Positions 1-64,000 of a DNA stretch of 64,000 nt are shown here, in pieces (the stretch's first letter is position 1; every line of letters begins with the position of its first letter). Under the pieces are notes generated by a model. That model was given only the letters and a program-made list of their open reading frames with translations, made no database searches and had not been told where the DNA came from. Source of the DNA: an uncultured delta proteobacterium (lineage in GTDB: Bacteria > Desulfobacterota > Binatia > UBA9968); assembly GCA_963771465.1 (NCBI GenBank), contig CAVYTU010000013.1:1-64000 (forward strand). The letters are read 5' to 3'. The position numbers were made by a program, and so were the translations under genes.

Positions 1-3000
1 ATCGGTATTGTAAACGATCGCCAGCTCGATTTTGTCGTCGACTTTGGGCGCGTACAGCACAACGTCAAATTTTGCTGCCGGATCGGCTTGCACAAGCTTG
101 GTAACCTCGCATCCCGCCAAAGTCAGCGAGCGCTCGGAAATATCGGCGACGTTGAACAGAATATCAAAAATGGGGTTTCTCCCCGGTTCGCGCGCCGGCC
201 GCAATGCTTCGACGAGTTTTTCGAACGGCACGTCCTGATTGGTATAGGCGTCGAGACAGACTTCGCTGGTGCGCTTAAGCAGCGCGACGAAGCTTGGGTC
301 GCCTGACAGATCGACACGCAGCGGCAGAGCGTTGATGAAAAAACCGATCAAACCATCGGTCTCCGGGTGATTGCGTCCAGCGATCGTCGAGCCCATGACG
401 ACGTCTTCCTGACCGCTGATGCGTGACAGCAAAATATTAAAAGTCGCGAAGAGCGTCATAAACATCGTGACGCTCTGCTGCCGGCTCAAGACTTTCAGCG
501 CTGAGGTCAGCTCGTCGGATAATTCCAAGGCCAACCTGGCGCCGCGATAAGATTGGGTCGCGTGACGGTCAAAGTCGGTCGGCAGCCCGCAAGGTTCCGG
601 CAAGCTGGCGAGTTGACGATTCCAGTAATCTAGTTGCGCGTCGAATGACGCTGACTTGAGCCACTCCTGCTGCCATGTGGCGTAATCGGTATACTGTACT
701 GGCAGATTCGGCAACAACATCACTTTGCCCTCCCGCCGAGATTGATAGAGCGCGGAGAGTTCCTTGTAGAAGATTGCCAGCGACGAACCGTCAGCGATGA
801 TGTGATGGAAGTTCAAAATCAAGACGTGATCGCCGTCGGCGAGCTTCACAAGCGTCGCGCGCATGAGTGGCGCGTTGGCGAGATCGTAAAGCCGGCGCGC
901 GTCCACAGCGGAAAGCCGTCTTGCCTCGACCTCTGCCTGCTCGTTTGGCAAGCGCGTAAGGTCGATCACTGGCAGCGCAATCCGCAAGCTCGGCAGGATT
1001 TCCTGACGCGGCTGTCCGTCCACTTCTTTTACATAAGACCGCAACACTTCATGGCGAGCGATCATTTCGTTGAGCGCATGCTCCAACGCTGCGCAGTCGA
1101 GGTTACCTTTGACGCGAAAACTTGCCGGGATGTTGTAAGCCGACAAATTCTTATCGACTTTCTGCAAGTACCACAGCCGGCGTTGGGAAAATGACAACGG
1201 GAGCGGTTGCGTTCGATCAACTGGCAAGATCGGCGCGAAGTTCGTGCTGAATTCGTTGTGGCGCAAAAGATCGATATGCCGCGCCAAATCCGCGACGGTT
1301 GGCAGTTCAAATAATTTGCGCAGGGCAATGTCGACGTTAAAGCTTCGCTGCAAGCGGGCGACAACGCGCGTGGCGAGAAGCGAATGGCCACCGAGCTCGA
1401 AGAAGTTGTCATGGACGCCGATCTTGTCGAGCCTTAATATTTCACGCCAAACTTGGGTGACCAGTTCCTCGATCTCCGTGCGCGGCTCTACAAAGCCTTG
1501 GTCAAGATTCGGTCGCTTCCCGTCCGGTGCCGGCAGCGCGTTGCGGTCTAATTTACCGTTGGGAGTTAGGGGCAAGGCGTCCAAGAATACGAATAGCGGA
1601 GGAATCATGAAGTCAGGCAGCTTTTCTTGGAGGAATTGCCGTAGGTCGGTGGCAGAACACGACGTTTGTTGAGCACACACTACGTAGCCCACGAGTTCCA
1701 TTTCGTCGGAAGAATCGCGATCATGAGCGGCGATCACGGACTCTTTTACAGCTGGGTGCTGATTGAGATTTGCTTCGATCTCGCCAAATTCGATGCGGTG
1801 GCCGCGGATTTTTACTTGATTATCGTCACGACCGATGAATTCGATGCTTCCGTTAGCGAGATATTTCGCTTGATCGCCGGTGCGGTAAAGGCGGGTATTA
1901 GGATTATCGCTGAAGGGATTGGCGACAAACTTATCCGCTGAAAGTTGCGGCCGATTCAGATAACCCCGCGCCAGTCCGTCACCGCCGATATAGAGTTCGC
2001 CCGGTATACCGATAGGCACAGGTTGTAAGTGAGGATCGAGAATGTAAATTTGAGTGTTTGCGATGGGGCGACCGATTGAAATCGGTTTGTCGCTAGCCGC
2101 GACTTTCGACATCGTTGACCATATAGTCGATTCAGTCGGTCCATAGAGATTCCAAACCGAACTGCTGTGTTTCAATAATATCGTCGGCCAATTTTCGGGA
2201 TAACGTTTCGCCACCGCAGAGAATCTTAAAACCGCTGCTGCCGTCCCAACCGGTTTCCACGAGCAGTTTCCATAGGGACGGCGTCGCCTGCATCACGGTA
2301 GCTTGAGAAGTTTTCAACCGTGCCATCAATTGAGCACTGTCGCCGCTCTCGCGATTACTGGCGAGAATGGCTCTCGCGCCAGTTATGAGTGGTAGGAAAA
2401 GTTCGAGAGCGGCAATATCGAATGATATCGTCGTGACCGCCAGCCATGCGTCTCGTTGCGAGAGCTTAATCTCTCGCCGCACCGCGCACATACAATTGAT
2501 TGCCGAACGGTGTCCAATTTGAACGCCTTTGGGTTGTCCGGTCGAGCCAGAGGTATAGATGACGTAGGCGAGATTCTCAGAGGCGATTTGAATTGTTGGA
2601 TTTTCACTGCTTTTCTGCTCGATCATCAGTAAATCGCGGTCGAGATAAACTACTTTCAGCCGAGGATCGAGAATCGAAGTTCGAGGATCGCCATCTTCTA
2701 TTCTCCATCCTCTAGCTTCGACCAACTTCTCTTGGGTTAGCAGAACCGAGACCTGGGAATCGTCCAGCATGAAGCGTAGCCGCTCGTCTGGATACGCCGG
2801 GTCTAGGGGTACGTAGGCGCCGCCGGCTTTGAGGATTGCCAATAGCCCAACCACCATCTCGATAGAGCGCTCGACACAGATGCCGACAAGTTTTTCTGGG
2901 CCAATACCGAGGCCAATTAAGTGATGCGCCAGTTGGTTAGCTCGACGATTCAGCTCTCGGTAAGTGATTTGTTTGTCTTCGAACTCTAGGGCGACGGCGT

Positions 3001-4522
3001 CTGGGGTTCGTTCGACTTGTTCTTCGAACAGTTGGTGGATGCATTTGTCTTTGGGATAATCGGCGGCGGTGTCGTTCCATTCGACGAGGAGTTGGTGACG
3101 TTCGGCTTCGGTGAGAATCGGCAGTGTAGCGATCGATTGATCGGGGTCGGCAACGATGGCTTCTAGAAGCGTCTGGAAGTGGCCGGCCATGCGCTCGATA
3201 CGGTCGTGGTTGAACAGATCGGTGCTGTACTCGATATGGCCAAGGATTCCATGTTCGTTATCAATAAGAGAGAAAGTCAAATCGAATTTTGTCATTCCGC
3301 CGTCAATTTCGACGGATTCGGACCGAAGTTCCGCCAGTTCAAGGGCTGGAACCGAAGTATTTTGGAAAGCGAACATGACCTGGAAAATCGGGTTACGGGC
3401 TAGATCGCGCTGTAGTTGTAATTCCTCGACTAACTTTTCAAAAGGAAAGTCTTGGTGTGCGAAAGCACCTATACATGTGTCTCGGACGCGTTGAAGAGCT
3501 TCACGGAAACTCGGACTGCCGGCATAGTTCGTGCGCAGCACCAGAGTGTTGACAAACGAGCCGAGCAAATTTTCAATCTCGGGTAGTCGACGATTTAGCA
3601 CTGGGCAGCCGACTATCAGATCCTCCTGAGCGGCGTAGCGGTAAAGCAGGGTCTTAAACGCCGCGAGCAGCGTCATAAAAAGCGTAACGCCATTTTCTCG
3701 ACTCAGCTCTTTAAGCATTCGTTGCAATGTTCCCGGCAATAAGACGGATAGCCTTGATCCGTCAAACCCTTGCATCGGCGGCCGAGGCTTGTCGGTGGAT
3801 AAATTCAACACTGGAAGAGTATCGCTCAATCGCTGAACCCAATAATCACGGTGCGAGCGGAAAGTCTGGCTTGAAACGCGTTGGCGTTGCCAGCTTGCAT
3901 AATCCGCATATTGCACAGGCAATGCCGCCAACTGCGGCTCTTTGCCATTGAGTTTAGCCTCATACGAGGTCCATAATTCGCGAAAAAAAATCGCCACGGA
4001 TTGACTGTCAAAAACAATCTGATGCAAGGTCAGAATCAACAGATGTTGCTCGTGGTCAATCCGCGCAAGTCGCGCGCGAATCGGTAACTCTTCCTTAAGA
4101 TAGATTGGCTGCAACCATTCACTACGAGCCAATCGTTCGATTGCGAATGGCAGTTCAGTATCGGCGGTATGTTCCAGATCCGTTATAGAGATCGTGATTG
4201 AGAAACTGGCCGCGATACGTTGGGTCGGCCTGCCATCTGGGCTGGGATAGTTGGTCCGCAGGACCTCGTGACGGCGCAAAATGAGGTTCAGGCATTGCAC
4301 CAGAACCTCGACGTTTAGTTCGCCGACGAGGCGTACGACTTTGCAGCCGTTATATACCGGCCGGTCGTGCTCGAATTGGTCTAAGAACCAAAATCGTTCT
4401 TGGGCAAACGAAAGAGGAGGCGGAGCATCATCATTATCCCTGCGCGGAATAGTGTAATCAGATGGCCGCTCAAATCCCTCGCGTTCCAGAAGGTAGGCAA
4501 GAAGCTCATCTTTTTGGTTCAA
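1..4522 (-). CDS. Non-ribosomal peptide synthetase C-A-T-C, 3'-partial at the window edge, interrupted by one +1 frameshift near 2179
   Basis: ORF 2132-4522 has a C domain (LSFAQERFW, HQIVFD) and an A-domain N-half (YTSGSTGQPKG, FDIAALE, QATPS, CGGE). Manual translation of the adjacent frame from 2178 towards 1 continues WNLYGPTESTIW, GELYIGGDGLARGY, YRTGD, QVKIRGHRIE, NGKLDR, then a PCP (FFELGGHSLL) and a second C domain (HHIIADG); I saw no stop before the edge. Confidence 0.92.
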
Positions 4523-4534
4523 GGCATTAGTCTT

Positions 4535-6529
4535 TTATAGAAGATGTGTTTTTTCGTCCGGGAGTCGCTGGTTACGCACTTCGGCTAGCATGGATTCGGC
4601 TTCAGCGGAAGACATAGCATCGACTTGCAAAAACAGAGTCGCCACCTTTTCTGCTCGTTCTAAGCTCGGTGCATTTTGCACAAGAAGCTGAGCCGCCCGT
4701 GCCACGGTACAAGCATCGTAAAATTCCGCTAAGGTTACGTTCCAGGGAAAAATTCGGCCGATAGCCGATACGATTCTGGCGGCAACTATTGAGTCGCCGC
4801 CAAGATCGAAAAAACTATCATGGATCCCAACACTGTTTATAGCCAAGGCTTCAGACCAAATCTTGGCGAGTACCGATTCTATCGGGGTCGTTGGCGCGCT
4901 CAGTTGGGTGCCAAGTTTGCGCCGATCAAACTCTGGCGAGGGTAGCTCCTGACGATTGACTTTGCCGTTGGCATTTAGCGGCAAGCTCTCTAGGAATATG
5001 AACTTACTTGGCACCATGTAATCCGGAAGCCATTTTTTTAGCGCATCGCGCATCTGACTAATAGTAGGAATCTCCTTGCTGGCCGGTATCATATACGCGA
5101 CTAGCCGATCATCGCCATAAGCATTTTTCTGCGCTACCACCACCGCCTGACGTATTGCCGGGAGCTGTAGCAAGGCCGATTCAACTTCCTCGGCTTGAAT
5201 TCTGTGGCCGCGAATCTTCAGTTGGAAATCTTTGCGCCCCAGATATTCGAGGCAACCATCCGGCCGGAGCCGTCCCAAATCCCCGGTACGGAAAATTCTC
5301 CGACCGTAGCATTGGGGATCGCCGACAAACACAGCATCCGTCAATGCCGCATTATTCCAATAACCTGGGAAAATATAGGCGCTGCGAACCGCAATCTCGC
5401 CGACGTCGTTGACTCCAAGCGGGTTTCCCAAATCGTCGAGAATCAATACTTCCATATCCTCGACCGCGTAACCGACCGGCAACACGTCGCCGGAAACCTG
5501 CGAGTCCCTATCAAAAAAATGAATTCGGTAAGTGTTGGTTTCCGTACTCGATAGAACGTGGAGCAGGTTAGCATTGGGGAAATAGCGCTTGAATTGCTCC
5601 AAGTCCTTATCAAAGACCTGGCCGCTGCCTATCCGGATCAGTCGTAAGTCGGGAAATTGTTCAGTGCTAGTCAGTTGTTGAACCAAATGACGAAACACCG
5701 TCGCGCCAGCATGGAAGATCGTAATCTTTTCGCGTTGGAGCCAATCGGCGATTGCCGTCAATCCAACGTGCGTAACGTCCACCGGGTATATTGTCGAGCC
5801 GCTCAGTAAGGCCAGGTAGAGATTACTCAGCGCGCCGGCGCTGCTGGGCGGCCGCACTAGAGTCATACGATCCTCCGGCGAAATATGGCATGTATTCCCC
5901 AATCGCATGACGTAATGAAGCATGTTGCGATGGTGATCCATCACGCCCTTCGGTTGGCCGGTGGTTCCCGAGGTGTAAAGAATTTGTGAAACAGCGTCGG
6001 GCGATATCTCGTCGTCAGGATTTGCTTCGCCCCAATCGGCGCTGAGGGAGTCGAGGTCAATTAGAATGTGCGCTGAGGTCAGCCATGACTTTGCCAGGTC
6101 TAGACCGTCACTGCCGGCTAGCACGATCTTGGCGTTGGTATCGTGAAGAATGAACTTTACCCAAGCCGGTGAAAACGAACTGTCGAGAGGGACATAAATT
6201 TTGCCTGCTTTCATAATTCCTAAGATGGCAGCTATCGTCCCGAGATTATTTTTTACCAACAGCGCAACCGATTCGTTGATGGCGCCGCTGCCGGATCGCA
6301 GGGCGTGGGCAATTCGGTTGGCCATCTTATTCAATGTGCCGTAGGTTACGGCTTGGTCTTCCACCTTTACTGCGATACGCAATGGGTCACGGTCGACAAT
6401 TTGCTCAAACCGGCTGGCAATCGATTGCTCGATGTCGTTCCTGGCAAACTTGGTGAAGGGGTTTCCGGGCGTCACCCAGGACCTGGGGCGCGAAACAAAG
6501 CTGGGTTGTTTGTCCGTCTCAAGAACCAT
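4535..6529 (-). CDS. Stand-alone adenylation-thiolation (A-T) didomain, probable NRPS loading module
   Basis: YTSGTTGQPKG, FRTGDLG, KIRGHRI, NGKVNR and PCP motif FFDLGGDSI; stop lies 12 nt before the NRPS start. Confidence 0.9.
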   Translation of the reverse strand: MVLETDKQPSFVSRPRSWVTPGNPFTKFARNDIEQSIASRFEQIVDRDPLRIAVKVEDQAVTYGTLNKMANRIAHALRSGSGAINESVALLVKNNLGTIAAILGIMKAGKIYVPLDSSFSPAWVKFILHDTNAKIVLAGSDGLDLAKSWLTSAHILIDLDSLSADWGEANPDDEISPDAVSQILYTSGTTGQPKGVMDHHRNMLHYVMRLGNTCHISPEDRMTLVRPPSSAGALSNLYLALLSGSTIYPVDVTHVGLTAIADWLQREKITIFHAGATVFRHLVQQLTSTEQFPDLRLIRIGSGQVFDKDLEQFKRYFPNANLLHVLSSTETNTYRIHFFDRDSQVSGDVLPVGYAVEDMEVLILDDLGNPLGVNDVGEIAVRSAYIFPGYWNNAALTDAVFVGDPQCYGRRIFRTGDLGRLRPDGCLEYLGRKDFQLKIRGHRIQAEEVESALLQLPAIRQAVVVAQKNAYGDDRLVAYMIPASKEIPTISQMRDALKKWLPDYMVPSKFIFLESLPLNANGKVNRQELPSPEFDRRKLGTQLSAPTTPIESVLAKIWSEALAINSVGIHDSFFDLGGDSIVAARIVSAIGRIFPWNVTLAEFYDACTVARAAQLLVQNAPSLERAEKVATLFLQVDAMSSAEAESMLAEVRNQRLPDEKTHLL

Positions 6530-6554
6530 GGCTACTTCCGCTTCGACTCGTCCG

Positions 6555-9500
6555 TCAATGAACGGATGTGCTTAGTTCGTGCTCCGCTGCGCCCAGCCAG
6601 ATTGGCATCTCCAGGCCGCGGTAAGTTGTAACGGCCAGAGATAATTCACTTTTGGCTTGGTCGATCTGATTCTCACGGTGAAGCAATCGTCCTAGACTCA
6701 AGTGGATGTGGGCCTGGAGTGGTCGCATTTCCAATTGGGTCGCGAGCATCATGCTTTGATCGTAATAGGAACGGACTTGCGCAATATCTGGCGATTGCTC
6801 TTGAGCGACGTCGCCGAGTAATTTTAGCGCCCAAGCTTGATAACCGCGCTCTCCCGTATCGGTGGCGAGAGTCAAAGCGCGCTGCCCATTTTCCTGCGCC
6901 GCGTCTATCTGCCCCGCGAGGAAGCAGGTCTGGCCGAGCCACGTGAGCCGCAACGACCATCCCGCTTTACGGCCGATTAACTCCGATTGCGCTTCTGCCT
7001 TTTCCAACAGCGGCATGGCATCGTCGAGGCGACCCGCTAACGCATAGGCGTAGCCTAAATTCGATCCGACGTGAGTCGTCAGGACCCTAATCTCGCTCGA
7101 CTCACAGATTTTTTGGCTTCTTTCCAATGCCCGGATCGCGTGTTCGAGATCGCCTTTGATGAGGAATAAAAATCCCAAGCTGCAATACGCATAGGCGAGG
7201 CTGTACGCATGCTCGCTCTCTTCGGCGATTCGAATGCCGGTCTCGGCGATGGGAATCCCGTCATTGAACTGACCCAGTTGCGCGAAGCATTGGGTTAACC
7301 AACTGCGACAGATCACTGAAATGACGTTAGCGGTGCCAAAGCGTTCGTATTTATAGCGTTCGTCGTTAACCGCGTAGAGCGCTTGGTTCAATGTCGCGAT
7401 CGATTGCTGATAGTGTCCCATGTGATGGTAGGTTAGGCCCATATAGTAATAAGTGACCGTATTCAGCTCTAAATCGCCCTTGTTAAAATGCAAGCCGCGG
7501 TTCCCGGATTCAATGGCGCGGCTATGTTCGCCGACGAGGTCGTAATAACCAGTCAAGAAATTGAGCACCCGCCCCAGTCTTTTTTGATCGCCTATACGCT
7601 CGGCTATCGCCTCGGCTTCCCGCAGGCTACGGTGAAGATCTTCAAATCGGCCAAGCAAAAAAAGCGGGTTCCGAAGTTCCAAACGAACATCCACGGCGCG
7701 CCGCAACGCCTCGCCTTCCTGCGGCAGGTGCTGCAACGCGGCAAGTGATTTGAGATAAAAATCGGCTGCCTCACGGTTGGCCGAGCGCGCGACTGCCTTG
7801 CCTGCGGCCTGTTCCAAGTAATTCACCGCCTTATCCCAAAGCTCACCGTGGAAGGCGTGATGGGCAAGTTTTTCCAGATGGTCGTGCGATGTAGCTCCCG
7901 TCATTTTTTCCAATGCCGTTATCACTTTCGAATGGAGCCAAGTTCGCCGCTCATGCAGCAGTGCGCCATAGGCGACCTCATTGATCAGCGCGTGCTTAAA
8001 AGTGTATTCCAATTCGGGAAAGAGATTGCTCTCGTAGAGAAACTCTGCCGCCAGCAGGCGGCCAGAGAAAGATTCAATGTATCTTCCGATAGCCCGGCAA
8101 CCGCGTGTAGCAGAGGATAGGGAACGGCAACACCAATGACGGCAGCGGTCTGCAGCAGGTGCTTTTCTTCGAGTGGCAAGCGGTCGATACGGTCGGCCAC
8201 GACATTTTGCACGGTACTTGGAATATGGATGCTATCGATTTTTAGACCAGGCCGATAGCTACCCTTTTCACCTACAAGAAAACCCGTCTCGACCAGCGAC
8301 CGCACGCTCTCTTCGGCGAAAAACGGATTGCCCTCCGTGCGCTCTAACAATATTTCTTTCAGCGGAGTGATATCTTTGTTGTTTCCCAGGAGATGGCGCA
8401 AGAGATCTTCCGCGCCGGATTGCCGCAATGGTTCCACACGCAGTTGCGTGTAATAGGTCTTGTCACCCCAAGCATGACTGTAACCGGGCCGATAATTAAC
8501 GAGGAGAAAGAGCCGCGCCAGCGGCAAACTCTCGATCAAGCCGTCGAGAAAGGCCTGGGTTTCATTATCGATCCAATGGAGGTCCTCAAAAACCACCAAA
8601 ACCGGCTGCCGTTGACTCTCCCGGATCAGCAACCGCTTGACTGCATCCAGCGTATGACGTCGCCGCTGTTGCGGCTCCAGCGCGTTAAATCGCTCGATGG
8701 CTACAGCGAGATCCGGCAGTTGCGATAGCCAGGTTTGCGGATGTTCGAGCGCAAGCTGTTCATCATTCGGCAACGCGCCCAGTAAGGACAGAATGGGCGC
8801 GATCGTGTCTCTCAGCGTGCTATCCAATTCCAAAACGTGCATCGCCACCGATTCTGGGATGCTATCGCCCGGTTGCTCATTGCCGATTTGGAAGTATCGG
8901 CGCAGCATTTCAATCAATGGAAAATACGGCGTCGCTTTGCCGTATGATACCGACGATGCTTCGAGCACAAGCCAGCCGGGCGGTAATCGGTGACGTGTAA
9001 ACTCGTGTACCAGGCGTGACTTGCCCATGCCCGCTTCGCCCACCATTGCCAGGACCTGGCCGCGACCCGCCGTGGTTTGTTCGACGAGCTTTTTGAAAAG
9101 CGCAATCTCAGCATCGCGCCCCACAAGCGGTGTCAAACCCTGCACGCCGGCGGCTTGGACGCGAGTGCGGGCTGTAGTCGCGCCCGCGAGTTCAAAAGCG
9201 TCGACCGGCCGCGAGATTCCCTTGGCTTGCACGGGACCGCGCGGTTTTACTTGGACGAAGCCTTCGACTTCGCGCAGGGTTGAGTTCGTCATCAAGGTGC
9301 TGCCGGCGTTTGCCAGCTCCTGCATTCTCGCCGCGAGATGCGTTGTGTGGCCTAACGCGGAATATTCGACGTTGAGATCATTGTCGATGGATCGGACAAC
9401 GACTTCACCGGTGTTCATGCCGATGCCGATCTGTAAGCCTGTTTCTTCGGACTGGCCGAGATTGTGGCGGTGGCGCTGCAACTCCTCCTGCATCGCTAGA

Positions 9501-9991
9501 GCAGCATAACACGCGCGCAGGGCGTGATCCTCGTGGGCCAACGGCGCGCCGAACAGCGCCATGATGCCGTCGCCCAGGACTTGATTTACCGTGCCTTCAT
9601 AACGATGCACGGCTTTCATCATCAGGTGCAATACCGGATCGATAATCCTCTGCGCATCTTCGGGGTCGCGGCCTTCGATGAGTGCCGTCGAGCCGCGAAT
9701 ATCAGCGAACAGGACCGTTACGTGCTTACGCTCGCCTTCAAGTGCTTGCCGCGAGGCGAAGATTTTTTCGCTGAGATGCTTGGGAACATAAGTGATCGGC
9801 GCCGGTGCGGAGGTTGACCGCTGGCGCAGGGGCGCAGATTGATTAATGGTCTGCCCGCAGTTGCGGCAGAACTTGGCAGTTCGGCGATTGCCCTCGCCGC
9901 AGTTGGGACATGCCATATCAAGCCGTGTCCCGCACTGATCGCAGAACGAGGCTTCCGGAGAGTTTTCAGCTTGGCAGCGAGGGCAATTCAT
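6555..9991 (-). CDS. Double zinc ribbon + class III adenylate/guanylate cyclase + STAND/AAA ATPase + TPR protein, frameshift near 8060
   Basis: Four N-terminal CxxC motifs, cyclase motifs VLFADIRGST and LGDGIMALFG, Walker A GEAGMGKS, Walker B VVFEDLHWID. ORFs 7985-9991 and 6555-8012 overlap and join as ...LLAAEFLYESNLFPELEYTFKHAL... if one base is restored. The C-terminus is TPR-like helical repeats. Confidence 0.88.
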
Positions 9992-10213
9992 AATGAGGTC
10001 AGCGTTCGACCCCGATATAGTTCGGCTAGTTTATGAATGCAAGTATTGTTTTGGCGCCTAAAGTTGCTCCCAAATCATTCATGTGAACGTCAGCGCGGCG
10101 AGCTGTGGGTGACATTGGAGTCTGCGTTCGCGTAAAAGCTGGCCGAGGACTTGTCACCGCTAGCTGAGTCACATAAGATCGCGCGTGAAATTATTTGAGG
10201 AGCAATTCGGCGC

Positions 10214-10666
10214 ATGATTCTTGACGGTAAAATTGATCTTGACGTTCCGGTGGAAAAGGCTTGGGATTTTTTGATCGATATCAATAAGTTTTCTAATTGC
10301 TTGCCGGGCATCGACTCGGTGACGCAAATCGACGATAAGACGTTCGATGGGATTATTTCGGCGACGGTAGGACCGATCTCCGGAAAGTTCAATTTTCGCT
10401 CGACGATCGTCGAGAGCAACCCGCCGGTGCAGATGGTAGTGAAGACGGAAGGGACGGACACGGTGACAAAAAGCACGGTCAACGCGGACATGACCGTCGA
10501 CCTGCGCCGAGTCTCGGATGCGAAATCGGAGATGGATTACAAAGCTGACGTGAAGATTAAAGGCCGCTTGGGGATACTCGGTGACATGGTATTGCGCGCG
10601 ACGGCGACTTTGATCCTGCAAGAATTCACCAAGCGGCTGCACAAAGGGCTTGGCGAGCCGGCGTAA
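10214..10666 (+). CDS. CoxG/SRPBCC family protein
   Basis: 150 aa with the pattern P.EKAWDFL.D...CLPG...VGPISGKF...GRLG.LG typical of CoxG-like proteins. Confidence 0.8.
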   Translation: MILDGKIDLDVPVEKAWDFLIDINKFSNCLPGIDSVTQIDDKTFDGIISATVGPISGKFNFRSTIVESNPPVQMVVKTEGTDTVTKSTVNADMTVDLRRVSDAKSEMDYKADVKIKGRLGILGDMVLRATATLILQEFTKRLHKGLGEPA

Positions 10667-10688
10667 GTTTAGTATGGGGAGTGGGAAA

Positions 10689-10754
10689 AGATCTCTCACT
10701 TCGTTCGCGATGACCAACTATGGGATCTGTCATTGCGAGCGTCGCGAGAAATCT
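10689..10754. repeat. REP-like inverted repeat pair (TGTCAT...GAGAAATCT family)
   Basis: 10689-10714 is the reverse complement of 40021-40046 at 25 of 26 nt; second arm at 10728-10754. Confidence 0.75.
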
Positions 10755-10800
10755 TTTTTGGATCCGCTCCTATTACCAAAATGCATCGTGAGGAGTTTTC

Positions 10801-12312
10801 ATGGCGGATAAGTATGACGTGATTATTGTCGGTGGCGGTTCGGCGGGCTGCGTGGCGGCCAATCGCCTTTCGGAGGATTCCAATCGCAAATTGTTGTTGC
10901 TGGAAGCCGGCCCGGATCCTTGGCCGCTGCCGGAACTGGTCGCAGATGCTTCGAAGCAGACGCGTCTATTATTGGAATCGGATTTCGTTTCCATGTTCGG
11001 CACACAGCGCCATATCGACGGCAGTACTTACTACGCGCTCGCCGGCCGCATTATGGGCGGCGGGTCGTCGGTGAACGTGATGTCGGTACTCCGACCGCAG
11101 CGTTACGATTTAGATCAGTGGGTGGCGGCGGGCAATCCGGATTGGACGTTCGATCGCTGCCTGCCCTTTATGAAGAAAATTGAATCCGACCAGGATTTTC
11201 CCGACAGTCCGATTCACGGCAAGGATGGGCCGCTTTACGTCAAGCGCCAGTATACGCTCGACATGCCGATGTCGCCGCCGGCGCGGGCGTTCATCGACGC
11301 GGCGTATGCGATGGGTTTGCCGAAGTGTCCCGATTTAAACGTGCCGGAACCTTACGGTGTGTGCGCGTCGCCTTACAATATCAAAGACGGCAAACGGCAG
11401 TCCACCGTGGTGGCGTATTTGAATGCCGCGCGCGAGCGCAAGAACCTGACGATCCTCGATCAAGCCACGGTGCACACGCTTAAACTTAACGGCAAAAAAT
11501 GCGAGGGCGTCAACTACGAACGCGATGGCCAAATGCACACCGCTCTCGGCGGCCAGGTGCTCATCACCTCCGGTGTTTACGGCTCGCCGCAAATTCTCAT
11601 GCTAAGCGGCATCGGCCAGGCTGACCAATTAAGAAATCATAACCTCGTGCTCATCCATGAGCTCAAAGGCGTCGGCGAAAACTATCAGGATCATCCGGTA
11701 GTCTTCATGACTTACGAAGGACCGAAGGAGTCAAAAGAAGACTGGGTGGTGCCGCGTTTTCGCTTGATCATTCGCAAGAACGCGATCAGCGAAGCGGCCA
11801 ATTTTCACATCAACATGCGGCCGCCGACGGAGGTGACCGGTTTGAAGCGCATGATGCCGATCTCGGCGCATTTACTTGAACAGCGTAACCGCGGCCGGGT
11901 ATTTCTCCAGAGCGGCGATGCGCATGATCAGGTCGGCATCAACTCGTCCATGCTCGAACATCCCGAAGATTTAAAAGCGATGGTCGAAGCGATGCAATTC
12001 ATCGACGAGTTGGTGCACCGGCCCGAGGTCAAAGAATACTACGGCCCGCTGATCCAGCCAGGGTCAGGTGAAGACTGGGGCGATTTCGCGCGTAAGACGT
12101 ACGACAGTTATCACCACGGTGTTGGCACTTGTAAGATGGGGCCGGCGAGCGATCCAATGGCGGTGGTCGATCAGCGGCTGCGCGTGCACGGCATACAAAA
12201 TCTCTGGGTCGGCGACGCGTCGATCATGCCGGTGGTCAGCCGGGCTAATACGAACTTAACTTCGATCATGATCGGCGAGCGCTTGGCGGATTTTGTCCAA
12301 GAGGTCGCGTAG
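10801..12312 (+). CDS. GMC family FAD oxidoreductase (choline dehydrogenase-like)
   Basis: IVGGGSAG, GGGSSVN, GVGENYQDH, HGVGTCKMG, VGDASIMP...NTN; GAGGAG RBS. Confidence 0.9.
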   Translation: MADKYDVIIVGGGSAGCVAANRLSEDSNRKLLLLEAGPDPWPLPELVADASKQTRLLLESDFVSMFGTQRHIDGSTYYALAGRIMGGGSSVNVMSVLRPQRYDLDQWVAAGNPDWTFDRCLPFMKKIESDQDFPDSPIHGKDGPLYVKRQYTLDMPMSPPARAFIDAAYAMGLPKCPDLNVPEPYGVCASPYNIKDGKRQSTVVAYLNAARERKNLTILDQATVHTLKLNGKKCEGVNYERDGQMHTALGGQVLITSGVYGSPQILMLSGIGQADQLRNHNLVLIHELKGVGENYQDHPVVFMTYEGPKESKEDWVVPRFRLIIRKNAISEAANFHINMRPPTEVTGLKRMMPISAHLLEQRNRGRVFLQSGDAHDQVGINSSMLEHPEDLKAMVEAMQFIDELVHRPEVKEYYGPLIQPGSGEDWGDFARKTYDSYHHGVGTCKMGPASDPMAVVDQRLRVHGIQNLWVGDASIMPVVSRANTNLTSIMIGERLADFVQEVA

Positions 12313-12356
12313 GGCAATACGCGAGTTGCCTTAACATTCAAAGCCGGAGGAGAAAT

Positions 12357-12866
12357 ATGGCCGACTATCCATTGTCAGCTCAAGCGATCAAGCAAGAGTT
12401 CAAACGCGCTGGCATTCACTTTGTCGTGGCGTTGCCGGACCGCGTGACCAGCCACTATTTGCTCAAGGGGTTGCTCGCTGACCCGGAGTATAAAGTCGTG
12501 CAAGTGTGCAAGGAAGACGAAGGCGTGTCGATCTGCAGCGGGCTCTACGCCGCGGGCCACAAATCGGTGTTCATGATGCAGTACACGGGGTTTTTGGATT
12601 CGATCAACGCTATTCGCGGCGTCGCCGTCGAAGGCCATTTCCCGGTGTGTATGATCGTCGGTCTGCTCGGCAAGGAACCCGATATCGCACCGGCTCAATC
12701 GAAAAAGTACGGCGTCAAGATTATCGAGCCGATTCTCGACGTCATGGGCATCGAGCATCATTTGATCGAGCGCGACGCTGACACACAGCAAATCGGGCCG
12801 GCGATCGAGAAGGCATTCAAAATTTCTTCTCCCGTCGCCATCCTGATCGGAAGGGAGCCGCGCTAG
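12357..12866 (+). CDS. ThDP-dependent decarboxylase alpha subunit (sulfopyruvate decarboxylase ComD-like)
   Basis: Pyr-domain pattern LPD...KEDEGVSICSG...MQYTGF..SINAI; paired with the next gene. Confidence 0.8.
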   Translation: MADYPLSAQAIKQEFKRAGIHFVVALPDRVTSHYLLKGLLADPEYKVVQVCKEDEGVSICSGLYAAGHKSVFMMQYTGFLDSINAIRGVAVEGHFPVCMIVGLLGKEPDIAPAQSKKYGVKIIEPILDVMGIEHHLIERDADTQQIGPAIEKAFKISSPVAILIGREPR

Positions 12867-12868
12867 CC

Positions 12869-13435
12869 ATGATGAAACGAGATGAAATGCTGAAAGCGTT
12901 TGTGAAACAGCGCAAAGACGAGATCGTTGTCGCGGTTTATACGGCGGCCCAAGAGTTGACGCATATCGCGCCCAACGACTTGAACTATACTTTTGTCGGC
13001 GCCATGGGGCAGGGCTCATCGCATGCTTTGGGTTTGGCGCTCGGGCGGCCCGACAAGAAAGTCGTCGTGTTCGACGGCGACGGCAGCTTGCTGATGAATC
13101 TAGGTTCGCTGGTCACGATCGCTGATCAGGCGCCGAAGAATTATATTCATTGCTTGTGCGAGAACGGCTGCTATGAAACCAACGGCTCTGTCTTGACACC
13201 GCGCTCGGGACAAATCCGTTTCGCGGAGTTGGCCAAAACCGCCGGCTACAAGAAAACCTATGAACTATCCGATCTCGCCGAGTGGGAAAAAAAGCTGCCG
13301 GAGATTCTCAACGAGGAAGGCCCGCTCTTCGTCACCCTTAAGGTCGAGCCGGGCGAGGACTATCCGGAGAATTTTCAGCGCCTCTACAGCATCGAGCACC
13401 GCGAGAAGTTTCGCCAGACGCTGGCGAAAGCTTGA
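12869..13435 (+). CDS. ThDP-dependent decarboxylase beta subunit (ComE-like)
   Basis: GAMGQGSSHALGLAL and ThDP motif DGDGSLLMNLG...NG.Y; 2-nt gap from the alpha subunit. Confidence 0.85.
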   Translation: MMKRDEMLKAFVKQRKDEIVVAVYTAAQELTHIAPNDLNYTFVGAMGQGSSHALGLALGRPDKKVVVFDGDGSLLMNLGSLVTIADQAPKNYIHCLCENGCYETNGSVLTPRSGQIRFAELAKTAGYKKTYELSDLAEWEKKLPEILNEEGPLFVTLKVEPGEDYPENFQRLYSIEHREKFRQTLAKA

Positions 13436-13469
13436 CGAGCTGTTTTGACACTCGCACGGTTCCGCAGAC

Positions 13470-13542
13470 GCCCGGCTAGACTCGAGTTTGGTCTTTCGCG
13501 TCTCGGGTTCAACTCGAAATTCGTAACGCAAGACTCGAATCC
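13470..13542. repeat. Degenerate 7-nt periodic inverted repeat element
   Basis: Arms tcgagtt/tcgcgtc/tcgggtt face aactcga/aattcgt/aacgcaa/gactcga. Confidence 0.5.
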
Positions 13543-13559
13543 GCCCGCGGCGTTCTGAC

Positions 13560-14423
13560 ATGTTGCCGCAATTTCTCGCCTTCGTCACGGCCATTTGCTA
13601 CGCCGCCGCATTGGTATTTTCTCGGCGCGGCTTGAAATACTCGACGCCCGATACCGTCACGCTGATTTCGATTCTCGTGCAAAACGTCACGCTCTGGCCG
13701 GCGGTGTTTCTCACCGGCGGGGTGCCAAACGTTTCTTGGGTGGCGGTGGGGATCTTTTGCATCGTCGGGACTTTTCAAATGGGCGTGCGCCTGTTCGCCT
13801 ACACCGGGGTGCTGAAGATCGGCGCCTCGCGCAGTAGTTCGCTGCAATCGATCAGCCCGCTGTTCAGCGCGACGATCGCCATCACTATTCTAAAAGAACC
13901 GGTCACGATCCTGATCGTCGTCGGCACGCTGTTGGTGGTGTGCGGCATCATGCTGGTTTCCTGGAAGGCGGAGCGCGAGCTGGCGAGCTTTCGCTGGTGG
14001 CATCTGCTTCTGCCGATCGCTGCGGCCTGCTTGACGGGAATAAATCATCCGCTCCGGCGTTACGCATTTAGTCTTTCCAATGAGCCGTTTTTTTTCTCGG
14101 CGTTCATGGGTTTGGTTTCTTTGGTAGGCTTTTCCATCTACCGGTCGGTATCACCGCGGCGCCAAAGTCTTAAGTGGAATCGCGCCGGGCTCTGGCCGTT
14201 CTTCTGGACCGGCGTATTCGAAACATTTTCGATTGTCTTCATCATGACGTCGCTCAGCTTGGGCCGAGTGGTGGTGGTCGTGCCGATCGCGGCGACCTAT
14301 CCGGTCTGGGCGCTGATCGGCGCAAAATTATTTCTAAGCGATGTTGAGAAAATAACGGCGAAGGCCGTGATCGGCATTTTCAGCGTCGTCGCCGGCACCG
14401 TGGCGATTCATATGGGAAAATAG
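13560..14423 (+). CDS. EamA/DMT family transporter
   Basis: 287 aa, about ten hydrophobic segments in two repeats, IGASRSS..QSISPLF...ILKE motif. Confidence 0.85.
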   Translation: MLPQFLAFVTAICYAAALVFSRRGLKYSTPDTVTLISILVQNVTLWPAVFLTGGVPNVSWVAVGIFCIVGTFQMGVRLFAYTGVLKIGASRSSSLQSISPLFSATIAITILKEPVTILIVVGTLLVVCGIMLVSWKAERELASFRWWHLLLPIAAACLTGINHPLRRYAFSLSNEPFFFSAFMGLVSLVGFSIYRSVSPRRQSLKWNRAGLWPFFWTGVFETFSIVFIMTSLSLGRVVVVVPIAATYPVWALIGAKLFLSDVEKITAKAVIGIFSVVAGTVAIHMGK

Positions 14424-14572
14424 ATTGCGGCGGCGAAAATGATTTTACCGCGATGCACACAAAGGACGCAAAAAGGAAGGTGGCTCCAGGTTTTGGTCAA
14501 TCCCCGATCGTTTCCAGGTCCGCTTGTCATGATCAAGTGCGTCACATAAGATCGCTCGTCGGAGGTGATCGC

Positions 14573-15199
14573 GTGAAAATCTACGACATATCTCTAACCC
14601 TTTCGCCCCAATCGATCCGTTGGATCACCGCCCAACCGCTTGAGTTGATCGAACGCAAGCGCATGAGCCGCGGCGACTCCAACAATTCGTCGTCCATACA
14701 CACGAGCGTCCACGCCGGCACGCACGTCGACGCGCCGTTTCACTTCGTGCCCGACGGCATCACGATCGAATCGTTGCCGCTGGAAACTTTCATCGGTCCG
14801 GCGCGAGTCTGCGCCGTGAAGCCGGGCACGCATATCACCGCGGCGGACGTTGTTGCGGCAGGATTGCAGGGTGAGACGCGGGTGCTGTTCAAGACGCGAA
14901 ACTCAACTTTATTAAAAGTCGGTGTCTACGACGCGAGCTTCGCGCCGTTCTCGGTCGACGGCGCGAAGGCGCTGGTCGATCTCGGCGTGAAGCTGGTTGG
15001 CATTGATTATCTTTCGGCCGCTGGCGCCAACGAACAGGTGCCCGTGCATCGCGCTTTCTTAGATCGTGGCGTGATCTTGCTCGAAGGCGTCGATCTGTCT
15101 GAAGTGCCGCCGGGGCGTTACGAGCTTTTCTGCCCGCCGGTGAAACTCGCCGGTTCCGACGGCGCGCCGTGCCGAGCGGTGCTGAGAGATCTCGCTTGA
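14573..15199 (+). CDS. Cyclase family metallohydrolase (kynurenine formamidase-like)
   Basis: HAGTHVDAPFHF, LVGIDYLS, H..FL, GSDGAPCRAV; GTG start at 14573 after GGAGGTG. Confidence 0.88.
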   Translation: MKIYDISLTLSPQSIRWITAQPLELIERKRMSRGDSNNSSSIHTSVHAGTHVDAPFHFVPDGITIESLPLETFIGPARVCAVKPGTHITAADVVAAGLQGETRVLFKTRNSTLLKVGVYDASFAPFSVDGAKALVDLGVKLVGIDYLSAAGANEQVPVHRAFLDRGVILLEGVDLSEVPPGRYELFCPPVKLAGSDGAPCRAVLRDLA

Positions 15200-15282
15200 T
15201 TGAAATGTTAATTGTAAAGGATACGAAAAGCGCGAAGTGTCGAAGAAATTAGCTGGCAAGAGCGCAAAGCAGCAAAAGGGAT

Positions 15283-16143
15283 ATGACGAGATTTCAACCT
15301 TCGATCATCGTTCACGGCGGCGCGGGGCCGATCAAAGACGACAGCCTCGCGGCGCGGCTTGAGGGCTGTAAAGCAGCGGCGCTGGCGGGCTGGAAGATTT
15401 TACAAGATGGCGGCGCGGCGCTCGATGCGGTTGAGGCCGCGGTTGTCATGCTGGAAGACAATCCACTTTTCAACGCCGGCACCGGTTCGACATTAAATAA
15501 TCTTGGCAATGTCGAGATGGACGCGGCGATCATGGAGGGACAAACCTTGCGCGCCGGCGCCGTGGCGGCCGTTGCGGGAATTAAAAATCCGATAATGCTC
15601 GCGCGCCGCGTCTTGGAAGACGGGCGCCACGTCATGCTCGCCGGCGATGGCGCATTATTATTCGCTCGGCAAGTCGGTGTTCCCCAGTGCGCGCCGGAAG
15701 CGTTGATTGTCGAGCGGGAGCAAAAACGCTGGGAGAGCAAACACGGCACGGTCGGCTGTGTTGCCTTCGATGCCGACGGCAAGCTCGCCGTGGCGACATC
15801 GACCGGCGGTATATTCAATAAGCTGCCCGGACGAGTCGGCGATTCGCCGCTGATCGGCTGCGGCACATACGCAGACGATTACGGCGCGGCATCGTGCACC
15901 GGCCACGGCGAAGCGATCATGCGCTTGGTTCTGGCCAAGCGCGCCGTCGATAATTTGAAGAACGGCAGTGACGCGCAAACCGCCGCTACGCTTGCCATGA
16001 CTGATCTCGAAGACGATCGCATCCAAGCCACCGGCGGCATAATTCTGATCGACCGCTTTGGCAAGATCGGCTACGCGCGCAATACGACGCATATGCCGGT
16101 GTGCGCGATTTCCGGCGCGGCGCACGTCGTTTCGGTGAGTTAA
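15283..16143 (+). CDS. iaaA: Isoaspartyl peptidase / L-asparaginase (Ntn hydrolase)
   Basis: IVHGGAG, FNAGTGS, EMDAAIM, autocleavage site G-TVG, ATSTGG, GRVGDSP, TGHGE. Confidence 0.9.
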   Translation: MTRFQPSIIVHGGAGPIKDDSLAARLEGCKAAALAGWKILQDGGAALDAVEAAVVMLEDNPLFNAGTGSTLNNLGNVEMDAAIMEGQTLRAGAVAAVAGIKNPIMLARRVLEDGRHVMLAGDGALLFARQVGVPQCAPEALIVEREQKRWESKHGTVGCVAFDADGKLAVATSTGGIFNKLPGRVGDSPLIGCGTYADDYGAASCTGHGEAIMRLVLAKRAVDNLKNGSDAQTAATLAMTDLEDDRIQATGGIILIDRFGKIGYARNTTHMPVCAISGAAHVVSVS

Positions 16144-16169
16144 GGTAACATCCCTTTTAAGGATGTCTC

Positions 16170-17120
16170 ATGGTCATCGATTTTGAACATCACTATATTC
16201 CCGCCGAACTCGGCCGGCGTTTGGGCATGGATCCGACGAGGAAAGATGCCGTGCGCACCGGCGATGCTTCGATCCACTCGCAGTTATTCGATCTGACCGC
16301 GCAGATTCGTGACATGGATCGCGCGGGGATCGATATCGCCGTGCAAAGCTGCATTATCGGCTGGGACACGACGCTGGAGAATTGTCAGTTGCTCAACGAC
16401 TGCACGGCGCAGCTGCAACACGATTATCCGAAGCGTTTCGTCGGTCTGGCGCACGCGCCGGCGTTGGAAGCAGCGGGATTGCGCGAACTCGAACGCGCGG
16501 TGAGCCAACTGGGATTGAAAGGCGTGACGATCTCGTCGCAAATAAATGGCCTCTCGCTCGACGCTGAGGAATTCACTCCGCTTTACGAATTGGTAAAACG
16601 ACTTGACGTGCCAATCTTCGTCCATCCCGCGCTGGGACCCAAGGGTTACGAGCTGATGAAAGACTACATGCTGCCTGTCATTCTCACGCGGGAGTTCGAT
16701 CTCGGTGTCGCGGTAACGCGCATGATCGCCGGCGGGGTTGTTGAGCGCTATCCCGAGCTTCGCTTCGTGTTTGCGCACTTTGGCGGCGGTTTGGCTGGAT
16801 ACAAAGAAAGAATTTCGCGCTCGTCCTATCGCTTCAAACTGCCCAAGTCGTTCGACGATTATTTCAATCAGCTCTATTTCGACATGGCGGGATTCGAAGG
16901 CAGCCCGATCGCGCTGCGCTGCGCGCTGGAGGTCATCAAGCCGGAGCGAATGGTTTTTGCCACCGACTATCCGCAGAATTTCAATAATAGCGACCCGAAA
17001 CAGGGGAAAAACATCGACGGCGTCAACGAATATGTTGACGAGATTCGCCGTTTGCCGCTGGATGCCAGCGTAATAGAAAACATGCTTGGCGGCACGGCGG
17101 CGCGGCTGTTGAAATTGTAA
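16170..17120 (+). CDS. Amidohydrolase-2 family protein (ACMSD-like)
   Basis: IDFEHH, PIFVHP, AHFGGG, FATDYP. Confidence 0.85.
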   Translation: MVIDFEHHYIPAELGRRLGMDPTRKDAVRTGDASIHSQLFDLTAQIRDMDRAGIDIAVQSCIIGWDTTLENCQLLNDCTAQLQHDYPKRFVGLAHAPALEAAGLRELERAVSQLGLKGVTISSQINGLSLDAEEFTPLYELVKRLDVPIFVHPALGPKGYELMKDYMLPVILTREFDLGVAVTRMIAGGVVERYPELRFVFAHFGGGLAGYKERISRSSYRFKLPKSFDDYFNQLYFDMAGFEGSPIALRCALEVIKPERMVFATDYPQNFNNSDPKQGKNIDGVNEYVDEIRRLPLDASVIENMLGGTAARLLKL

Positions 17121-17148
17121 GGGCGCAATCGACTCAGTGGAGGTAGTT

Positions 17149-17739
17149 ATGCTCAGAATTAACGGTGTCTCGAAAGAAGATGCGCCGCAAGAAGTACGGG
17201 AGGTTTTCGCAGCGCAGGAAAAACAATACGGCGCGATCTTGAACACCGCCAAAGTCTACGGTTTGCGGCCGACGATACAAAAAGGCGTACAGGCGTTGCA
17301 GGCAGGGATCGTCGCATCGGGTTTGATCAGCGCCGAGCTGCGCCACCTGCTTTGCATGAAGGCTGCCAGCATCAACGGTTGTCCGTATTGACTGGACATC
17401 AACGCATCCAGTGGGATGCAGCATGGCGCGTCGGCCGAGAAGCTGGAAGCGGCGTTGGGCGATTACAAGAAGAGCGCAGTCTTTTCGTCGCGGGAAAAGC
17501 TAGCGTTGGAACTTTGCGAGCGGATGACCTACACCAACAAGCGCGTCACCGATCGTTTTTTCAACCGGCTTAGGAAAAGTTTTTCCGAAGAAGAAATGGT
17601 CGAGTTAGCCGCGATCATCGCGTTGGAAAATTTCCGCAGCAAGTTCAACCCGGTGTTCGCCGTTGAGGCGCATGGCTTTTGTCCCGTGCCGGCGGTCAAA
17701 CAAGGCGCCGCCGAGGCGGCGCGCAGGTTTCATGAATAG
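17149..17739 (+). CDS. AhpD/carboxymuconolactone decarboxylase-family protein with in-frame UGA, probable selenoprotein (CPYU), 196 aa
   Basis: ORFs 17137-17391 and 17416-17739 share a frame and are separated only by TGA at 17389-17391. Read-through gives LRHLLCMKAASINGCPY-U-LDINASSGMQHG...FSSREKLALELCERMT...FSEEEMVELAAIIALENFRSKFN, a complete AhpD-like sequence. ATG at 17149 follows GGAGGT. Confidence 0.85.
17392..17419 (+). promoter_or_regulatory. Candidate bacterial SECIS element
   Basis: Perfect 6-bp stem GCATCC (17404-17409) / GGATGC (17414-17419) with AGTG loop, starting 12 nt after the UGA. Confidence 0.65.
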
Positions 17740-17810
17740 GGAAAAGACGATGGACGTCGGCGCGAGCGCTTTCCATTCTCATGAATCAAGAGTTTTGGCA
17801 TGAGGATATA

Positions 17811-18776
17811 ATGATTCGAATCAAACTCATTGGACATGCCGTGATGGTTGTCGGCTTCATTTTGGCGACGCAATCAGCTTACGCTGCCGCTGCGCCGACC
17901 AAGGTGACGATTCATGTGCCCTCCAAGAGTTTGTCGATCATGCCGTATTATTTGGGCAAGGATAAAGGCTTCTTCGCGGCGGAAGGGATAGAGCCGCAGC
18001 TAGTCATGATGGCGCCGCCGACGGCGATCGCGGCGATGGTCGCGGGCGAGTTGGATTTTTCATCGACCACCGGCGCAGCGACCTCGGCGATCATGCGCGG
18101 ACTGCCGCTCAGGCGCGTATTCTATGTTCAGCAGGATCCGGTCCACGTGCTACTGGCGCAGCCGGAGATCAAATCGGTTGAAGCATTGATCGGCAAAACC
18201 ATCGGCGTGACGGCCTTAACCGACGCCGTGGGCATGTCGGCCAATGTGATTCTGCGCGCCCATGGTATTGAAGCCGGAAAAGTTACTTTGTTGGCGATGC
18301 AGGTCACCGACAACGCAATCAAGTCGCTAACAAGCAAAAGAATTGCCGCGACTTTGCTGGCGCCGCCCTATGTCGAAGAGCTGGAAGCGAAGGGTTACGT
18401 CAAGATCGCCGAGGCTCGAACTTACGCTCCGCTAAGTTTCATCGGTCTAGTGAGTTCCCAGGAGACCATGAAGAAAAATCCCCAGAAGGTTCAGGGTATG
18501 GTTGGCGCGTTACACCGGACCATGAACTATATCCTAAATCCGGCGAATCGAGCCGAAGTGGTGCAGTACGTTTCAATCTATCACAAGATCGATCCGCCGC
18601 TCGCGGAGAAAGCCTTCACGGCGCAGATGTTGGGTTACAGCAAAGACGGCACCAAGCCACGCGCGGCGGTGGAGAAAGAAATTGAAATTTATCGCGAGAC
18701 GCTGAAGATCGCGAAGACTTTCACGCCGGATGACTTGGAAGACATGAGTTGGCTGAAGTTGGTAAAGGGACGATGA
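17811..18776 (+). CDS. ABC-type substrate-binding protein, NMT1/THI5/SsuA-like
   Basis: Signal peptide, KGFFAAEGIE, AMVAGELDF, LIGKTIGV. Confidence 0.85.
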   Translation: MIRIKLIGHAVMVVGFILATQSAYAAAAPTKVTIHVPSKSLSIMPYYLGKDKGFFAAEGIEPQLVMMAPPTAIAAMVAGELDFSSTTGAATSAIMRGLPLRRVFYVQQDPVHVLLAQPEIKSVEALIGKTIGVTALTDAVGMSANVILRAHGIEAGKVTLLAMQVTDNAIKSLTSKRIAATLLAPPYVEELEAKGYVKIAEARTYAPLSFIGLVSSQETMKKNPQKVQGMVGALHRTMNYILNPANRAEVVQYVSIYHKIDPPLAEKAFTAQMLGYSKDGTKPRAAVEKEIEIYRETLKIAKTFTPDDLEDMSWLKLVKGR

Positions 18777-18904
18777 AGTTTTCTCGGCGGGGGATGGTTA
18801 AAAACGCTCAGGCTGTTCAACCGCATTGCTCCGTTCGAATCGTTCCAATCGAACCGACAGTTCGGCAAATCTGACTTGGTTACGAAGCAAAACAGCGCCG
18901 CAGA

Positions 18905-19924
18905 TTAGCGGCGATAATTCTCACTCCCCCAGATCTCTTTCAGAAAGCCACTCTTCTCAAGATTGTTCACGAAGCTGTTGTCGTAGATCTCTTCCGGCTT
19001 TTTTCTGATTGGACTGCCGCTTTCGCGGGCGAGGTCGACGGTTTCGGCGACCGCTTTGGCTGGGACGATCATGGTGCGATCAAGGATTTCCTTAGCGTAG
19101 ACGTCGTAGGCGGACTGGAGCGCTGCCGGGTCATTCGTGCGCATGGCTTTAGCCACAGACGCTTTGGCTTTGTCGGGATTCTTTTCAACGAAGTAGATGA
19201 TTTCGGCGAAGGCGGCGACCATGCGCTGGACGATCTCGGGGCGTTCCCGCAGCATTTTATAACTGGTGTGGAGCGAGCTGTAGATGAACGGTAAATTCAG
19301 ATCGATCAGGCGATACATTACATTGTAGCCTTCGTTCTTTGCTCGGACATCGAGCGGCGGCGTGATGATCACGCCGTGGACGATGCCGGCTGCCATCGCC
19401 TGATAACGTTCGCCTTGGCTACCGCCGATGGGTCGGATCGTGACTGCGTCAGCAGCTAGGCCCAACTTTCGTACCACCGCTCGCGACAGCCGGTCGCTCA
19501 AGTCTCCGGCGCGCGCGATCCCTAAGGCTTTGCCCTTCAGATCTTCCGGCCGCCGCACCTCTTTTCTGGTCACCAAAACATACGGCAGCTTTACGAGCGG
19601 GGACGCGACGATTTTCACATCAAGTCCCGCCGCCATTCCTGGAATGATCGCGTCCGAAGCGCAGTAAGTGAACTGTACTTCGTCGGTTGCCAAAGCGGTC
19701 AAGTTTTGGGCGCTGCCGCGGATAAAGATATTTTCCAACTTGACGCCGTACTTGTCGAACAGACCATTGTCGAGGGCCGTGTAGAGATGGATGAACCCGC
19801 CTGACACGGCGCACGTAGAAACTCTCATCGAAAGCGGCCGTTCACCAGGTTTGGGCAGATAAGGATTGGCGAAGCTAGCGGTGGTAACTAGAGAGAGTAG
19901 GAAAGCGAAAATTCCTATCTTCAT
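18905..19924 (-). CDS. ABC-type substrate-binding protein, NMT1/THI5/SsuA-like
   Basis: Likely start MKIGIFAFLL at 19924 (signal peptide); GLFDKYG, DLKGKALGI, DNSFVNNLEKSGFL. Confidence 0.85.
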   Translation of the reverse strand: MKIGIFAFLLSLVTTASFANPYLPKPGERPLSMRVSTCAVSGGFIHLYTALDNGLFDKYGVKLENIFIRGSAQNLTALATDEVQFTYCASDAIIPGMAAGLDVKIVASPLVKLPYVLVTRKEVRRPEDLKGKALGIARAGDLSDRLSRAVVRKLGLAADAVTIRPIGGSQGERYQAMAAGIVHGVIITPPLDVRAKNEGYNVMYRLIDLNLPFIYSSLHTSYKMLRERPEIVQRMVAAFAEIIYFVEKNPDKAKASVAKAMRTNDPAALQSAYDVYAKEILDRTMIVPAKAVAETVDLARESGSPIRKKPEEIYDNSFVNNLEKSGFLKEIWGSENYRR

Positions 19925-20122
19925 TAGCGCGAACTTTATGCCAAGTCCGCCGAGCTTGTAAAGTGTAAACATAGTTGCGCGCCTTGACGCCGTGCCATGG
20001 GCTGACCTATTTATGAATCGATCTCGTTGCCTAGCCGCGCGCGGTCGAACGCTAATGTGCCGCGGCGTGAGTCGCCAATTGGCTACCGGCGAAAAAGGTG
20101 CGCGGGAAGTGAGGAGCGATCC

Positions 20123-21082
20123 ATGCTGAAATACCGTACCGCTATGCTCGGTGCCGTGCTGGTGGCCGTAGCGCTTGTTGGCCACGCTCCGAGTATTCTT
20201 GCACAGACACAGAAAATTCGCATTTCGCTGTCGAGCCGGAGCAATACCAACACGACCTACTACGTCGCCCAGGCGAAGGGAATTTTCAAAGACGAAGGGT
20301 TGGAAGTCGAGTTCATCCAAGTCAATCCGCGGCTTGGTGCGATGGCGGTTTTGAACGGCGACGTGACTTTTACGACTTCGTTCGTCAGCACCTTTCGCGG
20401 CGTCGTCCAGGGGCTGCCGATGAAGACTGTCTTCGTCTTGCTCAAGAAAGGCATTTACCACCTGATGGTGCGGCCAGATATCATCAAGGATGTGCAAGAG
20501 CTTAAGGGTAAAAAGCTTGGCGTGACGGCCGTCAACGGCGGCGATCATATCATCGGCCGCGAATTGTTACGGATGAAAGGCATCGATCCGAATCTCGTGC
20601 AGGCGATCGCCGTGGGCGACCCGGCATTGCGCGCCCAGGCGGTTCTATCCAACCTCGTTCAAGCCGTCTCGGTGTCGCCGCCGCATGATATCATGCTGCA
20701 ACAACAAGGGCTGAAGGCGGTCTCGGGCCCGCCGGAGATCGGGGTGCCGTCGTCGGGTTTGTTCGCCTCGGATAAGTTGATCAAAGATAATCCGCAAATA
20801 CTTCGGCGCGCCATCCGAGCCGCGCTCCGAGCGAACAAATTTATCGATGCCAACCGCGAAGAGACGATTCGCATCATGGCCAAGGCGGTGCCGCAGTCTC
20901 TGGAAGCGGCGGCGCGGTCTTACGATATCGAGCTGAAACAATTGGCCAGAGACGGCCTGATGACGGATGCCGAAATTGAATTCCAGATGGACCGGCTCGC
21001 CGAGAAGCGCCGGCCGCTGGATGAGGTGCGCGATTTTTCATTTGCGCGACAAGCGTTAAAGGAATTGGAGTCGGGAAAGTAA
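20123..21082 (+). CDS. ABC-type substrate-binding protein, NMT1/THI5/SsuA-like
   Basis: ATG at 20123 after GAGGAG; signal peptide; KGIFKDEGLEVE, ELKGKKLGV. Confidence 0.85.
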   Translation: MLKYRTAMLGAVLVAVALVGHAPSILAQTQKIRISLSSRSNTNTTYYVAQAKGIFKDEGLEVEFIQVNPRLGAMAVLNGDVTFTTSFVSTFRGVVQGLPMKTVFVLLKKGIYHLMVRPDIIKDVQELKGKKLGVTAVNGGDHIIGRELLRMKGIDPNLVQAIAVGDPALRAQAVLSNLVQAVSVSPPHDIMLQQQGLKAVSGPPEIGVPSSGLFASDKLIKDNPQILRRAIRAALRANKFIDANREETIRIMAKAVPQSLEAAARSYDIELKQLARDGLMTDAEIEFQMDRLAEKRRPLDEVRDFSFARQALKELESGK

Positions 21083-21093
21083 ACAGGCTTGCT

Positions 21094-21315
21094 TCAAACT
21101 TTGCTGGGCGGCGCGGTTTTACGCCGGTGCGCTTTCCAACCACGCACGCCCAGCGACAAGAACAACAGTCCCGTTACTAACCAACCAGCGGCGATTTTCA
21201 GTTCCGGATTCTTGAGAACGTCCGCATGGGTCAGAACGTCCAATCCGGTGAAAGCCGCGCCTGCTAAAAATATTACCGCCAGCAACAGTGCTGTGACCCA
21301 GACGAATCTTTTCAT
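21094..21315 (-). CDS. Small two-helix membrane protein, unknown function
   Basis: 73 aa, two hydrophobic segments and a basic tail; fills the gap downstream of the TctC-like gene. Confidence 0.55.
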   Translation of the reverse strand: MKRFVWVTALLLAVIFLAGAAFTGLDVLTHADVLKNPELKIAAGWLVTGLLFLSLGVRGWKAHRRKTAPPSKV

Positions 21316-21333
21316 GTTCGCGCACGGTTAATG

Positions 21334-22407
21334 CTACTGCGACAACTTCAGCACGCGGTCGATCACGTCCTTCGGCTGGTTCATTACGTCGCCGATTTGC
21401 GATTGGACATCCGCGCCCGTGAGCACTTCGAGGTCGAGACGGCTTTTTTTCGCTTCTTCGACCACGGCGGGATCTTTGAAAGTCTTCAGAATAGCGTCGC
21501 GTAGCATAGTGATGCGGTCGGTTGGCGTGCCTGGCGTTGTCATGATCGGCCGACCGAGGGTTGCCGAAGCCAGCAGCACTTTGGCGACGTTACGGCTCAC
21601 TGCGGGCGTTTTCTTTTTGTCCATGAGTTCGATTAGCACCGGCGCGTCGGGCAGGCGCGGATCTTTTTTTGCGCCGGTCTGAACGATATGGCGGTCAAAT
21701 CCATTCTTGTGCCAAGTGAAGTAAGGCTCGCGGGCGAAGTGAGTGGTGAGGCCGGTGCCGCGGCAATGAATTTCGCCTTTTTCCAAAGCCAGGTCGATCT
21801 CGACGCCGCCGGGATAGCCGCGCACCTCTTGAAATTTTGCGCCGAGAGTTTCTTCCAAGATATTATTTAAGATCGTAGTCAAATCCGAAGTCCCGGTGGA
21901 GCCGCACTTGGGCGCTTCTTTCGAATTCAATATGTCTTCGATCGACTTCCACGGCGCGTCGGCCTTCATGTAGAGCATCAAATCCCGTTGATCGACGCTG
22001 CCGAGCCAGTGCAATTTACGCACATCGAAGGTAGCTTCTTTTCGTCCGAGCATCTGGTCGAGATAGATGCCGCTGCCCGGCATTCCCAACGTCAAGCCGT
22101 CGGGTTTGGCGACGCCGTAAACATAATTCGTCGCGCTCAATGATCCCGCGCCGGGCATATTCTGCACGATGATGTTGGGGTTCCCGGGGATGTATTTCCC
22201 CATGTGGCGCGCGAGTAAACGCGCGTATTGGTCATAAAGGCCGCCGGACGTGAAGCCGACGATGATGCGAATGGTTTTGTCTTTGTAAAACGGCGCGGCC
22301 TGGCCGAAGACGCTCCCTTCGCTCATCCACTGACAGGCGAGAAGCAGCCAGACGATGATTCCAGTCGTGCGTAATCGATTGCGATAAATGCCGATGCCGT
22401 TGGCCAT
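21334..22407 (-). CDS. Tripartite tricarboxylate transporter substrate-binding protein (Bug/TctC family)
   Basis: IVGFTSGGLYD, NMPGAGS, AKPDGLT, GYPGG...ALEKGE; AAGGAG RBS before ATG 22407. Confidence 0.88.
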   Translation of the reverse strand: MANGIGIYRNRLRTTGIIVWLLLACQWMSEGSVFGQAAPFYKDKTIRIIVGFTSGGLYDQYARLLARHMGKYIPGNPNIIVQNMPGAGSLSATNYVYGVAKPDGLTLGMPGSGIYLDQMLGRKEATFDVRKLHWLGSVDQRDLMLYMKADAPWKSIEDILNSKEAPKCGSTGTSDLTTILNNILEETLGAKFQEVRGYPGGVEIDLALEKGEIHCRGTGLTTHFAREPYFTWHKNGFDRHIVQTGAKKDPRLPDAPVLIELMDKKKTPAVSRNVAKVLLASATLGRPIMTTPGTPTDRITMLRDAILKTFKDPAVVEEAKKSRLDLEVLTGADVQSQIGDVMNQPKDVIDRVLKLSQ

Positions 22408-22557
22408 GTAACGCTCCTTTGTTCGATTCCGAGACAGTTTATAAGGAGTTTGCCGAGCTTCTGCAAATTCACAAGGGAGCATCATGAGAAGTCTGTTGCG
22501 AAATTTTTCCGATTTGGCTTATAAGTGCTGATCGTTACGAAGAAGGGGGAGGAACCT

Positions 22558-23607
22558 ATGCCAATGATTGGATGGCTGTCATCCTTTGTTAGGAGAGCAG
22601 CGCAGGTCGCTTGTCTGTGCCTAATCCTTCTCGCCGTTCTAGTTCTTCCCGGCTTTGCGCAAGATGCATCGAAGAAACTTTTGGTCGCCTACTCAGGGCT
22701 GATCACGATGAACGCCAGCTTGTGGGTGGCGGAAGACTTGGGTTTGTTCAAGAAACATGGACTCGATGTCAACGCGGTGTTTACCGGCAGCGGCTCGGTG
22801 ACCTCGCAGACACTCGTCGCCGGGGAGGCGAAGCTGGCGGCCAATAGCGTCGGTCCGGTTGCGGGCGCTGCCGGCGGCGGCGCGGACATCGTGATTCTCG
22901 CTGGGTTAGTGCAAATGCTGCCCTATCAACTTTGGGTGCGTCCGCAAATTCGCCAAGCCGCAGACATGAAGGGTAAAAGCGTCGCGATCAGCACTTTCGG
23001 CTCGGGCAGTCATCTCGCCGTCGAAGTGGCGCTGCAACATATCGGCATCGAAGTCGCGCGCGACAAAGTTGCGATCATGCAGATCGGCGCTCAACCCGAT
23101 CGCATGGCGGCGGTGGTGGCCGGCAGAGTGGACGGCACCGCGCTCGAACCGGGATTTGGCCAAGTGGCGAAAGATAAAGGGCTCGTAATGCTCACCGATT
23201 TGACCAAGAGCGACACGCCTTATGTCAATACGGTGATGAGCGCGCAACGCCGCTACGTCAGAGAAAATCCGCAGCAGGTGGAGACCTTTCTCAAAGGCAT
23301 CGTCGATGGATTGGCTGCGATGGCAAATCCCGCCAATGACAAGGCGATAAAGAATGTTTTGGCCAAGCGGCTCAAATTGACGGCGCCCGACAGTGTACAA
23401 ATTCTATACGATGCGACAGTGCAGATGCATGCGAAAACCAAAGTGCCCAATACCTCGATCCCCGGCACGCAGAACATGATCGATGCTTTGCATCGAGTGA
23501 ATCCACGGCTCGCGAAGGTCAAGGCCACTGAGTTGATCGACAACTCGTTCGTCGACCGGCTGGAGAAGTCGGGCTACATCGCGGAGGTGATGAAGCGTGG
23601 TCGTTAA
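22558..23607 (+). CDS. ABC-type substrate-binding protein, NMT1/THI5/SsuA-like
   Basis: Signal peptide, GLFKKHGLDV, DMKGKSVAIS, DNSFVDRLEKSG. Confidence 0.85.
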   Translation: MPMIGWLSSFVRRAAQVACLCLILLAVLVLPGFAQDASKKLLVAYSGLITMNASLWVAEDLGLFKKHGLDVNAVFTGSGSVTSQTLVAGEAKLAANSVGPVAGAAGGGADIVILAGLVQMLPYQLWVRPQIRQAADMKGKSVAISTFGSGSHLAVEVALQHIGIEVARDKVAIMQIGAQPDRMAAVVAGRVDGTALEPGFGQVAKDKGLVMLTDLTKSDTPYVNTVMSAQRRYVRENPQQVETFLKGIVDGLAAMANPANDKAIKNVLAKRLKLTAPDSVQILYDATVQMHAKTKVPNTSIPGTQNMIDALHRVNPRLAKVKATELIDNSFVDRLEKSGYIAEVMKRGR

Positions 23608-23631
23608 TGGCACGGAAATCGATCGGATGAT

Positions 23632-23715
23632 TTCACCACGAAGGACACGAAGAGCACGAAGTTCGGAGTTTTAATCGTCCGAACCCTTCGTGTCCTTCGT
23701 GATCTTCGTGGTGAA
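23632..23715. repeat. Long palindrome built from 9-nt CACGAAGnn units
   Basis: ttcac-cacgaagga-cacgaagag-cacgaagttcgga pairs with tccgaacc-cttcgtgtc-cttcgtgat-cttcgtg-gtgaa. Confidence 0.85.
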
Positions 23716-23765
23716 TAATTCCGCCACTCCAATATGTGAATGCGCCAATCCAATTCCATTATTCA

Positions 23766-25163
23766 ATGCCTACTTTGAATCATTCGTATGACGTGCTTAT
23801 TGCCGGCGGCGGCAATGCTGCGCTTTGCGCGGCGATCACGGCGCGGCGCGCCGGGGCTCGCGTCATCTTGCTCGAGAGCGCGACACGAGATTTTCGCGGC
23901 GGCAATAGCCGCCACACCCGCGATATTCGTTATATGCACCGGGCTGCCACCGGATTCGTCACGGGTGCTTACGAAGAAGAAGAGTTTTGGCAAGATCTGC
24001 TCGGCGTCACCGGTGGCGCGACCAACGAGCGACTGGCCCGATTGGTGATTCGCGAATCGGAAACGCTTGGCGATTGGATGCCGGCCACCGGTGTGCGCTG
24101 GCAAAAGCCGCTGCGCGGCACGCTTCATCTGACGCGCAGCAATCTGTTCATGCTCGGCGGCGGCAAGGCGATGATCAACGCCTACTACGACACGGCGGCC
24201 AAGCTCGGCGTCGAGATTCTTTACGAATCCGAAGTGCGAGAGCTGGAAGTTCGCGACGGCGAATTCATTTCCGCATTGGCCATTCGCGACGGCGCGGCGC
24301 GCGCCATCGCCGCCAAAACCATTGTCGTCGCATCCGGAGGCTTCGAGGCGAATATTCCTTGGTTGAAAGAATACTGGGGCGAGGCGGCGGAGAATTTCAT
24401 CATCCGCGGCACCAAGAACAATCAGGGCGTGCTGCTCAAAGAGTTGCTCAAACATGGCGCCAAGCCGGAAGGCGATCCGCGCGGCTGCCATGCCGTCGCC
24501 CTCGACGCGCGCGCGCCGAAATTCGACGGCGGCATTGTCACCCGGCTCGATAGCGTGCCCTTCGGCATCGTCGTCAATAAAGAGGTAAAACGTTTTTACG
24601 ACGAGGGCGAAGATTTTTGGCCCAAGCGCTACGCGATTTGGGGCAAACTGATCGCCGAGCAGCCGGACCAAATCGCCTATTCAATCATCGACGCTAACGC
24701 GCTGCCGCGCTTCATGCCGTCTGTTTTCGCCCCGGTGGCAGCCGGCTCGATCGCCGAGCTGGCGACCGCGTTAGGGGTCGATCCGCAGGCGCTGGTTGCC
24801 GTCGTCGACGAATTCAATCGCTCCGTGCGCGCAGGCAAATTCGATCCCGCCAGTTTAGACGATTGTCGCACCGAAGGACTCACGCCGCCGAAGAGCCATT
24901 GGGCGAAAGTTATTGACACGCCGCCGTTCTACGGCTACCCGCTCAGGCCGGGCATCACGTTTACTTATCTCGGTGTGACCGTCGACGAACAGGCACGGGT
25001 GATCATGCAAGACGATCGGCCGGCGAAAAATATTTTTGCCGCGGGCGAAATGATGGCTGGCAACATTCTAGGCAAGGGTTATCTGGCGGGATTCGGTTTG
25101 ACCATCGGTTCGGTGTTTGGCCGGATCGCCGGACGGGAGGCGGCGCGCCGTGGCGGATTTTGA
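23766..25163 (+). CDS. tcuA: FAD-dependent tricarballylate dehydrogenase
   Basis: GGGNAALCAA, RGGNSRHTR, CHAVALDARAPKFDGGIVTRLD, DEGEDFWPKRYAIWG, PGITFTYLG, GYLAGFG; start could instead be 23736. Confidence 0.92.
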   Translation: MPTLNHSYDVLIAGGGNAALCAAITARRAGARVILLESATRDFRGGNSRHTRDIRYMHRAATGFVTGAYEEEEFWQDLLGVTGGATNERLARLVIRESETLGDWMPATGVRWQKPLRGTLHLTRSNLFMLGGGKAMINAYYDTAAKLGVEILYESEVRELEVRDGEFISALAIRDGAARAIAAKTIVVASGGFEANIPWLKEYWGEAAENFIIRGTKNNQGVLLKELLKHGAKPEGDPRGCHAVALDARAPKFDGGIVTRLDSVPFGIVVNKEVKRFYDEGEDFWPKRYAIWGKLIAEQPDQIAYSIIDANALPRFMPSVFAPVAAGSIAELATALGVDPQALVAVVDEFNRSVRAGKFDPASLDDCRTEGLTPPKSHWAKVIDTPPFYGYPLRPGITFTYLGVTVDEQARVIMQDDRPAKNIFAAGEMMAGNILGKGYLAGFGLTIGSVFGRIAGREAARRGGF

Positions 25164-26259
25164 TTTAGTCAAAGACGGCGCGCGGCAGATGACGATCTGC
25201 AATGCTTGCCGCTACTGCGAAGGGTATTGCGCGGTTTTCCCTGCGATGGAGCAGCGGCGGATTTTTACCAAGGGCGATCTGACTTATCTCGCCAACCTTT
25301 GTTTCGATTGCCGCGACTGTTACTACGCTTGTCAGTATGCGCCACCGCATGAGTTCGGCGTGAATATTCCCAAGTTGATGTCCGAGCTGCGCACGGATAC
25401 TTACAGTGAGTTTACTTGGCCGGCGATGCTTTCCGGCTTGTTCAAACACAACGCGCTGGCGGTCGGGCTCATCACGGCGGCGTCCTCGGTTATCATCCTC
25501 GGCTTCGTGCTGGCGTTCCAGGGTTCGGCGATGTTATTCGCCGTTCATCTTGGCGAAGGGGCGTTTTATCGCGTTGTTCCATTCATCGCCATGACCGTGG
25601 CGCCGTCGTTGGTTGCGCTTTACGGTTTGGCGGTTTTCACCATCGGCGCGGCGCGCTTCTGGCGCGAAACCCAAGGCAGCGTCGCCGAGCTAATAAATTC
25701 CACCGCGCTGTGGCAGGCGACTAAAGATGCCTTCGGCTTGGCTTATATGAAAGGCGGCGGCGCCGGCTGCAATTATCCCGATGAGAAATTCTCTATGTCG
25801 CGCCTGTGGTTTCATCATTTAGTCTTCTTCGGCTTTCTGCTCGACCTAGTCGCCACCACCATCGCTGCTTTCTATGATCACTTTCTTGGCTGGCAGGCGC
25901 CCTATCCATATTTCAGTTTGCCGGTTGTCTTCGGCACGGTTGGCGGGATCATGTTAGTCGTCGGCACGATCGGTCTGCTTTATTTGAAATGGCGCAGCGA
26001 TCGCGAACCGGCGCATGCGAGCATGTTCAGCATGGACGTAGCGTTTCTTGTTATGTTGTTCCTGACCAGCTTCACTGGGCTTCTGCTGCTCGGCTTTCGC
26101 GAGACCGCGGCGATGGGCGTGCTGCTCGTCGTTCACCTCGGCGTCGTGGCCGGCCTTTTCATTACGATGCCGTACGGAAAATTCGCCCATGTTATCTACC
26201 GATACGCGGCCTTGGTACGCTTTTCCATCGAACAGCGCCGCGTCGAAGGCAACGGTTGA
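25150..26259 (+). CDS. tcuB: Tricarballylate utilisation 4Fe-4S membrane protein
   Basis: ICNACRYCEGYCAVF, LCFDCRDCYYACQYAPPHEF, six TM segments, PYGKFAH; GTG start overlaps the end of tcuA. Confidence 0.92.
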   Translation: MADFDLVKDGARQMTICNACRYCEGYCAVFPAMEQRRIFTKGDLTYLANLCFDCRDCYYACQYAPPHEFGVNIPKLMSELRTDTYSEFTWPAMLSGLFKHNALAVGLITAASSVIILGFVLAFQGSAMLFAVHLGEGAFYRVVPFIAMTVAPSLVALYGLAVFTIGAARFWRETQGSVAELINSTALWQATKDAFGLAYMKGGGAGCNYPDEKFSMSRLWFHHLVFFGFLLDLVATTIAAFYDHFLGWQAPYPYFSLPVVFGTVGGIMLVVGTIGLLYLKWRSDREPAHASMFSMDVAFLVMLFLTSFTGLLLLGFRETAAMGVLLVVHLGVVAGLFITMPYGKFAHVIYRYAALVRFSIEQRRVEGNG

Positions 26260-26958
26260 AAGCGATTCCTGAAATCGTCCGCATCCCTGAAGGATATTTT
26301 CTGATGGGTTGCGATCAAGGCCAGGAGAATGAGCGGCCGGTACATCGCGTGTGGATTGACGGCTTCGGCATCGGCAAATTTCCCATCACCAATCGCCAAT
26401 ACGCTTTCTTTGTCGAACAAACCCAAGCTGTGCCGGCGCCGTTTTGCGCTGATCCGATGTTCACCGGCGCGGAGAAACCTGTCGTCGGCCTGACTTGGGA
26501 CGAAGCTGTTCAGTACTGCGTTTGGCTGAGCGAAAAGACCAATCAAAAATTTCGTCTGCCGACCGAAGCCGAGTGGGAACGGGCCGCGCGCGGCGGTAGA
26601 GAAGGCGGGCTATATCCTTGGGGCGATCAAGAACCTAGCGAGCGCGCGGGCTATTGGAATCGACGCGGTCACCGGCGGACCGGCGCCCATCGGCGTCAAT
26701 GAGCCCAATGGTTTCGGACTCTACGACATGAGCGAAGGCGTGCACGAGTGGTGCAGCGACTATTACGATTACAACTATTACTGCTCTTCGCCAGAGCGAA
26801 ATCCGCAGGGAGCGGCATCGGGAATGCGCCGCTCATCGCGCGGCGGCTCGTGGCGTCATCAGATCAAGTTCAGCCGCTGCGCCGGGCGCAGCTCATTGCC
26901 GCCGTCATTCAGATATACCGACTACGGTTTTCGCGTCGCGCTGACGGTTCACTCGTGA
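26256..26958 (+). CDS. Formylglycine-generating enzyme (SUMF1/FGE-sulfatase) domain protein, frameshift near 26645-26650
   Basis: FLMG...NERPVHRV, RLPTEAEWERAARGG, YPWG in one frame; PNGFGLYDM...HEWCSD...RGGSW...YGFRV in the next. TTG start overlaps the tcuB stop. Confidence 0.8.
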
Positions 26959-27018
26959 TCGTGTGCGTGACTCGTGCTCGCTTTCGGATTAGTCAACGAG
27001 CACGAGTCACGATCACGA
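26953..27018. repeat. 6/7-nt periodic inverted repeat between convergent genes, possible bidirectional terminator
   Basis: Perfect 15-bp arms cgtgactcgtgctcg (26966-26980) and cgagcacgagtcacg (26997-27011), plus flanking tcgtga units. Confidence 0.75.
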
Positions 27019-27019
27019 A

Positions 27020-27787
27020 TTACGGCCGCTGCTGGTTCGCCAATAGGCAACCCCAGCCTTTTACCGGCGGGATGATGCCGGGGCGGATCAGATCGTTCCA
27101 CACTTCGGCGCTCATGTTGGTGAAAGTCGGCTTGTGGAATTCGTCTTCCACCGCGGGAATCGCATGGAGCGACATGGCGGCGCCGCCGGGCACGAAGACA
27201 CCTTCGGCACCGGGCGCGGCGGCAGCGGCTTCACGGCCGACCTCGAGGGCGGTCTTGAGTCCCTCGTCTATCGTCATGCCGAAAGCTTCCGACGCCCATT
27301 GATTGCGTTTGGTCATGTGCACGACGTCGATGCCGGCGTCAGCCAGGTAGCGAATGATGGAGTCGTTGACTTTGTCGGCCCAACGGCTGCCGACGGTTAG
27401 TTTGGTAATGCCGAGGTGTTTCAACGCGGCGATCAACGCTTCGAGCGGCGCGTCAGCGTTAATGCCGGTTTTTTCTTTGGTCTGGCGCAGCAACTCGACC
27501 ACTCGGGATCGTCCCAACGCCGCTGAGATTGGCGCTCCGCTGAAAATGATCAGGTCGACTTTTTCCTTGGCGAGGCGCTCGACACAGGGCCAATAGTTGT
27601 TGATCGCCTTTTCGACTTTTTCCACCGTGTAGTCTTCCAATCCCAGCCCGGTGGAGATTTCGATCACGTCGTGCGGCACGACATGGTAGAGTTGGTAAGA
27701 GGAATTGCGCTTGGGATCTTCGTGCGCGCGCGGGTGAATCGCGCCGTAGCGAAATCGGGGCGTCAGTTTGCTTATGTAGTCAGCCAT
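27020..27787 (-). CDS. Asp/Glu racemase-fold protein (maleate isomerase / arylmalonate decarboxylase-like)
   Basis: Overall pattern DLIIFSG.P...ALKHLGITKL...YLADAGI...VEDEFHKP..TN...W...GWG.LL. Confidence 0.7.
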   Translation of the reverse strand: MADYISKLTPRFRYGAIHPRAHEDPKRNSSYQLYHVVPHDVIEISTGLGLEDYTVEKVEKAINNYWPCVERLAKEKVDLIIFSGAPISAALGRSRVVELLRQTKEKTGINADAPLEALIAALKHLGITKLTVGSRWADKVNDSIIRYLADAGIDVVHMTKRNQWASEAFGMTIDEGLKTALEVGREAAAAAPGAEGVFVPGGAAMSLHAIPAVEDEFHKPTFTNMSAEVWNDLIRPGIIPPVKGWGCLLANQQRP

Positions 27788-27847
27788 TTTTTTATTCTCC
27801 TTTACTGTTTGTTTACCTTAAGGACGACCGCTCGGTCGCTCCAACGA

Positions 27848-28831
27848 TTAAATGTTCAGTCTCAATAATTGAATTACGTTTTCGCCAAGAATTTTTTCCT
27901 TCTCTCGTTTCGGAATATTCATCGCCTCAATGCTCGGCACCGCGCCTGGCAAATCGCCGATGATCAGCGGAAAGTCGCTGCCGAGCATCATGCGGCCGGC
28001 GCCGTAGAATTCGTATGCCATCTGCAATGCCGGCTGGTAGAACGAAACCGTATCACAGTAAAGATCGCGCAGGTATTCATTGGTCGGCTTCTTGGTCTTG
28101 ATACCGCAAGTCGGATCATGAAAGCCGCGGTCGATGCGACCGGCGAGAAACGGAATACCCGCGCCGAGATGGGAAACGACAAAGTGAAGTTCGGGAAATT
28201 TGTCCATGATACCGGAGTAGGCGAGTCGCGTGGCCGAGAGCACGATATCGAACTCGAAACCGAGAATGATCGCTAAGCGCCACTCTTGCATGACCGCGGC
28301 GCCGAGCGGCGTGGTCGGATGGATGAAAATCGGCACGCCGAGCTGCTGCGCGCGCTCGTAAATCGGCAGGAGAAAATCCGCGTCGATCATTTTGCCGGCG
28401 ACGTTGGTGAGCATGCACATGCCCTTCAAGCCGAGATCGAGTACCGCGCGGTCGAATTCTTTGAGCGCGAGCTTGGTGTCGATCAGCGGTAGCATGGCGA
28501 GACCCTGAAAATTATTCGGATACTTTTTAACCGACTTGGCGATACCGTCGTTGATAATGCGGCTCATCTCAGCACTCTCTTCCGGCGAGAAACGGTCGAC
28601 GCCGGGATGGGGCGAGGAAAGGATCTGCATGTCGACACGGTTTTCCTTGATGCGATCGACGCGCACGTCGATGTCAAAGAAATCAGGAATGATCGGGCCG
28701 GCTTTGGCGCCCATGCTGATGATCCATTTCTGGCCCTTGTCATCGGTCTCGATCCGCACATCGCCAGTCGAAGCTTCGAGCTTTTTTAGATACTCTTCGG
28801 GGTAAATGTGCGCGTGAAAGTCGATGTTCAT
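27848..28831 (-). CDS. Amidohydrolase-2 family protein (ACMSD-like decarboxylase/hydratase)
   Basis: IDFHAH, PIFIHP, SHLGAGIP, LGSDFP. Confidence 0.88.
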   Translation of the reverse strand: MNIDFHAHIYPEEYLKKLEASTGDVRIETDDKGQKWIISMGAKAGPIIPDFFDIDVRVDRIKENRVDMQILSSPHPGVDRFSPEESAEMSRIINDGIAKSVKKYPNNFQGLAMLPLIDTKLALKEFDRAVLDLGLKGMCMLTNVAGKMIDADFLLPIYERAQQLGVPIFIHPTTPLGAAVMQEWRLAIILGFEFDIVLSATRLAYSGIMDKFPELHFVVSHLGAGIPFLAGRIDRGFHDPTCGIKTKKPTNEYLRDLYCDTVSFYQPALQMAYEFYGAGRMMLGSDFPLIIGDLPGAVPSIEAMNIPKREKEKILGENVIQLLRLNI

Positions 28832-28925
28832 ACTTATATCCTCAAATACCGTTCTAAAGGTTCAAATCGTTCAATGCCGTTCCGTCGTTTCGGATTCAGG
28901 TTTCCTCCTTGAACTTTGAAATGTT

Positions 28926-29768
28926 CTAGAGGCCTAAAATTCGCTCGGCGTTGCCGTGGAAAATTTTCTCCATCAGCTCGTCTGAGTAGCCCAGCTCGTG
29001 CCATTCTTTAAACAGGCGTTCGTACGGTATGCTGGGATAGTCGCTGCCGAACATGATTTTGTCTTTCAGCCGGCCTTTGATGTCGCGTTTGATCGCGTCG
29101 GGAAAATATTTTGGCGCCCAACCGGACATTTCCCATGAGACGTTGCCCTTATGCAACGCCACGGCGATCATTTCTTCGGTCCACGGCCAGCCGGGATGGG
29201 CGGCGACAATATTTAGATTGGGAAAATCGGCGGCGAGCTGATCGATGGCGGCCGGGTGCGCATGCCGGATCACCGCGCCCAAACCGCCCGGCATTCCTGC
29301 GCCCATGCCGGTGGTGCCGACGTCAATCATGACGGGAGCTTTCAGTTCGTTGATCGTTTCCCATAGCGGATAGAGCTTACGCTCGTCGACGGAAAAATGG
29401 CCCATGATCGGGTGGAAGTGAAAGCCGAGCAGCTTGAGATTTTGGATCGCCGTCTTGGCTTCTGCAATCGCAACGTCGCCTTTCAGCGGATCGACCGCGC
29501 CCCAAGCTTGCCGAATTATCCCAGGATGTCGATCACGCATTCGCGCGACATATTCATTGGTGCAGGGTGGCGAGCCGGTGACCGATTCGATGTCAAAAGC
29601 GACAAGCAACGGTTGGACGCCGGCTTGTTTAAATTCTTCGATGACTGCGGATTCTTCTTTCCACGTCCAGTCGCGATTCCAGTATTTCGCCAACGCTTCG
29701 ACGTACGGCCCTTGAGATTTGATCCAGGGTTCGGTGTTGGGGTAGCAGTGGAGGTCGATGATTTTCAA
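28926..29768 (-). CDS. Amidohydrolase-2 family protein (resembles beta-ketoacyl-CoA hydrolase CouO-type)
   Basis: HFHP, GMGAGMPGG, AHPGWPW, SGWAPKYF, FGSDYP; start overlaps the ligase stop. Confidence 0.82.
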   Translation of the reverse strand: MKIIDLHCYPNTEPWIKSQGPYVEALAKYWNRDWTWKEESAVIEEFKQAGVQPLLVAFDIESVTGSPPCTNEYVARMRDRHPGIIRQAWGAVDPLKGDVAIAEAKTAIQNLKLLGFHFHPIMGHFSVDERKLYPLWETINELKAPVMIDVGTTGMGAGMPGGLGAVIRHAHPAAIDQLAADFPNLNIVAAHPGWPWTEEMIAVALHKGNVSWEMSGWAPKYFPDAIKRDIKGRLKDKIMFGSDYPSIPYERLFKEWHELGYSDELMEKIFHGNAERILGL

Positions 29769-31414
29769 GGTTTGCCTTCTTCCTTCAGCTTCAACGCGAT
29801 TTTTTCAGTCAAATCTTTTTTCGAGACCTTGCCGAAGGGCGATAACGGAAACTCTTCGACAATTTCCAATCGTTCCGGCAGTTTGTGCTTGGCGATCTCT
29901 TCATTTAGGAGGAACGCGACGATCTCGGATAGCGTGAGAGACGTTCCTGAACGCAGGATCACATAGGCGCACATGCGCTCGCCGAGCATCGGGTCGGGCA
30001 TGGGCACGCAGGCGACGTTTTGCACGGCGGGATGAGCGAGAATCAAATTCTCAATTTCTTCGGCGCTGATCTTTTCGCCGCCGCGGTTGATCAAATCTTT
30101 TTTCCGTCCTTCGACCATATAGTTTCCCGAAGGATGGCGCCGCATTAGATCACCGGAACGGTAGAATCCATCGGATGTGAATGCTCTGGCGTTGTACTCG
30201 GGCACGCCGAAGTAGCCGCGTAACGTGTACGGCCCGCGGGCGAGCAACTCGCCAACTTCTCCCGGCGCTACTTCATTGTCGTCGTCGTCGACCAGCCGCA
30301 CTTCGTCATCGGGGCTTACCGGCCGGCCGACGGTCTCCATTCTGACCTCTTCGGGATCGTCGGGCCGGATGAACATCAACATGCCTTCGGCCATGCCGAA
30401 GTTTTCCTGGACGAAGACGCTCGGAATTAATTCTTTGGTGCGCCGGCGCACTTCCGGCTGCAGCCGCTGGCCGCCGCTCTGAATGACTCGCAGCGACGAA
30501 AGATCATATTTCACAATCGATGGATCGTTGATCAAACGAATCAGCAGCGCCGGCACGACCGCCATATGGCTCACCTGGTGGCGCTCGATCAGAGCAAAGA
30601 TATCTTCGCTGTGGGTGGAGTTTCCGAGCACGACCTTGGCACCGTGCAAGAAGTATCCTTGCAGTCCCGGACAAGCGAGCGGCAGATTGTGCGCCAGCGG
30701 CAGCACGCTGAGCATGACTCTTTCGGGTCCGACACCGGTTACCGCAGCGGCCATTGTGGAGTTGTAAATATAGTCGTTATGCGAACGCGGAATCAGCTTG
30801 GGAATTCCCGTCGTGCCGCCGGAGAGCTGAAACGCCGCGGGTTCTTCAGCATCGATTTGGATTTTTCGCAGTTCATCTGGTGAGCGCGTGTTGGGCCGCT
30901 CAATCAGTTCGGCCAATGACAAATAGCCCTGTGGCGTGTCACCTAAAATGATTCCTAACCGCAAGGTTTCGCTGTGTGGGCGGATGCGCCGCACCAGATC
31001 GCGATAGTCGAAATCTTTGGTCGTGTCCGGTGTCGCACAGGCAACCGCTCCGGATAACTCGATGAACTGGCTGATCTCGCGGAAACGATGGGTCGGCAGC
31101 GCCATGATCGGGATCGCGCCGATTTTTTGCAGCGCGAAGTAGAGATAGACGAACTCAACGACGTTGGGCAGCTGCATGACGACGCGGTCGAGCGGCTTTA
31201 GCCCTTCATCGAGAAGATTGAGCGCCAAGCGGATCGCGCGTTGGTCGAGTTGCGAGTAACTGACGGATCGTTCGCGGTCGACAATCGCGACGCGATCGGC
31301 GTGGCGTGTGAATAATTCATCGAAAGTGTCGCGCAAGGAACGATCTTGCCAATAACCTTTGGCGCGATAGCGGGCGGCGAATTCGGCAGGGAAGCGGACG
31401 ACGCCTTCAAGCAT
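29765..31414 (-). CDS. Aryl-acid adenylating enzyme (DhbE/EntE family, salicylate-type)
   Basis: QLSGGTTGIPKLIPRSHNDY, HNLPLACPG, FGMAEG, GPYTLRGY, INRGGEKISAEEIENL, GKVSKK. Confidence 0.9.
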   Translation of the reverse strand: MLEGVVRFPAEFAARYRAKGYWQDRSLRDTFDELFTRHADRVAIVDRERSVSYSQLDQRAIRLALNLLDEGLKPLDRVVMQLPNVVEFVYLYFALQKIGAIPIMALPTHRFREISQFIELSGAVACATPDTTKDFDYRDLVRRIRPHSETLRLGIILGDTPQGYLSLAELIERPNTRSPDELRKIQIDAEEPAAFQLSGGTTGIPKLIPRSHNDYIYNSTMAAAVTGVGPERVMLSVLPLAHNLPLACPGLQGYFLHGAKVVLGNSTHSEDIFALIERHQVSHMAVVPALLIRLINDPSIVKYDLSSLRVIQSGGQRLQPEVRRRTKELIPSVFVQENFGMAEGMLMFIRPDDPEEVRMETVGRPVSPDDEVRLVDDDDNEVAPGEVGELLARGPYTLRGYFGVPEYNARAFTSDGFYRSGDLMRRHPSGNYMVEGRKKDLINRGGEKISAEEIENLILAHPAVQNVACVPMPDPMLGERMCAYVILRSGTSLTLSEIVAFLLNEEIAKHKLPERLEIVEEFPLSPFGKVSKKDLTEKIALKLKEEGKP

Positions 31415-31434
31415 CGGCCCCTCGCTCCGCTCCG

Positions 31435-31510
31435 AATCTCAAATTACAAATTTCAGATTCCAGATCCTGAGGTTGGATTCTTGATGTTTGCCATTTGAGA
31501 TTTGGAATTT
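31435..31510. repeat. 7-nt periodic inverted repeat element
   Basis: aatctca-aattaca-aatttca-gattcca facing tttgcca-tttgaga-tttggaa; the 14-mer aatttcagattcca recurs at 60890-60903. Confidence 0.7.
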
Positions 31511-31530
31511 GCCATGCCGCCGCGAGGCGG

Positions 31531-32292
31531 CTACGTCGTGCTCGCGAAGCCGCCGTCGACGATGATGATCTCGCCGGTGACGAAGCGGTTGTGCAAGATC
31601 AGGCTCAACATGCTATCGGCGACGTCGTCCTCGGTGCAGCAGCGCTGGAGCGGCGTGTATTTCGCCCGGCGTGTCATCAAGCCTTGGTAATTGTCGGCCA
31701 GTGTACGTTTCATCCACTCGCCTTCGATCCATCCGGGCGCGACGGCGTTGACGCGGATTTGCGGCCCCAGCGCGTTGGCCAGTGTTTTGGTTAAGTTCGC
31801 CACCGCCGCTTTGCTCGCTGCGTAGGGCAGCGGTTGGGCGCTCGGTCTCAGACCGGCGATGCTGCACGTGTTGACGATGCAGCCGTTGGGCGATTGTTTC
31901 AGCAGCGGCGTCGCCGCGCGGGTCACGAGAAATAGGCCGAGCACGTTGACGTTAAAAACTCGATTCCAGTCTTCGACTGTCATGGCGTCGAAATTTTTCG
32001 GCTCGACATCGACCGTCGTGCCGGCGTTGTTAATCAGCACGTCGAGGCGGCCAAACTCTTTTTCAGCCGCCGCCAGCATGGCGCGCACGGACGGATCGTC
32101 GCTAACATCACAGCGGTAAAGCAGCGTGCGCGCGCCGGCCGTTTCACAATGGCGCGCGGTGAGCTTGGCCGCGTCTTCGCTGCGGCTGTAATTGACGATA
32201 ACGTCGTAGCCATTTTTCGCCAGCGCAATGGCGGCGCTACGGCCAATGCCGGTGGCTGAGCCGGTTACCAGAGCGACGGGTTTTTCGTTCAT
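31531..32292 (-). CDS. Short-chain dehydrogenase/reductase
   Basis: TGSATGIG, NNAG, YAASK, VNAVAPG. Confidence 0.92.
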   Translation of the reverse strand: MNEKPVALVTGSATGIGRSAAIALAKNGYDVIVNYSRSEDAAKLTARHCETAGARTLLYRCDVSDDPSVRAMLAAAEKEFGRLDVLINNAGTTVDVEPKNFDAMTVEDWNRVFNVNVLGLFLVTRAATPLLKQSPNGCIVNTCSIAGLRPSAQPLPYAASKAAVANLTKTLANALGPQIRVNAVAPGWIEGEWMKRTLADNYQGLMTRRAKYTPLQRCCTEDDVADSMLSLILHNRFVTGEIIIVDGGFASTT

Positions 32293-32469
32293 GACGGCTC
32301 TGCTTGTAGCAGAAAAATCAAAGCAGCGTCAACGCGATGAAACCGTTGAACATTGACTCTACCCCAACTTTTGGAGTAACAAATCGATGGACGAACTTAT
32401 AAGCGAATCGTCTTTTTATACGCTCATGACGGGAGAACTTTAACTTAATATGTACAACGCTCGACTACA

Positions 32470-33479
32470 TTGTCTCAAGTGATCCTGTGCGCCGCGGTTA
32501 CCGCCATTACGATGGGGAGTTTTTTACGCCATCCGTTTCGGCTCAGGATCTCGTCGTCAAAGCTCAAGAGGAGAAAAAGCTGGTTCTCTACCACAGCACC
32601 GGCATCGAGGACACCCAGCAGATAATCGAACTATTTCGCAAGCGATATCCTTTCTTGCTGGTCGAGAATCATCGATTGTCGAGCCAGAAATTGTTTCAAA
32701 GAATTGTCAGCGAAGTGCGCGCCGGGCGTAATCTGGCCGATGCCTATATAATCAGCGGCGCAGAGACCTGGCTGCTGAAGGACATGGGATTTTTGGCGCC
32801 CTATCTCTCACCCGAGCGATCACGAATCCGGCCGTCGCTGATAGATCGGCAGGGCTATTGGACCGGCATACTTTGGAATCTCGGCGTCCTGGGCTATAAC
32901 ACGCGGATGGTCGCACCGGACAGGCTTCCAAAGCGATGGGAAGACTTATTGCAGCCTCATTGGAAGGGACTTATCGGTTTGGAAGCGGAGGACGTGACCT
33001 GGTACATCTTCATGTTGAAGCTAATGGGGAATCAGAAGGGCAAGGCATTTATGGCGCAACTGGCGCGCCAGCAGCCCCAGGTGCGGAGTGGTTACAACCT
33101 GGTTGCCGCGCTCATGGTTGCCGGCGAATTCGCGCTGGTGCCGACCGCCCGAGTGCACCGGGTTGAACAGGCAAAATTAGACGGCGCGCCGGTGGATTGG
33201 TTGGCGATCGAACCACTGACGCCCGAACCCCCGGTTTCTGTCAGCTTACCGAAGAACGCAGCGCGCCCCAACGCGGGAAAATTGTTTATTGATTTTGTTC
33301 TCTCGCGGCCGGCTCAAGAACTGCTCTACCGGCTCAAAAGAATCCCCAGTCGAAGCGATGCGCCCCAACCGATTCCTCGATTGGCGCAAGTCAAGCTTAT
33401 CGACGCTGAGTTCGAAAAAGAAATCGGCAACTTTGGCCGCTACACCAAAGAGTATCGCGAGATCTTTGGCGTGCCGTAA
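32470..33479 (+). CDS. Extracellular solute-binding protein (Fe3+/thiamine/polyamine-type), probable frameshift in the T-run at 32520-32525
   Basis: YNTRMV...PKRWEDLL.P.WKG, RPNAGKLFIDFVLS. A signal-peptide-like stretch (SQVILCAAVTAITMGSF) lies in the adjacent frame and joins TPSVSAQ if one T is added; start uncertain. Confidence 0.75.
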
Positions 33480-33504
33480 AGGCGTCTCATTCGATCGTGA
33501 CAGG

Positions 33505-34686
33505 TTAACTCCTTCGATCTGCTGCGGTCAGGATTTGGCCGCCTGCGCGTTCCGCATCGACGCGCGCCATGAATTTCGGCGACAGCTCGCGCAAGCGTTC
33601 ATCGGTCATGCGCCCGCTCCGGGTCATATAATCGTAAGCTAGTTCCCAGGGCTTTAATTTCATCTTTTCGGCTAAGCGCTCATACCAGTACGAACTCGCG
33701 TTGGCGGCGGCGGCGATCTTTTCGACGATGGGCCGGCGCGCGCGCTCGAAGACAGCTAGCGCGTGGGGCACGTTGGTGCCCGCTTCGGCGAATGCGCGAT
33801 CCAGAGCGATGGCGTCTTCGAAGGCGAGGCGGGTGCCCGAGCCGATGGAAAAATGCACAGTGCGCTGGGCATCGCCCAACAGCACCGAATTGTCGACGGA
33901 CCATCGGTTGGTAACGAGCAGCGGAAACTGGCGCCAGATAGACTTATTGGATACCAGCGGATGGCCGTTTAAGTCCGGCGCAAAGACCTGCTCGCAGTAG
34001 CCGCGGCTCGCGTCCTCTGACATTCGATCCAAGCCGGCGCGGCGCCAGGTCGCTTCATCGCATTCGACGACAAAAGTGCTCATCGTGCGACTGTGGCGGT
34101 AATGGTGCGCGACGAAGTGGCCGTCGCGGTTGGCGCGGAAAGTCAGGCTCAGGCAATCGAATGGCTCCGCCGTGCCGTACCACGCGAAGTGGTTGGTAAG
34201 CCATTCGGTCTTCAGCTGGTATTTTGCTTCCAATGCGCGGCGCACGAACGAGTTGGCGCCGTCGGCCCCGACAAGCAAGTCGCAGTCTTTTACTCGGTCG
34301 AGGGAATCGACCGCGTGACCGTACTCAATGCTCACGTCAGCGGCGCGGCACAGCTCGTCGAGGAATTGGTTAAGTTCCAGCCGGCCGATGGCCGAAAAGC
34401 CGTTGCCGTCGATTTCGACCCGCTCATCCTGGTGGACGATGCGCTGCATCGGCCAGGATTCTAGCTGCGGCATTAAGAGCAGGTGAAAATCGGCTACGTC
34501 GCGTTCGAGAAACGCCAGCGCATTCAAAGAAAACACGACGCCGAAGCCAAAAGTCGCATGGGGCGGATTTTGTTCAAAGACGGTGACCGTCCAAGCCGGG
34601 AAGCGCCGTTTGATCAAAAGAGCGAAGAGTAGACCGGCCGGGCCGGCGCCGATGATGTTAATTTGCACGGAACCTTGTGCTCCCAT
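33505..34686 (-). CDS. FAD-dependent monooxygenase (salicylyl-CoA 5-hydroxylase / anthraniloyl-CoA monooxygenase N-domain-like)
   Basis: IIGAGPAGL, ATFGFGVVFS, GADGANS, STFVVECD, LLGDA..TVHFSIGSGTRLAFEDA. Confidence 0.85.
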   Translation of the reverse strand: MGAQGSVQINIIGAGPAGLLFALLIKRRFPAWTVTVFEQNPPHATFGFGVVFSLNALAFLERDVADFHLLLMPQLESWPMQRIVHQDERVEIDGNGFSAIGRLELNQFLDELCRAADVSIEYGHAVDSLDRVKDCDLLVGADGANSFVRRALEAKYQLKTEWLTNHFAWYGTAEPFDCLSLTFRANRDGHFVAHHYRHSRTMSTFVVECDEATWRRAGLDRMSEDASRGYCEQVFAPDLNGHPLVSNKSIWRQFPLLVTNRWSVDNSVLLGDAQRTVHFSIGSGTRLAFEDAIALDRAFAEAGTNVPHALAVFERARRPIVEKIAAAANASSYWYERLAEKMKLKPWELAYDYMTRSGRMTDERLRELSPKFMARVDAERAGGQILTAADRRS

Positions 34687-34740
34687 TCTGTGAACTCAGC
34701 GTCTCTGCGGTGAATCCTTTTTGCGTTCTTTGCGGCTGAT
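34686..34740. repeat. 9-nt periodic repeat (CGCAGAG/CGCAAAG units on the minus strand)
   Basis: Minus strand reads ccgcaaagaa-cgcaaaaag...caccgcagaga-cgctgagtt-cacaga; a similar run lies at about 14445-14475. Confidence 0.55.
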
Positions 34741-34753
34741 TCTCCGAGCGACG

Positions 34754-35671
34754 CTAGGCGAAGCGCGGGAATAGCTGTAGCGCATTGTGCTCTTCGACGG
34801 CGACTCGCGCCGCGGCGTCGAAACCGTCGTAGTGTTGCCAATGATCCACTTCCTGCTGCAAGCGTGCGCCGTAGACGAACGGCAAGTCGGAGCCCCACAG
34901 GATATGGGCTGGATCGGCGAACTCTTGCAGCGAGCGGAGCGCGAATGCCGACGTGGTGCTGGCGGTTTCATAGTAGAGCGCGCGCAGTGTTGGAATCACG
35001 TCGGCGACATTTTTAGCGCCGCGATGGCCTTCCATCATGGCGATCCGTTGGGCGAGAAATGGCACGGTGCCGCCGCCGTGGGCGACGATGAAGCGGATAT
35101 CGGGGCAGCGCTTGAGTGTGCCGGTATAAATGAGATTGACGATGGCGCGGGTGGTGTCGAAGACATATTCGACCGCGAACGGCGGCGCGCGCAAGCCCGT
35201 GTGCTCGGGCGCTTCGCAGTGGGTCGGATGGATGAACGCGACGGCTTTGCGCCGGTTAAGCTCGTCGAAGACCGGATCGAACGCCGGATCGCCCAAGTAG
35301 CAATCGTTCACGCTGGAAAAAAGTCCGACGCCGTCGAGACGCAAAACATCCAACGCATAGGATACTTCTTCGAGCGCGCCGTCAACGTCTGGCAGCGGCA
35401 GCAGCGCGAACGAGCCGAGGCGTGAAGGGTGATCGTGCGACCGGCGCGCTTGGAACTCGTTACAGTCCCGCGCCACCGCGCGCAGACGGTTGATGTTTTT
35501 TAACACCACTCGCGGCGTGAGCGATGTGATGGCCGCGCGAATGCCCCAACTATCCATCGATCCCAGTTGCGCCTCGGCATCGGGAATTGTAACCGGCAGA
35601 GAGTCGTCGGCGTACTGCGGCGGCACGACGTGGTGATGCACATCGATGCGCCGGTTATTATTTTCAGTCAT
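34754..35671 (-). CDS. Amidohydrolase-2 family protein (aromatic acid decarboxylase-like)
   Basis: IDVHHH, FALLPLPDVD, FIHP, FDTTRA, AHGGGTVPFL, WGSDLPF. Confidence 0.87.
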   Translation of the reverse strand: MTENNNRRIDVHHHVVPPQYADDSLPVTIPDAEAQLGSMDSWGIRAAITSLTPRVVLKNINRLRAVARDCNEFQARRSHDHPSRLGSFALLPLPDVDGALEEVSYALDVLRLDGVGLFSSVNDCYLGDPAFDPVFDELNRRKAVAFIHPTHCEAPEHTGLRAPPFAVEYVFDTTRAIVNLIYTGTLKRCPDIRFIVAHGGGTVPFLAQRIAMMEGHRGAKNVADVIPTLRALYYETASTTSAFALRSLQEFADPAHILWGSDLPFVYGARLQQEVDHWQHYDGFDAAARVAVEEHNALQLFPRFA

Positions 35672-35937
35672 TATGCTGGCTCATATTTTTATCTCCGACC
35701 GATAGCTGGTTTATGATTTACTACGACCGTCGCCGCCAAACCTATTTGATCGCCAACGACTCTGTCAATCTAACCTGGCCGCGAAGCGGTAAAATTGCCG
35801 CGGAACGTGCCGTACGGTACTTATGGACATTCTTCGCCGCTTGGAGTATTCGAGCCGAGTCGGCATGAAGCAGCAATGTGGTAGTTGGCGCAGGTTTCAA
35901 TCCGCAATTCCTAAGAATTAGTTATGGAGGGCGAGGC

Positions 35938-36945
35938 ATGACTACTTTCTCTACGGTTGTCGTCTCAGTCGGAATTCTTCTCGCCGCCTGGGTTGGTTCA
36001 GTGAAACCAGCCGCCGCACAGTCATCGAGCCTCACGGCGTTTTACACCGCGCCGGTGGTTTCCATGGCGCCCATGTGGATCGCCAAAGAAGCCGGATTTT
36101 TCAAGAAGCATGGTTTGGATGTAAAGCTGGTTTTCATCGCTTCCGGTCCGATGGGAACCACTTCGATACTTTCTGGCGACGTCGATGTTGGCATCATCGG
36201 CGGCTTTGCGCCGATACGGGCGATCGCCGGTGGGGCAAAAAATCTAGTCATGATCGGCCAAAGCAAAAACCGCATGACCGGCGCGATCGTCGGCAAAAAA
36301 GAAATCGCTAGCGTGCAAGACCTCAGGGGCAAGCGGCTTGGTATCGATCGGGTCGGTTCGAATCCGGACATGTTCACGCAAGCCGCGCTGGCGCGCTTCC
36401 AGATGGATCCGCTCAAAGACCTGCAATACATTCAACTCGGCAGTATCGGTCAGGGAATCCCGGCGCTCAAGGCGGGAACGATTGACGCCGTCAGCACGAG
36501 CACGCCGCACGATCTGTTTGCTCAGCGGTTGGGCTTCAAGGTGATTTTGGATATCACAGCCATGAAGATTCCCTTGGCATCCACTGTCCTCGCCTCCGCT
36601 CGCAATACGGTAGATCGCAAACAGCCGGAACTGACGAGGTTCATGCGTGCTTACGCTGAAGCCGTGCACTATTTTCTGACGAACCGAGAAGGAACGAGTC
36701 AGATCATCACTAAGTATACTAAGGTCGAAGACCGAGACGTGGTCGCCCATTCCATCGAGTCCGAGACGATGGCTGTGGAAAGAACTCTGCAAATCGATCC
36801 CAAAGGCATCGAGCTGATCCTCGCGCTCATGAGTAAGTCGATGCCGCAGGCTTCCACGGTGAAAACCGAGGAGTTCTACGACTCGCGTTTCACCAATGAA
36901 CTGAGAGACAGCGGATTTCTCAAACGGTTATGGGCAGAGAAATGA
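35938..36945 (+). CDS. ABC-type substrate-binding protein, NMT1/THI5/SsuA-like
   Basis: Signal peptide, AKEAGFFKKHGLDV, DLRGKRLG. Confidence 0.87.
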   Translation: MTTFSTVVVSVGILLAAWVGSVKPAAAQSSSLTAFYTAPVVSMAPMWIAKEAGFFKKHGLDVKLVFIASGPMGTTSILSGDVDVGIIGGFAPIRAIAGGAKNLVMIGQSKNRMTGAIVGKKEIASVQDLRGKRLGIDRVGSNPDMFTQAALARFQMDPLKDLQYIQLGSIGQGIPALKAGTIDAVSTSTPHDLFAQRLGFKVILDITAMKIPLASTVLASARNTVDRKQPELTRFMRAYAEAVHYFLTNREGTSQIITKYTKVEDRDVVAHSIESETMAVERTLQIDPKGIELILALMSKSMPQASTVKTEEFYDSRFTNELRDSGFLKRLWAEK

Positions 36946-37025
36946 GGAGGATTGCCCGATAGGATTTGAACGGCTAGAACATTTTGAACGATTGGAACTC
37001 TCAATTCGAAGAGAAGGAGACCGAC

Positions 37026-37139
37026 ATGATCGAGACTGAAGGGCTGACAGGTGCGGAAACTTTGCTGCGCGTATTATCACACATGGGTGTCGATCGAATT
37101 TTTTCTTCGCCCGGCTCGGAACGGTCGCTCGAATTTTAG
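37026..37139 (+). pseudogene. N-terminal remnant of a ThDP-binding enzyme (acetolactate synthase-like)
   Basis: AAGGAG RBS then MIETEGLTGAETLLRVLSHMGVDRIFSSPGSERSLEF-stop, matching the TGA..L...L...GV..IF..PG start of ThDP Pyr domains. Confidence 0.6.
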
Positions 37140-37153
37140 GAGGAGAGATTTCT

Positions 37154-37582
37154 ATGGCAGACGCGCATATTCTGAGAATCGATTCGTTGCCGGTAGTCGA
37201 CCGCGGCAACGGCATCCAGACAATACCTTTGGTCACGAAAGCGCTCGGCTCGAACCATATCACGACGGGGATCACTCGATTTCCGGTGGGCGCCGAGGTT
37301 CCCATGCATTCTCATAACTGCGATGAGCAGGTGACGATCCTCGAAGGAGAGGCCGACGTGGACATCGATGGACAGCGCCATCGGCGGCTGCATGCGTTCG
37401 ACACGACACTAGTTCCGGCCAATCAGCCGCACCGTTTTGTGAATGTCGGCACGACGCCGCTGGCGATCCTATGGATCTATACTTCCACCGAGGTGACCCG
37501 CACGTTTGCCGAAACCGGCGAAACGGTCGCGCATCTTTCCGAGTATGATCAAGTGAGTCCGCTGCTTAGGAAGGGTCAGTAA
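37154..37582 (+). CDS. Cupin domain protein
   Basis: PMHSHNCDEQVTILEG and VPANQPHRFVNVG. Confidence 0.88.
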   Translation: MADAHILRIDSLPVVDRGNGIQTIPLVTKALGSNHITTGITRFPVGAEVPMHSHNCDEQVTILEGEADVDIDGQRHRRLHAFDTTLVPANQPHRFVNVGTTPLAILWIYTSTEVTRTFAETGETVAHLSEYDQVSPLLRKGQ

Positions 37583-37630
37583 ACTCCGTAAAGTAAACTA
37601 TCAATCGCTCGACACATGCGAGATGTGCGG

Positions 37631-37951
37631 TTAGCCCGGCGTGGCAAGTTTGAGACCGATGATGCCGGCTACGATCAACATGACACTGATCAGCCGAGCA
37701 GGATTTGCCTGTTCACCGAAGAGAACAATGCCGAGTATCACCGTGCCAACGGCGCCGACGCCGACCCAAACAGCGTAGGCGGTTCCCACTGGTAGCGATT
37801 TCATGGCGACGCCGAGTAGCCACAAGCTGACGGCCATGGCAGCGACGGTGCCGAGAGTGGGCCACAAGCGGCTAAATCCTTCCGTGTACTTGAGCCCGAT
37901 TGCCCAGCCGACCTCGCACAAACCTGCGATGAAAAGAGTGACCCAAGCCAT
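37631..37951 (-). CDS. sugE: SMR family exporter Gdx/SugE (guanidinium/quaternary ammonium)
   Basis: [29 protein letters not shown]...[14 protein letters not shown]...GIIGLKL. Confidence 0.93.
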
Positions 37952-38091
37952 GTGTGTTCCTTTCTTCGGCTGTGGAAATTACTTCGACGTTAATCCGAAG
38001 TCATCTCGGCGGCGGGACGATACGGGGAAGGGAGAGGTCTTCGGAAGACGAAGAATCGTAGCGCGCAATCTTGCGGTTTGGACCATAGGTT

Positions 38092-38682
38092 TTACACCAT
38101 TGTGATGAATCCCGGCTGCGCCGTCACCCGTTGAATCCACGCGCGGATCTTTGGAAAATCGCCGAGCGGGAATCCGCCTTCGTCGGCGACATGCGTGTAG
38201 GCGAAAAGAGCGATGTCGGCGATGGAATATTCGCCGATGAAAAAATCGTACTTTGCCAGATGGTCTTCCATTATCTTGAGCGCGGCCCAGCCGCCGTCGC
38301 GCTTCGATGCGAGCAACGCGGCGCGCTCGGGCGAGTTCGGCTTATGTTGGAGCCAGAAGCGCGAGGTGGCGATGAACGGTTCGTGGCTGTACTGTTCAAA
38401 GCAGAGCCATTGCAACACGAGCGCGAATTGTTTTCGATCGTCGGGAAGAAATTTCGTACCGCGAGCGAGGTAGGCGAGGATGGCATTGGATTCGGCGAGC
38501 ACAAAGCCGTTGTCATCGAGCACCGGCGTGCGGCCGTTGGGATTGATCTTGAGAAACTCTGCCGTGCGGCTTGCGCCGTTCAAAATATCGACTTCGACGA
38601 TCTTGCAGGGAATGCCGAGATGACTCAGCAGAAGTCGAACTTTGTAGGAGTTGCCCGAGTAAGCGACGTTGTACAGCTTCAT
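38092..38682 (-). CDS. Glutathione S-transferase family protein
   Basis: SGNSYKVRL, INPNGRTPVL, LAESNAIL, FEQYSHEP, SIADIAL. Confidence 0.9.
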   Translation of the reverse strand: MKLYNVAYSGNSYKVRLLLSHLGIPCKIVEVDILNGASRTAEFLKINPNGRTPVLDDNGFVLAESNAILAYLARGTKFLPDDRKQFALVLQWLCFEQYSHEPFIATSRFWLQHKPNSPERAALLASKRDGGWAALKIMEDHLAKYDFFIGEYSIADIALFAYTHVADEGGFPLGDFPKIRAWIQRVTAQPGFITMV

Positions 38683-38688
38683 AGAAAA

Positions 38689-38825
38689 CAGCCGTTCAAA
38701 ACGTTCAATGAGTTCAAGCCGTTCAATCCCCTACCTCTTTCCTCCCCCGCGACGCGTGGGAGGATGAAGGAGGGGGGCTGGACCAGAGCGCAGCGGTTGA
38801 GCGGCTTGAACGTTTTGAACGGCTG
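38689..38825. mobile_element. MITE-like composite element with perfect 20-bp terminal inverted repeats
   Basis: cagccgttcaaaacgttcaa (38689-38708) and ttgaacgttttgaacggctg (38806-38825) enclose a CCCC..CCTCCC/GGGAGG..GGGG hairpin; 18 nt of the arm recur at 41572-41589. Mobility is inferred only. Confidence 0.6.
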
Positions 38826-39962
38826 CTAGACCTGTGGCTCCAGTATTTCTAGTCCATCATACCGGTCCATCAGATACAGCTTGCCGTCTTTGTCGTGAAA
38901 GACGTCGTTGCTCATGACGACCTTCTGGTCTTTGCCGGGATTGGGGATGTAGTAGCCGACTTCCTTCGGTTGGTATGGGTTGGAAAAATCCACGGCGCGC
39001 AGGCCGCCGCCGAACCAGGTGACGTACAACGTGTTGCCGTAAACTTGCTCCGCCGGTTGGTGCGCGCCGAAGCGAAACTCGTGCGTCGACTTGCCGTCGA
39101 AGGGCACGATGAAGGTGGCCACAGGCAGCGGCAATTCTTCCTTGGTGATGTCGACGACCCAGAGAAAGGCATTGTGAGTTTGATTCAGCTTCTCGCCGAC
39201 CTCTTCGTCGGTGACGATCAGCCAGTCGCGCTCCATGATTTTGTTCAACATCGGCAGCGTCGTGTGCGTCGGGCAAGGATAGGGCGGGCTCCAGTCGAGC
39301 ATGCTGACGGTTCTCGGTTTGCTCAGGTTGGAAATGTCCACGATGGCGAAGCCGCCGTGCCAGTAGCTGATGTACAATCGGTCGCCGCGCCGGATCGGAT
39401 GATGGCAGCGCGTGTCGGCGCCTTTGAAGTTCGGCGTTTCGCCGCCGGCGACCCACTGGCCGGGCATCCACCAGCGCATGACTTCTTCCGGCTGCTCGGG
39501 ATTTTTCATGTCGAGCATCATGGCGATGTTGCCTTGATAGCCATCGACCGTCGGCGAGATATAGGCGTAGCGGCCGTCGTAGGTGAAACGATGCACACCT
39601 TTACCCGGCGTCTTGTACATGGCAATCTCGCGCGGTTTGGCGCGATTGGAGATGTCGAAGATTTTCAGCCCGGCCTGGAGTTCCTGTTTCGGTTTATAAC
39701 GCTCGTAGTTGATCAGCATGATATCGCCGCTGACGCGAACTTTGTGCGAGTGCAACCCTTCGGCGATCTCGATATGTGACACGACTTTGGGGTTCTTCGG
39801 ATCTTTGACATCGATGATCGACGTGCCATGCGGCGGGTCCATGTGGCCGACGTAGGCGTAGCCGTTCTCGACGACCACCGAACCGCCGCCGGCTAAATCC
39901 ATGCGGCCGATTTGTTTGATGTTCTTACTGACGCCAACCGGGGCTGTGCCGTTGGTTGCCAT
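38826..39962 (-). CDS. LVIVD-repeat beta-propeller protein
   Basis: Repeated YAYV/YAYI...IIDVKDPKNP, IFDISNRAKP, IVDISNLSKP, AVDFSNPYQP units; His-rich (HSHK, CHH, THT, GAHQ). Confidence 0.8.
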   Translation of the reverse strand: MATNGTAPVGVSKNIKQIGRMDLAGGGSVVVENGYAYVGHMDPPHGTSIIDVKDPKNPKVVSHIEIAEGLHSHKVRVSGDIMLINYERYKPKQELQAGLKIFDISNRAKPREIAMYKTPGKGVHRFTYDGRYAYISPTVDGYQGNIAMMLDMKNPEQPEEVMRWWMPGQWVAGGETPNFKGADTRCHHPIRRGDRLYISYWHGGFAIVDISNLSKPRTVSMLDWSPPYPCPTHTTLPMLNKIMERDWLIVTDEEVGEKLNQTHNAFLWVVDITKEELPLPVATFIVPFDGKSTHEFRFGAHQPAEQVYGNTLYVTWFGGGLRAVDFSNPYQPKEVGYYIPNPGKDQKVVMSNDVFHDKDGKLYLMDRYDGLEILEPQV

Positions 39963-40019
39963 GGGTTCTCCTTTATGATTGGAACTGCAATGTTGAAAAA
40001 ACTTCTTGAGTCAATAGAT

Positions 40020-40083
40020 TGTCATCTCGAACGAAGTGAGAGATCTTTCCGGAAGGATTTCTCAGCTGCGGTTCGGAATGACA
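40020..40083. repeat. REP-like inverted repeat pair (TGTCAT...AGATCT family)
   Basis: tgtcatctcgaacgaagtgagagatct ... gatttctcagctgcggttcggaatgaca. Confidence 0.75.
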
Positions 40084-40106
40084 ATTGAATTCTAATTTGC
40101 GCCCAA

Positions 40107-40745
40107 CTAGCTTTTGGCCTTTTGAATCATGTCAATTACTTGCTGTGTACTTCGCACGCGCGCCATGCGCGGGAAGACGAGTTCCATCAGCATGTCATGG
40201 GCGCGCTGGTCGTGCGACGTACCGCAGGCGTCGCTGGCGACGATCATGTTATAGTCCAAGTCGCGGCCCGAATACATAGTCGAAGTGACGCCGACATCGG
40301 TGGAACCGCCGGAAATGATGATCGTGTCGATGCCGCGGCTGCGCAGCGCGAGATCGAGATAGGTTTGAAAGAATGCGCTCCAGCGGTACTTCACGATAAA
40401 ATAGTCGTCGGGTTTAGGCTCCAGGTCGGCGAGTACGTCGGAACTTTTGTCGCCGGCGATGACGTGCATTTTAGTTTTCGTCACCTCGCCATTGGGCCAA
40501 GGTGTGAGTGAGTTATTGGTATCGGTTAGGATCGCCGCATTGGTCGCGCCATCGGGGCGATGATTTCCCTTGGCGAAAAACACTGGCAGACCGGCGGCGC
40601 GGCCGGCTTTGCTGAGCTTTATCGCGTTTTGAAGCCACGGCTTTAAGATGCGCGGCTTGCCCGGTTCCGGCTCTGGCACGTAGCCGTTCAGAATGTCGAA
40701 GAACAGCAGGGCGGTTTTATCGAGAGTAAAATCTTTGACGTTCAT
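40107..40745 (-). CDS. Isochorismatase / cysteine hydrolase family protein
   Basis: TALLFFD, KYRWSAFFQT.LD..LRSRGIDTIIISG, DLDY...SDAC. Confidence 0.85.
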   Translation of the reverse strand: MNVKDFTLDKTALLFFDILNGYVPEPEPGKPRILKPWLQNAIKLSKAGRAAGLPVFFAKGNHRPDGATNAAILTDTNNSLTPWPNGEVTKTKMHVIAGDKSSDVLADLEPKPDDYFIVKYRWSAFFQTYLDLALRSRGIDTIIISGGSTDVGVTSTMYSGRDLDYNMIVASDACGTSHDQRAHDMLMELVFPRMARVRSTQQVIDMIQKAKS

Positions 40746-40757
40746 CAGGTTATTCTC

Positions 40758-41516
40758 CTATTTGATTTTGATGCCTTGCTTTTCTTTTTCCTCGACGACC
40801 TTCCAGCCCTGATTGGCGAACCACTCGATCTGGCGGAACATGCCGGTCAAGATGCGCACGTCTTTGGCTTCAAGACCATTGCGGCCGAAGATGCGCCGAA
40901 AGGCGAGCAGCATATGCTCGGGATTCTCAGAGTCTAAGAAACCGATTTTGAGCAGCGAATTGCGCATGATGTCGAAGAGCCGTTCGATGTCTTCCGCTTT
41001 GGCGCGTTCGATGCCGTCATTTTGTACCGGCGCCAACGATGCGAGGTAAATTTCGTAGAGGCAAATCACCACGGCTTGAGAGACGTTGAGCGACTGATAG
41101 TCCGGATGGGTTGGAATAGTAATCAGCTGCTGGCAGTGGGCCAAATCCTTATTACTGAGACCGTGGTCCTCCGGCCCGAACAACAACGCCACTTTGTCTT
41201 TCTTCGCGGCGGCGACGATTGCCGATGCGATATCGCGTGGCGTTTGGTTATGGCTGCGATAAAGTCCGGCGCGGCAAGTCGTGCCGACGACCAAGGTGCA
41301 GTCGGCGATGGCATCACGGATGGTTTCGTAACATTTTGCGGCACCAAGAATGTCCCGGCCGTGTACGGCCATGGCTCTGGCCCAAAAGCTTTGCGTGCGC
41401 GCTTTGCCGACGATCGCCAATTCTTTGGCGCCGACATTTTTCATCGCCCGCGCCACCGAGCCGATGTTGCCGGAGCCGTGCGGCCGGACCATTATTACGC
41501 GGAGATTGGTCAACAT
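40758..41516 (-). CDS. trmJ: tRNA/rRNA SPOUT methyltransferase, TrmJ/LasT family
   Basis: GNIGSVARAMKN, ALLFGPEDHGLSN, IPT..DYQSLNVSQAV, VRILTGMFRQ. Confidence 0.88.
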   Translation of the reverse strand: MLTNLRVIMVRPHGSGNIGSVARAMKNVGAKELAIVGKARTQSFWARAMAVHGRDILGAAKCYETIRDAIADCTLVVGTTCRAGLYRSHNQTPRDIASAIVAAAKKDKVALLFGPEDHGLSNKDLAHCQQLITIPTHPDYQSLNVSQAVVICLYEIYLASLAPVQNDGIERAKAEDIERLFDIMRNSLLKIGFLDSENPEHMLLAFRRIFGRNGLEAKDVRILTGMFRQIEWFANQGWKVVEEKEKQGIKIK

Positions 41517-41526
41517 GAGTTAACAG

Positions 41527-41600
41527 TTTGAACGTTTGCAACTTTTTGAACGGCTTGACCTGTTCGGCGGTGCCGTTCAAAACGTTCAAGCCGTTCAATT
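41527..41600. repeat. 9-nt periodic TTGAAC/GTTCAA inverted repeat element
   Basis: ttgaacgtt-tgcaacttt-ttgaacggc facing gccgttcaa-aacgttcaa-gccgttcaa. Confidence 0.75.
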
Positions 41601-41604
41601 CGTT

Positions 41605-41643
41605 AAAAAAAAACGGTCGGCAACACCACTACCGCCGAACGAC
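41605..41643 (-). terminator. Probable intrinsic terminator
   Basis: GC-rich imperfect stem (cggcgg...ttgccg) followed by T9 on the minus strand, just after the stop at 41644. Confidence 0.55.
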
Positions 41644-42297
41644 CTATTTGGCAAACGGGCAGGTGCGGTTTTTTTTGATGACGGCGCGATTCTTAGCGTC
41701 GAATTCGGTGCGGTAGCCGAAGTCTTCGTGCATCAGCGAGTTGATATCCTCGACATGTTCGGCGCCAAAGATATGGCCGAGCTCGTGGATCAGTACAACG
41801 ATGTCAACCTCGGGCTCGGCGTATAGACCGCGGTAGCTGAATACTTTGGTCACGGGGGCGATGATATAGCTGCCTAATCCTTGGCTGCAGTTGCCGATGC
41901 GATCGACGCGCGGCCGGCCGGCGACGAAGTAGCGGCTGACGTTTTCAGCGGTGAAAACGACGGTTACGTCATGGTTGGCGGCGCTCCCTTGCCGTGGAAA
42001 CTCTTTCTGTGCCCGAGCGAGCAGCGTAACCGTCGACGGGATACGTTCTTTTTCTGGCCACGCGGTAACGCTTTGGGTGAGCAAGCGCACAGCGAACTCG
42101 CGTTCGTAATAGTCCGATGCGGCTTCGATCAAGCCGCGCGCTTCGGTGTCCCAGTGCGGATTGCGCGCTCGGAAGGGAACGTCGACGAGCACGTTGACGC
42201 GGACAACTCTTTGCGGCGTGTCGGGAGCGAAAACCGCGCAGGCGGACAGCGAGAGCGCGCTAAGGATTGAGCAGATTATCCGTCGGCGCGTAATCAT
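41644..42297 (-). CDS. Lipoprotein zinc metallopeptidase (metzincin, M12/matrixin-like)
   Basis: Lipobox LSAC, HELGHIFGAEH, Met-turn SLM. Confidence 0.8.
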   Translation of the reverse strand: MITRRRIICSILSALSLSACAVFAPDTPQRVVRVNVLVDVPFRARNPHWDTEARGLIEAASDYYEREFAVRLLTQSVTAWPEKERIPSTVTLLARAQKEFPRQGSAANHDVTVVFTAENVSRYFVAGRPRVDRIGNCSQGLGSYIIAPVTKVFSYRGLYAEPEVDIVVLIHELGHIFGAEHVEDINSLMHEDFGYRTEFDAKNRAVIKKNRTCPFAK

Positions 42298-43768
42298 CGG
42301 TCAAAATCGGCACATCTTCGGGCAGCACTCGGTCATAGTAGGCGATGGCGATGTCTTGAATCGGGTCTGGAAACAACCCCTTGTCGATGGCCGTGGCGCG
42401 TTTGACGATTTCCTTGATATCGATTCTTTGCTTATCGCGGGTCGAGATCACGATGACGTTTTGTATCGTCTCGAGACTGACGTTGTCGGGCCGGCGTGCT
42501 GCGAAAACGTAAGTCTGGGGAAAAACCTGGCGCTTGGTCCGCACAAAGGAGCGGACGATTTTCCCGGACGGTCCGGTGACGGCGCTGATCAAGTTCGCCA
42601 CCACGATGCCGTTGGGGGTGAGTTTTTTCTGCGCCAGTTCAAAAAATTGCTTGGTCGCCAGGTGAAACGGCATGGCGTCGGTAAAGTAGGCGTCGAGCAT
42701 GATGACGTCATATTGATTCTGCGTGCGGGTCAAAAACAGCCGGCCGTCTTGAGCGTGCAAACGCAGGTTTTTACTTTCCTTGACGTTAAAATGATCCTTG
42801 GCGATCTTGATTACTTCGGGATCGAGCTCGATGGCATCGATCTCCAGGTTGGGAAATTCTTTGTTTAGCTTCTTCGGTATCGAGCCGCCGCCCAAGCCAA
42901 TGATCAACATTTTTTTCGCGTCGGGACGAAACGTCAATCCCAAGGAAGTATAGCGGGAATAGACCAGGCGGAGCGCAGCGGGATCTTTCAAAGTCATCGC
43001 GCTCTGCAAGGTGCGGTCGAAATACATGTAGCGCGCTTCATCGTCTTCTTCGACGCGGATGCGATGATAAAATGTGTCTTTTTGCAACAAAGTTTTTGCC
43101 CAAGCCACCGGTGCCCACAACATATTCAACGAGCCGAATAGAAGCCAGCTCGCAGTGACCGCTCGCGTCATGGTAATGCGTTGCAGCCGGATCAAAGGTA
43201 CTACAACTAGCGATAAACAAACCAGCGTTGCCCCCAAAGCATGGATGATGTTGCTGACGCCGAGAGCCGGGATGAGATAAAACGCGGTGAGCAGCGTGCC
43301 CAAAATACTGCCGCAGGTCGACACCGCATAGAGCGTGCCGGCGGTGCTGCCGACAGTGTGCAGTTGCGTCGCCGCCAAGCGGATGACGTAGGGAGAGATC
43401 GTACCGATGAAAACTCCGGGCAACAAGAAAAGCGCGCTGCAAGCGACCAGCGGACTCATCCGGGTGCCGAGATCCATGGCGGCGATCCATTCATTGACCG
43501 CCGGGTAGATAAACGGCAGGAAAAATATCGCGATGCCGGGGATCACCAACAACACAGCAAGCTTGCCGTATGACGGCTCCCGCGCCGACATCCAGCCGCC
43601 CCAATAGTAACCGATGCTGAGCGCGGTCATGACGACCGAAATCAAGCTGCCCCAAACGAAGATCGAGCTGCCGAAAAACGGCGCCAGCACACGGCTGCCG
43701 ACGATCTCGAGCGCCATTAGGACAGCTCCGCTGACGAAAACCACGAGGTAATGGAGAAGCTGCACCAT
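42260..43768 (-). CDS. Membrane-fused spermidine synthase-like SAM-binding protein
   Basis: N-terminal TM block (GAVLMALEIVGSRVLAPFFGSS) and C-terminal IGLGGGS, ELDPEV, DGR.FL, YDVIMLDAY, ILTDDYAP; ATG at 43768. Confidence 0.85.
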   Translation of the reverse strand: MVQLLHYLVVFVSGAVLMALEIVGSRVLAPFFGSSIFVWGSLISVVMTALSIGYYWGGWMSAREPSYGKLAVLLVIPGIAIFFLPFIYPAVNEWIAAMDLGTRMSPLVACSALFLLPGVFIGTISPYVIRLAATQLHTVGSTAGTLYAVSTCGSILGTLLTAFYLIPALGVSNIIHALGATLVCLSLVVVPLIRLQRITMTRAVTASWLLFGSLNMLWAPVAWAKTLLQKDTFYHRIRVEEDDEARYMYFDRTLQSAMTLKDPAALRLVYSRYTSLGLTFRPDAKKMLIIGLGGGSIPKKLNKEFPNLEIDAIELDPEVIKIAKDHFNVKESKNLRLHAQDGRLFLTRTQNQYDVIMLDAYFTDAMPFHLATKQFFELAQKKLTPNGIVVANLISAVTGPSGKIVRSFVRTKRQVFPQTYVFAARRPDNVSLETIQNVIVISTRDKQRIDIKEIVKRATAIDKGLFPDPIQDIAIAYYDRVLPEDVPILTDDYAPTDNLLNP

Positions 43769-43772
43769 TGTT

Positions 43773-45773
43773 TTAACTCTCCCAATTCCAATAAGATCCC
43801 TCGGGCACGAGGGCGACCGGTTCGAGCATGCGCGTCGAGATGCCGTCGATAAACTGCGATGGCTGTGACAATACCATGCGCAAACTCTTGTCGAAAACCC
43901 GTGTCGGGTACGAAATGAATAGATTCTGTTTAGCCCGGGTCGCCGCGACATAGAGCAAGCGACGCTCTTCTTCCAGTTCTTCGGACGAATTGGTGTTATA
44001 GAAGGACGGAAAGCGGCCTTCGAGCGCCCAGATGATAAACACCGAGTGAAACTCCAATCCCTTGGCCGAATGAATCGTTGACAGAACCAGCGGCCCTTCG
44101 TCCGGATCGACGGCGAGCACGCCGCCGATGCTGTCGTTGGGCGGTTCGAGCGCCATGTCGCTGAGCAAACGTTCCAGGCTGCGATAACGCTCGGTCATGC
44201 CCTGGAAATGTTCCATGTCCCTTAGACGTCTGGGATGGTCATCGGGATAGTTCTGTTTCAAAATCGGCACATAATATTGCAGCAAATACTGCGCCTGCTC
44301 GGACGGCAACTCGGCCTTGGCCGCTTCCTCGAACACTTGAGCGAGAGTTCGCAGTCCTTGGGCGATCTTGCCCTTGGCGTTGTAAGAGCGCAGCCGTTCC
44401 ACCGCGCTGCCGCCTTGGAGCAGCCATTTAATAATTTTTTGGCTGGCGCCCGGGCCGATGCCTTCGAGCAGCAGCAATACCCGGTTCCACGAGATCGCGT
44501 CCAGCGGATTGGCGAGAATGCGCAAATGCGCCAGCAAATCTTTGACGTGGGAAGCTTCCATGAACTGGAAGCCGCCGCGCTTGACGAACGGGATTTGGCG
44601 CCGCGCCAACTCGATTTCCAAATCGAAGGAATGAAAACTCGAGCGGAACAACACCGCCATGTCCCATAACGGCACGCCTTCTTCGCGCAGCTCCAAAATC
44701 TTCTGACAGACGAACTGCGACTGCATCTGTTCGCTGCCCGCCTGCACCAGCTTGGGCCGGGTGCCGACGCTCTTACGCGTGAACAGGCGCTTCTCGTAAC
44801 TTTCCGTGGCGCGGGCGATGATCTCGTTGGTGAGATTCAAAATCGGCTGGGTGCTGCGGTAATTCTCTTCGAGCTTGATCAGGCGCGCGCCGGCAAACTG
44901 CTTGGGGAAGTCCATGATGTTGCGAAAATCGGCGCCGCGAAAAGAATAAATACTCTGCGCGTCGTCACCGACCACCGCGACGTTGTCGTGGGTCGCCGCC
45001 AGCAGACGAATGATCTCAGACTGCAAATGATTGGTGTCCTGGTATTCGTCGACCATTATATAGCGATAGTTGTCCGACAGCCGGTTACGGACTTCGGCGT
45101 GATCGGCCAACAGGTCGCGCAGCTTGATCAGCAGATCGTCGTAATCGATCAGCGACTTGGTCTGCTTAAAATCGGCATAGCGGCGCTGCATCTCGGCCAG
45201 CTCCTGATGGACGTCGACCAGATGGGGATACTCGAGATCGAGGAGTTCGTTCAACGGGATATGCTTGTTGTGGGTCATGCTGAAGATTTCCGCGACCGTT
45301 TGTTTGCGCGGAAAGCGCTTTTCCTTGGTGTTGAGCCCCATGTCCGAGCGAATCGTCTGAATCACATCCTCGCTGTCGGGCCGGTCCATGATCGTAAACG
45401 ATGACGCCAGATTGACATGGCGGCCGTGCACGCGCAGGACCAAATTCGCAAACGAGTGAAAAGTTCCGCCGGAGACCTGGCTGCAGCGGCTATCGATCAA
45501 GAGACTCGCGCGGCGAATCATCTCCTCGGCGGCGCGTCGGGTAAAAGTCAGCAGCAAAATCGAGCGCGGATCGATGCCTTGATCGATCAAATGCGCGACG
45601 CGATAAACCAGCGTGCGGGTTTTTCCCGTGCCGGCGCCGGCGATAATCAGCAACGGTCCCTCCACCGCGGTCGCCGCCTCGTATTGCGCGTCGTTAAGCT
45701 CCTTGCGGTAGTCGAGCCCTGAGCTGTTGCGGATCGGTTCGGTGAGGTCTTTGAGGATGTAGGTGGTCGTCAA
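43773..45773 (-). CDS. UvrD/Rep/PcrA family ATP-dependent DNA helicase
   Basis: AGAGTGKT, TFHSF, VDEYQDTN, VGDDAQSIYSFRGA, NYRS, TIHSAKGLEF, EERRLLYVAATRA. Confidence 0.95.
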   Translation of the reverse strand: MTTTYILKDLTEPIRNSSGLDYRKELNDAQYEAATAVEGPLLIIAGAGTGKTRTLVYRVAHLIDQGIDPRSILLLTFTRRAAEEMIRRASLLIDSRCSQVSGGTFHSFANLVLRVHGRHVNLASSFTIMDRPDSEDVIQTIRSDMGLNTKEKRFPRKQTVAEIFSMTHNKHIPLNELLDLEYPHLVDVHQELAEMQRRYADFKQTKSLIDYDDLLIKLRDLLADHAEVRNRLSDNYRYIMVDEYQDTNHLQSEIIRLLAATHDNVAVVGDDAQSIYSFRGADFRNIMDFPKQFAGARLIKLEENYRSTQPILNLTNEIIARATESYEKRLFTRKSVGTRPKLVQAGSEQMQSQFVCQKILELREEGVPLWDMAVLFRSSFHSFDLEIELARRQIPFVKRGGFQFMEASHVKDLLAHLRILANPLDAISWNRVLLLLEGIGPGASQKIIKWLLQGGSAVERLRSYNAKGKIAQGLRTLAQVFEEAAKAELPSEQAQYLLQYYVPILKQNYPDDHPRRLRDMEHFQGMTERYRSLERLLSDMALEPPNDSIGGVLAVDPDEGPLVLSTIHSAKGLEFHSVFIIWALEGRFPSFYNTNSSEELEEERRLLYVAATRAKQNLFISYPTRVFDKSLRMVLSQPSQFIDGISTRMLEPVALVPEGSYWNWES

Positions 45774-45965
45774 GAAAACTCCAGTTGCAGGGTAAAGTAC
45801 CGATTTTTGTTGAGTGGAGCAAGCGTTGCGCGGGCTGGAATCTAGTTTATTCGACGCCGCAATGAGTAGTGTCTTCCAGCGATTTTCAGCGCCAGAGAAT
45901 CACCCGCGCCAACGCGCTATCCGATAGTCGCCGTTTTGTCATTGGCCCGAGGCACGGCGGGATGA

Positions 45966-46592
45966 TTAGCGCTTTGCGGAAAAAATTTGGAATGATTGGC
46001 GGTCGAGGAAGTCGAGTTCTTGCTGGAGCGAGTAACCTGCCTGTTCCATTTCCCGCTTGATAAACTCGCTCGGGGTGTAGTGGCTTAAAAGTCCTTCGAA
46101 CCAGGCGCGCCGGTCAAAGTCGATGATCGCGATCCGGCCGCTTGGCGCCAGGTATGTGCGCAACTTGGTAAAGTAGGCGATGCGATCGTCGAAGTGATGG
46201 TAAGTATTGCTGGTGAATATGAGATCGACGCCGTCCTTCGGCAGCAGCGGGTCATTTGAATTCGCCAGTATCGTTTCGACATTTTTGACGGAATCTTTTT
46301 GCGCCTGCTTGTTGATGAGCTCGACCATCTCGCGATCGACGTCGACGGCGTAGACTTTTCCCGTCGGGCCGGCTGCGGCGGCTAGTTTAAAAGTGAAGTA
46401 GCCGCCGCCGGCGCCGAGATCGGCGATCTTCTCGCCAGGGCGGATTTGCAAGGCGGCGATGACTTTTTCCGGTTGCTGCCATTGATCGCGGTTGATGCCG
46501 CGGTAAGCGCATTGTTTGAGTTGCGCGCAACCGGCGACAAGACCAACGACGACGAAAAATAGCTGAATCGCGCGCCAGGATCTCTTGGCCAT
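45966..46592 (-). CDS. Class I SAM-dependent methyltransferase with lipoprotein signal
   Basis: ADLGAGGGYF, VYAVDVD, TYHH, GRIAIIDF; N-terminal LVAGC. Confidence 0.82.
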   Translation of the reverse strand: MAKRSWRAIQLFFVVVGLVAGCAQLKQCAYRGINRDQWQQPEKVIAALQIRPGEKIADLGAGGGYFTFKLAAAAGPTGKVYAVDVDREMVELINKQAQKDSVKNVETILANSNDPLLPKDGVDLIFTSNTYHHFDDRIAYFTKLRTYLAPSGRIAIIDFDRRAWFEGLLSHYTPSEFIKREMEQAGYSLQQELDFLDRQSFQIFSAKR

Positions 46593-46616
46593 GATTCCGA
46601 TCTATCGCTGGATAGG

Positions 46617-47024
46617 TTAGCGTTCCTGCAATGAGGAGGGAAAATTTTGCGCTACGTGGGCAAACGCTCCGGCGACTTTCTCGCGTAGCTCGACGATGTC
46701 GAAAGGTTTGCCAATAAAATCGAAGGCGCCGTTCTCTTTTGCTTTGTCGGCCAACTGCTGCGAGTTGACCCCAGTTAACATGATCACGGCGCAGCCGGGA
46801 TGAATGTCCTTAATCCGCCGCAGCAGCTCGAAGCCGTCGGTTTTCGGCATCATGACATCGAGCAATACTACGTTGGGCAAAGCTTCTTCAAACTTGGACA
46901 TGGCGATGTCGGCGGACGCGGCTTCGATGATTTGGTACGTCCTGGCGAAAACCATCTTGAGCGACTCGCGCACGCCAAACTCGTCGTCGATGATCATTAA
47001 TTGCGGTGAATCCATGATTGCCAA
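46617..47024 (-). CDS. Single-domain response regulator
   Basis: IIDDE, LLDVMMP..DG, IMLT, GAFDFIGKPF. Confidence 0.9.
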   Translation of the reverse strand: MAIMDSPQLMIIDDEFGVRESLKMVFARTYQIIEAASADIAMSKFEEALPNVVLLDVMMPKTDGFELLRRIKDIHPGCAVIMLTGVNSQQLADKAKENGAFDFIGKPFDIVELREKVAGAFAHVAQNFPSSLQER

Positions 47025-47184
47025 GCTTCGTCGGGAATCGGATTACTGGCCGGGTTCGACTTACTCTTGCACTTAGCTCCGACGCGCGCAAGAGCGGGCC
47101 GGGCGTTTCCAGGAATGGCAAATTACAATCGCCGATTTCAATAGGGCGGAAGTTTGCTGCGAGAATCGGTTTGGGCCGGAGCGG

Positions 47185-48390
47185 CTACCTGGCCGACAGC
47201 TCGATGCAGCGCTGCGGTTGGCTCAGATTCTTGGCGCAGTCCGCGGCGATCTCTTTGGGAGATTTTTCAAAAGTGCCCCTGAGATAGCTGACGCCGTCGC
47301 GAAAGCAAGCTGCTTGGTCGCTGTCTTGGCTCAGCGCGGCGCAAAAGGGCATGGCGTAGCGGCCATCCCAAGTATTGTCGATCAGCGCGTAGATCACACC
47401 GCGTACGCAGTTTGAGCGCGAGTCGCCGCTGGCGAGCTCGCACTTTTCCGCCGTGGCGCGGGTCTTGCCGAGCCGCACATCGTTCGATAGATCGCGGCCG
47501 ATCGAGATCGTACATGAAGTGCTGAACTCTTCGGCCTTGGCGCATTCCTGAAAAATGTTTTCGGTCGCGAGCCCCATTTCAGTCATACGCGAAGTTTGCA
47601 TGACGTAACATTCGTCGCGGTACTTCTTATCCAGTTTGTTACAGGGATAATGATAATCGGTCGGACTCACGTCGCGGCTTTCCGGCGTGGCGTTAAAGAC
47701 GTTTTCCATGAACACGCCGCCGTAGCAAGACGCGCGGCTCCAGTCCTCGCCCATGACGTCGCAGATTTCCAGGGACGGCGCTAACTTGTAAGCGGAAAAA
47801 AACAGCAGCGCGTGGCCGAGGCCGTGCAGACATTGAAAGCGGAAGCGCGGCGCGACATTGGGATCGCAGGCGATGGCGGCTTTCTGCTTAAGCTCGGTAG
47901 TGCTCGGGTGTTTGTTTATTTCCGCGTAAATTTTTTCGCCGCGCAGAAAGCGTTCTACCGAGCCATGATAACAGCCGGAGTGGCAAGTTTGATCGCAAGC
48001 GGTAAACGAGTCGTGAATATTGCCTTTGATGCGGTACGTTTCCCGGCCGATGGCGTGGACGATGGGATGGCAATCGCGCCGGATGTCCGGGTCGTCTTTT
48101 TCCAGCCGTTGAATCGACTGTAGCGCATCGAGTGTCGAATTGGTTCTCAACGCCTCGCGAAACAAATTGTCCAAGCACTCGGCGCCATCCTTGCGGCCCA
48201 TGCAGGACTTGATCGCTTGGCCTGATGGCAGAACCGCTGTCGGCGCCGGCGTTTGCTGGATTTCTTGGGCCGGTGCCGATGAACCTGCGAATATTGCGAA
48301 GATTGCCGCGATTATGATCTTGTTGATCTGTTTGAGTCCTGCGCCAGGCACGAGTATTGCGCTCCTTTTGAATTGGCTAGATTCTAACAA
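47185..48390 (-). CDS. Secreted Cys/His-rich helical-repeat protein, unknown function
   Basis: Signal-like segment IIIAAIFAIFAGSSAPA; CHPIVHAIG, CHSGCYHG, CLHGLGH, CYGGVFME; start uncertain. Confidence 0.7.
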   Translation of the reverse strand: MLESSQFKRSAILVPGAGLKQINKIIIAAIFAIFAGSSAPAQEIQQTPAPTAVLPSGQAIKSCMGRKDGAECLDNLFREALRTNSTLDALQSIQRLEKDDPDIRRDCHPIVHAIGRETYRIKGNIHDSFTACDQTCHSGCYHGSVERFLRGEKIYAEINKHPSTTELKQKAAIACDPNVAPRFRFQCLHGLGHALLFFSAYKLAPSLEICDVMGEDWSRASCYGGVFMENVFNATPESRDVSPTDYHYPCNKLDKKYRDECYVMQTSRMTEMGLATENIFQECAKAEEFSTSCTISIGRDLSNDVRLGKTRATAEKCELASGDSRSNCVRGVIYALIDNTWDGRYAMPFCAALSQDSDQAACFRDGVSYLRGTFEKSPKEIAADCAKNLSQPQRCIELSAR

Positions 48391-48559
48391 ATCCTAAATT
48401 GACTTCAATGAAATCGCCAATTTAAGTCGCTCGACGCCGATTGACCATAGCGTTGCGTCGTAATTCGGCTGCCAGGCCCGCCAGCAGTGTCCACAAAACC
48501 TCTTTTATGTTACATTGCGGATAAACATTTCTTCAGCAATTTCGTCTAAAAGGGTAATT

Positions 48560-49411
48560 ATGATCCGTCCAAAGGTCGCATTTCTCACCGCGACGCTATT
48601 CGTCTTGATCGCCAATGGGGCGCAGGCCAGCCAAGCGATGATCAAACCGGAAGCGGTGCCGGCTTATCAACCTAAGTATCTGCCCTTCGAAGCCGGCGAA
48701 CGAGCGCTCTATCGGGCGAGTTGGAACGGCATGTTTTCGGTGGCGAGCGCCGAGATTCATACAACTCCTAAGGTGGTCGACGGCAAAAAAGTTATCCAAG
48801 TTCGGGTCGACGCCAAAACTTCCGGCGCGCTGGATCTGATCTGGAAAATGCGCGACACCATCAGTTCGACGTTTGACGCGGTAGCTTTGACGCCGGCGCA
48901 TTTTGTTTTTAGCCAACGGGAAAATGCCAAGGTGATCGATACCGAAGCCAAGTTCGATCATCGCACCAAACGCTGGGTGGTCAATCGCCAGCAGATCGGT
49001 AAGCAGACCAAGAATTATCAGTTCGAATCCAACAATACGCTCGACCCGATCACCGCGGTGTATCTCGCCCGCAGCACGGAATATAAAGTCGGCGACAAGC
49101 TTTATTTCAAGGTTTTTGGTGGGCGCTACCAATATCTGCTCGAATTATTCGTGGAAAAGAAGGAACCCGTGGAACTGGAATCGGGTAAAACCGTTGAGGC
49201 GTACCGGATCGTCCCGCGGATTCAAAACATTACCAAGCGCGGCTACGCCGGTCGGGTCAATGAAGCGATCATCTGGATTTCCGCCGATGAACGGCGCGTG
49301 CCGATCAAGATGAGCAGCAAAGTGATTTTCGGCACTGTCCATTTGGAATTGATTGACGACAAGCGCGGGGCACAATCCACCGCCGCTTCAGCGACGCGGC
49401 CGGCATCTTAG
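48560..49411 (+). CDS. DUF3108-like secreted protein
   Basis: Signal peptide; PF..GE...Y..SW, LDPITAVY.AR, IWISADERRVPIKM...FG.V.LEL. Confidence 0.7.
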   Translation: MIRPKVAFLTATLFVLIANGAQASQAMIKPEAVPAYQPKYLPFEAGERALYRASWNGMFSVASAEIHTTPKVVDGKKVIQVRVDAKTSGALDLIWKMRDTISSTFDAVALTPAHFVFSQRENAKVIDTEAKFDHRTKRWVVNRQQIGKQTKNYQFESNNTLDPITAVYLARSTEYKVGDKLYFKVFGGRYQYLLELFVEKKEPVELESGKTVEAYRIVPRIQNITKRGYAGRVNEAIIWISADERRVPIKMSSKVIFGTVHLELIDDKRGAQSTAASATRPAS

Positions 49412-49433
49412 AAGTGAAGCGCACGGGAAAGCG

Positions 49434-50189
49434 ATGAGGCTTCGAGCAAGAATGTATTTTCGTTCGCGGATCTTGGAATACCCACGGCGCCGTAGCCGTT
49501 ACTTCAAATCCTTGACCGCCGTAGCCACGCTGCTTGCGACCGCTACGCTATCCGCTTGCATCGCGGTCGGGCCGGCGCCGAGCCGGCGCGCGCCGCGGGA
49601 AGAATACTCCGCGCCACCACCGGCGTACTCAACGCGGCGCGTTGATAGCGTCGACGCCGAACGACTGCGCAGAGTGATGGTGCCGCTGCTCCAGGCGATG
49701 GACCGTCCATGCCGTGTCGACCAGGTGCGCGTCGGTATCCTCAACCAGAGCGAGATCAACGCCGCCAACGCGGGCAGTTGTGAATTTTACGTCACCGCGG
49801 GGCTTTTGCAGCGCGCCAATGACAATCAACTGCGCGGTGTTCTGGCTCACGAAGTGGCGCATCAGGATCTCGGCCACGTCGCCAAGGCGCAGGTGTTGGG
49901 CGCCGGGATCAATATTCTCGCGGCGGGATTGCAACAACTGTTTCCCGGCGCGGCAGCCGTTGCGCCCATCGCCGGTGAGTTAGTCGCGCGCGGTTATGGA
50001 CGAACTGAAGAGTACGCGGCTGACCAGCATGCGGTCGAAATCTTGCGGCGCGGCGGCCATGGCAAAGACACCATGCTCGAAGCGCTCACCTGGATTCGCC
50101 GCACCGCGGGTAGCGGCGGAGGCGGCGGTTTTCTTTCCACTCATCCAGCACTCGACGACCGCATCGCGACGATCCAACGCCTGCGTTAA
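49434..50189 (+). CDS. M48 family zinc metalloprotease lipoprotein
   Basis: LSAC lipobox, INAAN, VLAHEVAH, EEYAAD, FLSTHP...DRI. Confidence 0.88.
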   Translation: MRLRARMYFRSRILEYPRRRSRYFKSLTAVATLLATATLSACIAVGPAPSRRAPREEYSAPPPAYSTRRVDSVDAERLRRVMVPLLQAMDRPCRVDQVRVGILNQSEINAANAGSCEFYVTAGLLQRANDNQLRGVLAHEVAHQDLGHVAKAQVLGAGINILAAGLQQLFPGAAAVAPIAGELVARGYGRTEEYAADQHAVEILRRGGHGKDTMLEALTWIRRTAGSGGGGGFLSTHPALDDRIATIQRLR

Positions 50190-50300
50190 ACGGTTTTCCC
50201 TTTCATTTTACCGCGTTGTCCTGCGCTGAACACCGATTTCCCGGCACTTTTTAATTTAGACGTTAGCAGAAATCTGTTTACGATTAATTTACCAACCGAG

Positions 50301-50328
50301 TAAACATTCCCCAACTCCGCTCGTCTAA
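50301..50328 (+). promoter_or_regulatory. Candidate ECF sigma promoter
   Basis: TAAAC-N16-CGTCTAA ending 21 nt upstream of the lipoprotein ATG. Confidence 0.45.
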
Positions 50329-50349
50329 CGGAGCAAGGAGGCCGATTTT

Positions 50350-50691
50350 ATGAATAATTTCTCCAAGCTAGTTTTGAGTTTGAGCTTAGCTTCCACAATG
50401 GTGGTTGGATGCGCGGGAGGCTCACTCACCACGCGCGAAAAAGGCGCGGGCATCGGCGCTTTGGGCGGAGCCGCCGCGGGCGGACTGATCGGCTCGGCGG
50501 TGCGCCATCCCTTGGCGGGCGCGATGATTGGCGGCGTTTTGGGCGCCGGAGCGGGCGGTCTGATCGGCGACCAGATGCAGGGACGCGAGAATCAGGCGAC
50601 GGTCCAGGATCAGCAGATACTTCGCAACGAGCAGGAAATTCTGCGCCAGCGTCGCGATATCGAAGAAATACGCCGCCGGCCGGAATATTAA
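50350..50691 (+). CDS. Glycine-zipper lipoprotein
   Basis: VVGC lipobox, GAGIGALGGAAAGGLIG...GAMIGGVLGAGAGGLIG, coiled C-terminus; AAGGAGG RBS. Confidence 0.88.
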   Translation: MNNFSKLVLSLSLASTMVVGCAGGSLTTREKGAGIGALGGAAAGGLIGSAVRHPLAGAMIGGVLGAGAGGLIGDQMQGRENQATVQDQQILRNEQEILRQRRDIEEIRRRPEY

Positions 50692-50719
50692 CTAAGCAGA
50701 TTTCTATAGAACAGTAATA

Positions 50720-50750
50720 AACGGGGGGCTTCGGCCCCCCGTTCTTTTTT
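50720..50750 (+). terminator. Intrinsic terminator
   Basis: aacggggggc-TTCG-gccccccgtt followed by cTTTTTT. Confidence 0.92.
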
Positions 50751-50893
50751 GTGTCAGCGCCAGAAATGTGGAATTTTTTCTCGCGCTTCTCGCTGTAAAA
50801 GAGGTTCCAAAGGTTCCAATCGTCGGACCGGAGTAATAGCCTGGTTCACCCTTGTCTTGATGCCCATCACGACTCGTTTTAGAGTCGTGACTT

Positions 50894-51745
50894 ATGAAAA
50901 TCTTGATCACCGGGGCGGCGGGACTTGTTGGCAGCCATTTGGCGCGGCGATTGGCTAACGAGCATCATGTGCTGGCTTTGCAGCACGCTGATCTCGATAT
51001 CACTGACCAAGAAGCCGTACGTCGTACTGTGATCGACGCCCAGCCGGCATTGATCATGAACTGTGCCGTGCTCCAGGTCGACGAGTCCGAGCGAAATTTG
51101 GCCAAAGCTCAAGCCGTCAATGTCGACGGACCGCGTTACTTGGCTGAAGCGGCGAGCGAAGTTGGCGCTGAGATCGTACACTTTAGCACCCAGTACGCTT
51201 TCGCCGGCGAGCCCCTCGAACGGACGCCGTATACGATTGACGATGAACCGAATCCGGTGAATGTTTACGGCAGGACGAAAGTTGCCGGCGAAGCGGCGGT
51301 GCGCGCCGCATGCGCGCGCAGTTATATCGTGCGCACGTCCTGGGTTTACGGCAGCGGCAAGAAAAGTTTTCTTTGCGACGTGCATCACGACTTACGCGCA
51401 GGCAAAAAAGTTCGCGCCATCGACGATATCTGGTCGAGCACGACTTATGTTGCCGATCTAATCGACCGGGTGATGACGATTCGTACGCTTGGCCGCTATG
51501 GCATTTATCACGTCGTCAACGGCGGCGTCTGCTCTTACTACGAATTCGCCCTCCAAGCGGGCCGCGTGCTCGGACTCGCGCGCGCGCAGATCGATGCGCT
51601 GATCGAGATCGCCCACGAGCGCGAAATGAAACGGATCGCCGCACGGCCGCGCTACACGCCGATGCGCTGCTTGCTCTCGGAGGATCTCGGCTTGCCACCG
51701 ATGCGCGATTGGCGCCCGGCGCTACGCGACTACGTTAGTTCATAG
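50894..51745 (+). CDS. rfbD: dTDP-4-dehydrorhamnose reductase family protein
   Basis: ILITGAAGLVG, PNPVNVYGRTK.AGE, IVRTSWVYG, AARP.Y. Confidence 0.85.
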   Translation: MKILITGAAGLVGSHLARRLANEHHVLALQHADLDITDQEAVRRTVIDAQPALIMNCAVLQVDESERNLAKAQAVNVDGPRYLAEAASEVGAEIVHFSTQYAFAGEPLERTPYTIDDEPNPVNVYGRTKVAGEAAVRAACARSYIVRTSWVYGSGKKSFLCDVHHDLRAGKKVRAIDDIWSSTTYVADLIDRVMTIRTLGRYGIYHVVNGGVCSYYEFALQAGRVLGLARAQIDALIEIAHEREMKRIAARPRYTPMRCLLSEDLGLPPMRDWRPALRDYVSS

Positions 51746-51882
51746 CCTAGAGTCTGGAGTTTCGGTGTCGGAATCCGACGGCAGACGCTAGACAGCCAAT
51801 TCCAAACTTTCCCGCATTGACAGCCAGCTTCGCACCAGACTAGAAGAACAAAGCGCCAACACTCACGAAGGAGGATCTAGTC

Positions 51883-52926
51883 ATGTCGAACTTTCCGGTT
51901 ATCGATACCGACGGTCACGTGCTCGAACGACAGTCGGACATTCGCAAATACCTCGAAGAGCCTTGGGTCAAACGGCCGACTGGTTTGTGGCCGGGCGATC
52001 AGCCTTGGGATAACGATATGATGGACTCCTTCGAAATGGCGCGGTCGTGGAAGGGGTTGAGCGCCGCACAGCAGGTCGACAACTGGCACAAGATCATGGA
52101 CGAATATGACATCGAAAAAGCGATCTGCTTTCCCACCGGCTCAGGCAACATCGCCAAGAATCAGGAAGTGCCTTATCAAATCGCCGTTGCGCGCGCGGCG
52201 AACACGCAGTTCGCCAAGGAATTTAACGCACGTTCCGACCGATTGTCTTGCGTCGGCTGTTTGCCGATGCGCTCGCCCAAAGCCGCGGCTGAAGAACTGC
52301 GCCGCGCGGTGACGGAGTTGGGCTTGAAAGGTTTTGAAATCCTGCCGACCGGTTTGCCGCTAGCGCTCGGTGATCCGTTCTACGATCCGATTTACCAAGA
52401 AGCGGAGCGCTTGGGCGTTGTTCTCGGCATTCACGGCACACGCAACACTTCGCGCGAGCTGGGCACTTCGGGATTGTCGACCTTCGCTGAAGTTCACTCT
52501 TACGCGTTTCCCGTGGGTATCTTGCTCCAGTTCACCAGCATCGTCTGCCAGGGATTGCCAGTACGCTTTCCAAAACTGAAGTTGGCGTTTCTGGAAATCG
52601 GCGCGACCTGGCTGCCGTATTATCTCGATCGCTTGGATGAGCACTGGGAAAAACGCGGCGAGATCGAGATGCCGCTGCTGAAAAAGAAGCCCAGCGACCT
52701 GGTGCGCGAGTCGAAACTCTACTTCAGCGTCGAACCCGGCGAGTCGCAACTGGTTGCCACCGTCGACTACGTTGGCGCCGATCACTTTCTTTACGCCTCC
52801 GACATCCCGCACTGGGATAACGAGTTCCCGCATAATTTAAACGATCTGCGCGGCCACAAGCAGTTATCGAACGAGGCCAAGGAGAAGATTCTTTACAAGA
52901 ATGCGAAAGAGTTGTTCGCATTGTAG
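51883..52926 (+). CDS. Amidohydrolase-2 family protein
   Basis: IDTDGHVLE, FLEIGATWLP, YASDIPHWD. Confidence 0.88.
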   Translation: MSNFPVIDTDGHVLERQSDIRKYLEEPWVKRPTGLWPGDQPWDNDMMDSFEMARSWKGLSAAQQVDNWHKIMDEYDIEKAICFPTGSGNIAKNQEVPYQIAVARAANTQFAKEFNARSDRLSCVGCLPMRSPKAAAEELRRAVTELGLKGFEILPTGLPLALGDPFYDPIYQEAERLGVVLGIHGTRNTSRELGTSGLSTFAEVHSYAFPVGILLQFTSIVCQGLPVRFPKLKLAFLEIGATWLPYYLDRLDEHWEKRGEIEMPLLKKKPSDLVRESKLYFSVEPGESQLVATVDYVGADHFLYASDIPHWDNEFPHNLNDLRGHKQLSNEAKEKILYKNAKELFAL

Positions 52927-52931
52927 GATAA

Positions 52932-53927
52932 ATGATGAAAATAAATCGAATTACAGTTACCTGCTTATTTGCCTGCCTGATTCTTCAATGCCTTGCTGTT
53001 TCTGTTTTTGCCGCCGATACGATCCGTATCGCCTACAGCTCGGTCAACCCACACGCTTTGTTGGTCTCGCTGGCCGAAAAGCGCGGACTGTACGCCAAGT
53101 ACGGGCTTACGTCCGTGGTCGTTTATATTCCCGGCGGCAGCACGGCGATCCAAGCGATGGTGTCCGGCGATATCGATCTGGCTCAATTGACGGGTCCGCC
53201 GGGTGTTACCGCCAATCTGCGCGGCGCGGATATCACTTACATCGCGATGACCGACGACCGCATGGGTTATCAACTGGCAACGCGCGGAGAGATCAAAAAC
53301 GCCGCGGAGCTAAAAGGCAAACGCTTAGGCATCAGCCGGTTTTCATCGTCGTCGGATTTTGGCGTGCGGACACTTTTGCGCCGGCTTGGCATCGATCCGA
53401 AGGATGTGACGATCTTGCAGATCGGCAACGAGTCCGAGCGGCTGGCCGCGCTTAGATCCGGTAGCATCGACGGCTCGGTATTCAACGCGCCGTTCGGTGC
53501 CGTCGCGAAAAAATTTAACGTGAATATTTTAGCCGACGCCGGCGCATTGGGCATTCCCTATTTCAATACCGGTATGTGCGGCAGCGCCAAGTTGCTGCAG
53601 AAAAATGAAGGACGGATTCTCAACTTCATGCGCGCCTATGTCGAAGCGATCAAGATTTTCAAAACCGAACCCGAGTACACGCTCAAAGCGCTAGCGCAAT
53701 TCAGCCGAGTGAACGATCAAGAGCTTTTGAAAGAAGCCTACGAGTACAACAAGAACAGGATTCCCGACATTCCGTACCCGTCCTTGAGCGCCATGCAGGC
53801 AGTGGTCGATCCGTTGGTCGCCGGCGAGCCGAAACTTGGCAAGGTTGACGCGAAGAGTTTTATCAGCGACCGATTTCTCAAGAAGCTCGAAGAGGAAGGG
53901 TTCGTGCAGAAGTTGATGGGGCGGTGA
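52932..53927 (+). CDS. ABC-type substrate-binding protein, NMT1/THI5/SsuA-like
   Basis: Signal peptide, GLYAKYGL, ELKGKRLGISRF, FLKKLEEEGF. Confidence 0.87.
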   Translation: MMKINRITVTCLFACLILQCLAVSVFAADTIRIAYSSVNPHALLVSLAEKRGLYAKYGLTSVVVYIPGGSTAIQAMVSGDIDLAQLTGPPGVTANLRGADITYIAMTDDRMGYQLATRGEIKNAAELKGKRLGISRFSSSSDFGVRTLLRRLGIDPKDVTILQIGNESERLAALRSGSIDGSVFNAPFGAVAKKFNVNILADAGALGIPYFNTGMCGSAKLLQKNEGRILNFMRAYVEAIKIFKTEPEYTLKALAQFSRVNDQELLKEAYEYNKNRIPDIPYPSLSAMQAVVDPLVAGEPKLGKVDAKSFISDRFLKKLEEEGFVQKLMGR

Positions 53928-54107
53928 CCAAGGTAATTATCCGCCGGTCGCGCAGCATAACTGTTGCAAAGGCCTGGCTTGGGTAAATCCCAGCCGGGCC
54001 TTATAATATTTGGACGATGAGCCAAAGCCGTTTGTAGTGTTCAGTACCAGGCAAGAAGAGAGCGATATTTTTCGCTGCTAGTTCGAATCCGCCAAGTCGC
54101 TCTCTAT

Positions 54108-55435
54108 TTGCTGGTCATTACATATATCGGGTGTACGCCGGTACCGCCGAAAGTAATCAACATAGCGAAACCTGAAGATTATCGACCGTCAACACCTGGT
54201 AACGTCAAAAGTGTGGAGCAAGCGATTGCGGCGGTAATGACTGCCGCCGCTGATTCGGGTCTTCCAAAGATTGATTCCCTGTCTTTGTGGCTCTACGAAA
54301 ATACGGAAGCATTCGCATACTGGGGCAAAGGAAATGCCAAAGTACATGAAGTCGCGAATGAAGCCGCGGTCACTAAAGGAAATTCAATACACGTCAACTT
54401 GGGATCGTCGGGGGGTACTCGTTGGGACTTGAGAATCGGTGAATTGGCTCATGAATTCGGTCACGTCCTTCACAATTCACTCGCAGGTAGCGATGTTAAA
54501 GCACCGGGTGGTTTAGAGAAGGTTTCGCCGAATGGGTGGCATCGAAAATTTTCGACTCACTCAAATGGCGAAGCGGAAGTTTGACGACCCAGCGGGCTTG
54601 GCGAGAATTAAGGTATGTTGGCTCATTCGACGGATCTGTTTTCCTCGATTATAAAAATTGGAAATTACGGTCAGAAAAACTAGGAGGATTTGTCGCGACA
54701 TACACGTTGGCTTTTGTGACCGTGGATCGATTGATCGGGACACACGGGTTCCCAGCCGCTATAGAATATCTAAAAACGGGTGAATTTGAGAAGAGCTTTG
54801 GTCAGTCATTCGCAGATTTCGAAACGGAGCTTGAAAAGTCTATAACTGAAAAATTGCGCGTGAGGGATGAATTTAGCGTCGGCAAACCGGAGTGGCTAGT
54901 TGGGTTCAGATGGAAGTACGAAGTGAATGAGTCTAACAAAATGTCGGAGCGCGTCGACGAGATTGTCGGTACAGCATTGACGGCACATGGACCTGCCTTT
55001 TTGCTGCGAGATGGCAGCGAAGAAACGGCTCGCAGCATGGAGGACATGGGAATTCTGGAAACAAGAAAGAATGGGACCATCATGAGCCGCTATGATAGAT
55101 CCGGTAGTCTCTTCACGTGGCCTCTCGTTGCCGGAAAGCAGTGGACAGCTACCTACAGTATCGAAGATATCGAGTCGAAGAAAACTCGCGCAGTACAACG
55201 GGTGAGGTTCGTTGCTGGTTCGGAATTAGTAAAAGTGCCCGCGGGTACTTTCAAGGCCGTGAAGCTTGAGTTCTACGCGCCAAGAACCGGAAGATTAATA
55301 GGCGAATACTGGTATTCTCCAGAAACCCGATGGTTTGTAAAAACGGTCTCATACGAAAGCGTGAACGCTTATTATCGGGAGGAACAGCTCGTTAGCTATA
55401 AGCTTGAGACTCAAGTCGCGGTTCCTAAGAAGTGA
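54108..55435 (+). CDS. Putative lipoprotein: gluzincin-type metallopeptidase domain plus C-terminal beta-rich domain, frameshift near 54506
   Basis: HEFGH in the first ORF; adding one base in ccgggtgg yields P.WFREGFAEW (third zinc ligand motif) and joins ORF 54536-55435 with VKVPAGTFKAVK...WYSP. Confidence 0.7.
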
Positions 55436-55457
55436 TTATTGAGCTTAGAATTAATGC

Positions 55458-56531
55458 TCAACTTCCGTTAGCTTTCCTCGCCGCGGCGATGTCTCCTTCG
55501 TTGAAGCGGTAAAACCGCACCGGATTGTCGTAGAGCATTTTGCGTTTGAATTCATCAGTAAGATCTTTGCGCGCTTTTAACGTCGGTAGGTCGCCGCCGA
55601 ATTGGTCGCGTTCGCGTTCGTGGGGGAAGTCGGAGGCCCACATGATGACGTCGTCGCGCAGCAATTTGACGACGTAGGGCGCGGTGCGTTCTTCGACTTC
55701 CATGGTGACGAAGATGTTGCCGCTCTCGAAGAAATGGCTCGGCGGATGTTTCAAGTGCGGCGCCAAACGCGCGGCGAATTTTTCGTAGTCTTCTTCCATC
55801 CTATCCATCATGAACGGCACCCAGCCGGCGCCGGCTTCCAAGTAGGCGACGCGCAGCTTGGGAAACTCCTGGAACACGCCTTGGAACATCATGTTGGTGA
55901 TATGCAGAAATAGACCGACGGGATGTTCGAGCATGTGCGCTTCGAGAAAGCTGCACACGCGGTCGAGCCCGAGATTTTGACTGACGCCGCCGTGGATGGT
56001 TAGCGGCACGTCGAGGCGCTGCGCTTCGTCGTAAATTTCATGAAACGTCGGCGAGCCGTAGAGCGGCGTGCGGTTATTGGTCGCTGACGGCAACAAGCCG
56101 GCAACGAATCCGAAATCCTTGACGCAGCGGCGCAGCTCGGCGGCAGCGGCTTTGGGGTCTTGCGGCGCCAGCAGGGCGACGCCTTTGAGGCGCGGCGATT
56201 GAGTGGTGAAACGGTCATGGAGCCAGTCGTTGTAGCCTTGCGCGAGGGCAGATGCCCAAGCGGGCAGTTGGATCATGCCCAATGCCAGCGCCGATGTCGG
56301 ATAAAGCACGGCCATGTCGATGCCGTGCTCATCCTGAAATTTTATCCAATGTTCAGCATCGGGATCTTCGCGCTTGCCCTTGCGCGCCAGGCCGCGCTGC
56401 CAGCCGTCGGCGTCGAACATCGGCCATGTCGAGTGCCAGTTCATCTCGGCGAAGTTGCCCTTGATATGGGCGAAGATGTCTTTGTGATCTTCCATGATGT
56501 GGCCGTCGGCGTCGATGATGAATTCTGCCAT
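55458..56531 (-). CDS. Amidohydrolase-2 family protein
   Basis: IDADGHIME, YLEAGAGWVP, WASDFPH. Confidence 0.88.
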   Translation of the reverse strand: MAEFIIDADGHIMEDHKDIFAHIKGNFAEMNWHSTWPMFDADGWQRGLARKGKREDPDAEHWIKFQDEHGIDMAVLYPTSALALGMIQLPAWASALAQGYNDWLHDRFTTQSPRLKGVALLAPQDPKAAAAELRRCVKDFGFVAGLLPSATNNRTPLYGSPTFHEIYDEAQRLDVPLTIHGGVSQNLGLDRVCSFLEAHMLEHPVGLFLHITNMMFQGVFQEFPKLRVAYLEAGAGWVPFMMDRMEEDYEKFAARLAPHLKHPPSHFFESGNIFVTMEVEERTAPYVVKLLRDDVIMWASDFPHERERDQFGGDLPTLKARKDLTDEFKRKMLYDNPVRFYRFNEGDIAAARKANGS

Positions 56532-56561
56532 GCTGCCTCCTGATTTTCGTAGTTTAAAGAA

Positions 56562-56632
56562 AGATTTCTCCCTTCGGTCGAAATGACAGAAAAATCATCT
56601 TGTCATTTTCGGTGAACAAGCGAGAGAAATCT
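56562..56632. repeat. REP-like inverted repeat pair (AGATTTCTC...ATGACA family)
   Basis: agatttctcccttcggtcgaaatgaca ... tgtcattttcggtgaacaagcgagagaaatct. Confidence 0.75.
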
Positions 56633-56641
56633 TATGCCCGG

Positions 56642-57667
56642 CTATTGCATGAAGATCTTCTGATATTCCTTCTTTTTCTTTTCGTAGTCTTCCTTGCCGA
56701 ACTGGTACATCTGCACGAACTTGATCTTGTCGGCGTCCTGGAGCGGCGGATAGACGCCGCGACGGTTGACGAACTCGCCGGTGTCGGCCTGGATCTTCAT
56801 GCTTTCTTCTTCGAGAAAGAAATCGATAAATGCTTTGCCGGCGTTGGTTCGCGGCGCTTTGGCGGCGAGGCTGATGTACTGGCCGTCGCCGAGCATGTTG
56901 TAGTCGCGGACGTAGTCGAGACTGGCGCCTTGCTTATTGTAGGTGAGTACGAAGCGCACAAAGGTGATGCCGATGGGCGCCTCGCCGGTGCCGACCTTGT
57001 CGGCCGCCGGGACGATGGATTCGGCGAAGATCGGCTTGCTGGCCGCGAGATCGTGAATGAACTTTTCCGCGCGCGCCTTCGGCATGATCTTGTCGAGACT
57101 GCCAAGCCATTGAATGGTTAACGTGTGATTGACCGGATGGGGCATAACCAACTTGCCGCGATACTCCGGCTTGACGACATCTTCCAGCGTCTTCGGCGCC
57201 TCAGCGGCTTTGATGCCGGCTTTGTTGAAAATCACGCCGTACAGCACGTTGCGATAGCGCGCGCCAAGATTGGGATCGATGGCGTCTTTGGCGAAGCCTT
57301 TGAGCGACGGCGATTCGTATTTGGCGAATGCGCCCTCTTTGAACATGACCTGCATGTGATCGCCGGTGGTGGCGACGGCGTCGAACAGCGGCTTGCCGAC
57401 GCGATGCTCGCTCAGCACGCGGTCCATGACTTCGGTGGAACCGCCGCGCCAATACTCCATCTGTATGCCGGTTTTGCTTTCGAAAGCTTTCTTGAGCGCG
57501 TCGGCAGTGAAAGTCTCCATGGACGTGTAAAGAATAACTTTGCCGCCTTCTTTCTTCGCCGCGGCGACTGTTTGCGGTGACTGGCCGGATGCAGATTGCA
57601 CGCTGACGAGAAATAATGAGCCCAGAACGAGAAGCAATACTTTACACATAGCATGAAATCCTTTCAC
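56642..57667 (-). CDS. Extracellular solute-binding protein (Fe3+/thiamine/polyamine-type)
   Basis: AAKKEGGKVILYTS, PKTLEDVVKPEYRGK, NAGKAFIDFFL; signal peptide. Confidence 0.85.
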   Translation of the reverse strand: MKGFHAMCKVLLLVLGSLFLVSVQSASGQSPQTVAAAKKEGGKVILYTSMETFTADALKKAFESKTGIQMEYWRGGSTEVMDRVLSEHRVGKPLFDAVATTGDHMQVMFKEGAFAKYESPSLKGFAKDAIDPNLGARYRNVLYGVIFNKAGIKAAEAPKTLEDVVKPEYRGKLVMPHPVNHTLTIQWLGSLDKIMPKARAEKFIHDLAASKPIFAESIVPAADKVGTGEAPIGITFVRFVLTYNKQGASLDYVRDYNMLGDGQYISLAAKAPRTNAGKAFIDFFLEEESMKIQADTGEFVNRRGVYPPLQDADKIKFVQMYQFGKEDYEKKKKEYQKIFMQ

Positions 57668-57737
57668 GCGGTTGGTTGGACCGAGGCACTCTTCGGCTTT
57701 TATCCAGCGCCATCGGCCAAGTCAAATTACCTCCCCG

Positions 57738-58721
57738 CTATTTCCCAGACAGTCGTTTAAAAAACCCTTCGCGTTCCAATTCGTCGACGATGCTTTCGTC
57801 GAGATAGCGGCTGATCGTCATGTCGACTTTCACCGCCGGGTTTCGCTGGGCGACGATTTCCAGGGTGTTGCGCAGGCCGTCGTGTGAAACGCGAGTGGGA
57901 AATGAAAAGCTTTTACCGAAATAGTTGTAGGTTTCTTCGACGGACTTGGGATTTTTGAAGCGCAGCCACTTGGATAATACAGCAACGCCTTTTTCTTTGT
58001 TGGTCATGAATTGATACACGCCTTCGGCGTAGGCTTGCTGGAAACGCTTCACCGTGTCGCGGTTTTTCTCGACGAAGGAGCGGCGCGCGACCATGACGTT
58101 CATTGGGAAAGATGAGCCTTTGACGTCACTCATCTTGGCGAACTCGTGCATGCCGACGCGGAACGCTTCGTTGATGTCGGGATAGGACAACATGGTGCCG
58201 TCGATCGCTTTGGCCGTGAGAGAAAGGATGCGCGCGGCGGAGTCGCCGGCAGGAAATATCGTCACCGACTGGCGCGGCACATTCCACGCCTTGAGCGCGA
58301 GCAACGTCGCCGTTTCGGTGGCGCCGCCGACGGCGAGGACACCAATCTTCTTGCCGATCAAATCTTCCGCTTTACGGATCTCTTTTTGGGTGACGAAACT
58401 GTAGGGAAACGAGTTGAGCGTGCCCGAGATCATTACCAAGTCCGCTCCCTGATTGATCGCATTGACCGCGGTGGCAGCGTCGACCTGAGCAAGTTGGATG
58501 CTGTTGCCGAGCAACGCCTGCAGCTGGCGCACCGAGCCGGAGAGAAAAACTACATCGCCGTTGAACCCGTATTTAGCGAACAGACCGAACTCCTTCGGCG
58601 CCCAGATCGGCGCCTGAAAACCGGCGAAGCCGGCGTAGGCGACGAGGTTGGTTTCTTGGGCGCGCGCGTTAGTGGCGAGGACGAGAAGAAAGAGAAGGCC
58701 AATAATCCATCTCTCGATCAT
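57738..58721 (-). CDS. ABC-type substrate-binding protein, NMT1/THI5/SsuA-like
   Basis: Signal peptide from ATG 58721, GLFAKYG, DLIGKKIGV, VDELEREGFF. Confidence 0.86.
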   Translation of the reverse strand: MIERWIIGLLFLLVLATNARAQETNLVAYAGFAGFQAPIWAPKEFGLFAKYGFNGDVVFLSGSVRQLQALLGNSIQLAQVDAATAVNAINQGADLVMISGTLNSFPYSFVTQKEIRKAEDLIGKKIGVLAVGGATETATLLALKAWNVPRQSVTIFPAGDSAARILSLTAKAIDGTMLSYPDINEAFRVGMHEFAKMSDVKGSSFPMNVMVARRSFVEKNRDTVKRFQQAYAEGVYQFMTNKEKGVAVLSKWLRFKNPKSVEETYNYFGKSFSFPTRVSHDGLRNTLEIVAQRNPAVKVDMTISRYLDESIVDELEREGFFKRLSGK

Positions 58722-58809
58722 GGCTTTGCCCTCCAGATTCGATGGGTATCGCTTTATTCCACCCAACCTGCACCGACGCAGCGGGTTTCGGTTTCGACAT
58801 TCGCAGTGC

Positions 58810-59556
58810 TTAGATCCCGCCGCGGTTCCAGGTTTTTCCCGCCTTGATCAGGTTGGCGTAGTAGTTCCATTCGGCCGAGTGGGACAAGCGTTGGCCGCGG
58901 GTAAGCAGTTTCTCCTTGCTGCTCGACAATTGTTCGATGAAATCGCCTGGCACGCCTTTGAAGCCGAACAGTTTCGCCGTCGTCATGATCTTGGCGGTGC
59001 GCTCCATGTACACGGCGTTCATGCAGGCTTCGTCAATCGACTTGCCAACGGCCACAATGCCGTGGCCCTTGATCATCATGCCGTTGGCATTGCCCAAGGT
59101 GCGGGCGAGATCGGCGCCTTCGTCGTCGTCCAAGATATAAATCGGCTGCGGATAGATCGGCACGCCCGTGCCGAAGCGCCCCGATTGCACATGCACGCAA
59201 GAAACTGGAGTGTCGGCGAGACTCATGGCGACGCAGGTCGACGCGTGACAGTGCACCGCGGCGTTGACATCGGGCCGCGCCTTGAAGATTTCCGTGTAGA
59301 TCACTGATTCGCGCGGTGGAGTGCCAACCCCGGCGAGTTTCTTCAGCCCGTAATCGAAATGGACGAGCCAGTCCTTTTTACCTTCTTCGGCCCGGCGAAA
59401 CAGCTGCACGGCGATACCCTTGTTTTCCGGCAGGCGCACGCCGACATGGCCCCAAATATCACCGATCTCCCACTCGAGAATTTTACAGCTGATGTGCAAT
59501 TCCACTTCGATGGTTTTGATGAGCGCACGAGAAGACTTGTTCTTGGTTTGTTTCAT
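58810..59556 (-). CDS. Class II aldolase/adducin family protein
   Basis: WGHVGVR, PPRE..IY..IFKARPDVNAAVHCH, KGHGIVAVG. Confidence 0.85.
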   Translation of the reverse strand: MKQTKNKSSRALIKTIEVELHISCKILEWEIGDIWGHVGVRLPENKGIAVQLFRRAEEGKKDWLVHFDYGLKKLAGVGTPPRESVIYTEIFKARPDVNAAVHCHASTCVAMSLADTPVSCVHVQSGRFGTGVPIYPQPIYILDDDEGADLARTLGNANGMMIKGHGIVAVGKSIDEACMNAVYMERTAKIMTTAKLFGFKGVPGDFIEQLSSSKEKLLTRGQRLSHSAEWNYYANLIKAGKTWNRGGI

Positions 59557-59588
59557 GGATCGTTCCGAGTTGTCGATTGAGCACGTAG

Positions 59589-60872
59589 TTACGACGCGGC
59601 TTTTTTACGCGCAGCATAGGACATCGGGTTTTCCTTGTGCGCCGCGTCGGTCAAGAAGTCAAACTTCTTTTGCCAAGGCAGAGTGCGCGGCACCAAATGG
59701 GCGAAGCAATCGATGTGCGGGAACCAGTTCTGCGCTGGATCGAGCACCCGATGGGGCGGCTCTTTGCCGCCGTTAAGCTCCTTGGCAGTGTTGAGCAGAA
59801 ATCTGCGCACGGCGATGACCGCCTTGTCGCTGACGCCAAGATGTTCTTTAGTGCGGTCGAAAATCGCGCCCATGCTTTCGGTGGCGCAGCCGTCGTGATT
59901 TAGAAAATCGTCAATGCCGGTAAAGCTCGAAGTTTTCTGCTTGTGCCGGTCCTGCAAATAATTGTTACGTGCGTTGCGCACTTTCGTGTAGTCGGGATTG
60001 ATCTGTTTGCGTCGGTGGACTTCGTCGTCGCGCACGGCGCGGCCGCGATGAAAACCGATATCGTAGCGCCAGCAGTGGGTATCGTCGGCCGGCACATAAG
60101 TGTGAATCTCGTAACCTTCAAGTTCGTTGGTCTTGCGGCCAGCCGGGACGCAGCCGTAAACCGGCATGACGAACGCCGAGAACCGGACATAGTGCTGGTC
60201 TTCAAAGTTGCGCGTGGCGATCAAGCGCACGCCAAAGTCGGTATCGTGTGTTTCATAGACCGGCGCGGGATCACCTTTGTAGACCGGTTGGTTACTTTCG
60301 TTAGTAAAGGTCCGGTGCAGAAAAGATAGATGCGACGAATCACATTCGCCCTCCAGACCCTGGAGATAATTACATTCCAACAGACATTTCGTCACATAGG
60401 ATTGTTCCAGCGGCACTTGGGTCCATTCATAATTCGGAAACAACGGCATCTTTTCGCGTGGGCCAAGATAAGCGTAGATCACACCGTTAGCTTCATGGGT
60501 CGGATAGGCGGTGTGATGGAGCTTCTTACCGAAGTCACTGGCGCCAGGCTCCGCTGGAGTTTCCAAAACGTTGCCGTCGACGTCGTACTTCCAGCCATGA
60601 TAAACGCAGCGCAGGCCGCACTCTTCATTCCTGCCGAAAAATAGCGACGTGCCGCGGTGGGCGCAGTGTTCGCCGATCAATCCGATTCGTCCTTGGCTAT
60701 CCCGGAAAGCGACCAGCTCCTCGCCCATCAATTTGACTCGCACCGGCGCACAGTCGATTTGCGGAATCTCTTCGGACAACAGGGCGGGCACCCAGTAGCG
60801 CCGGATGAGATTGCCCATCGGTGTACCGGCGTTAGTTTGGGTGATTAACTCGTTATCTTCTTTGGACAACAT
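59589..60872 (-). CDS. Rieske non-heme iron oxygenase alpha subunit (phthalate 4,5-dioxygenase / LigX-like)
   Basis: CAHRG...LRCVYHGWKYD, CNYLQGLEG..DSSHLSFLH, ESMG...EHLG.SD. Confidence 0.9.
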   Translation of the reverse strand: MLSKEDNELITQTNAGTPMGNLIRRYWVPALLSEEIPQIDCAPVRVKLMGEELVAFRDSQGRIGLIGEHCAHRGTSLFFGRNEECGLRCVYHGWKYDVDGNVLETPAEPGASDFGKKLHHTAYPTHEANGVIYAYLGPREKMPLFPNYEWTQVPLEQSYVTKCLLECNYLQGLEGECDSSHLSFLHRTFTNESNQPVYKGDPAPVYETHDTDFGVRLIATRNFEDQHYVRFSAFVMPVYGCVPAGRKTNELEGYEIHTYVPADDTHCWRYDIGFHRGRAVRDDEVHRRKQINPDYTKVRNARNNYLQDRHKQKTSSFTGIDDFLNHDGCATESMGAIFDRTKEHLGVSDKAVIAVRRFLLNTAKELNGGKEPPHRVLDPAQNWFPHIDCFAHLVPRTLPWQKKFDFLTDAAHKENPMSYAARKKAAS

Positions 60873-60931
60873 GCCGTGCTCCACTGAGGAATTTCAGATT
60901 CCAAATTCCAGATTGAAACATTTAGCAACGT

Positions 60932-61906
60932 CTAAGTGTCGAGCGTGGCGGCGGCGAAGATGTCGTTGGTCGACACTGACTTTCGGATCATGCCTTGATC
61001 GACGTTATATTTGATGAAGGTGTCGATGGTCGACTGGTTGGCTTTGATGCCATACTTCCACGGATCGCCCCAGGCGGCCATCTGTTGCTTCATGGCTTCG
61101 CGCAGGTAGACGACGGAAAAACCGCCACGATCGCTCAGGATATCGTCGTAGGCGAGCGCTTTGGCTTTTTCAAACGCTGCGTAGAACTTGGCCGCGAGCT
61201 CGGGCCGCTCGCGATCGAGTTTGCGGCTCATGACGATCATGTGCACCGGGGTGTAGATGGTGGTTTCGCGGTAAAGCTTTTGATCTTCATTTAAATAATC
61301 GGGAAAGAGACGCTTGATCTTGGGATGGTTTTCCAAATTCTCGAACATCTTGGTATCAGAGATATCGGTGATAATCGCGTCGAGCTCGCCGGCGATTAAC
61401 CGTTGCGACATATTTTTGTTCTCGTCGACGTAGTCGATTGTGACGCTGTTGTCGTGAACGGGAAAAACTTCCTTGGCTTGCAGCACCCAGTGAACTTTCG
61501 CAAAGTCTACGCCGTAGCGTTGTTTCAACAGCCCACGCGCCCAAATGGTCAGCGCGGTGCGGTAGGTGCGCGAGCCGATGCGCTTGCCGGCCAAATCCTT
61601 GGGCGCGTGAATGGCAGAATCCGCATGACAAAAAATCAACTGATAGGCGGGCTTGCGCTTGGAAAAAACCGGCAAGCCGATGATCTCCCAGCCGGCTTCG
61701 ATGGCCGGCAGGAAATAGCCGATGTTCAAATCCATCAGGCCGAAGTCGCCGGCCTTGAGCTTGGGATCTTCTTTGTTGATCATCGACGACGATTTCACCG
61801 GTTTCAACGTGACGCCGTCGATTGGCACGCGTCCTTCGAAAAGCGGCAGGGTGATGTCATAGCGCATCACCGAAAACTCGACTTCGATAGGCTGGTTTGT
61901 GCTCAT
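60932..61906 (-). CDS. 4,5-dihydroxyphthalate decarboxylase-like protein (periplasmic-binding fold)
   Basis: YDITLPL.EGRV, LPVF, PKDLAGKRIG...Y..ALTIWARG.L...YGVD, DPWKYGIKAN; no signal peptide. Confidence 0.72.
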   Translation of the reverse strand: MSTNQPIEVEFSVMRYDITLPLFEGRVPIDGVTLKPVKSSSMINKEDPKLKAGDFGLMDLNIGYFLPAIEAGWEIIGLPVFSKRKPAYQLIFCHADSAIHAPKDLAGKRIGSRTYRTALTIWARGLLKQRYGVDFAKVHWVLQAKEVFPVHDNSVTIDYVDENKNMSQRLIAGELDAIITDISDTKMFENLENHPKIKRLFPDYLNEDQKLYRETTIYTPVHMIVMSRKLDRERPELAAKFYAAFEKAKALAYDDILSDRGGFSVVYLREAMKQQMAAWGDPWKYGIKANQSTIDTFIKYNVDQGMIRKSVSTNDIFAAATLDT

Positions 61907-61963
61907 AGTTTTCTCATACATGTCGCGAAGGATTGTTGCTGTCAAGTGTTACGTCGTGGGCTT

Positions 61964-63106
61964 TCAGCGCAACCCGTGAGCCGCGAACTTTTGCGCGAGT
62001 TGTTGGCCTTGCCCATGCTGTTTGGAAAATAATCTTTTGATCTCCGCGTCGGACACTTGCGCCAGCGCCGGCGGATTCCACTTCGGGTTCTGATCTTTAT
62101 CGATCAAGCGCGCGCGCACGCCTTCGCGAAAATCCGATTGGGCGCAAAAATTGAGCGCCATGTCCCATTCGCGCAGAAAGATTTCGTCGAGTCGAAGGTG
62201 TTTGCCGCCGTTGAGTTGCTCGAAGAGCGCCCGCGCCGAGGTCGGCGAACCGGCGAGATAGCCGTGCGCGGCTTGCTGCATCCATGCGTCCTCGCCGACC
62301 GAGGCGCGCATGGCGTCGTCGATGGCGTTAAGGGTTGGTTGTAACGTAAGTTTTTTGACGCCGTCATGGTGTTTCATGACGGCGGAGTCGCTCAACGAAG
62401 TGGCTTCAGCAAATGTTGCCAAGTACGCGCGCAGGGTTTGTTTGTTCTCGGCGCCATTTGAACTCCAGCGGAGATCGGACAAGCCGGTGAGAATTTCCCC
62501 TTTCTTCGCCGCACCGATGTACAGGTCCGCCATGCCGATGGCGACGGCATCGATGCCGTTGAAGCGTGCTGAAGTCAAACCGAGAAATAGGCCGACGCCG
62601 TCGGGCATGCGATTCAAAAAGTAAGTTCCCCCGACGTCAGGAAATAGACCGATGGCGATCTCCGGCATCGCCATCCTCGTACGCTCGGTGACGACGCGGC
62701 AGGAGGCGCCGTTCATAATACCTATTCCTCCACCCATGGTGATGCCGTCGGCCCAGCATAGGATCGGCTTGGGATAAACATGGATCAGATAGTCGACGAA
62801 ATATTCGCGGGAAAAAAAATCCACGGCGGGTTGGATAGACGAACTGCTATCCAGAATGGCCACCAATGCTTTGACATCGCCGCCGGCGCAGAATGCTTTC
62901 TCCGAATCGGCATGGAGCACCACACAGGCGACGTCGGCGCGCTCACGCCACTCCATCAGCTTGTGCTCCAGAGCTTCGAACATCGCCAATGTCAGGGCGT
63001 TGAGCGCTCGCGGGTTATTCAGGGCAACGATGCCGACGACGTGGCCGCCAGCCCCTTGCTCGGTAAAGGTGAGTTCGTTACACATTTCAACCTCGGGGAG
63101 ATTCAT
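61964..63106 (-). CDS. Enoyl-CoA hydratase/isomerase family, 3-hydroxyisobutyryl-CoA hydrolase-like
   Basis: [57 protein letters not shown]. Confidence 0.9.
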
Positions 63107-63260
63107 GGATCACGTCCTGATCGCCAAGGGCACAAAAATGTCAGAGCCGGACACTGAAGGTTCGCCGAGTTTGTTCGAAGTACGGTCGCATCGTTCTGGC
63201 GATGCCAGCCTATAGCATGAAATATCAACAGCTTGGCCAATCATCAACGGCACGGACAAG

Positions 63261-63277
63261 TTGGCATATCAATTGCT
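63261..63277 (+). promoter_or_regulatory. Sigma54 (-24/-12) promoter
   Basis: TTGGCATATCAATTGCT has GG-N10-GC spacing and ends 46 nt upstream of ATG 63324. Confidence 0.65.
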
Positions 63278-63323
63278 CAACGACAATGAAGCGAGCGGCT
63301 AATTAACGACAGTGAGGGACAAT

Positions 63324-63524
63324 ATGGAAGCTATAGCGAGCAGTGACAGCTACGAGATTCACCACGAAAACGCGACTTATCAGGCGGTGGTTTGTCACCG
63401 TTGTGGCGCGAAAATGTTTCCCGCTGAATTGCTGGAAGCGCATATGGATCGTCATCAACTCAAAGACATGTACTTGGAAGGCGAACTGAAAAAACTTCAG
63501 TATTCCATGAATCGGATGCGTTAA
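63324..63524 (+). CDS. Small C2H2 zinc-finger-like protein (66 aa)
   Basis: GAGGGA RBS; CHRC-GAKMFPAELLEA-H-MDR-H equals Cx2Cx12Hx3H, followed by an amphipathic helix. Confidence 0.7.
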   Translation: MEAIASSDSYEIHHENATYQAVVCHRCGAKMFPAELLEAHMDRHQLKDMYLEGELKKLQYSMNRMR

Positions 63525-63859
63525 CGATTTTGCCGGCGTGTCGCCGGTCAAACCGTGTTTCCCGAGCGCAGCGTGAGCACTCCTCCTCGGCTCACGTTTG
63601 CTGCATTACCCCCAGGGTGTCCCCTCTCCCCAAAGGGGACACCCTTTTCCCCTTAAATTCGGCCAGTCTCTTTCCAGATCCAATCAGCATCGTGGTCATC
63701 CCGGTGCCACGAGCAGCGCCGCGTGTTCCTGCTTGTGAACATCCATGTTCTTTGAACGATTCTAATTCGAGCCATCGCAAGACTGCTCGCTTGTCGCCGC
63801 TGGTGAAATTGACAAGCGACCAATGCCTTGTTAACCAATGACGTTCGTTGGAGAAGACT

Positions 63860-64000
63860 TTGTACGCGGTTCGCATGCACGGCTACGGCGGTATCGAGCA
63901 ACTTTTTTTTGAAGAGGCCGATCAACCTACCATCGCAGAACCCACTGATGTGATCGTCAAGCTGAAAGCGGCGGCGATCAATCATATCGATATTTGGAAC
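63860..64000 (+). CDS. MDR-family oxidoreductase (quinone reductase/alcohol dehydrogenase-like), 3'-partial
   Basis: GGAG RBS and TTG start: MYAVRMHGYGGIEQLFFEEADQP...DVIVKLKAAAINHIDIWN. Confidence 0.8.
   Translation, partial: MYAVRMHGYGGIEQLFFEEADQPTIAEPTDVIVKLKAAAINHIDIWN

Follow-up and report, generated by a model that had tools for sequence, protein, structure and literature searches.

The locus at 17149–17739 on the forward strand of the window (the whole stretch of DNA that was analysed, 64,000 nt) raises the question of whether an in-frame TGA ends one gene or encodes selenocysteine (Sec) within a longer one. As read from the sequence, a single TGA (17389–17391) lies between the ATG at 17149 and the stop codon TAG at 17737–17739, and the next ATG, at 17416, is in the same frame as the first, as had been described previously. 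Translated with TGA as U, the gene (17149–17739, +) is complete, with 196 codons followed by TAG, and the read-through product of 196 residues carries the motif INGCPY-U-LDINASSGMQ. A Shine–Dalgarno-like GGAGG (17139–17143, +) was read from the sequence 5 nt before the ATG at 17149, and the N-termini of 64 related loci were aligned from residue 1. Inspection of the sequence upstream of ATG 17416 found no Shine–Dalgarno comparable to GGAGG at a proper distance, in agreement with the observation that the second reading frame has no obvious ribosome-binding site. The earlier note had proposed one AhpD/CMD selenoprotein with Sec81 that gene callers split, a reading backed by the codon column, the hairpin, the Sec machinery and the database fragments considered below. 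We conclude that 17149–17739 (+) is very probably a single selenoprotein gene encoding a 196-residue member of the AhpD/YciW branch of the CMD fold, with its UGA read as Sec.

The Sec81 column was compared in 74 related loci, of which 64 carry TGA and six carry TGC, while four are unalignable. The six TGC loci are the most distant of the 70 that can be aligned at this column, and neither TAA nor TAG was found there among these 70. For the analysis of codon variation, 55 unique full-length sequences were used, eight loci having been dropped for frameshifts or extra stops. Codon 81 is TGA in all 55, although four-fold sites elsewhere are near saturation (mean entropy 1.58 bits over 69 conserved codons). 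In the Cys-type relatives, which share at most 38% identity with the query, Cys occupies the U column in 38 of 39 sequences. As claimed previously, the TGA stands at the second-Cys position of the AhpD CxxC motif. The assignment of UGA (17389–17391, +) to Sec81 draws on this conserved TGA and on Cys in the distant relatives. The eight codons that separate the UGA from the following ATG (LDINASSG; 17392–17415, +) are translated, because nearly all of their variation falls at third positions: codon 82 is ATC, ATT or ATA, codon 83 GAC or GAT, codon 84 ATC or ATT and codon 85 AAC or AAT, with changes at third positions only. Purifying selection in the related loci is strong on both sides of the UGA.

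These patterns bear directly on the reading of TGA as a true stop, by which the locus would hold two genes (80 and 107 residues), a split CMD protein with its second part initiated at ATG 17416. Gene callers do annotate the locus in this way; 116 of the 120 database proteins listed are C-terminal fragments of 107–131 residues, and the 107-residue tail appears among public proteins as 'hypothetical protein' or 'alkylhydroperoxidase family enzyme'. ATG 17416 is also kept in 55 of 55 sequences, but this is accounted for by its position in the 3′ arm (GGAUGC) of the hairpin described below. Two genes are nevertheless very improbable, since TGA is the stop-type triplet in every one of the 64 loci despite saturated synonymous sites, the 24 nt from TGA to ATG evolve as codons, no properly spaced Shine–Dalgarno precedes 17416 and the Cys-type relatives are unsplit, single chains that have Cys at the column. 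A pseudogene or an assembly error, in which a CMD gene would have acquired a nonsense mutation or a miscalled base, is exceedingly improbable. There is only a single in-frame stop, and some related loci do contain frameshifts or extra stops (the eight that were dropped), but the same codon recurs in 64 independent assemblies and is flanked by the strong purifying selection noted above. Moreover, contigs from independent public runs cover the site, with no difference at 17389–17391 among the rows listed.

With the triplet taken as a sense codon, the genome was searched for the machinery that selenocysteine would need. The genes selA, selB, selC and selD, a check on which had been suggested previously, are all present, each above its cut-off. 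Of these, selA, selB and selD adjoin one another on one contig (C14), selD is itself Sec-containing, with its own in-frame TGA in the context AAGUAAK, and the tRNA-Sec(UCA) scored 76.7 bits with the anticodon TCA. SelA is found in 37 of the 38 genomes of the class that have a TGA-bearing match (TGA counted at any column) and in 114 of the 151 genomes of the class overall. In the one exception, a 99%-complete genome (G136), the TGA-bearing match is distant and lies at the edge of a contig; neither a SelA at E ≤ 1e-30 nor a SelB above its cut-off was found in this genome. The TGA-bearing relatives in the class include some of 31–47% identity. Decoding of TGA as a standard amino acid (Trp, Cys or Gly), by an altered code or by near-cognate read-through, is highly implausible by comparison with this complete Sec system and with the co-occurrence of SelA and TGA-bearing copies. 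Three database entries (P0002–P0004) do have W at the Sec81 site, which implies that some pipelines used a TGA=Trp code; TGG occurs at the column in no relative, the distant ones having TGC. In addition, the frame of a paralogue on another contig (C9) ends with TGA after RRFHE, where the present gene has TAG, so that TGA also serves as a stop in this genome, which argues against an altered code. The same three entries, together with P0036, were considered as close full-length Cys forms and were rejected, P0036 being frameshifted.

The reading of UGA as Sec also predicts a recoding signal in the mRNA. A minimal bacterial SECIS-type hairpin (17404–17419, +) follows the UGA after a 12-nt spacer, with a 6-bp stem GCAUCC/GGAUGC and an AGUG loop. 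All elements given in the earlier note were recovered, namely the perfect stem (GCATCC, 17404–17409; GGATGC, 17414–17419), the loop (AGTG, 17410–17413) and the distance, and the hairpin is the minimum-free-energy structure in RNAfold. When such a hairpin was defined as a perfect stem of at least 6 bp, 10–15 nt after a TGA, with a loop of 3–6 nt and a G in its first two places, 952 of the 213,185 TGA trinucleotides in the genome were found to carry one (0.45%). Over 57 distinct sequences, 95.6% of the hairpin cells are paired. Its synonymous sites are nearly frozen in the 55 unique full-length sequences: codon 86 is only GCA or GCG (an A-U or G·U pair), codon 87 is TCC in 53/55, codon 88 is AGT in 45/45 and codon 89 is GGG in 38/38. 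Ranked from the lowest entropy among the 69 conserved codons, codons 88, 87 and 86 are first, third and fifth. At codon 74, another Ser, AGC is preferred over AGT by 36:5, so that the fixation of AGT at codon 88 points to retention of GU in the loop. Judged from these sequences, the hairpin is under constraint at the RNA level, beyond the requirement of the protein. Hairpins of a similar kind were also seen elsewhere: the relative L084 (43% identity) has, at nearly the same distance from its UGA, a different stem of 7 bp closed by a GGGC loop, and in three further CxxU genes of the genome the UGA is followed after 11–14 nt by a stem of 5–7 bp with a loop of 3–6 nt containing G.

Other measures of RNA structure gave null results. 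The folding energy of the 40–60 nt stretch was no better than that of shuffles (z of 0.15 and −0.12), and z values for the region and four relatives ranged from 0.15 to −1.22, none of them significant. Classical covariation was not significant, with the observed score reached by 138 of 500 shuffles and four of the six pairs invariant; of the two variable pairs, one changes only to G·U and the other has one compensatory change (L075) against 15 breaks. A seventh base pair (columns 15–32) was unconvincing (UA 13, CG 12, UG 2, unpaired 30), since between 36 and 139 of 500 shuffles, according to the measure used, reached the telling values, and 393 of 500 did so for further pair types. An Rfam scan of 17100–17800 at E values up to 10 returned no SECIS model, and its two matches (suhB, ZEB2_AS1_2) were at chance level. 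The Escherichia coli fdhF-type SECIS is likewise a hairpin within the coding sequence; it follows the UGA closely and has G/U in its small apical loop, and the 11-nt spacer of the minimal fdhF element is close to the 12 nt seen here. The present element differs from it in having only the 6-bp stem and tetraloop, with no bulged U and with no conserved lower stem found by eye or with RNAfold. A SECIS of such small size could serve studies of recognition by SelB.

The protein matches Pfam CMD (PF02627) with 40.5 bits against a gathering cut-off of 23, and its AlphaFold2 model has a mean pLDDT of 96.4. The best solved structures identified by Foldseek (TM 0.75–0.85) were Bmp8, the TIGR01926-type 'peroxidase-related' proteins 2prr, 2pfx and 2oyo, and the Deinococcus radiodurans AhpD-like protein 6k40. 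Residue conservation marks C78-P-Y-U81 (TGT CCG TAT TGA; 17380–17391, +) as the redox motif, C78 being present in 23/23 Sec-clade sequences and 36/39 Cys-type relatives. A second cysteine, C69 (17353–17355, +), is specific to the Sec clade, where it occurs in 22/23 sequences; Cys is not among the six commonest residues at this column in the 39 Cys-type relatives. The C-terminal cysteine of the GFC motif, C178 (17680–17682, +), had been described as extra, a description that does not hold, since it is conserved in 23/23 Sec-clade sequences and in 27/39 Cys-type relatives. It had also been remarked that Asn replaces the His that usually follows the motif. Asn85 is indeed present, in 23/23 Sec-clade sequences, but His is not the rule in the subfamily: the +4 position in the 39 Cys-type relatives is N in 14, G in nine, H in eight and S in four.

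AhpD-like (COG2128/YciW) CxxU selenoproteins are an abundant group, known since 2005, and the view of the earlier note that the class is not new is correct. They are described as ranking with the most abundant selenoprotein families known in prokaryotes, with 299 genes of 'AhpD-like 1' in the GOS metagenomes (PMC2398784), and the family is entered as CxxU in two reviews (PMC9312934, PMC13188914). Like the Sargasso Sea/GOS family (COG2128/YciW, TIGR01926), the present protein has the CMD/AhpD fold, the CxxU motif, Cys homologues and a length of about 180–200 residues. It differs in belonging to a clade of its own, to which the nearest Cys forms are at most 38% identical, and in coming from soil-type MAGs labelled Binatia or Deltaproteobacteria, whereas the Sargasso Sea/GOS family is marine. 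With the TIGR01926 profile it scored 49.1 bits, below the cut-off of 81.8, while sharing C78-P-Y-U81 at the CxxC site. The best-scoring curated model was NCBIfam NF053654, 'YciW-related (seleno)protein' (GroundWater_YciW; E = 2.6e-49), the name of which indicates that Sec forms have already been curated. The alignment is end to end (residues 1–173 against model positions 1–172 of 179), but the score of 167.4 bits is below the equivalog cut-off of 310, and the protein is therefore assigned to a sister subfamily rather than to NF053654 itself. The paralogue L096 and the relative L084 likewise fall under this cut-off. A curated model for the clade is thus missing, both NF053654 and TIGR01926 failing to capture it. 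The gene is mis-annotated almost everywhere, which implies that selenoproteome counts for these soil lineages are too low. With this clade, the AhpD-like selenoproteins gain a well-supported subfamily that appears to be Cys-free; nothing changes in known Sec decoding or AhpD chemistry.

Among characterized proteins, the CxxCxxxH motif is typical of AhpD of the Mycobacterium tuberculosis type. In M. tuberculosis AhpD (1knc, 1gu9), a redox centre of the CxxC type occupies the same helix turn, and the conserved Glu corresponds to Glu116 here; Cys stands where the present protein has Sec, and the His of the motif corresponds to Asn85. By analogy, the chemistry may be expected to be alike, with reduction of a peroxiredoxin or peroxide via a disulfide or a selenenylsulfide, and the structural likeness is weak (TM 0.46–0.53, Foldseek E 0.5–0.9). 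The top Foldseek match was the tetrabromopyrrole debrominase Bmp8 (6ohi, 6ohj), which aligned over the full length (TM 0.77–0.81; phmmer E = 1.6e-10; 23–24% identity) with its G-C-M-Y-C on G-C-P-Y-U, and which uses Cys. In the mechanism proposed for Bmp8 (PMC5577590), Cys residues are oxidized to a disulfide. Likeness to 4-carboxymuconolactone decarboxylase (PcaC) was considered and rejected, 4g9q and 2q0t giving only E values of 0.7–1.3 and TM ≤ 0.38.

In the decoding that we propose, SelB carrying Sec-tRNA(Sec) would bind the hairpin 12 nt downstream of the UGA and deliver Sec-tRNA(Sec) to the ribosome, so that codon 81 would be decoded as Sec during translation. By homology, the product would be a thiol/selenol oxidoreductase in which the C78-x-x-U81 centre may cycle between a selenol/thiol form and a selenenylsulfide. 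The predicted Sec would take the second-Cys position of the AhpD CxxC motif, which we take, from the literature on M. tuberculosis AhpD and from homology, to be the nucleophilic position, and Glu116 would act as the conserved acid partner. The substrate might be a peroxide, a partner of the peroxiredoxin type or some other electrophile.

The neighbouring genes on the same strand were assigned with Pfam. An Amidohydro_2 gene (16170–17120, +; PF04909, E = 1.6e-33) ends 28 nt before the selenoprotein gene, and an NMT1/SsuA-like solute-binding protein gene (17781–18776, +; NMT1, E = 8.3e-23) begins 41 nt after it. Further upstream are genes for an EamA transporter (13560–14423, +), a cyclase/arylformamidase-like protein (14453–15199, +) and an Asparaginase_2 protein (15283–16143, +), all three likely to belong to the same operon; they are partly conserved in related loci, and their NCBIfam matches were all under the cut-offs. 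Two NMT1 binding proteins were considered as part of an SAO system and rejected, their weak SaoX-like scores (26 and 54 bits) lying below the cut-off of 300. Logan contigs from RNA libraries cover 17052–17202, 17359–17545, 17442–17693 and 17579–17799, the first bridging the junction of the amidohydrolase and CMD genes and the second spanning the UGA and the hairpin; they attest presence in RNA libraries and not a single transcript, strand or level, and the uncovered parts are uninformative.

This setting bears on whether the protein, as a genuine selenoprotein, acts outside general peroxide defence, as a dedicated redox or dehalogenase-like partner of the Bmp8 kind in a catabolic operon with the amidohydrolase and the binding protein. 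The same-strand gaps from EamA to the NMT1 binding protein are tight (26–83 nt), and in the closest clade 22 loci have Amidohydro_2 immediately upstream and 19 have NMT1 downstream. The genome has four CMD-family CxxU genes, three of them directly after an amidohydrolase-family or methyltransferase gene; a CEYU paralogue of 24% identity follows another Amidohydro_2 gene and a paralogue of 64% identity follows an Amidohydro_3 gene. The Bmp8 match, with its CxxC aligned to CxxU, and the RNA-library contig across the amidohydrolase–CMD junction are consistent with such a role. Nevertheless, we regard it as unlikely. Conservation of the neighbourhood does not extend to the TGA-bearing relatives that are more divergent; at 35 of their loci, 63 flanking ORFs belong to many unrelated families. 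With about 138 Amidohydro_2 matches in the genome, six of them in the window, adjacency to such a gene is not rare. AhpD-type proteins scored nearly as well as Bmp8, no halogenase or other bmp-type gene was identified by Pfam among the neighbours (transporter, cyclase, asparaginase, amidohydrolase and binding proteins), and a contig that spans two genes is no proof of a shared transcript. The suggestion in the earlier note of a catabolic rather than antioxidant role thus finds support in the neighbourhood kept by the closest clade, but not in the divergent relatives or in the abundance of Amidohydro_2. A more specific proposal, that the Sec clade consists of Bmp8-like reductases with an obligate need for selenium, acting on a carbon–halogen or other carbon–heteroatom bond of a small molecule imported with NMT1 and processed by Amidohydro_2, is more doubtful still. 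If it were true, soil bacteria of the 'Binatia/Deltaproteobacteria' type would have recruited Sec into catabolic operons several times.

The selenoprotein gene occupies 17149-17739 on the forward strand of the window. Its ATG (17149) is preceded by GGAGG at 17139-17143, and the frame continues unchanged beyond an in-frame TGA (17389-17391) to a TAG stop (17737-17739). Read through the TGA, it gives a 196-residue product containing ...ASINGCPY-U-LDINASSGMQ..., with Sec at position 81, which matches Pfam CMD (PF02627) with 40.5 bits against a cut-off of 23. Gene calling with table 11 cuts the frame into an ORF of 80-84 residues and one of 107 residues from ATG 17416. The earlier note described these ORFs, the TGA and a hairpin as one 196-residue AhpD/CMD selenoprotein that callers split. 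Its sequence statements match the window, the finding is real and its reading was right. The splitting is confirmed by the database copies, as 116 of the 120 matches listed are C-terminal pieces of 107-131 residues. The other four, entered as 'full-length', were rejected as Cys forms: one is frameshifted and three carry Trp at the Sec site, so that TGA there was read by another code.

Related loci were collected using one genome per species. The 74 loci found are mostly from MAGs labelled Candidatus Binatia, Deltaproteobacteria or Thermodesulfobacteriota. With the homologous column placed by tblastn, TGA is present in 64 of the 74 and TGC in six, which are the most distant (30-40% identity); the column is uncovered by the alignment in four, and TAA, TAG or TGG occurs at it in none of the 74. 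The note had proposed this comparison, with TAA or TAG counting against Sec, and its outcome favours Sec. Codon analysis covered 64 sequences with complete flanks, from the window and 63 of 65 loci (all but L077 and L083, whose flanks were missing). Eight were left out because the gapless frame was broken (L052, L076, L078, L079, L080, L082, L084 and L085), and removal of one duplicate gave 55 unique sequences. Excepting L084, the excluded loci contain extra stops or indels in ungapped translation, and may be assembly errors or decaying copies. TGA is kept in 55 of 55; the mean entropy of conserved codons with at least four synonymous choices is 1.58 bits, so that substitution at silent sites has been repeated many times. 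From the TGA to ATG 17416, the eight intervening codons evolve as codons, varying at the third position only (ATC/ATT/ATA, GAC/GAT, ATC/ATT and AAC/AAT). If the TGA were a true stop with an independently initiated gene behind it, neither the restriction to TGA nor the codon-like variation beyond it would be explained. The UGA is conserved and translated.

The hairpin follows the TGA after a 12-nt spacer and consists of GCATCC (17404-17409), an AGTG loop and GGATGC (17414-17419) on the forward strand. The perfect stem and loop are thus as first described, and in RNAfold they form both the minimum-free-energy and the centroid structure. In the 55 unique sequences the hairpin is precisely where silent change is held back. 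At codon 86 the choice is limited to GCA and GCG, so that an A-U or G.U pair is retained; codon 87 has TCC in 53 of 55 cases, and AGT and GGG are the sole choices at codons 88 (45 of 45) and 89 (38 of 38). Ranked from the lowest entropy among 69 conserved codons with at least four synonymous choices, codons 88, 87 and 86 are first, third and fifth. AGT at codon 88, which keeps GU in the loop, is conspicuous for being fixed, since elsewhere the gene prefers AGC for Ser (36:5 at codon 74). In 57 distinct sequences the helix is paired in 95.6% of cells, and this falls to 16-52% when the 3' partner is shifted by 1-3 columns. Covariation proper, which the note had proposed as a check, is not significant (four pairs invariant, one compensatory change, 138 of 500 shuffles equal or better) and support is no better with an added seventh base pair. 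Folding energies are not above those of shuffles, and no Rfam family matches the hairpin. The divergent locus L084 (43% identity) has a different stem of 7 bp with a GGGC loop, 13 nt after its own TGA. A hairpin to the specification of the one at 17404-17419 follows 0.45% of the TGA trinucleotides in the genome, and three further CxxU genes of this genome share its layout after the UGA. We read the element as real, with conservation so strong that a covariation test has little power.

The genome is 99.4% complete and contains selA, selB, selC and selD, the presence of which the note had proposed as a check. The selA, selB and selD genes lie side by side on contig C14 (197541-201637), and selD is itself a selenoprotein gene with an in-frame TGA (AAG-U-AAKLGP). 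The tRNA-Sec is on the contig of the window (76.7 bits; gathering score 47; anticodon TCA). Across 151 genomes of the class, relatives at E <= 1e-20 were found in 42 (52 matches), and 46 of the 52 contain at least one TGA, counted anywhere in the match. SelA (E <= 1e-30) occurs in 114 of the 151 overall and in 37 of the 38 whose match carries a TGA, these genomes being related and not independent. The sole exception, G136 (99% complete), has neither SelA at this threshold nor SelB above cut-off; its match (34% identity) is at a contig edge (C125:26-526), and the case might be explained by wrong binning of the contig, by a pseudogene or by sel genes missing from the assembly.

HMMER, run exhaustively against 1.84 billion cluster representatives, returned 3138 matches at E <= 0.001, only four of which reach 1e-30, all fragments of the gene's own clade; the nearest stop-free proteins share at most 38% identity with the selenoprotein. 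When 23 TGA-bearing sequences are aligned with 39 such stop-free relatives, the U81 column is TGA in 23/23 and Cys in 38/39, respectively. The corresponding values are 23/23 and 36/39 for Cys78, 22/23 and 35/39 for Glu116, and 23/23 and 27/39 for Cys178 of the GFC motif. Cys178, regarded in the note as an extra cysteine, is thus a family feature. Cys69 is present in 22/23 TGA-bearing sequences and is not conserved in the Cys-type relatives (S/Q/N/A/T). Asn85, which the note correctly reported, is found in 23/23; the His it took to be usual there occurs in only eight of the 39 Cys-type relatives (N 14, G 9, H 8, S 4).

An AlphaFold2 model from the 62-sequence alignment is all-helical (mean pLDDT 96.4, pTM 0.91). 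The top Foldseek hits in the PDB are the Bmp8 debrominase entries 6ohj and 6ohi (TM 0.77-0.81), in which G-C-M-Y-C aligns with G-C-P-Y-U of the selenoprotein, followed by the 'uncharacterized peroxidase-related' entries 2prr, 2pfx and 2oyo, Deinococcus radiodurans AhpD-like 6k40, mlr4105 and PA0269. Mycobacterium tuberculosis AhpD and PcaC-type decarboxylases match far more weakly, and this ranking is borne out by profile-based and sequence-based searches of the PDB sequences. The best NCBIfam model, NF053654 'YciW-related (seleno)protein', scores 167.4 bits against a cut-off of 310, and TIGR01926 49.1 against 81.8; with both below cut-off, the protein is a sister of these curated families and a member of neither.

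As the note had stated, the selenoprotein class is not new. AhpD-like CxxU selenoproteins (COG2128/YciW; TIGR01926) were reported from the Sargasso Sea, according to passages of PMC2398784, PMC9312934 and PMC13188914 (also listed for PMC1088965 and PMC1794560). 'AhpD-like 1' was among the most abundant families in GOS (299 genes, 902 Cys homologues; PMC2398784), and known CxxU families also include CMD-like, 'distant AhpD homolog' and 'AhpD-related' ones (PMC2398784, PMC9312934, PMC13188914). The passages on AhpD-like selenoproteins do not mention Binatia, in a comparison made without BSepDB or the groundwater MAG study; the string 'Binat' has no occurrence in PMC13188914 and PMC13326102. The gene represents a distinct clade, apparently free of Cys forms, of this long-known and abundant family, and is of use chiefly for annotation and for the very compact SECIS that it provides.

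In the mechanism that we propose, SelB would bind the hairpin and bring Sec-tRNA(Sec) to UGA81. The product would be an AhpD-like oxidoreductase in which Cys78 and Sec81 form a selenenylsulfide during turnover, with Glu116 as the acid/base partner and Cys69 and Cys178 as candidate resolving or relay residues. Sec presumably takes the position of the second, attacking Cys of M. tuberculosis AhpD. A peroxide or peroxiredoxin role is the default assignment. The note took the neighbouring genes to suggest a catabolic rather than purely antioxidant role. The gene belongs to a tightly spaced series on one strand, with 26-83 nt between members: EamA transporter, cyclase/arylformamidase-like, Asparaginase_2, Amidohydro_2, selenoprotein and NMT1/SsuA-like binding-protein genes. 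Excluding loci with short flanks, Amidohydro_2 immediately precedes the selenoprotein gene in 22 loci and the NMT1 protein lies on the downstream side in 19, all from the clade closest to the window, with neighbours at least 70% identical. A scan of 63 flanking ORFs at 35 loci of more divergent TGA-bearing relatives shows a mixture of many unrelated families, so that the arrangement holds in the closest clade only. Two more CMD-family CxxU genes of the genome follow an amidohydrolase-type gene; Amidohydro_2 (PF04909) has about 138 matches in the 6.9-Mb genome, six of them in the window (at about 16359, 27857, 28929, 34766, 52174 and 55503). The adjacency is suggestive without being strong, and we consider a dedicated operon role, possibly in Bmp8-like reductive chemistry, a more novel and rather improbable alternative to the peroxide or peroxiredoxin role. 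RNA-library contigs span two sites, the junction between the amidohydrolase and CMD genes and the UGA plus hairpin; being contigs, they indicate presence and no more. Many NMT1/SsuA-like genes accompany the large Amidohydro_2 family in the genome. Two in the window, 17781-18776 (forward) and 18905-20548 (reverse), match SaoX, the binding protein of a Sec-assisted organometallic system, weakly (26 and 54 bits; cut-off 300), probably a family-level likeness only.

One of the other CMD genes of this genome is a paralogue on contig C9 (221643-222230; locus L096:1501-2088) with 64% identity and the same CPYU motif. Its stem is GCAUC/GAUGC and its loop CGGGGC; an Amidohydro_3 gene immediately precedes the paralogue, whose own frame ends with TGA. 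A second gene, on C15 (854728-855081; locus L097:1330-1905; 24% identity), follows another Amidohydro_2 gene directly; its 7-bp stem with a GGC loop is 13 nt past the UGA. It has a CEYU motif and is the Sec counterpart of the CEYC-type relatives L090-L092. The third, a 109-residue CMD-domain gene outside the window on C13 (134889-135218; locus L098:1889-2218), has a CDPU motif and, 11 nt past the UGA, a stem of CCUUGC/GCAAGG enclosing the loop GGAC. Its neighbours are a class-I methyltransferase gene just upstream and GFA and GST genes downstream, and it resembles known methyltransferase-associated AhpD-domain selenoproteins. A further CMD-domain match, on the reverse strand of C11 (199526-199762), contains an in-frame TAG.
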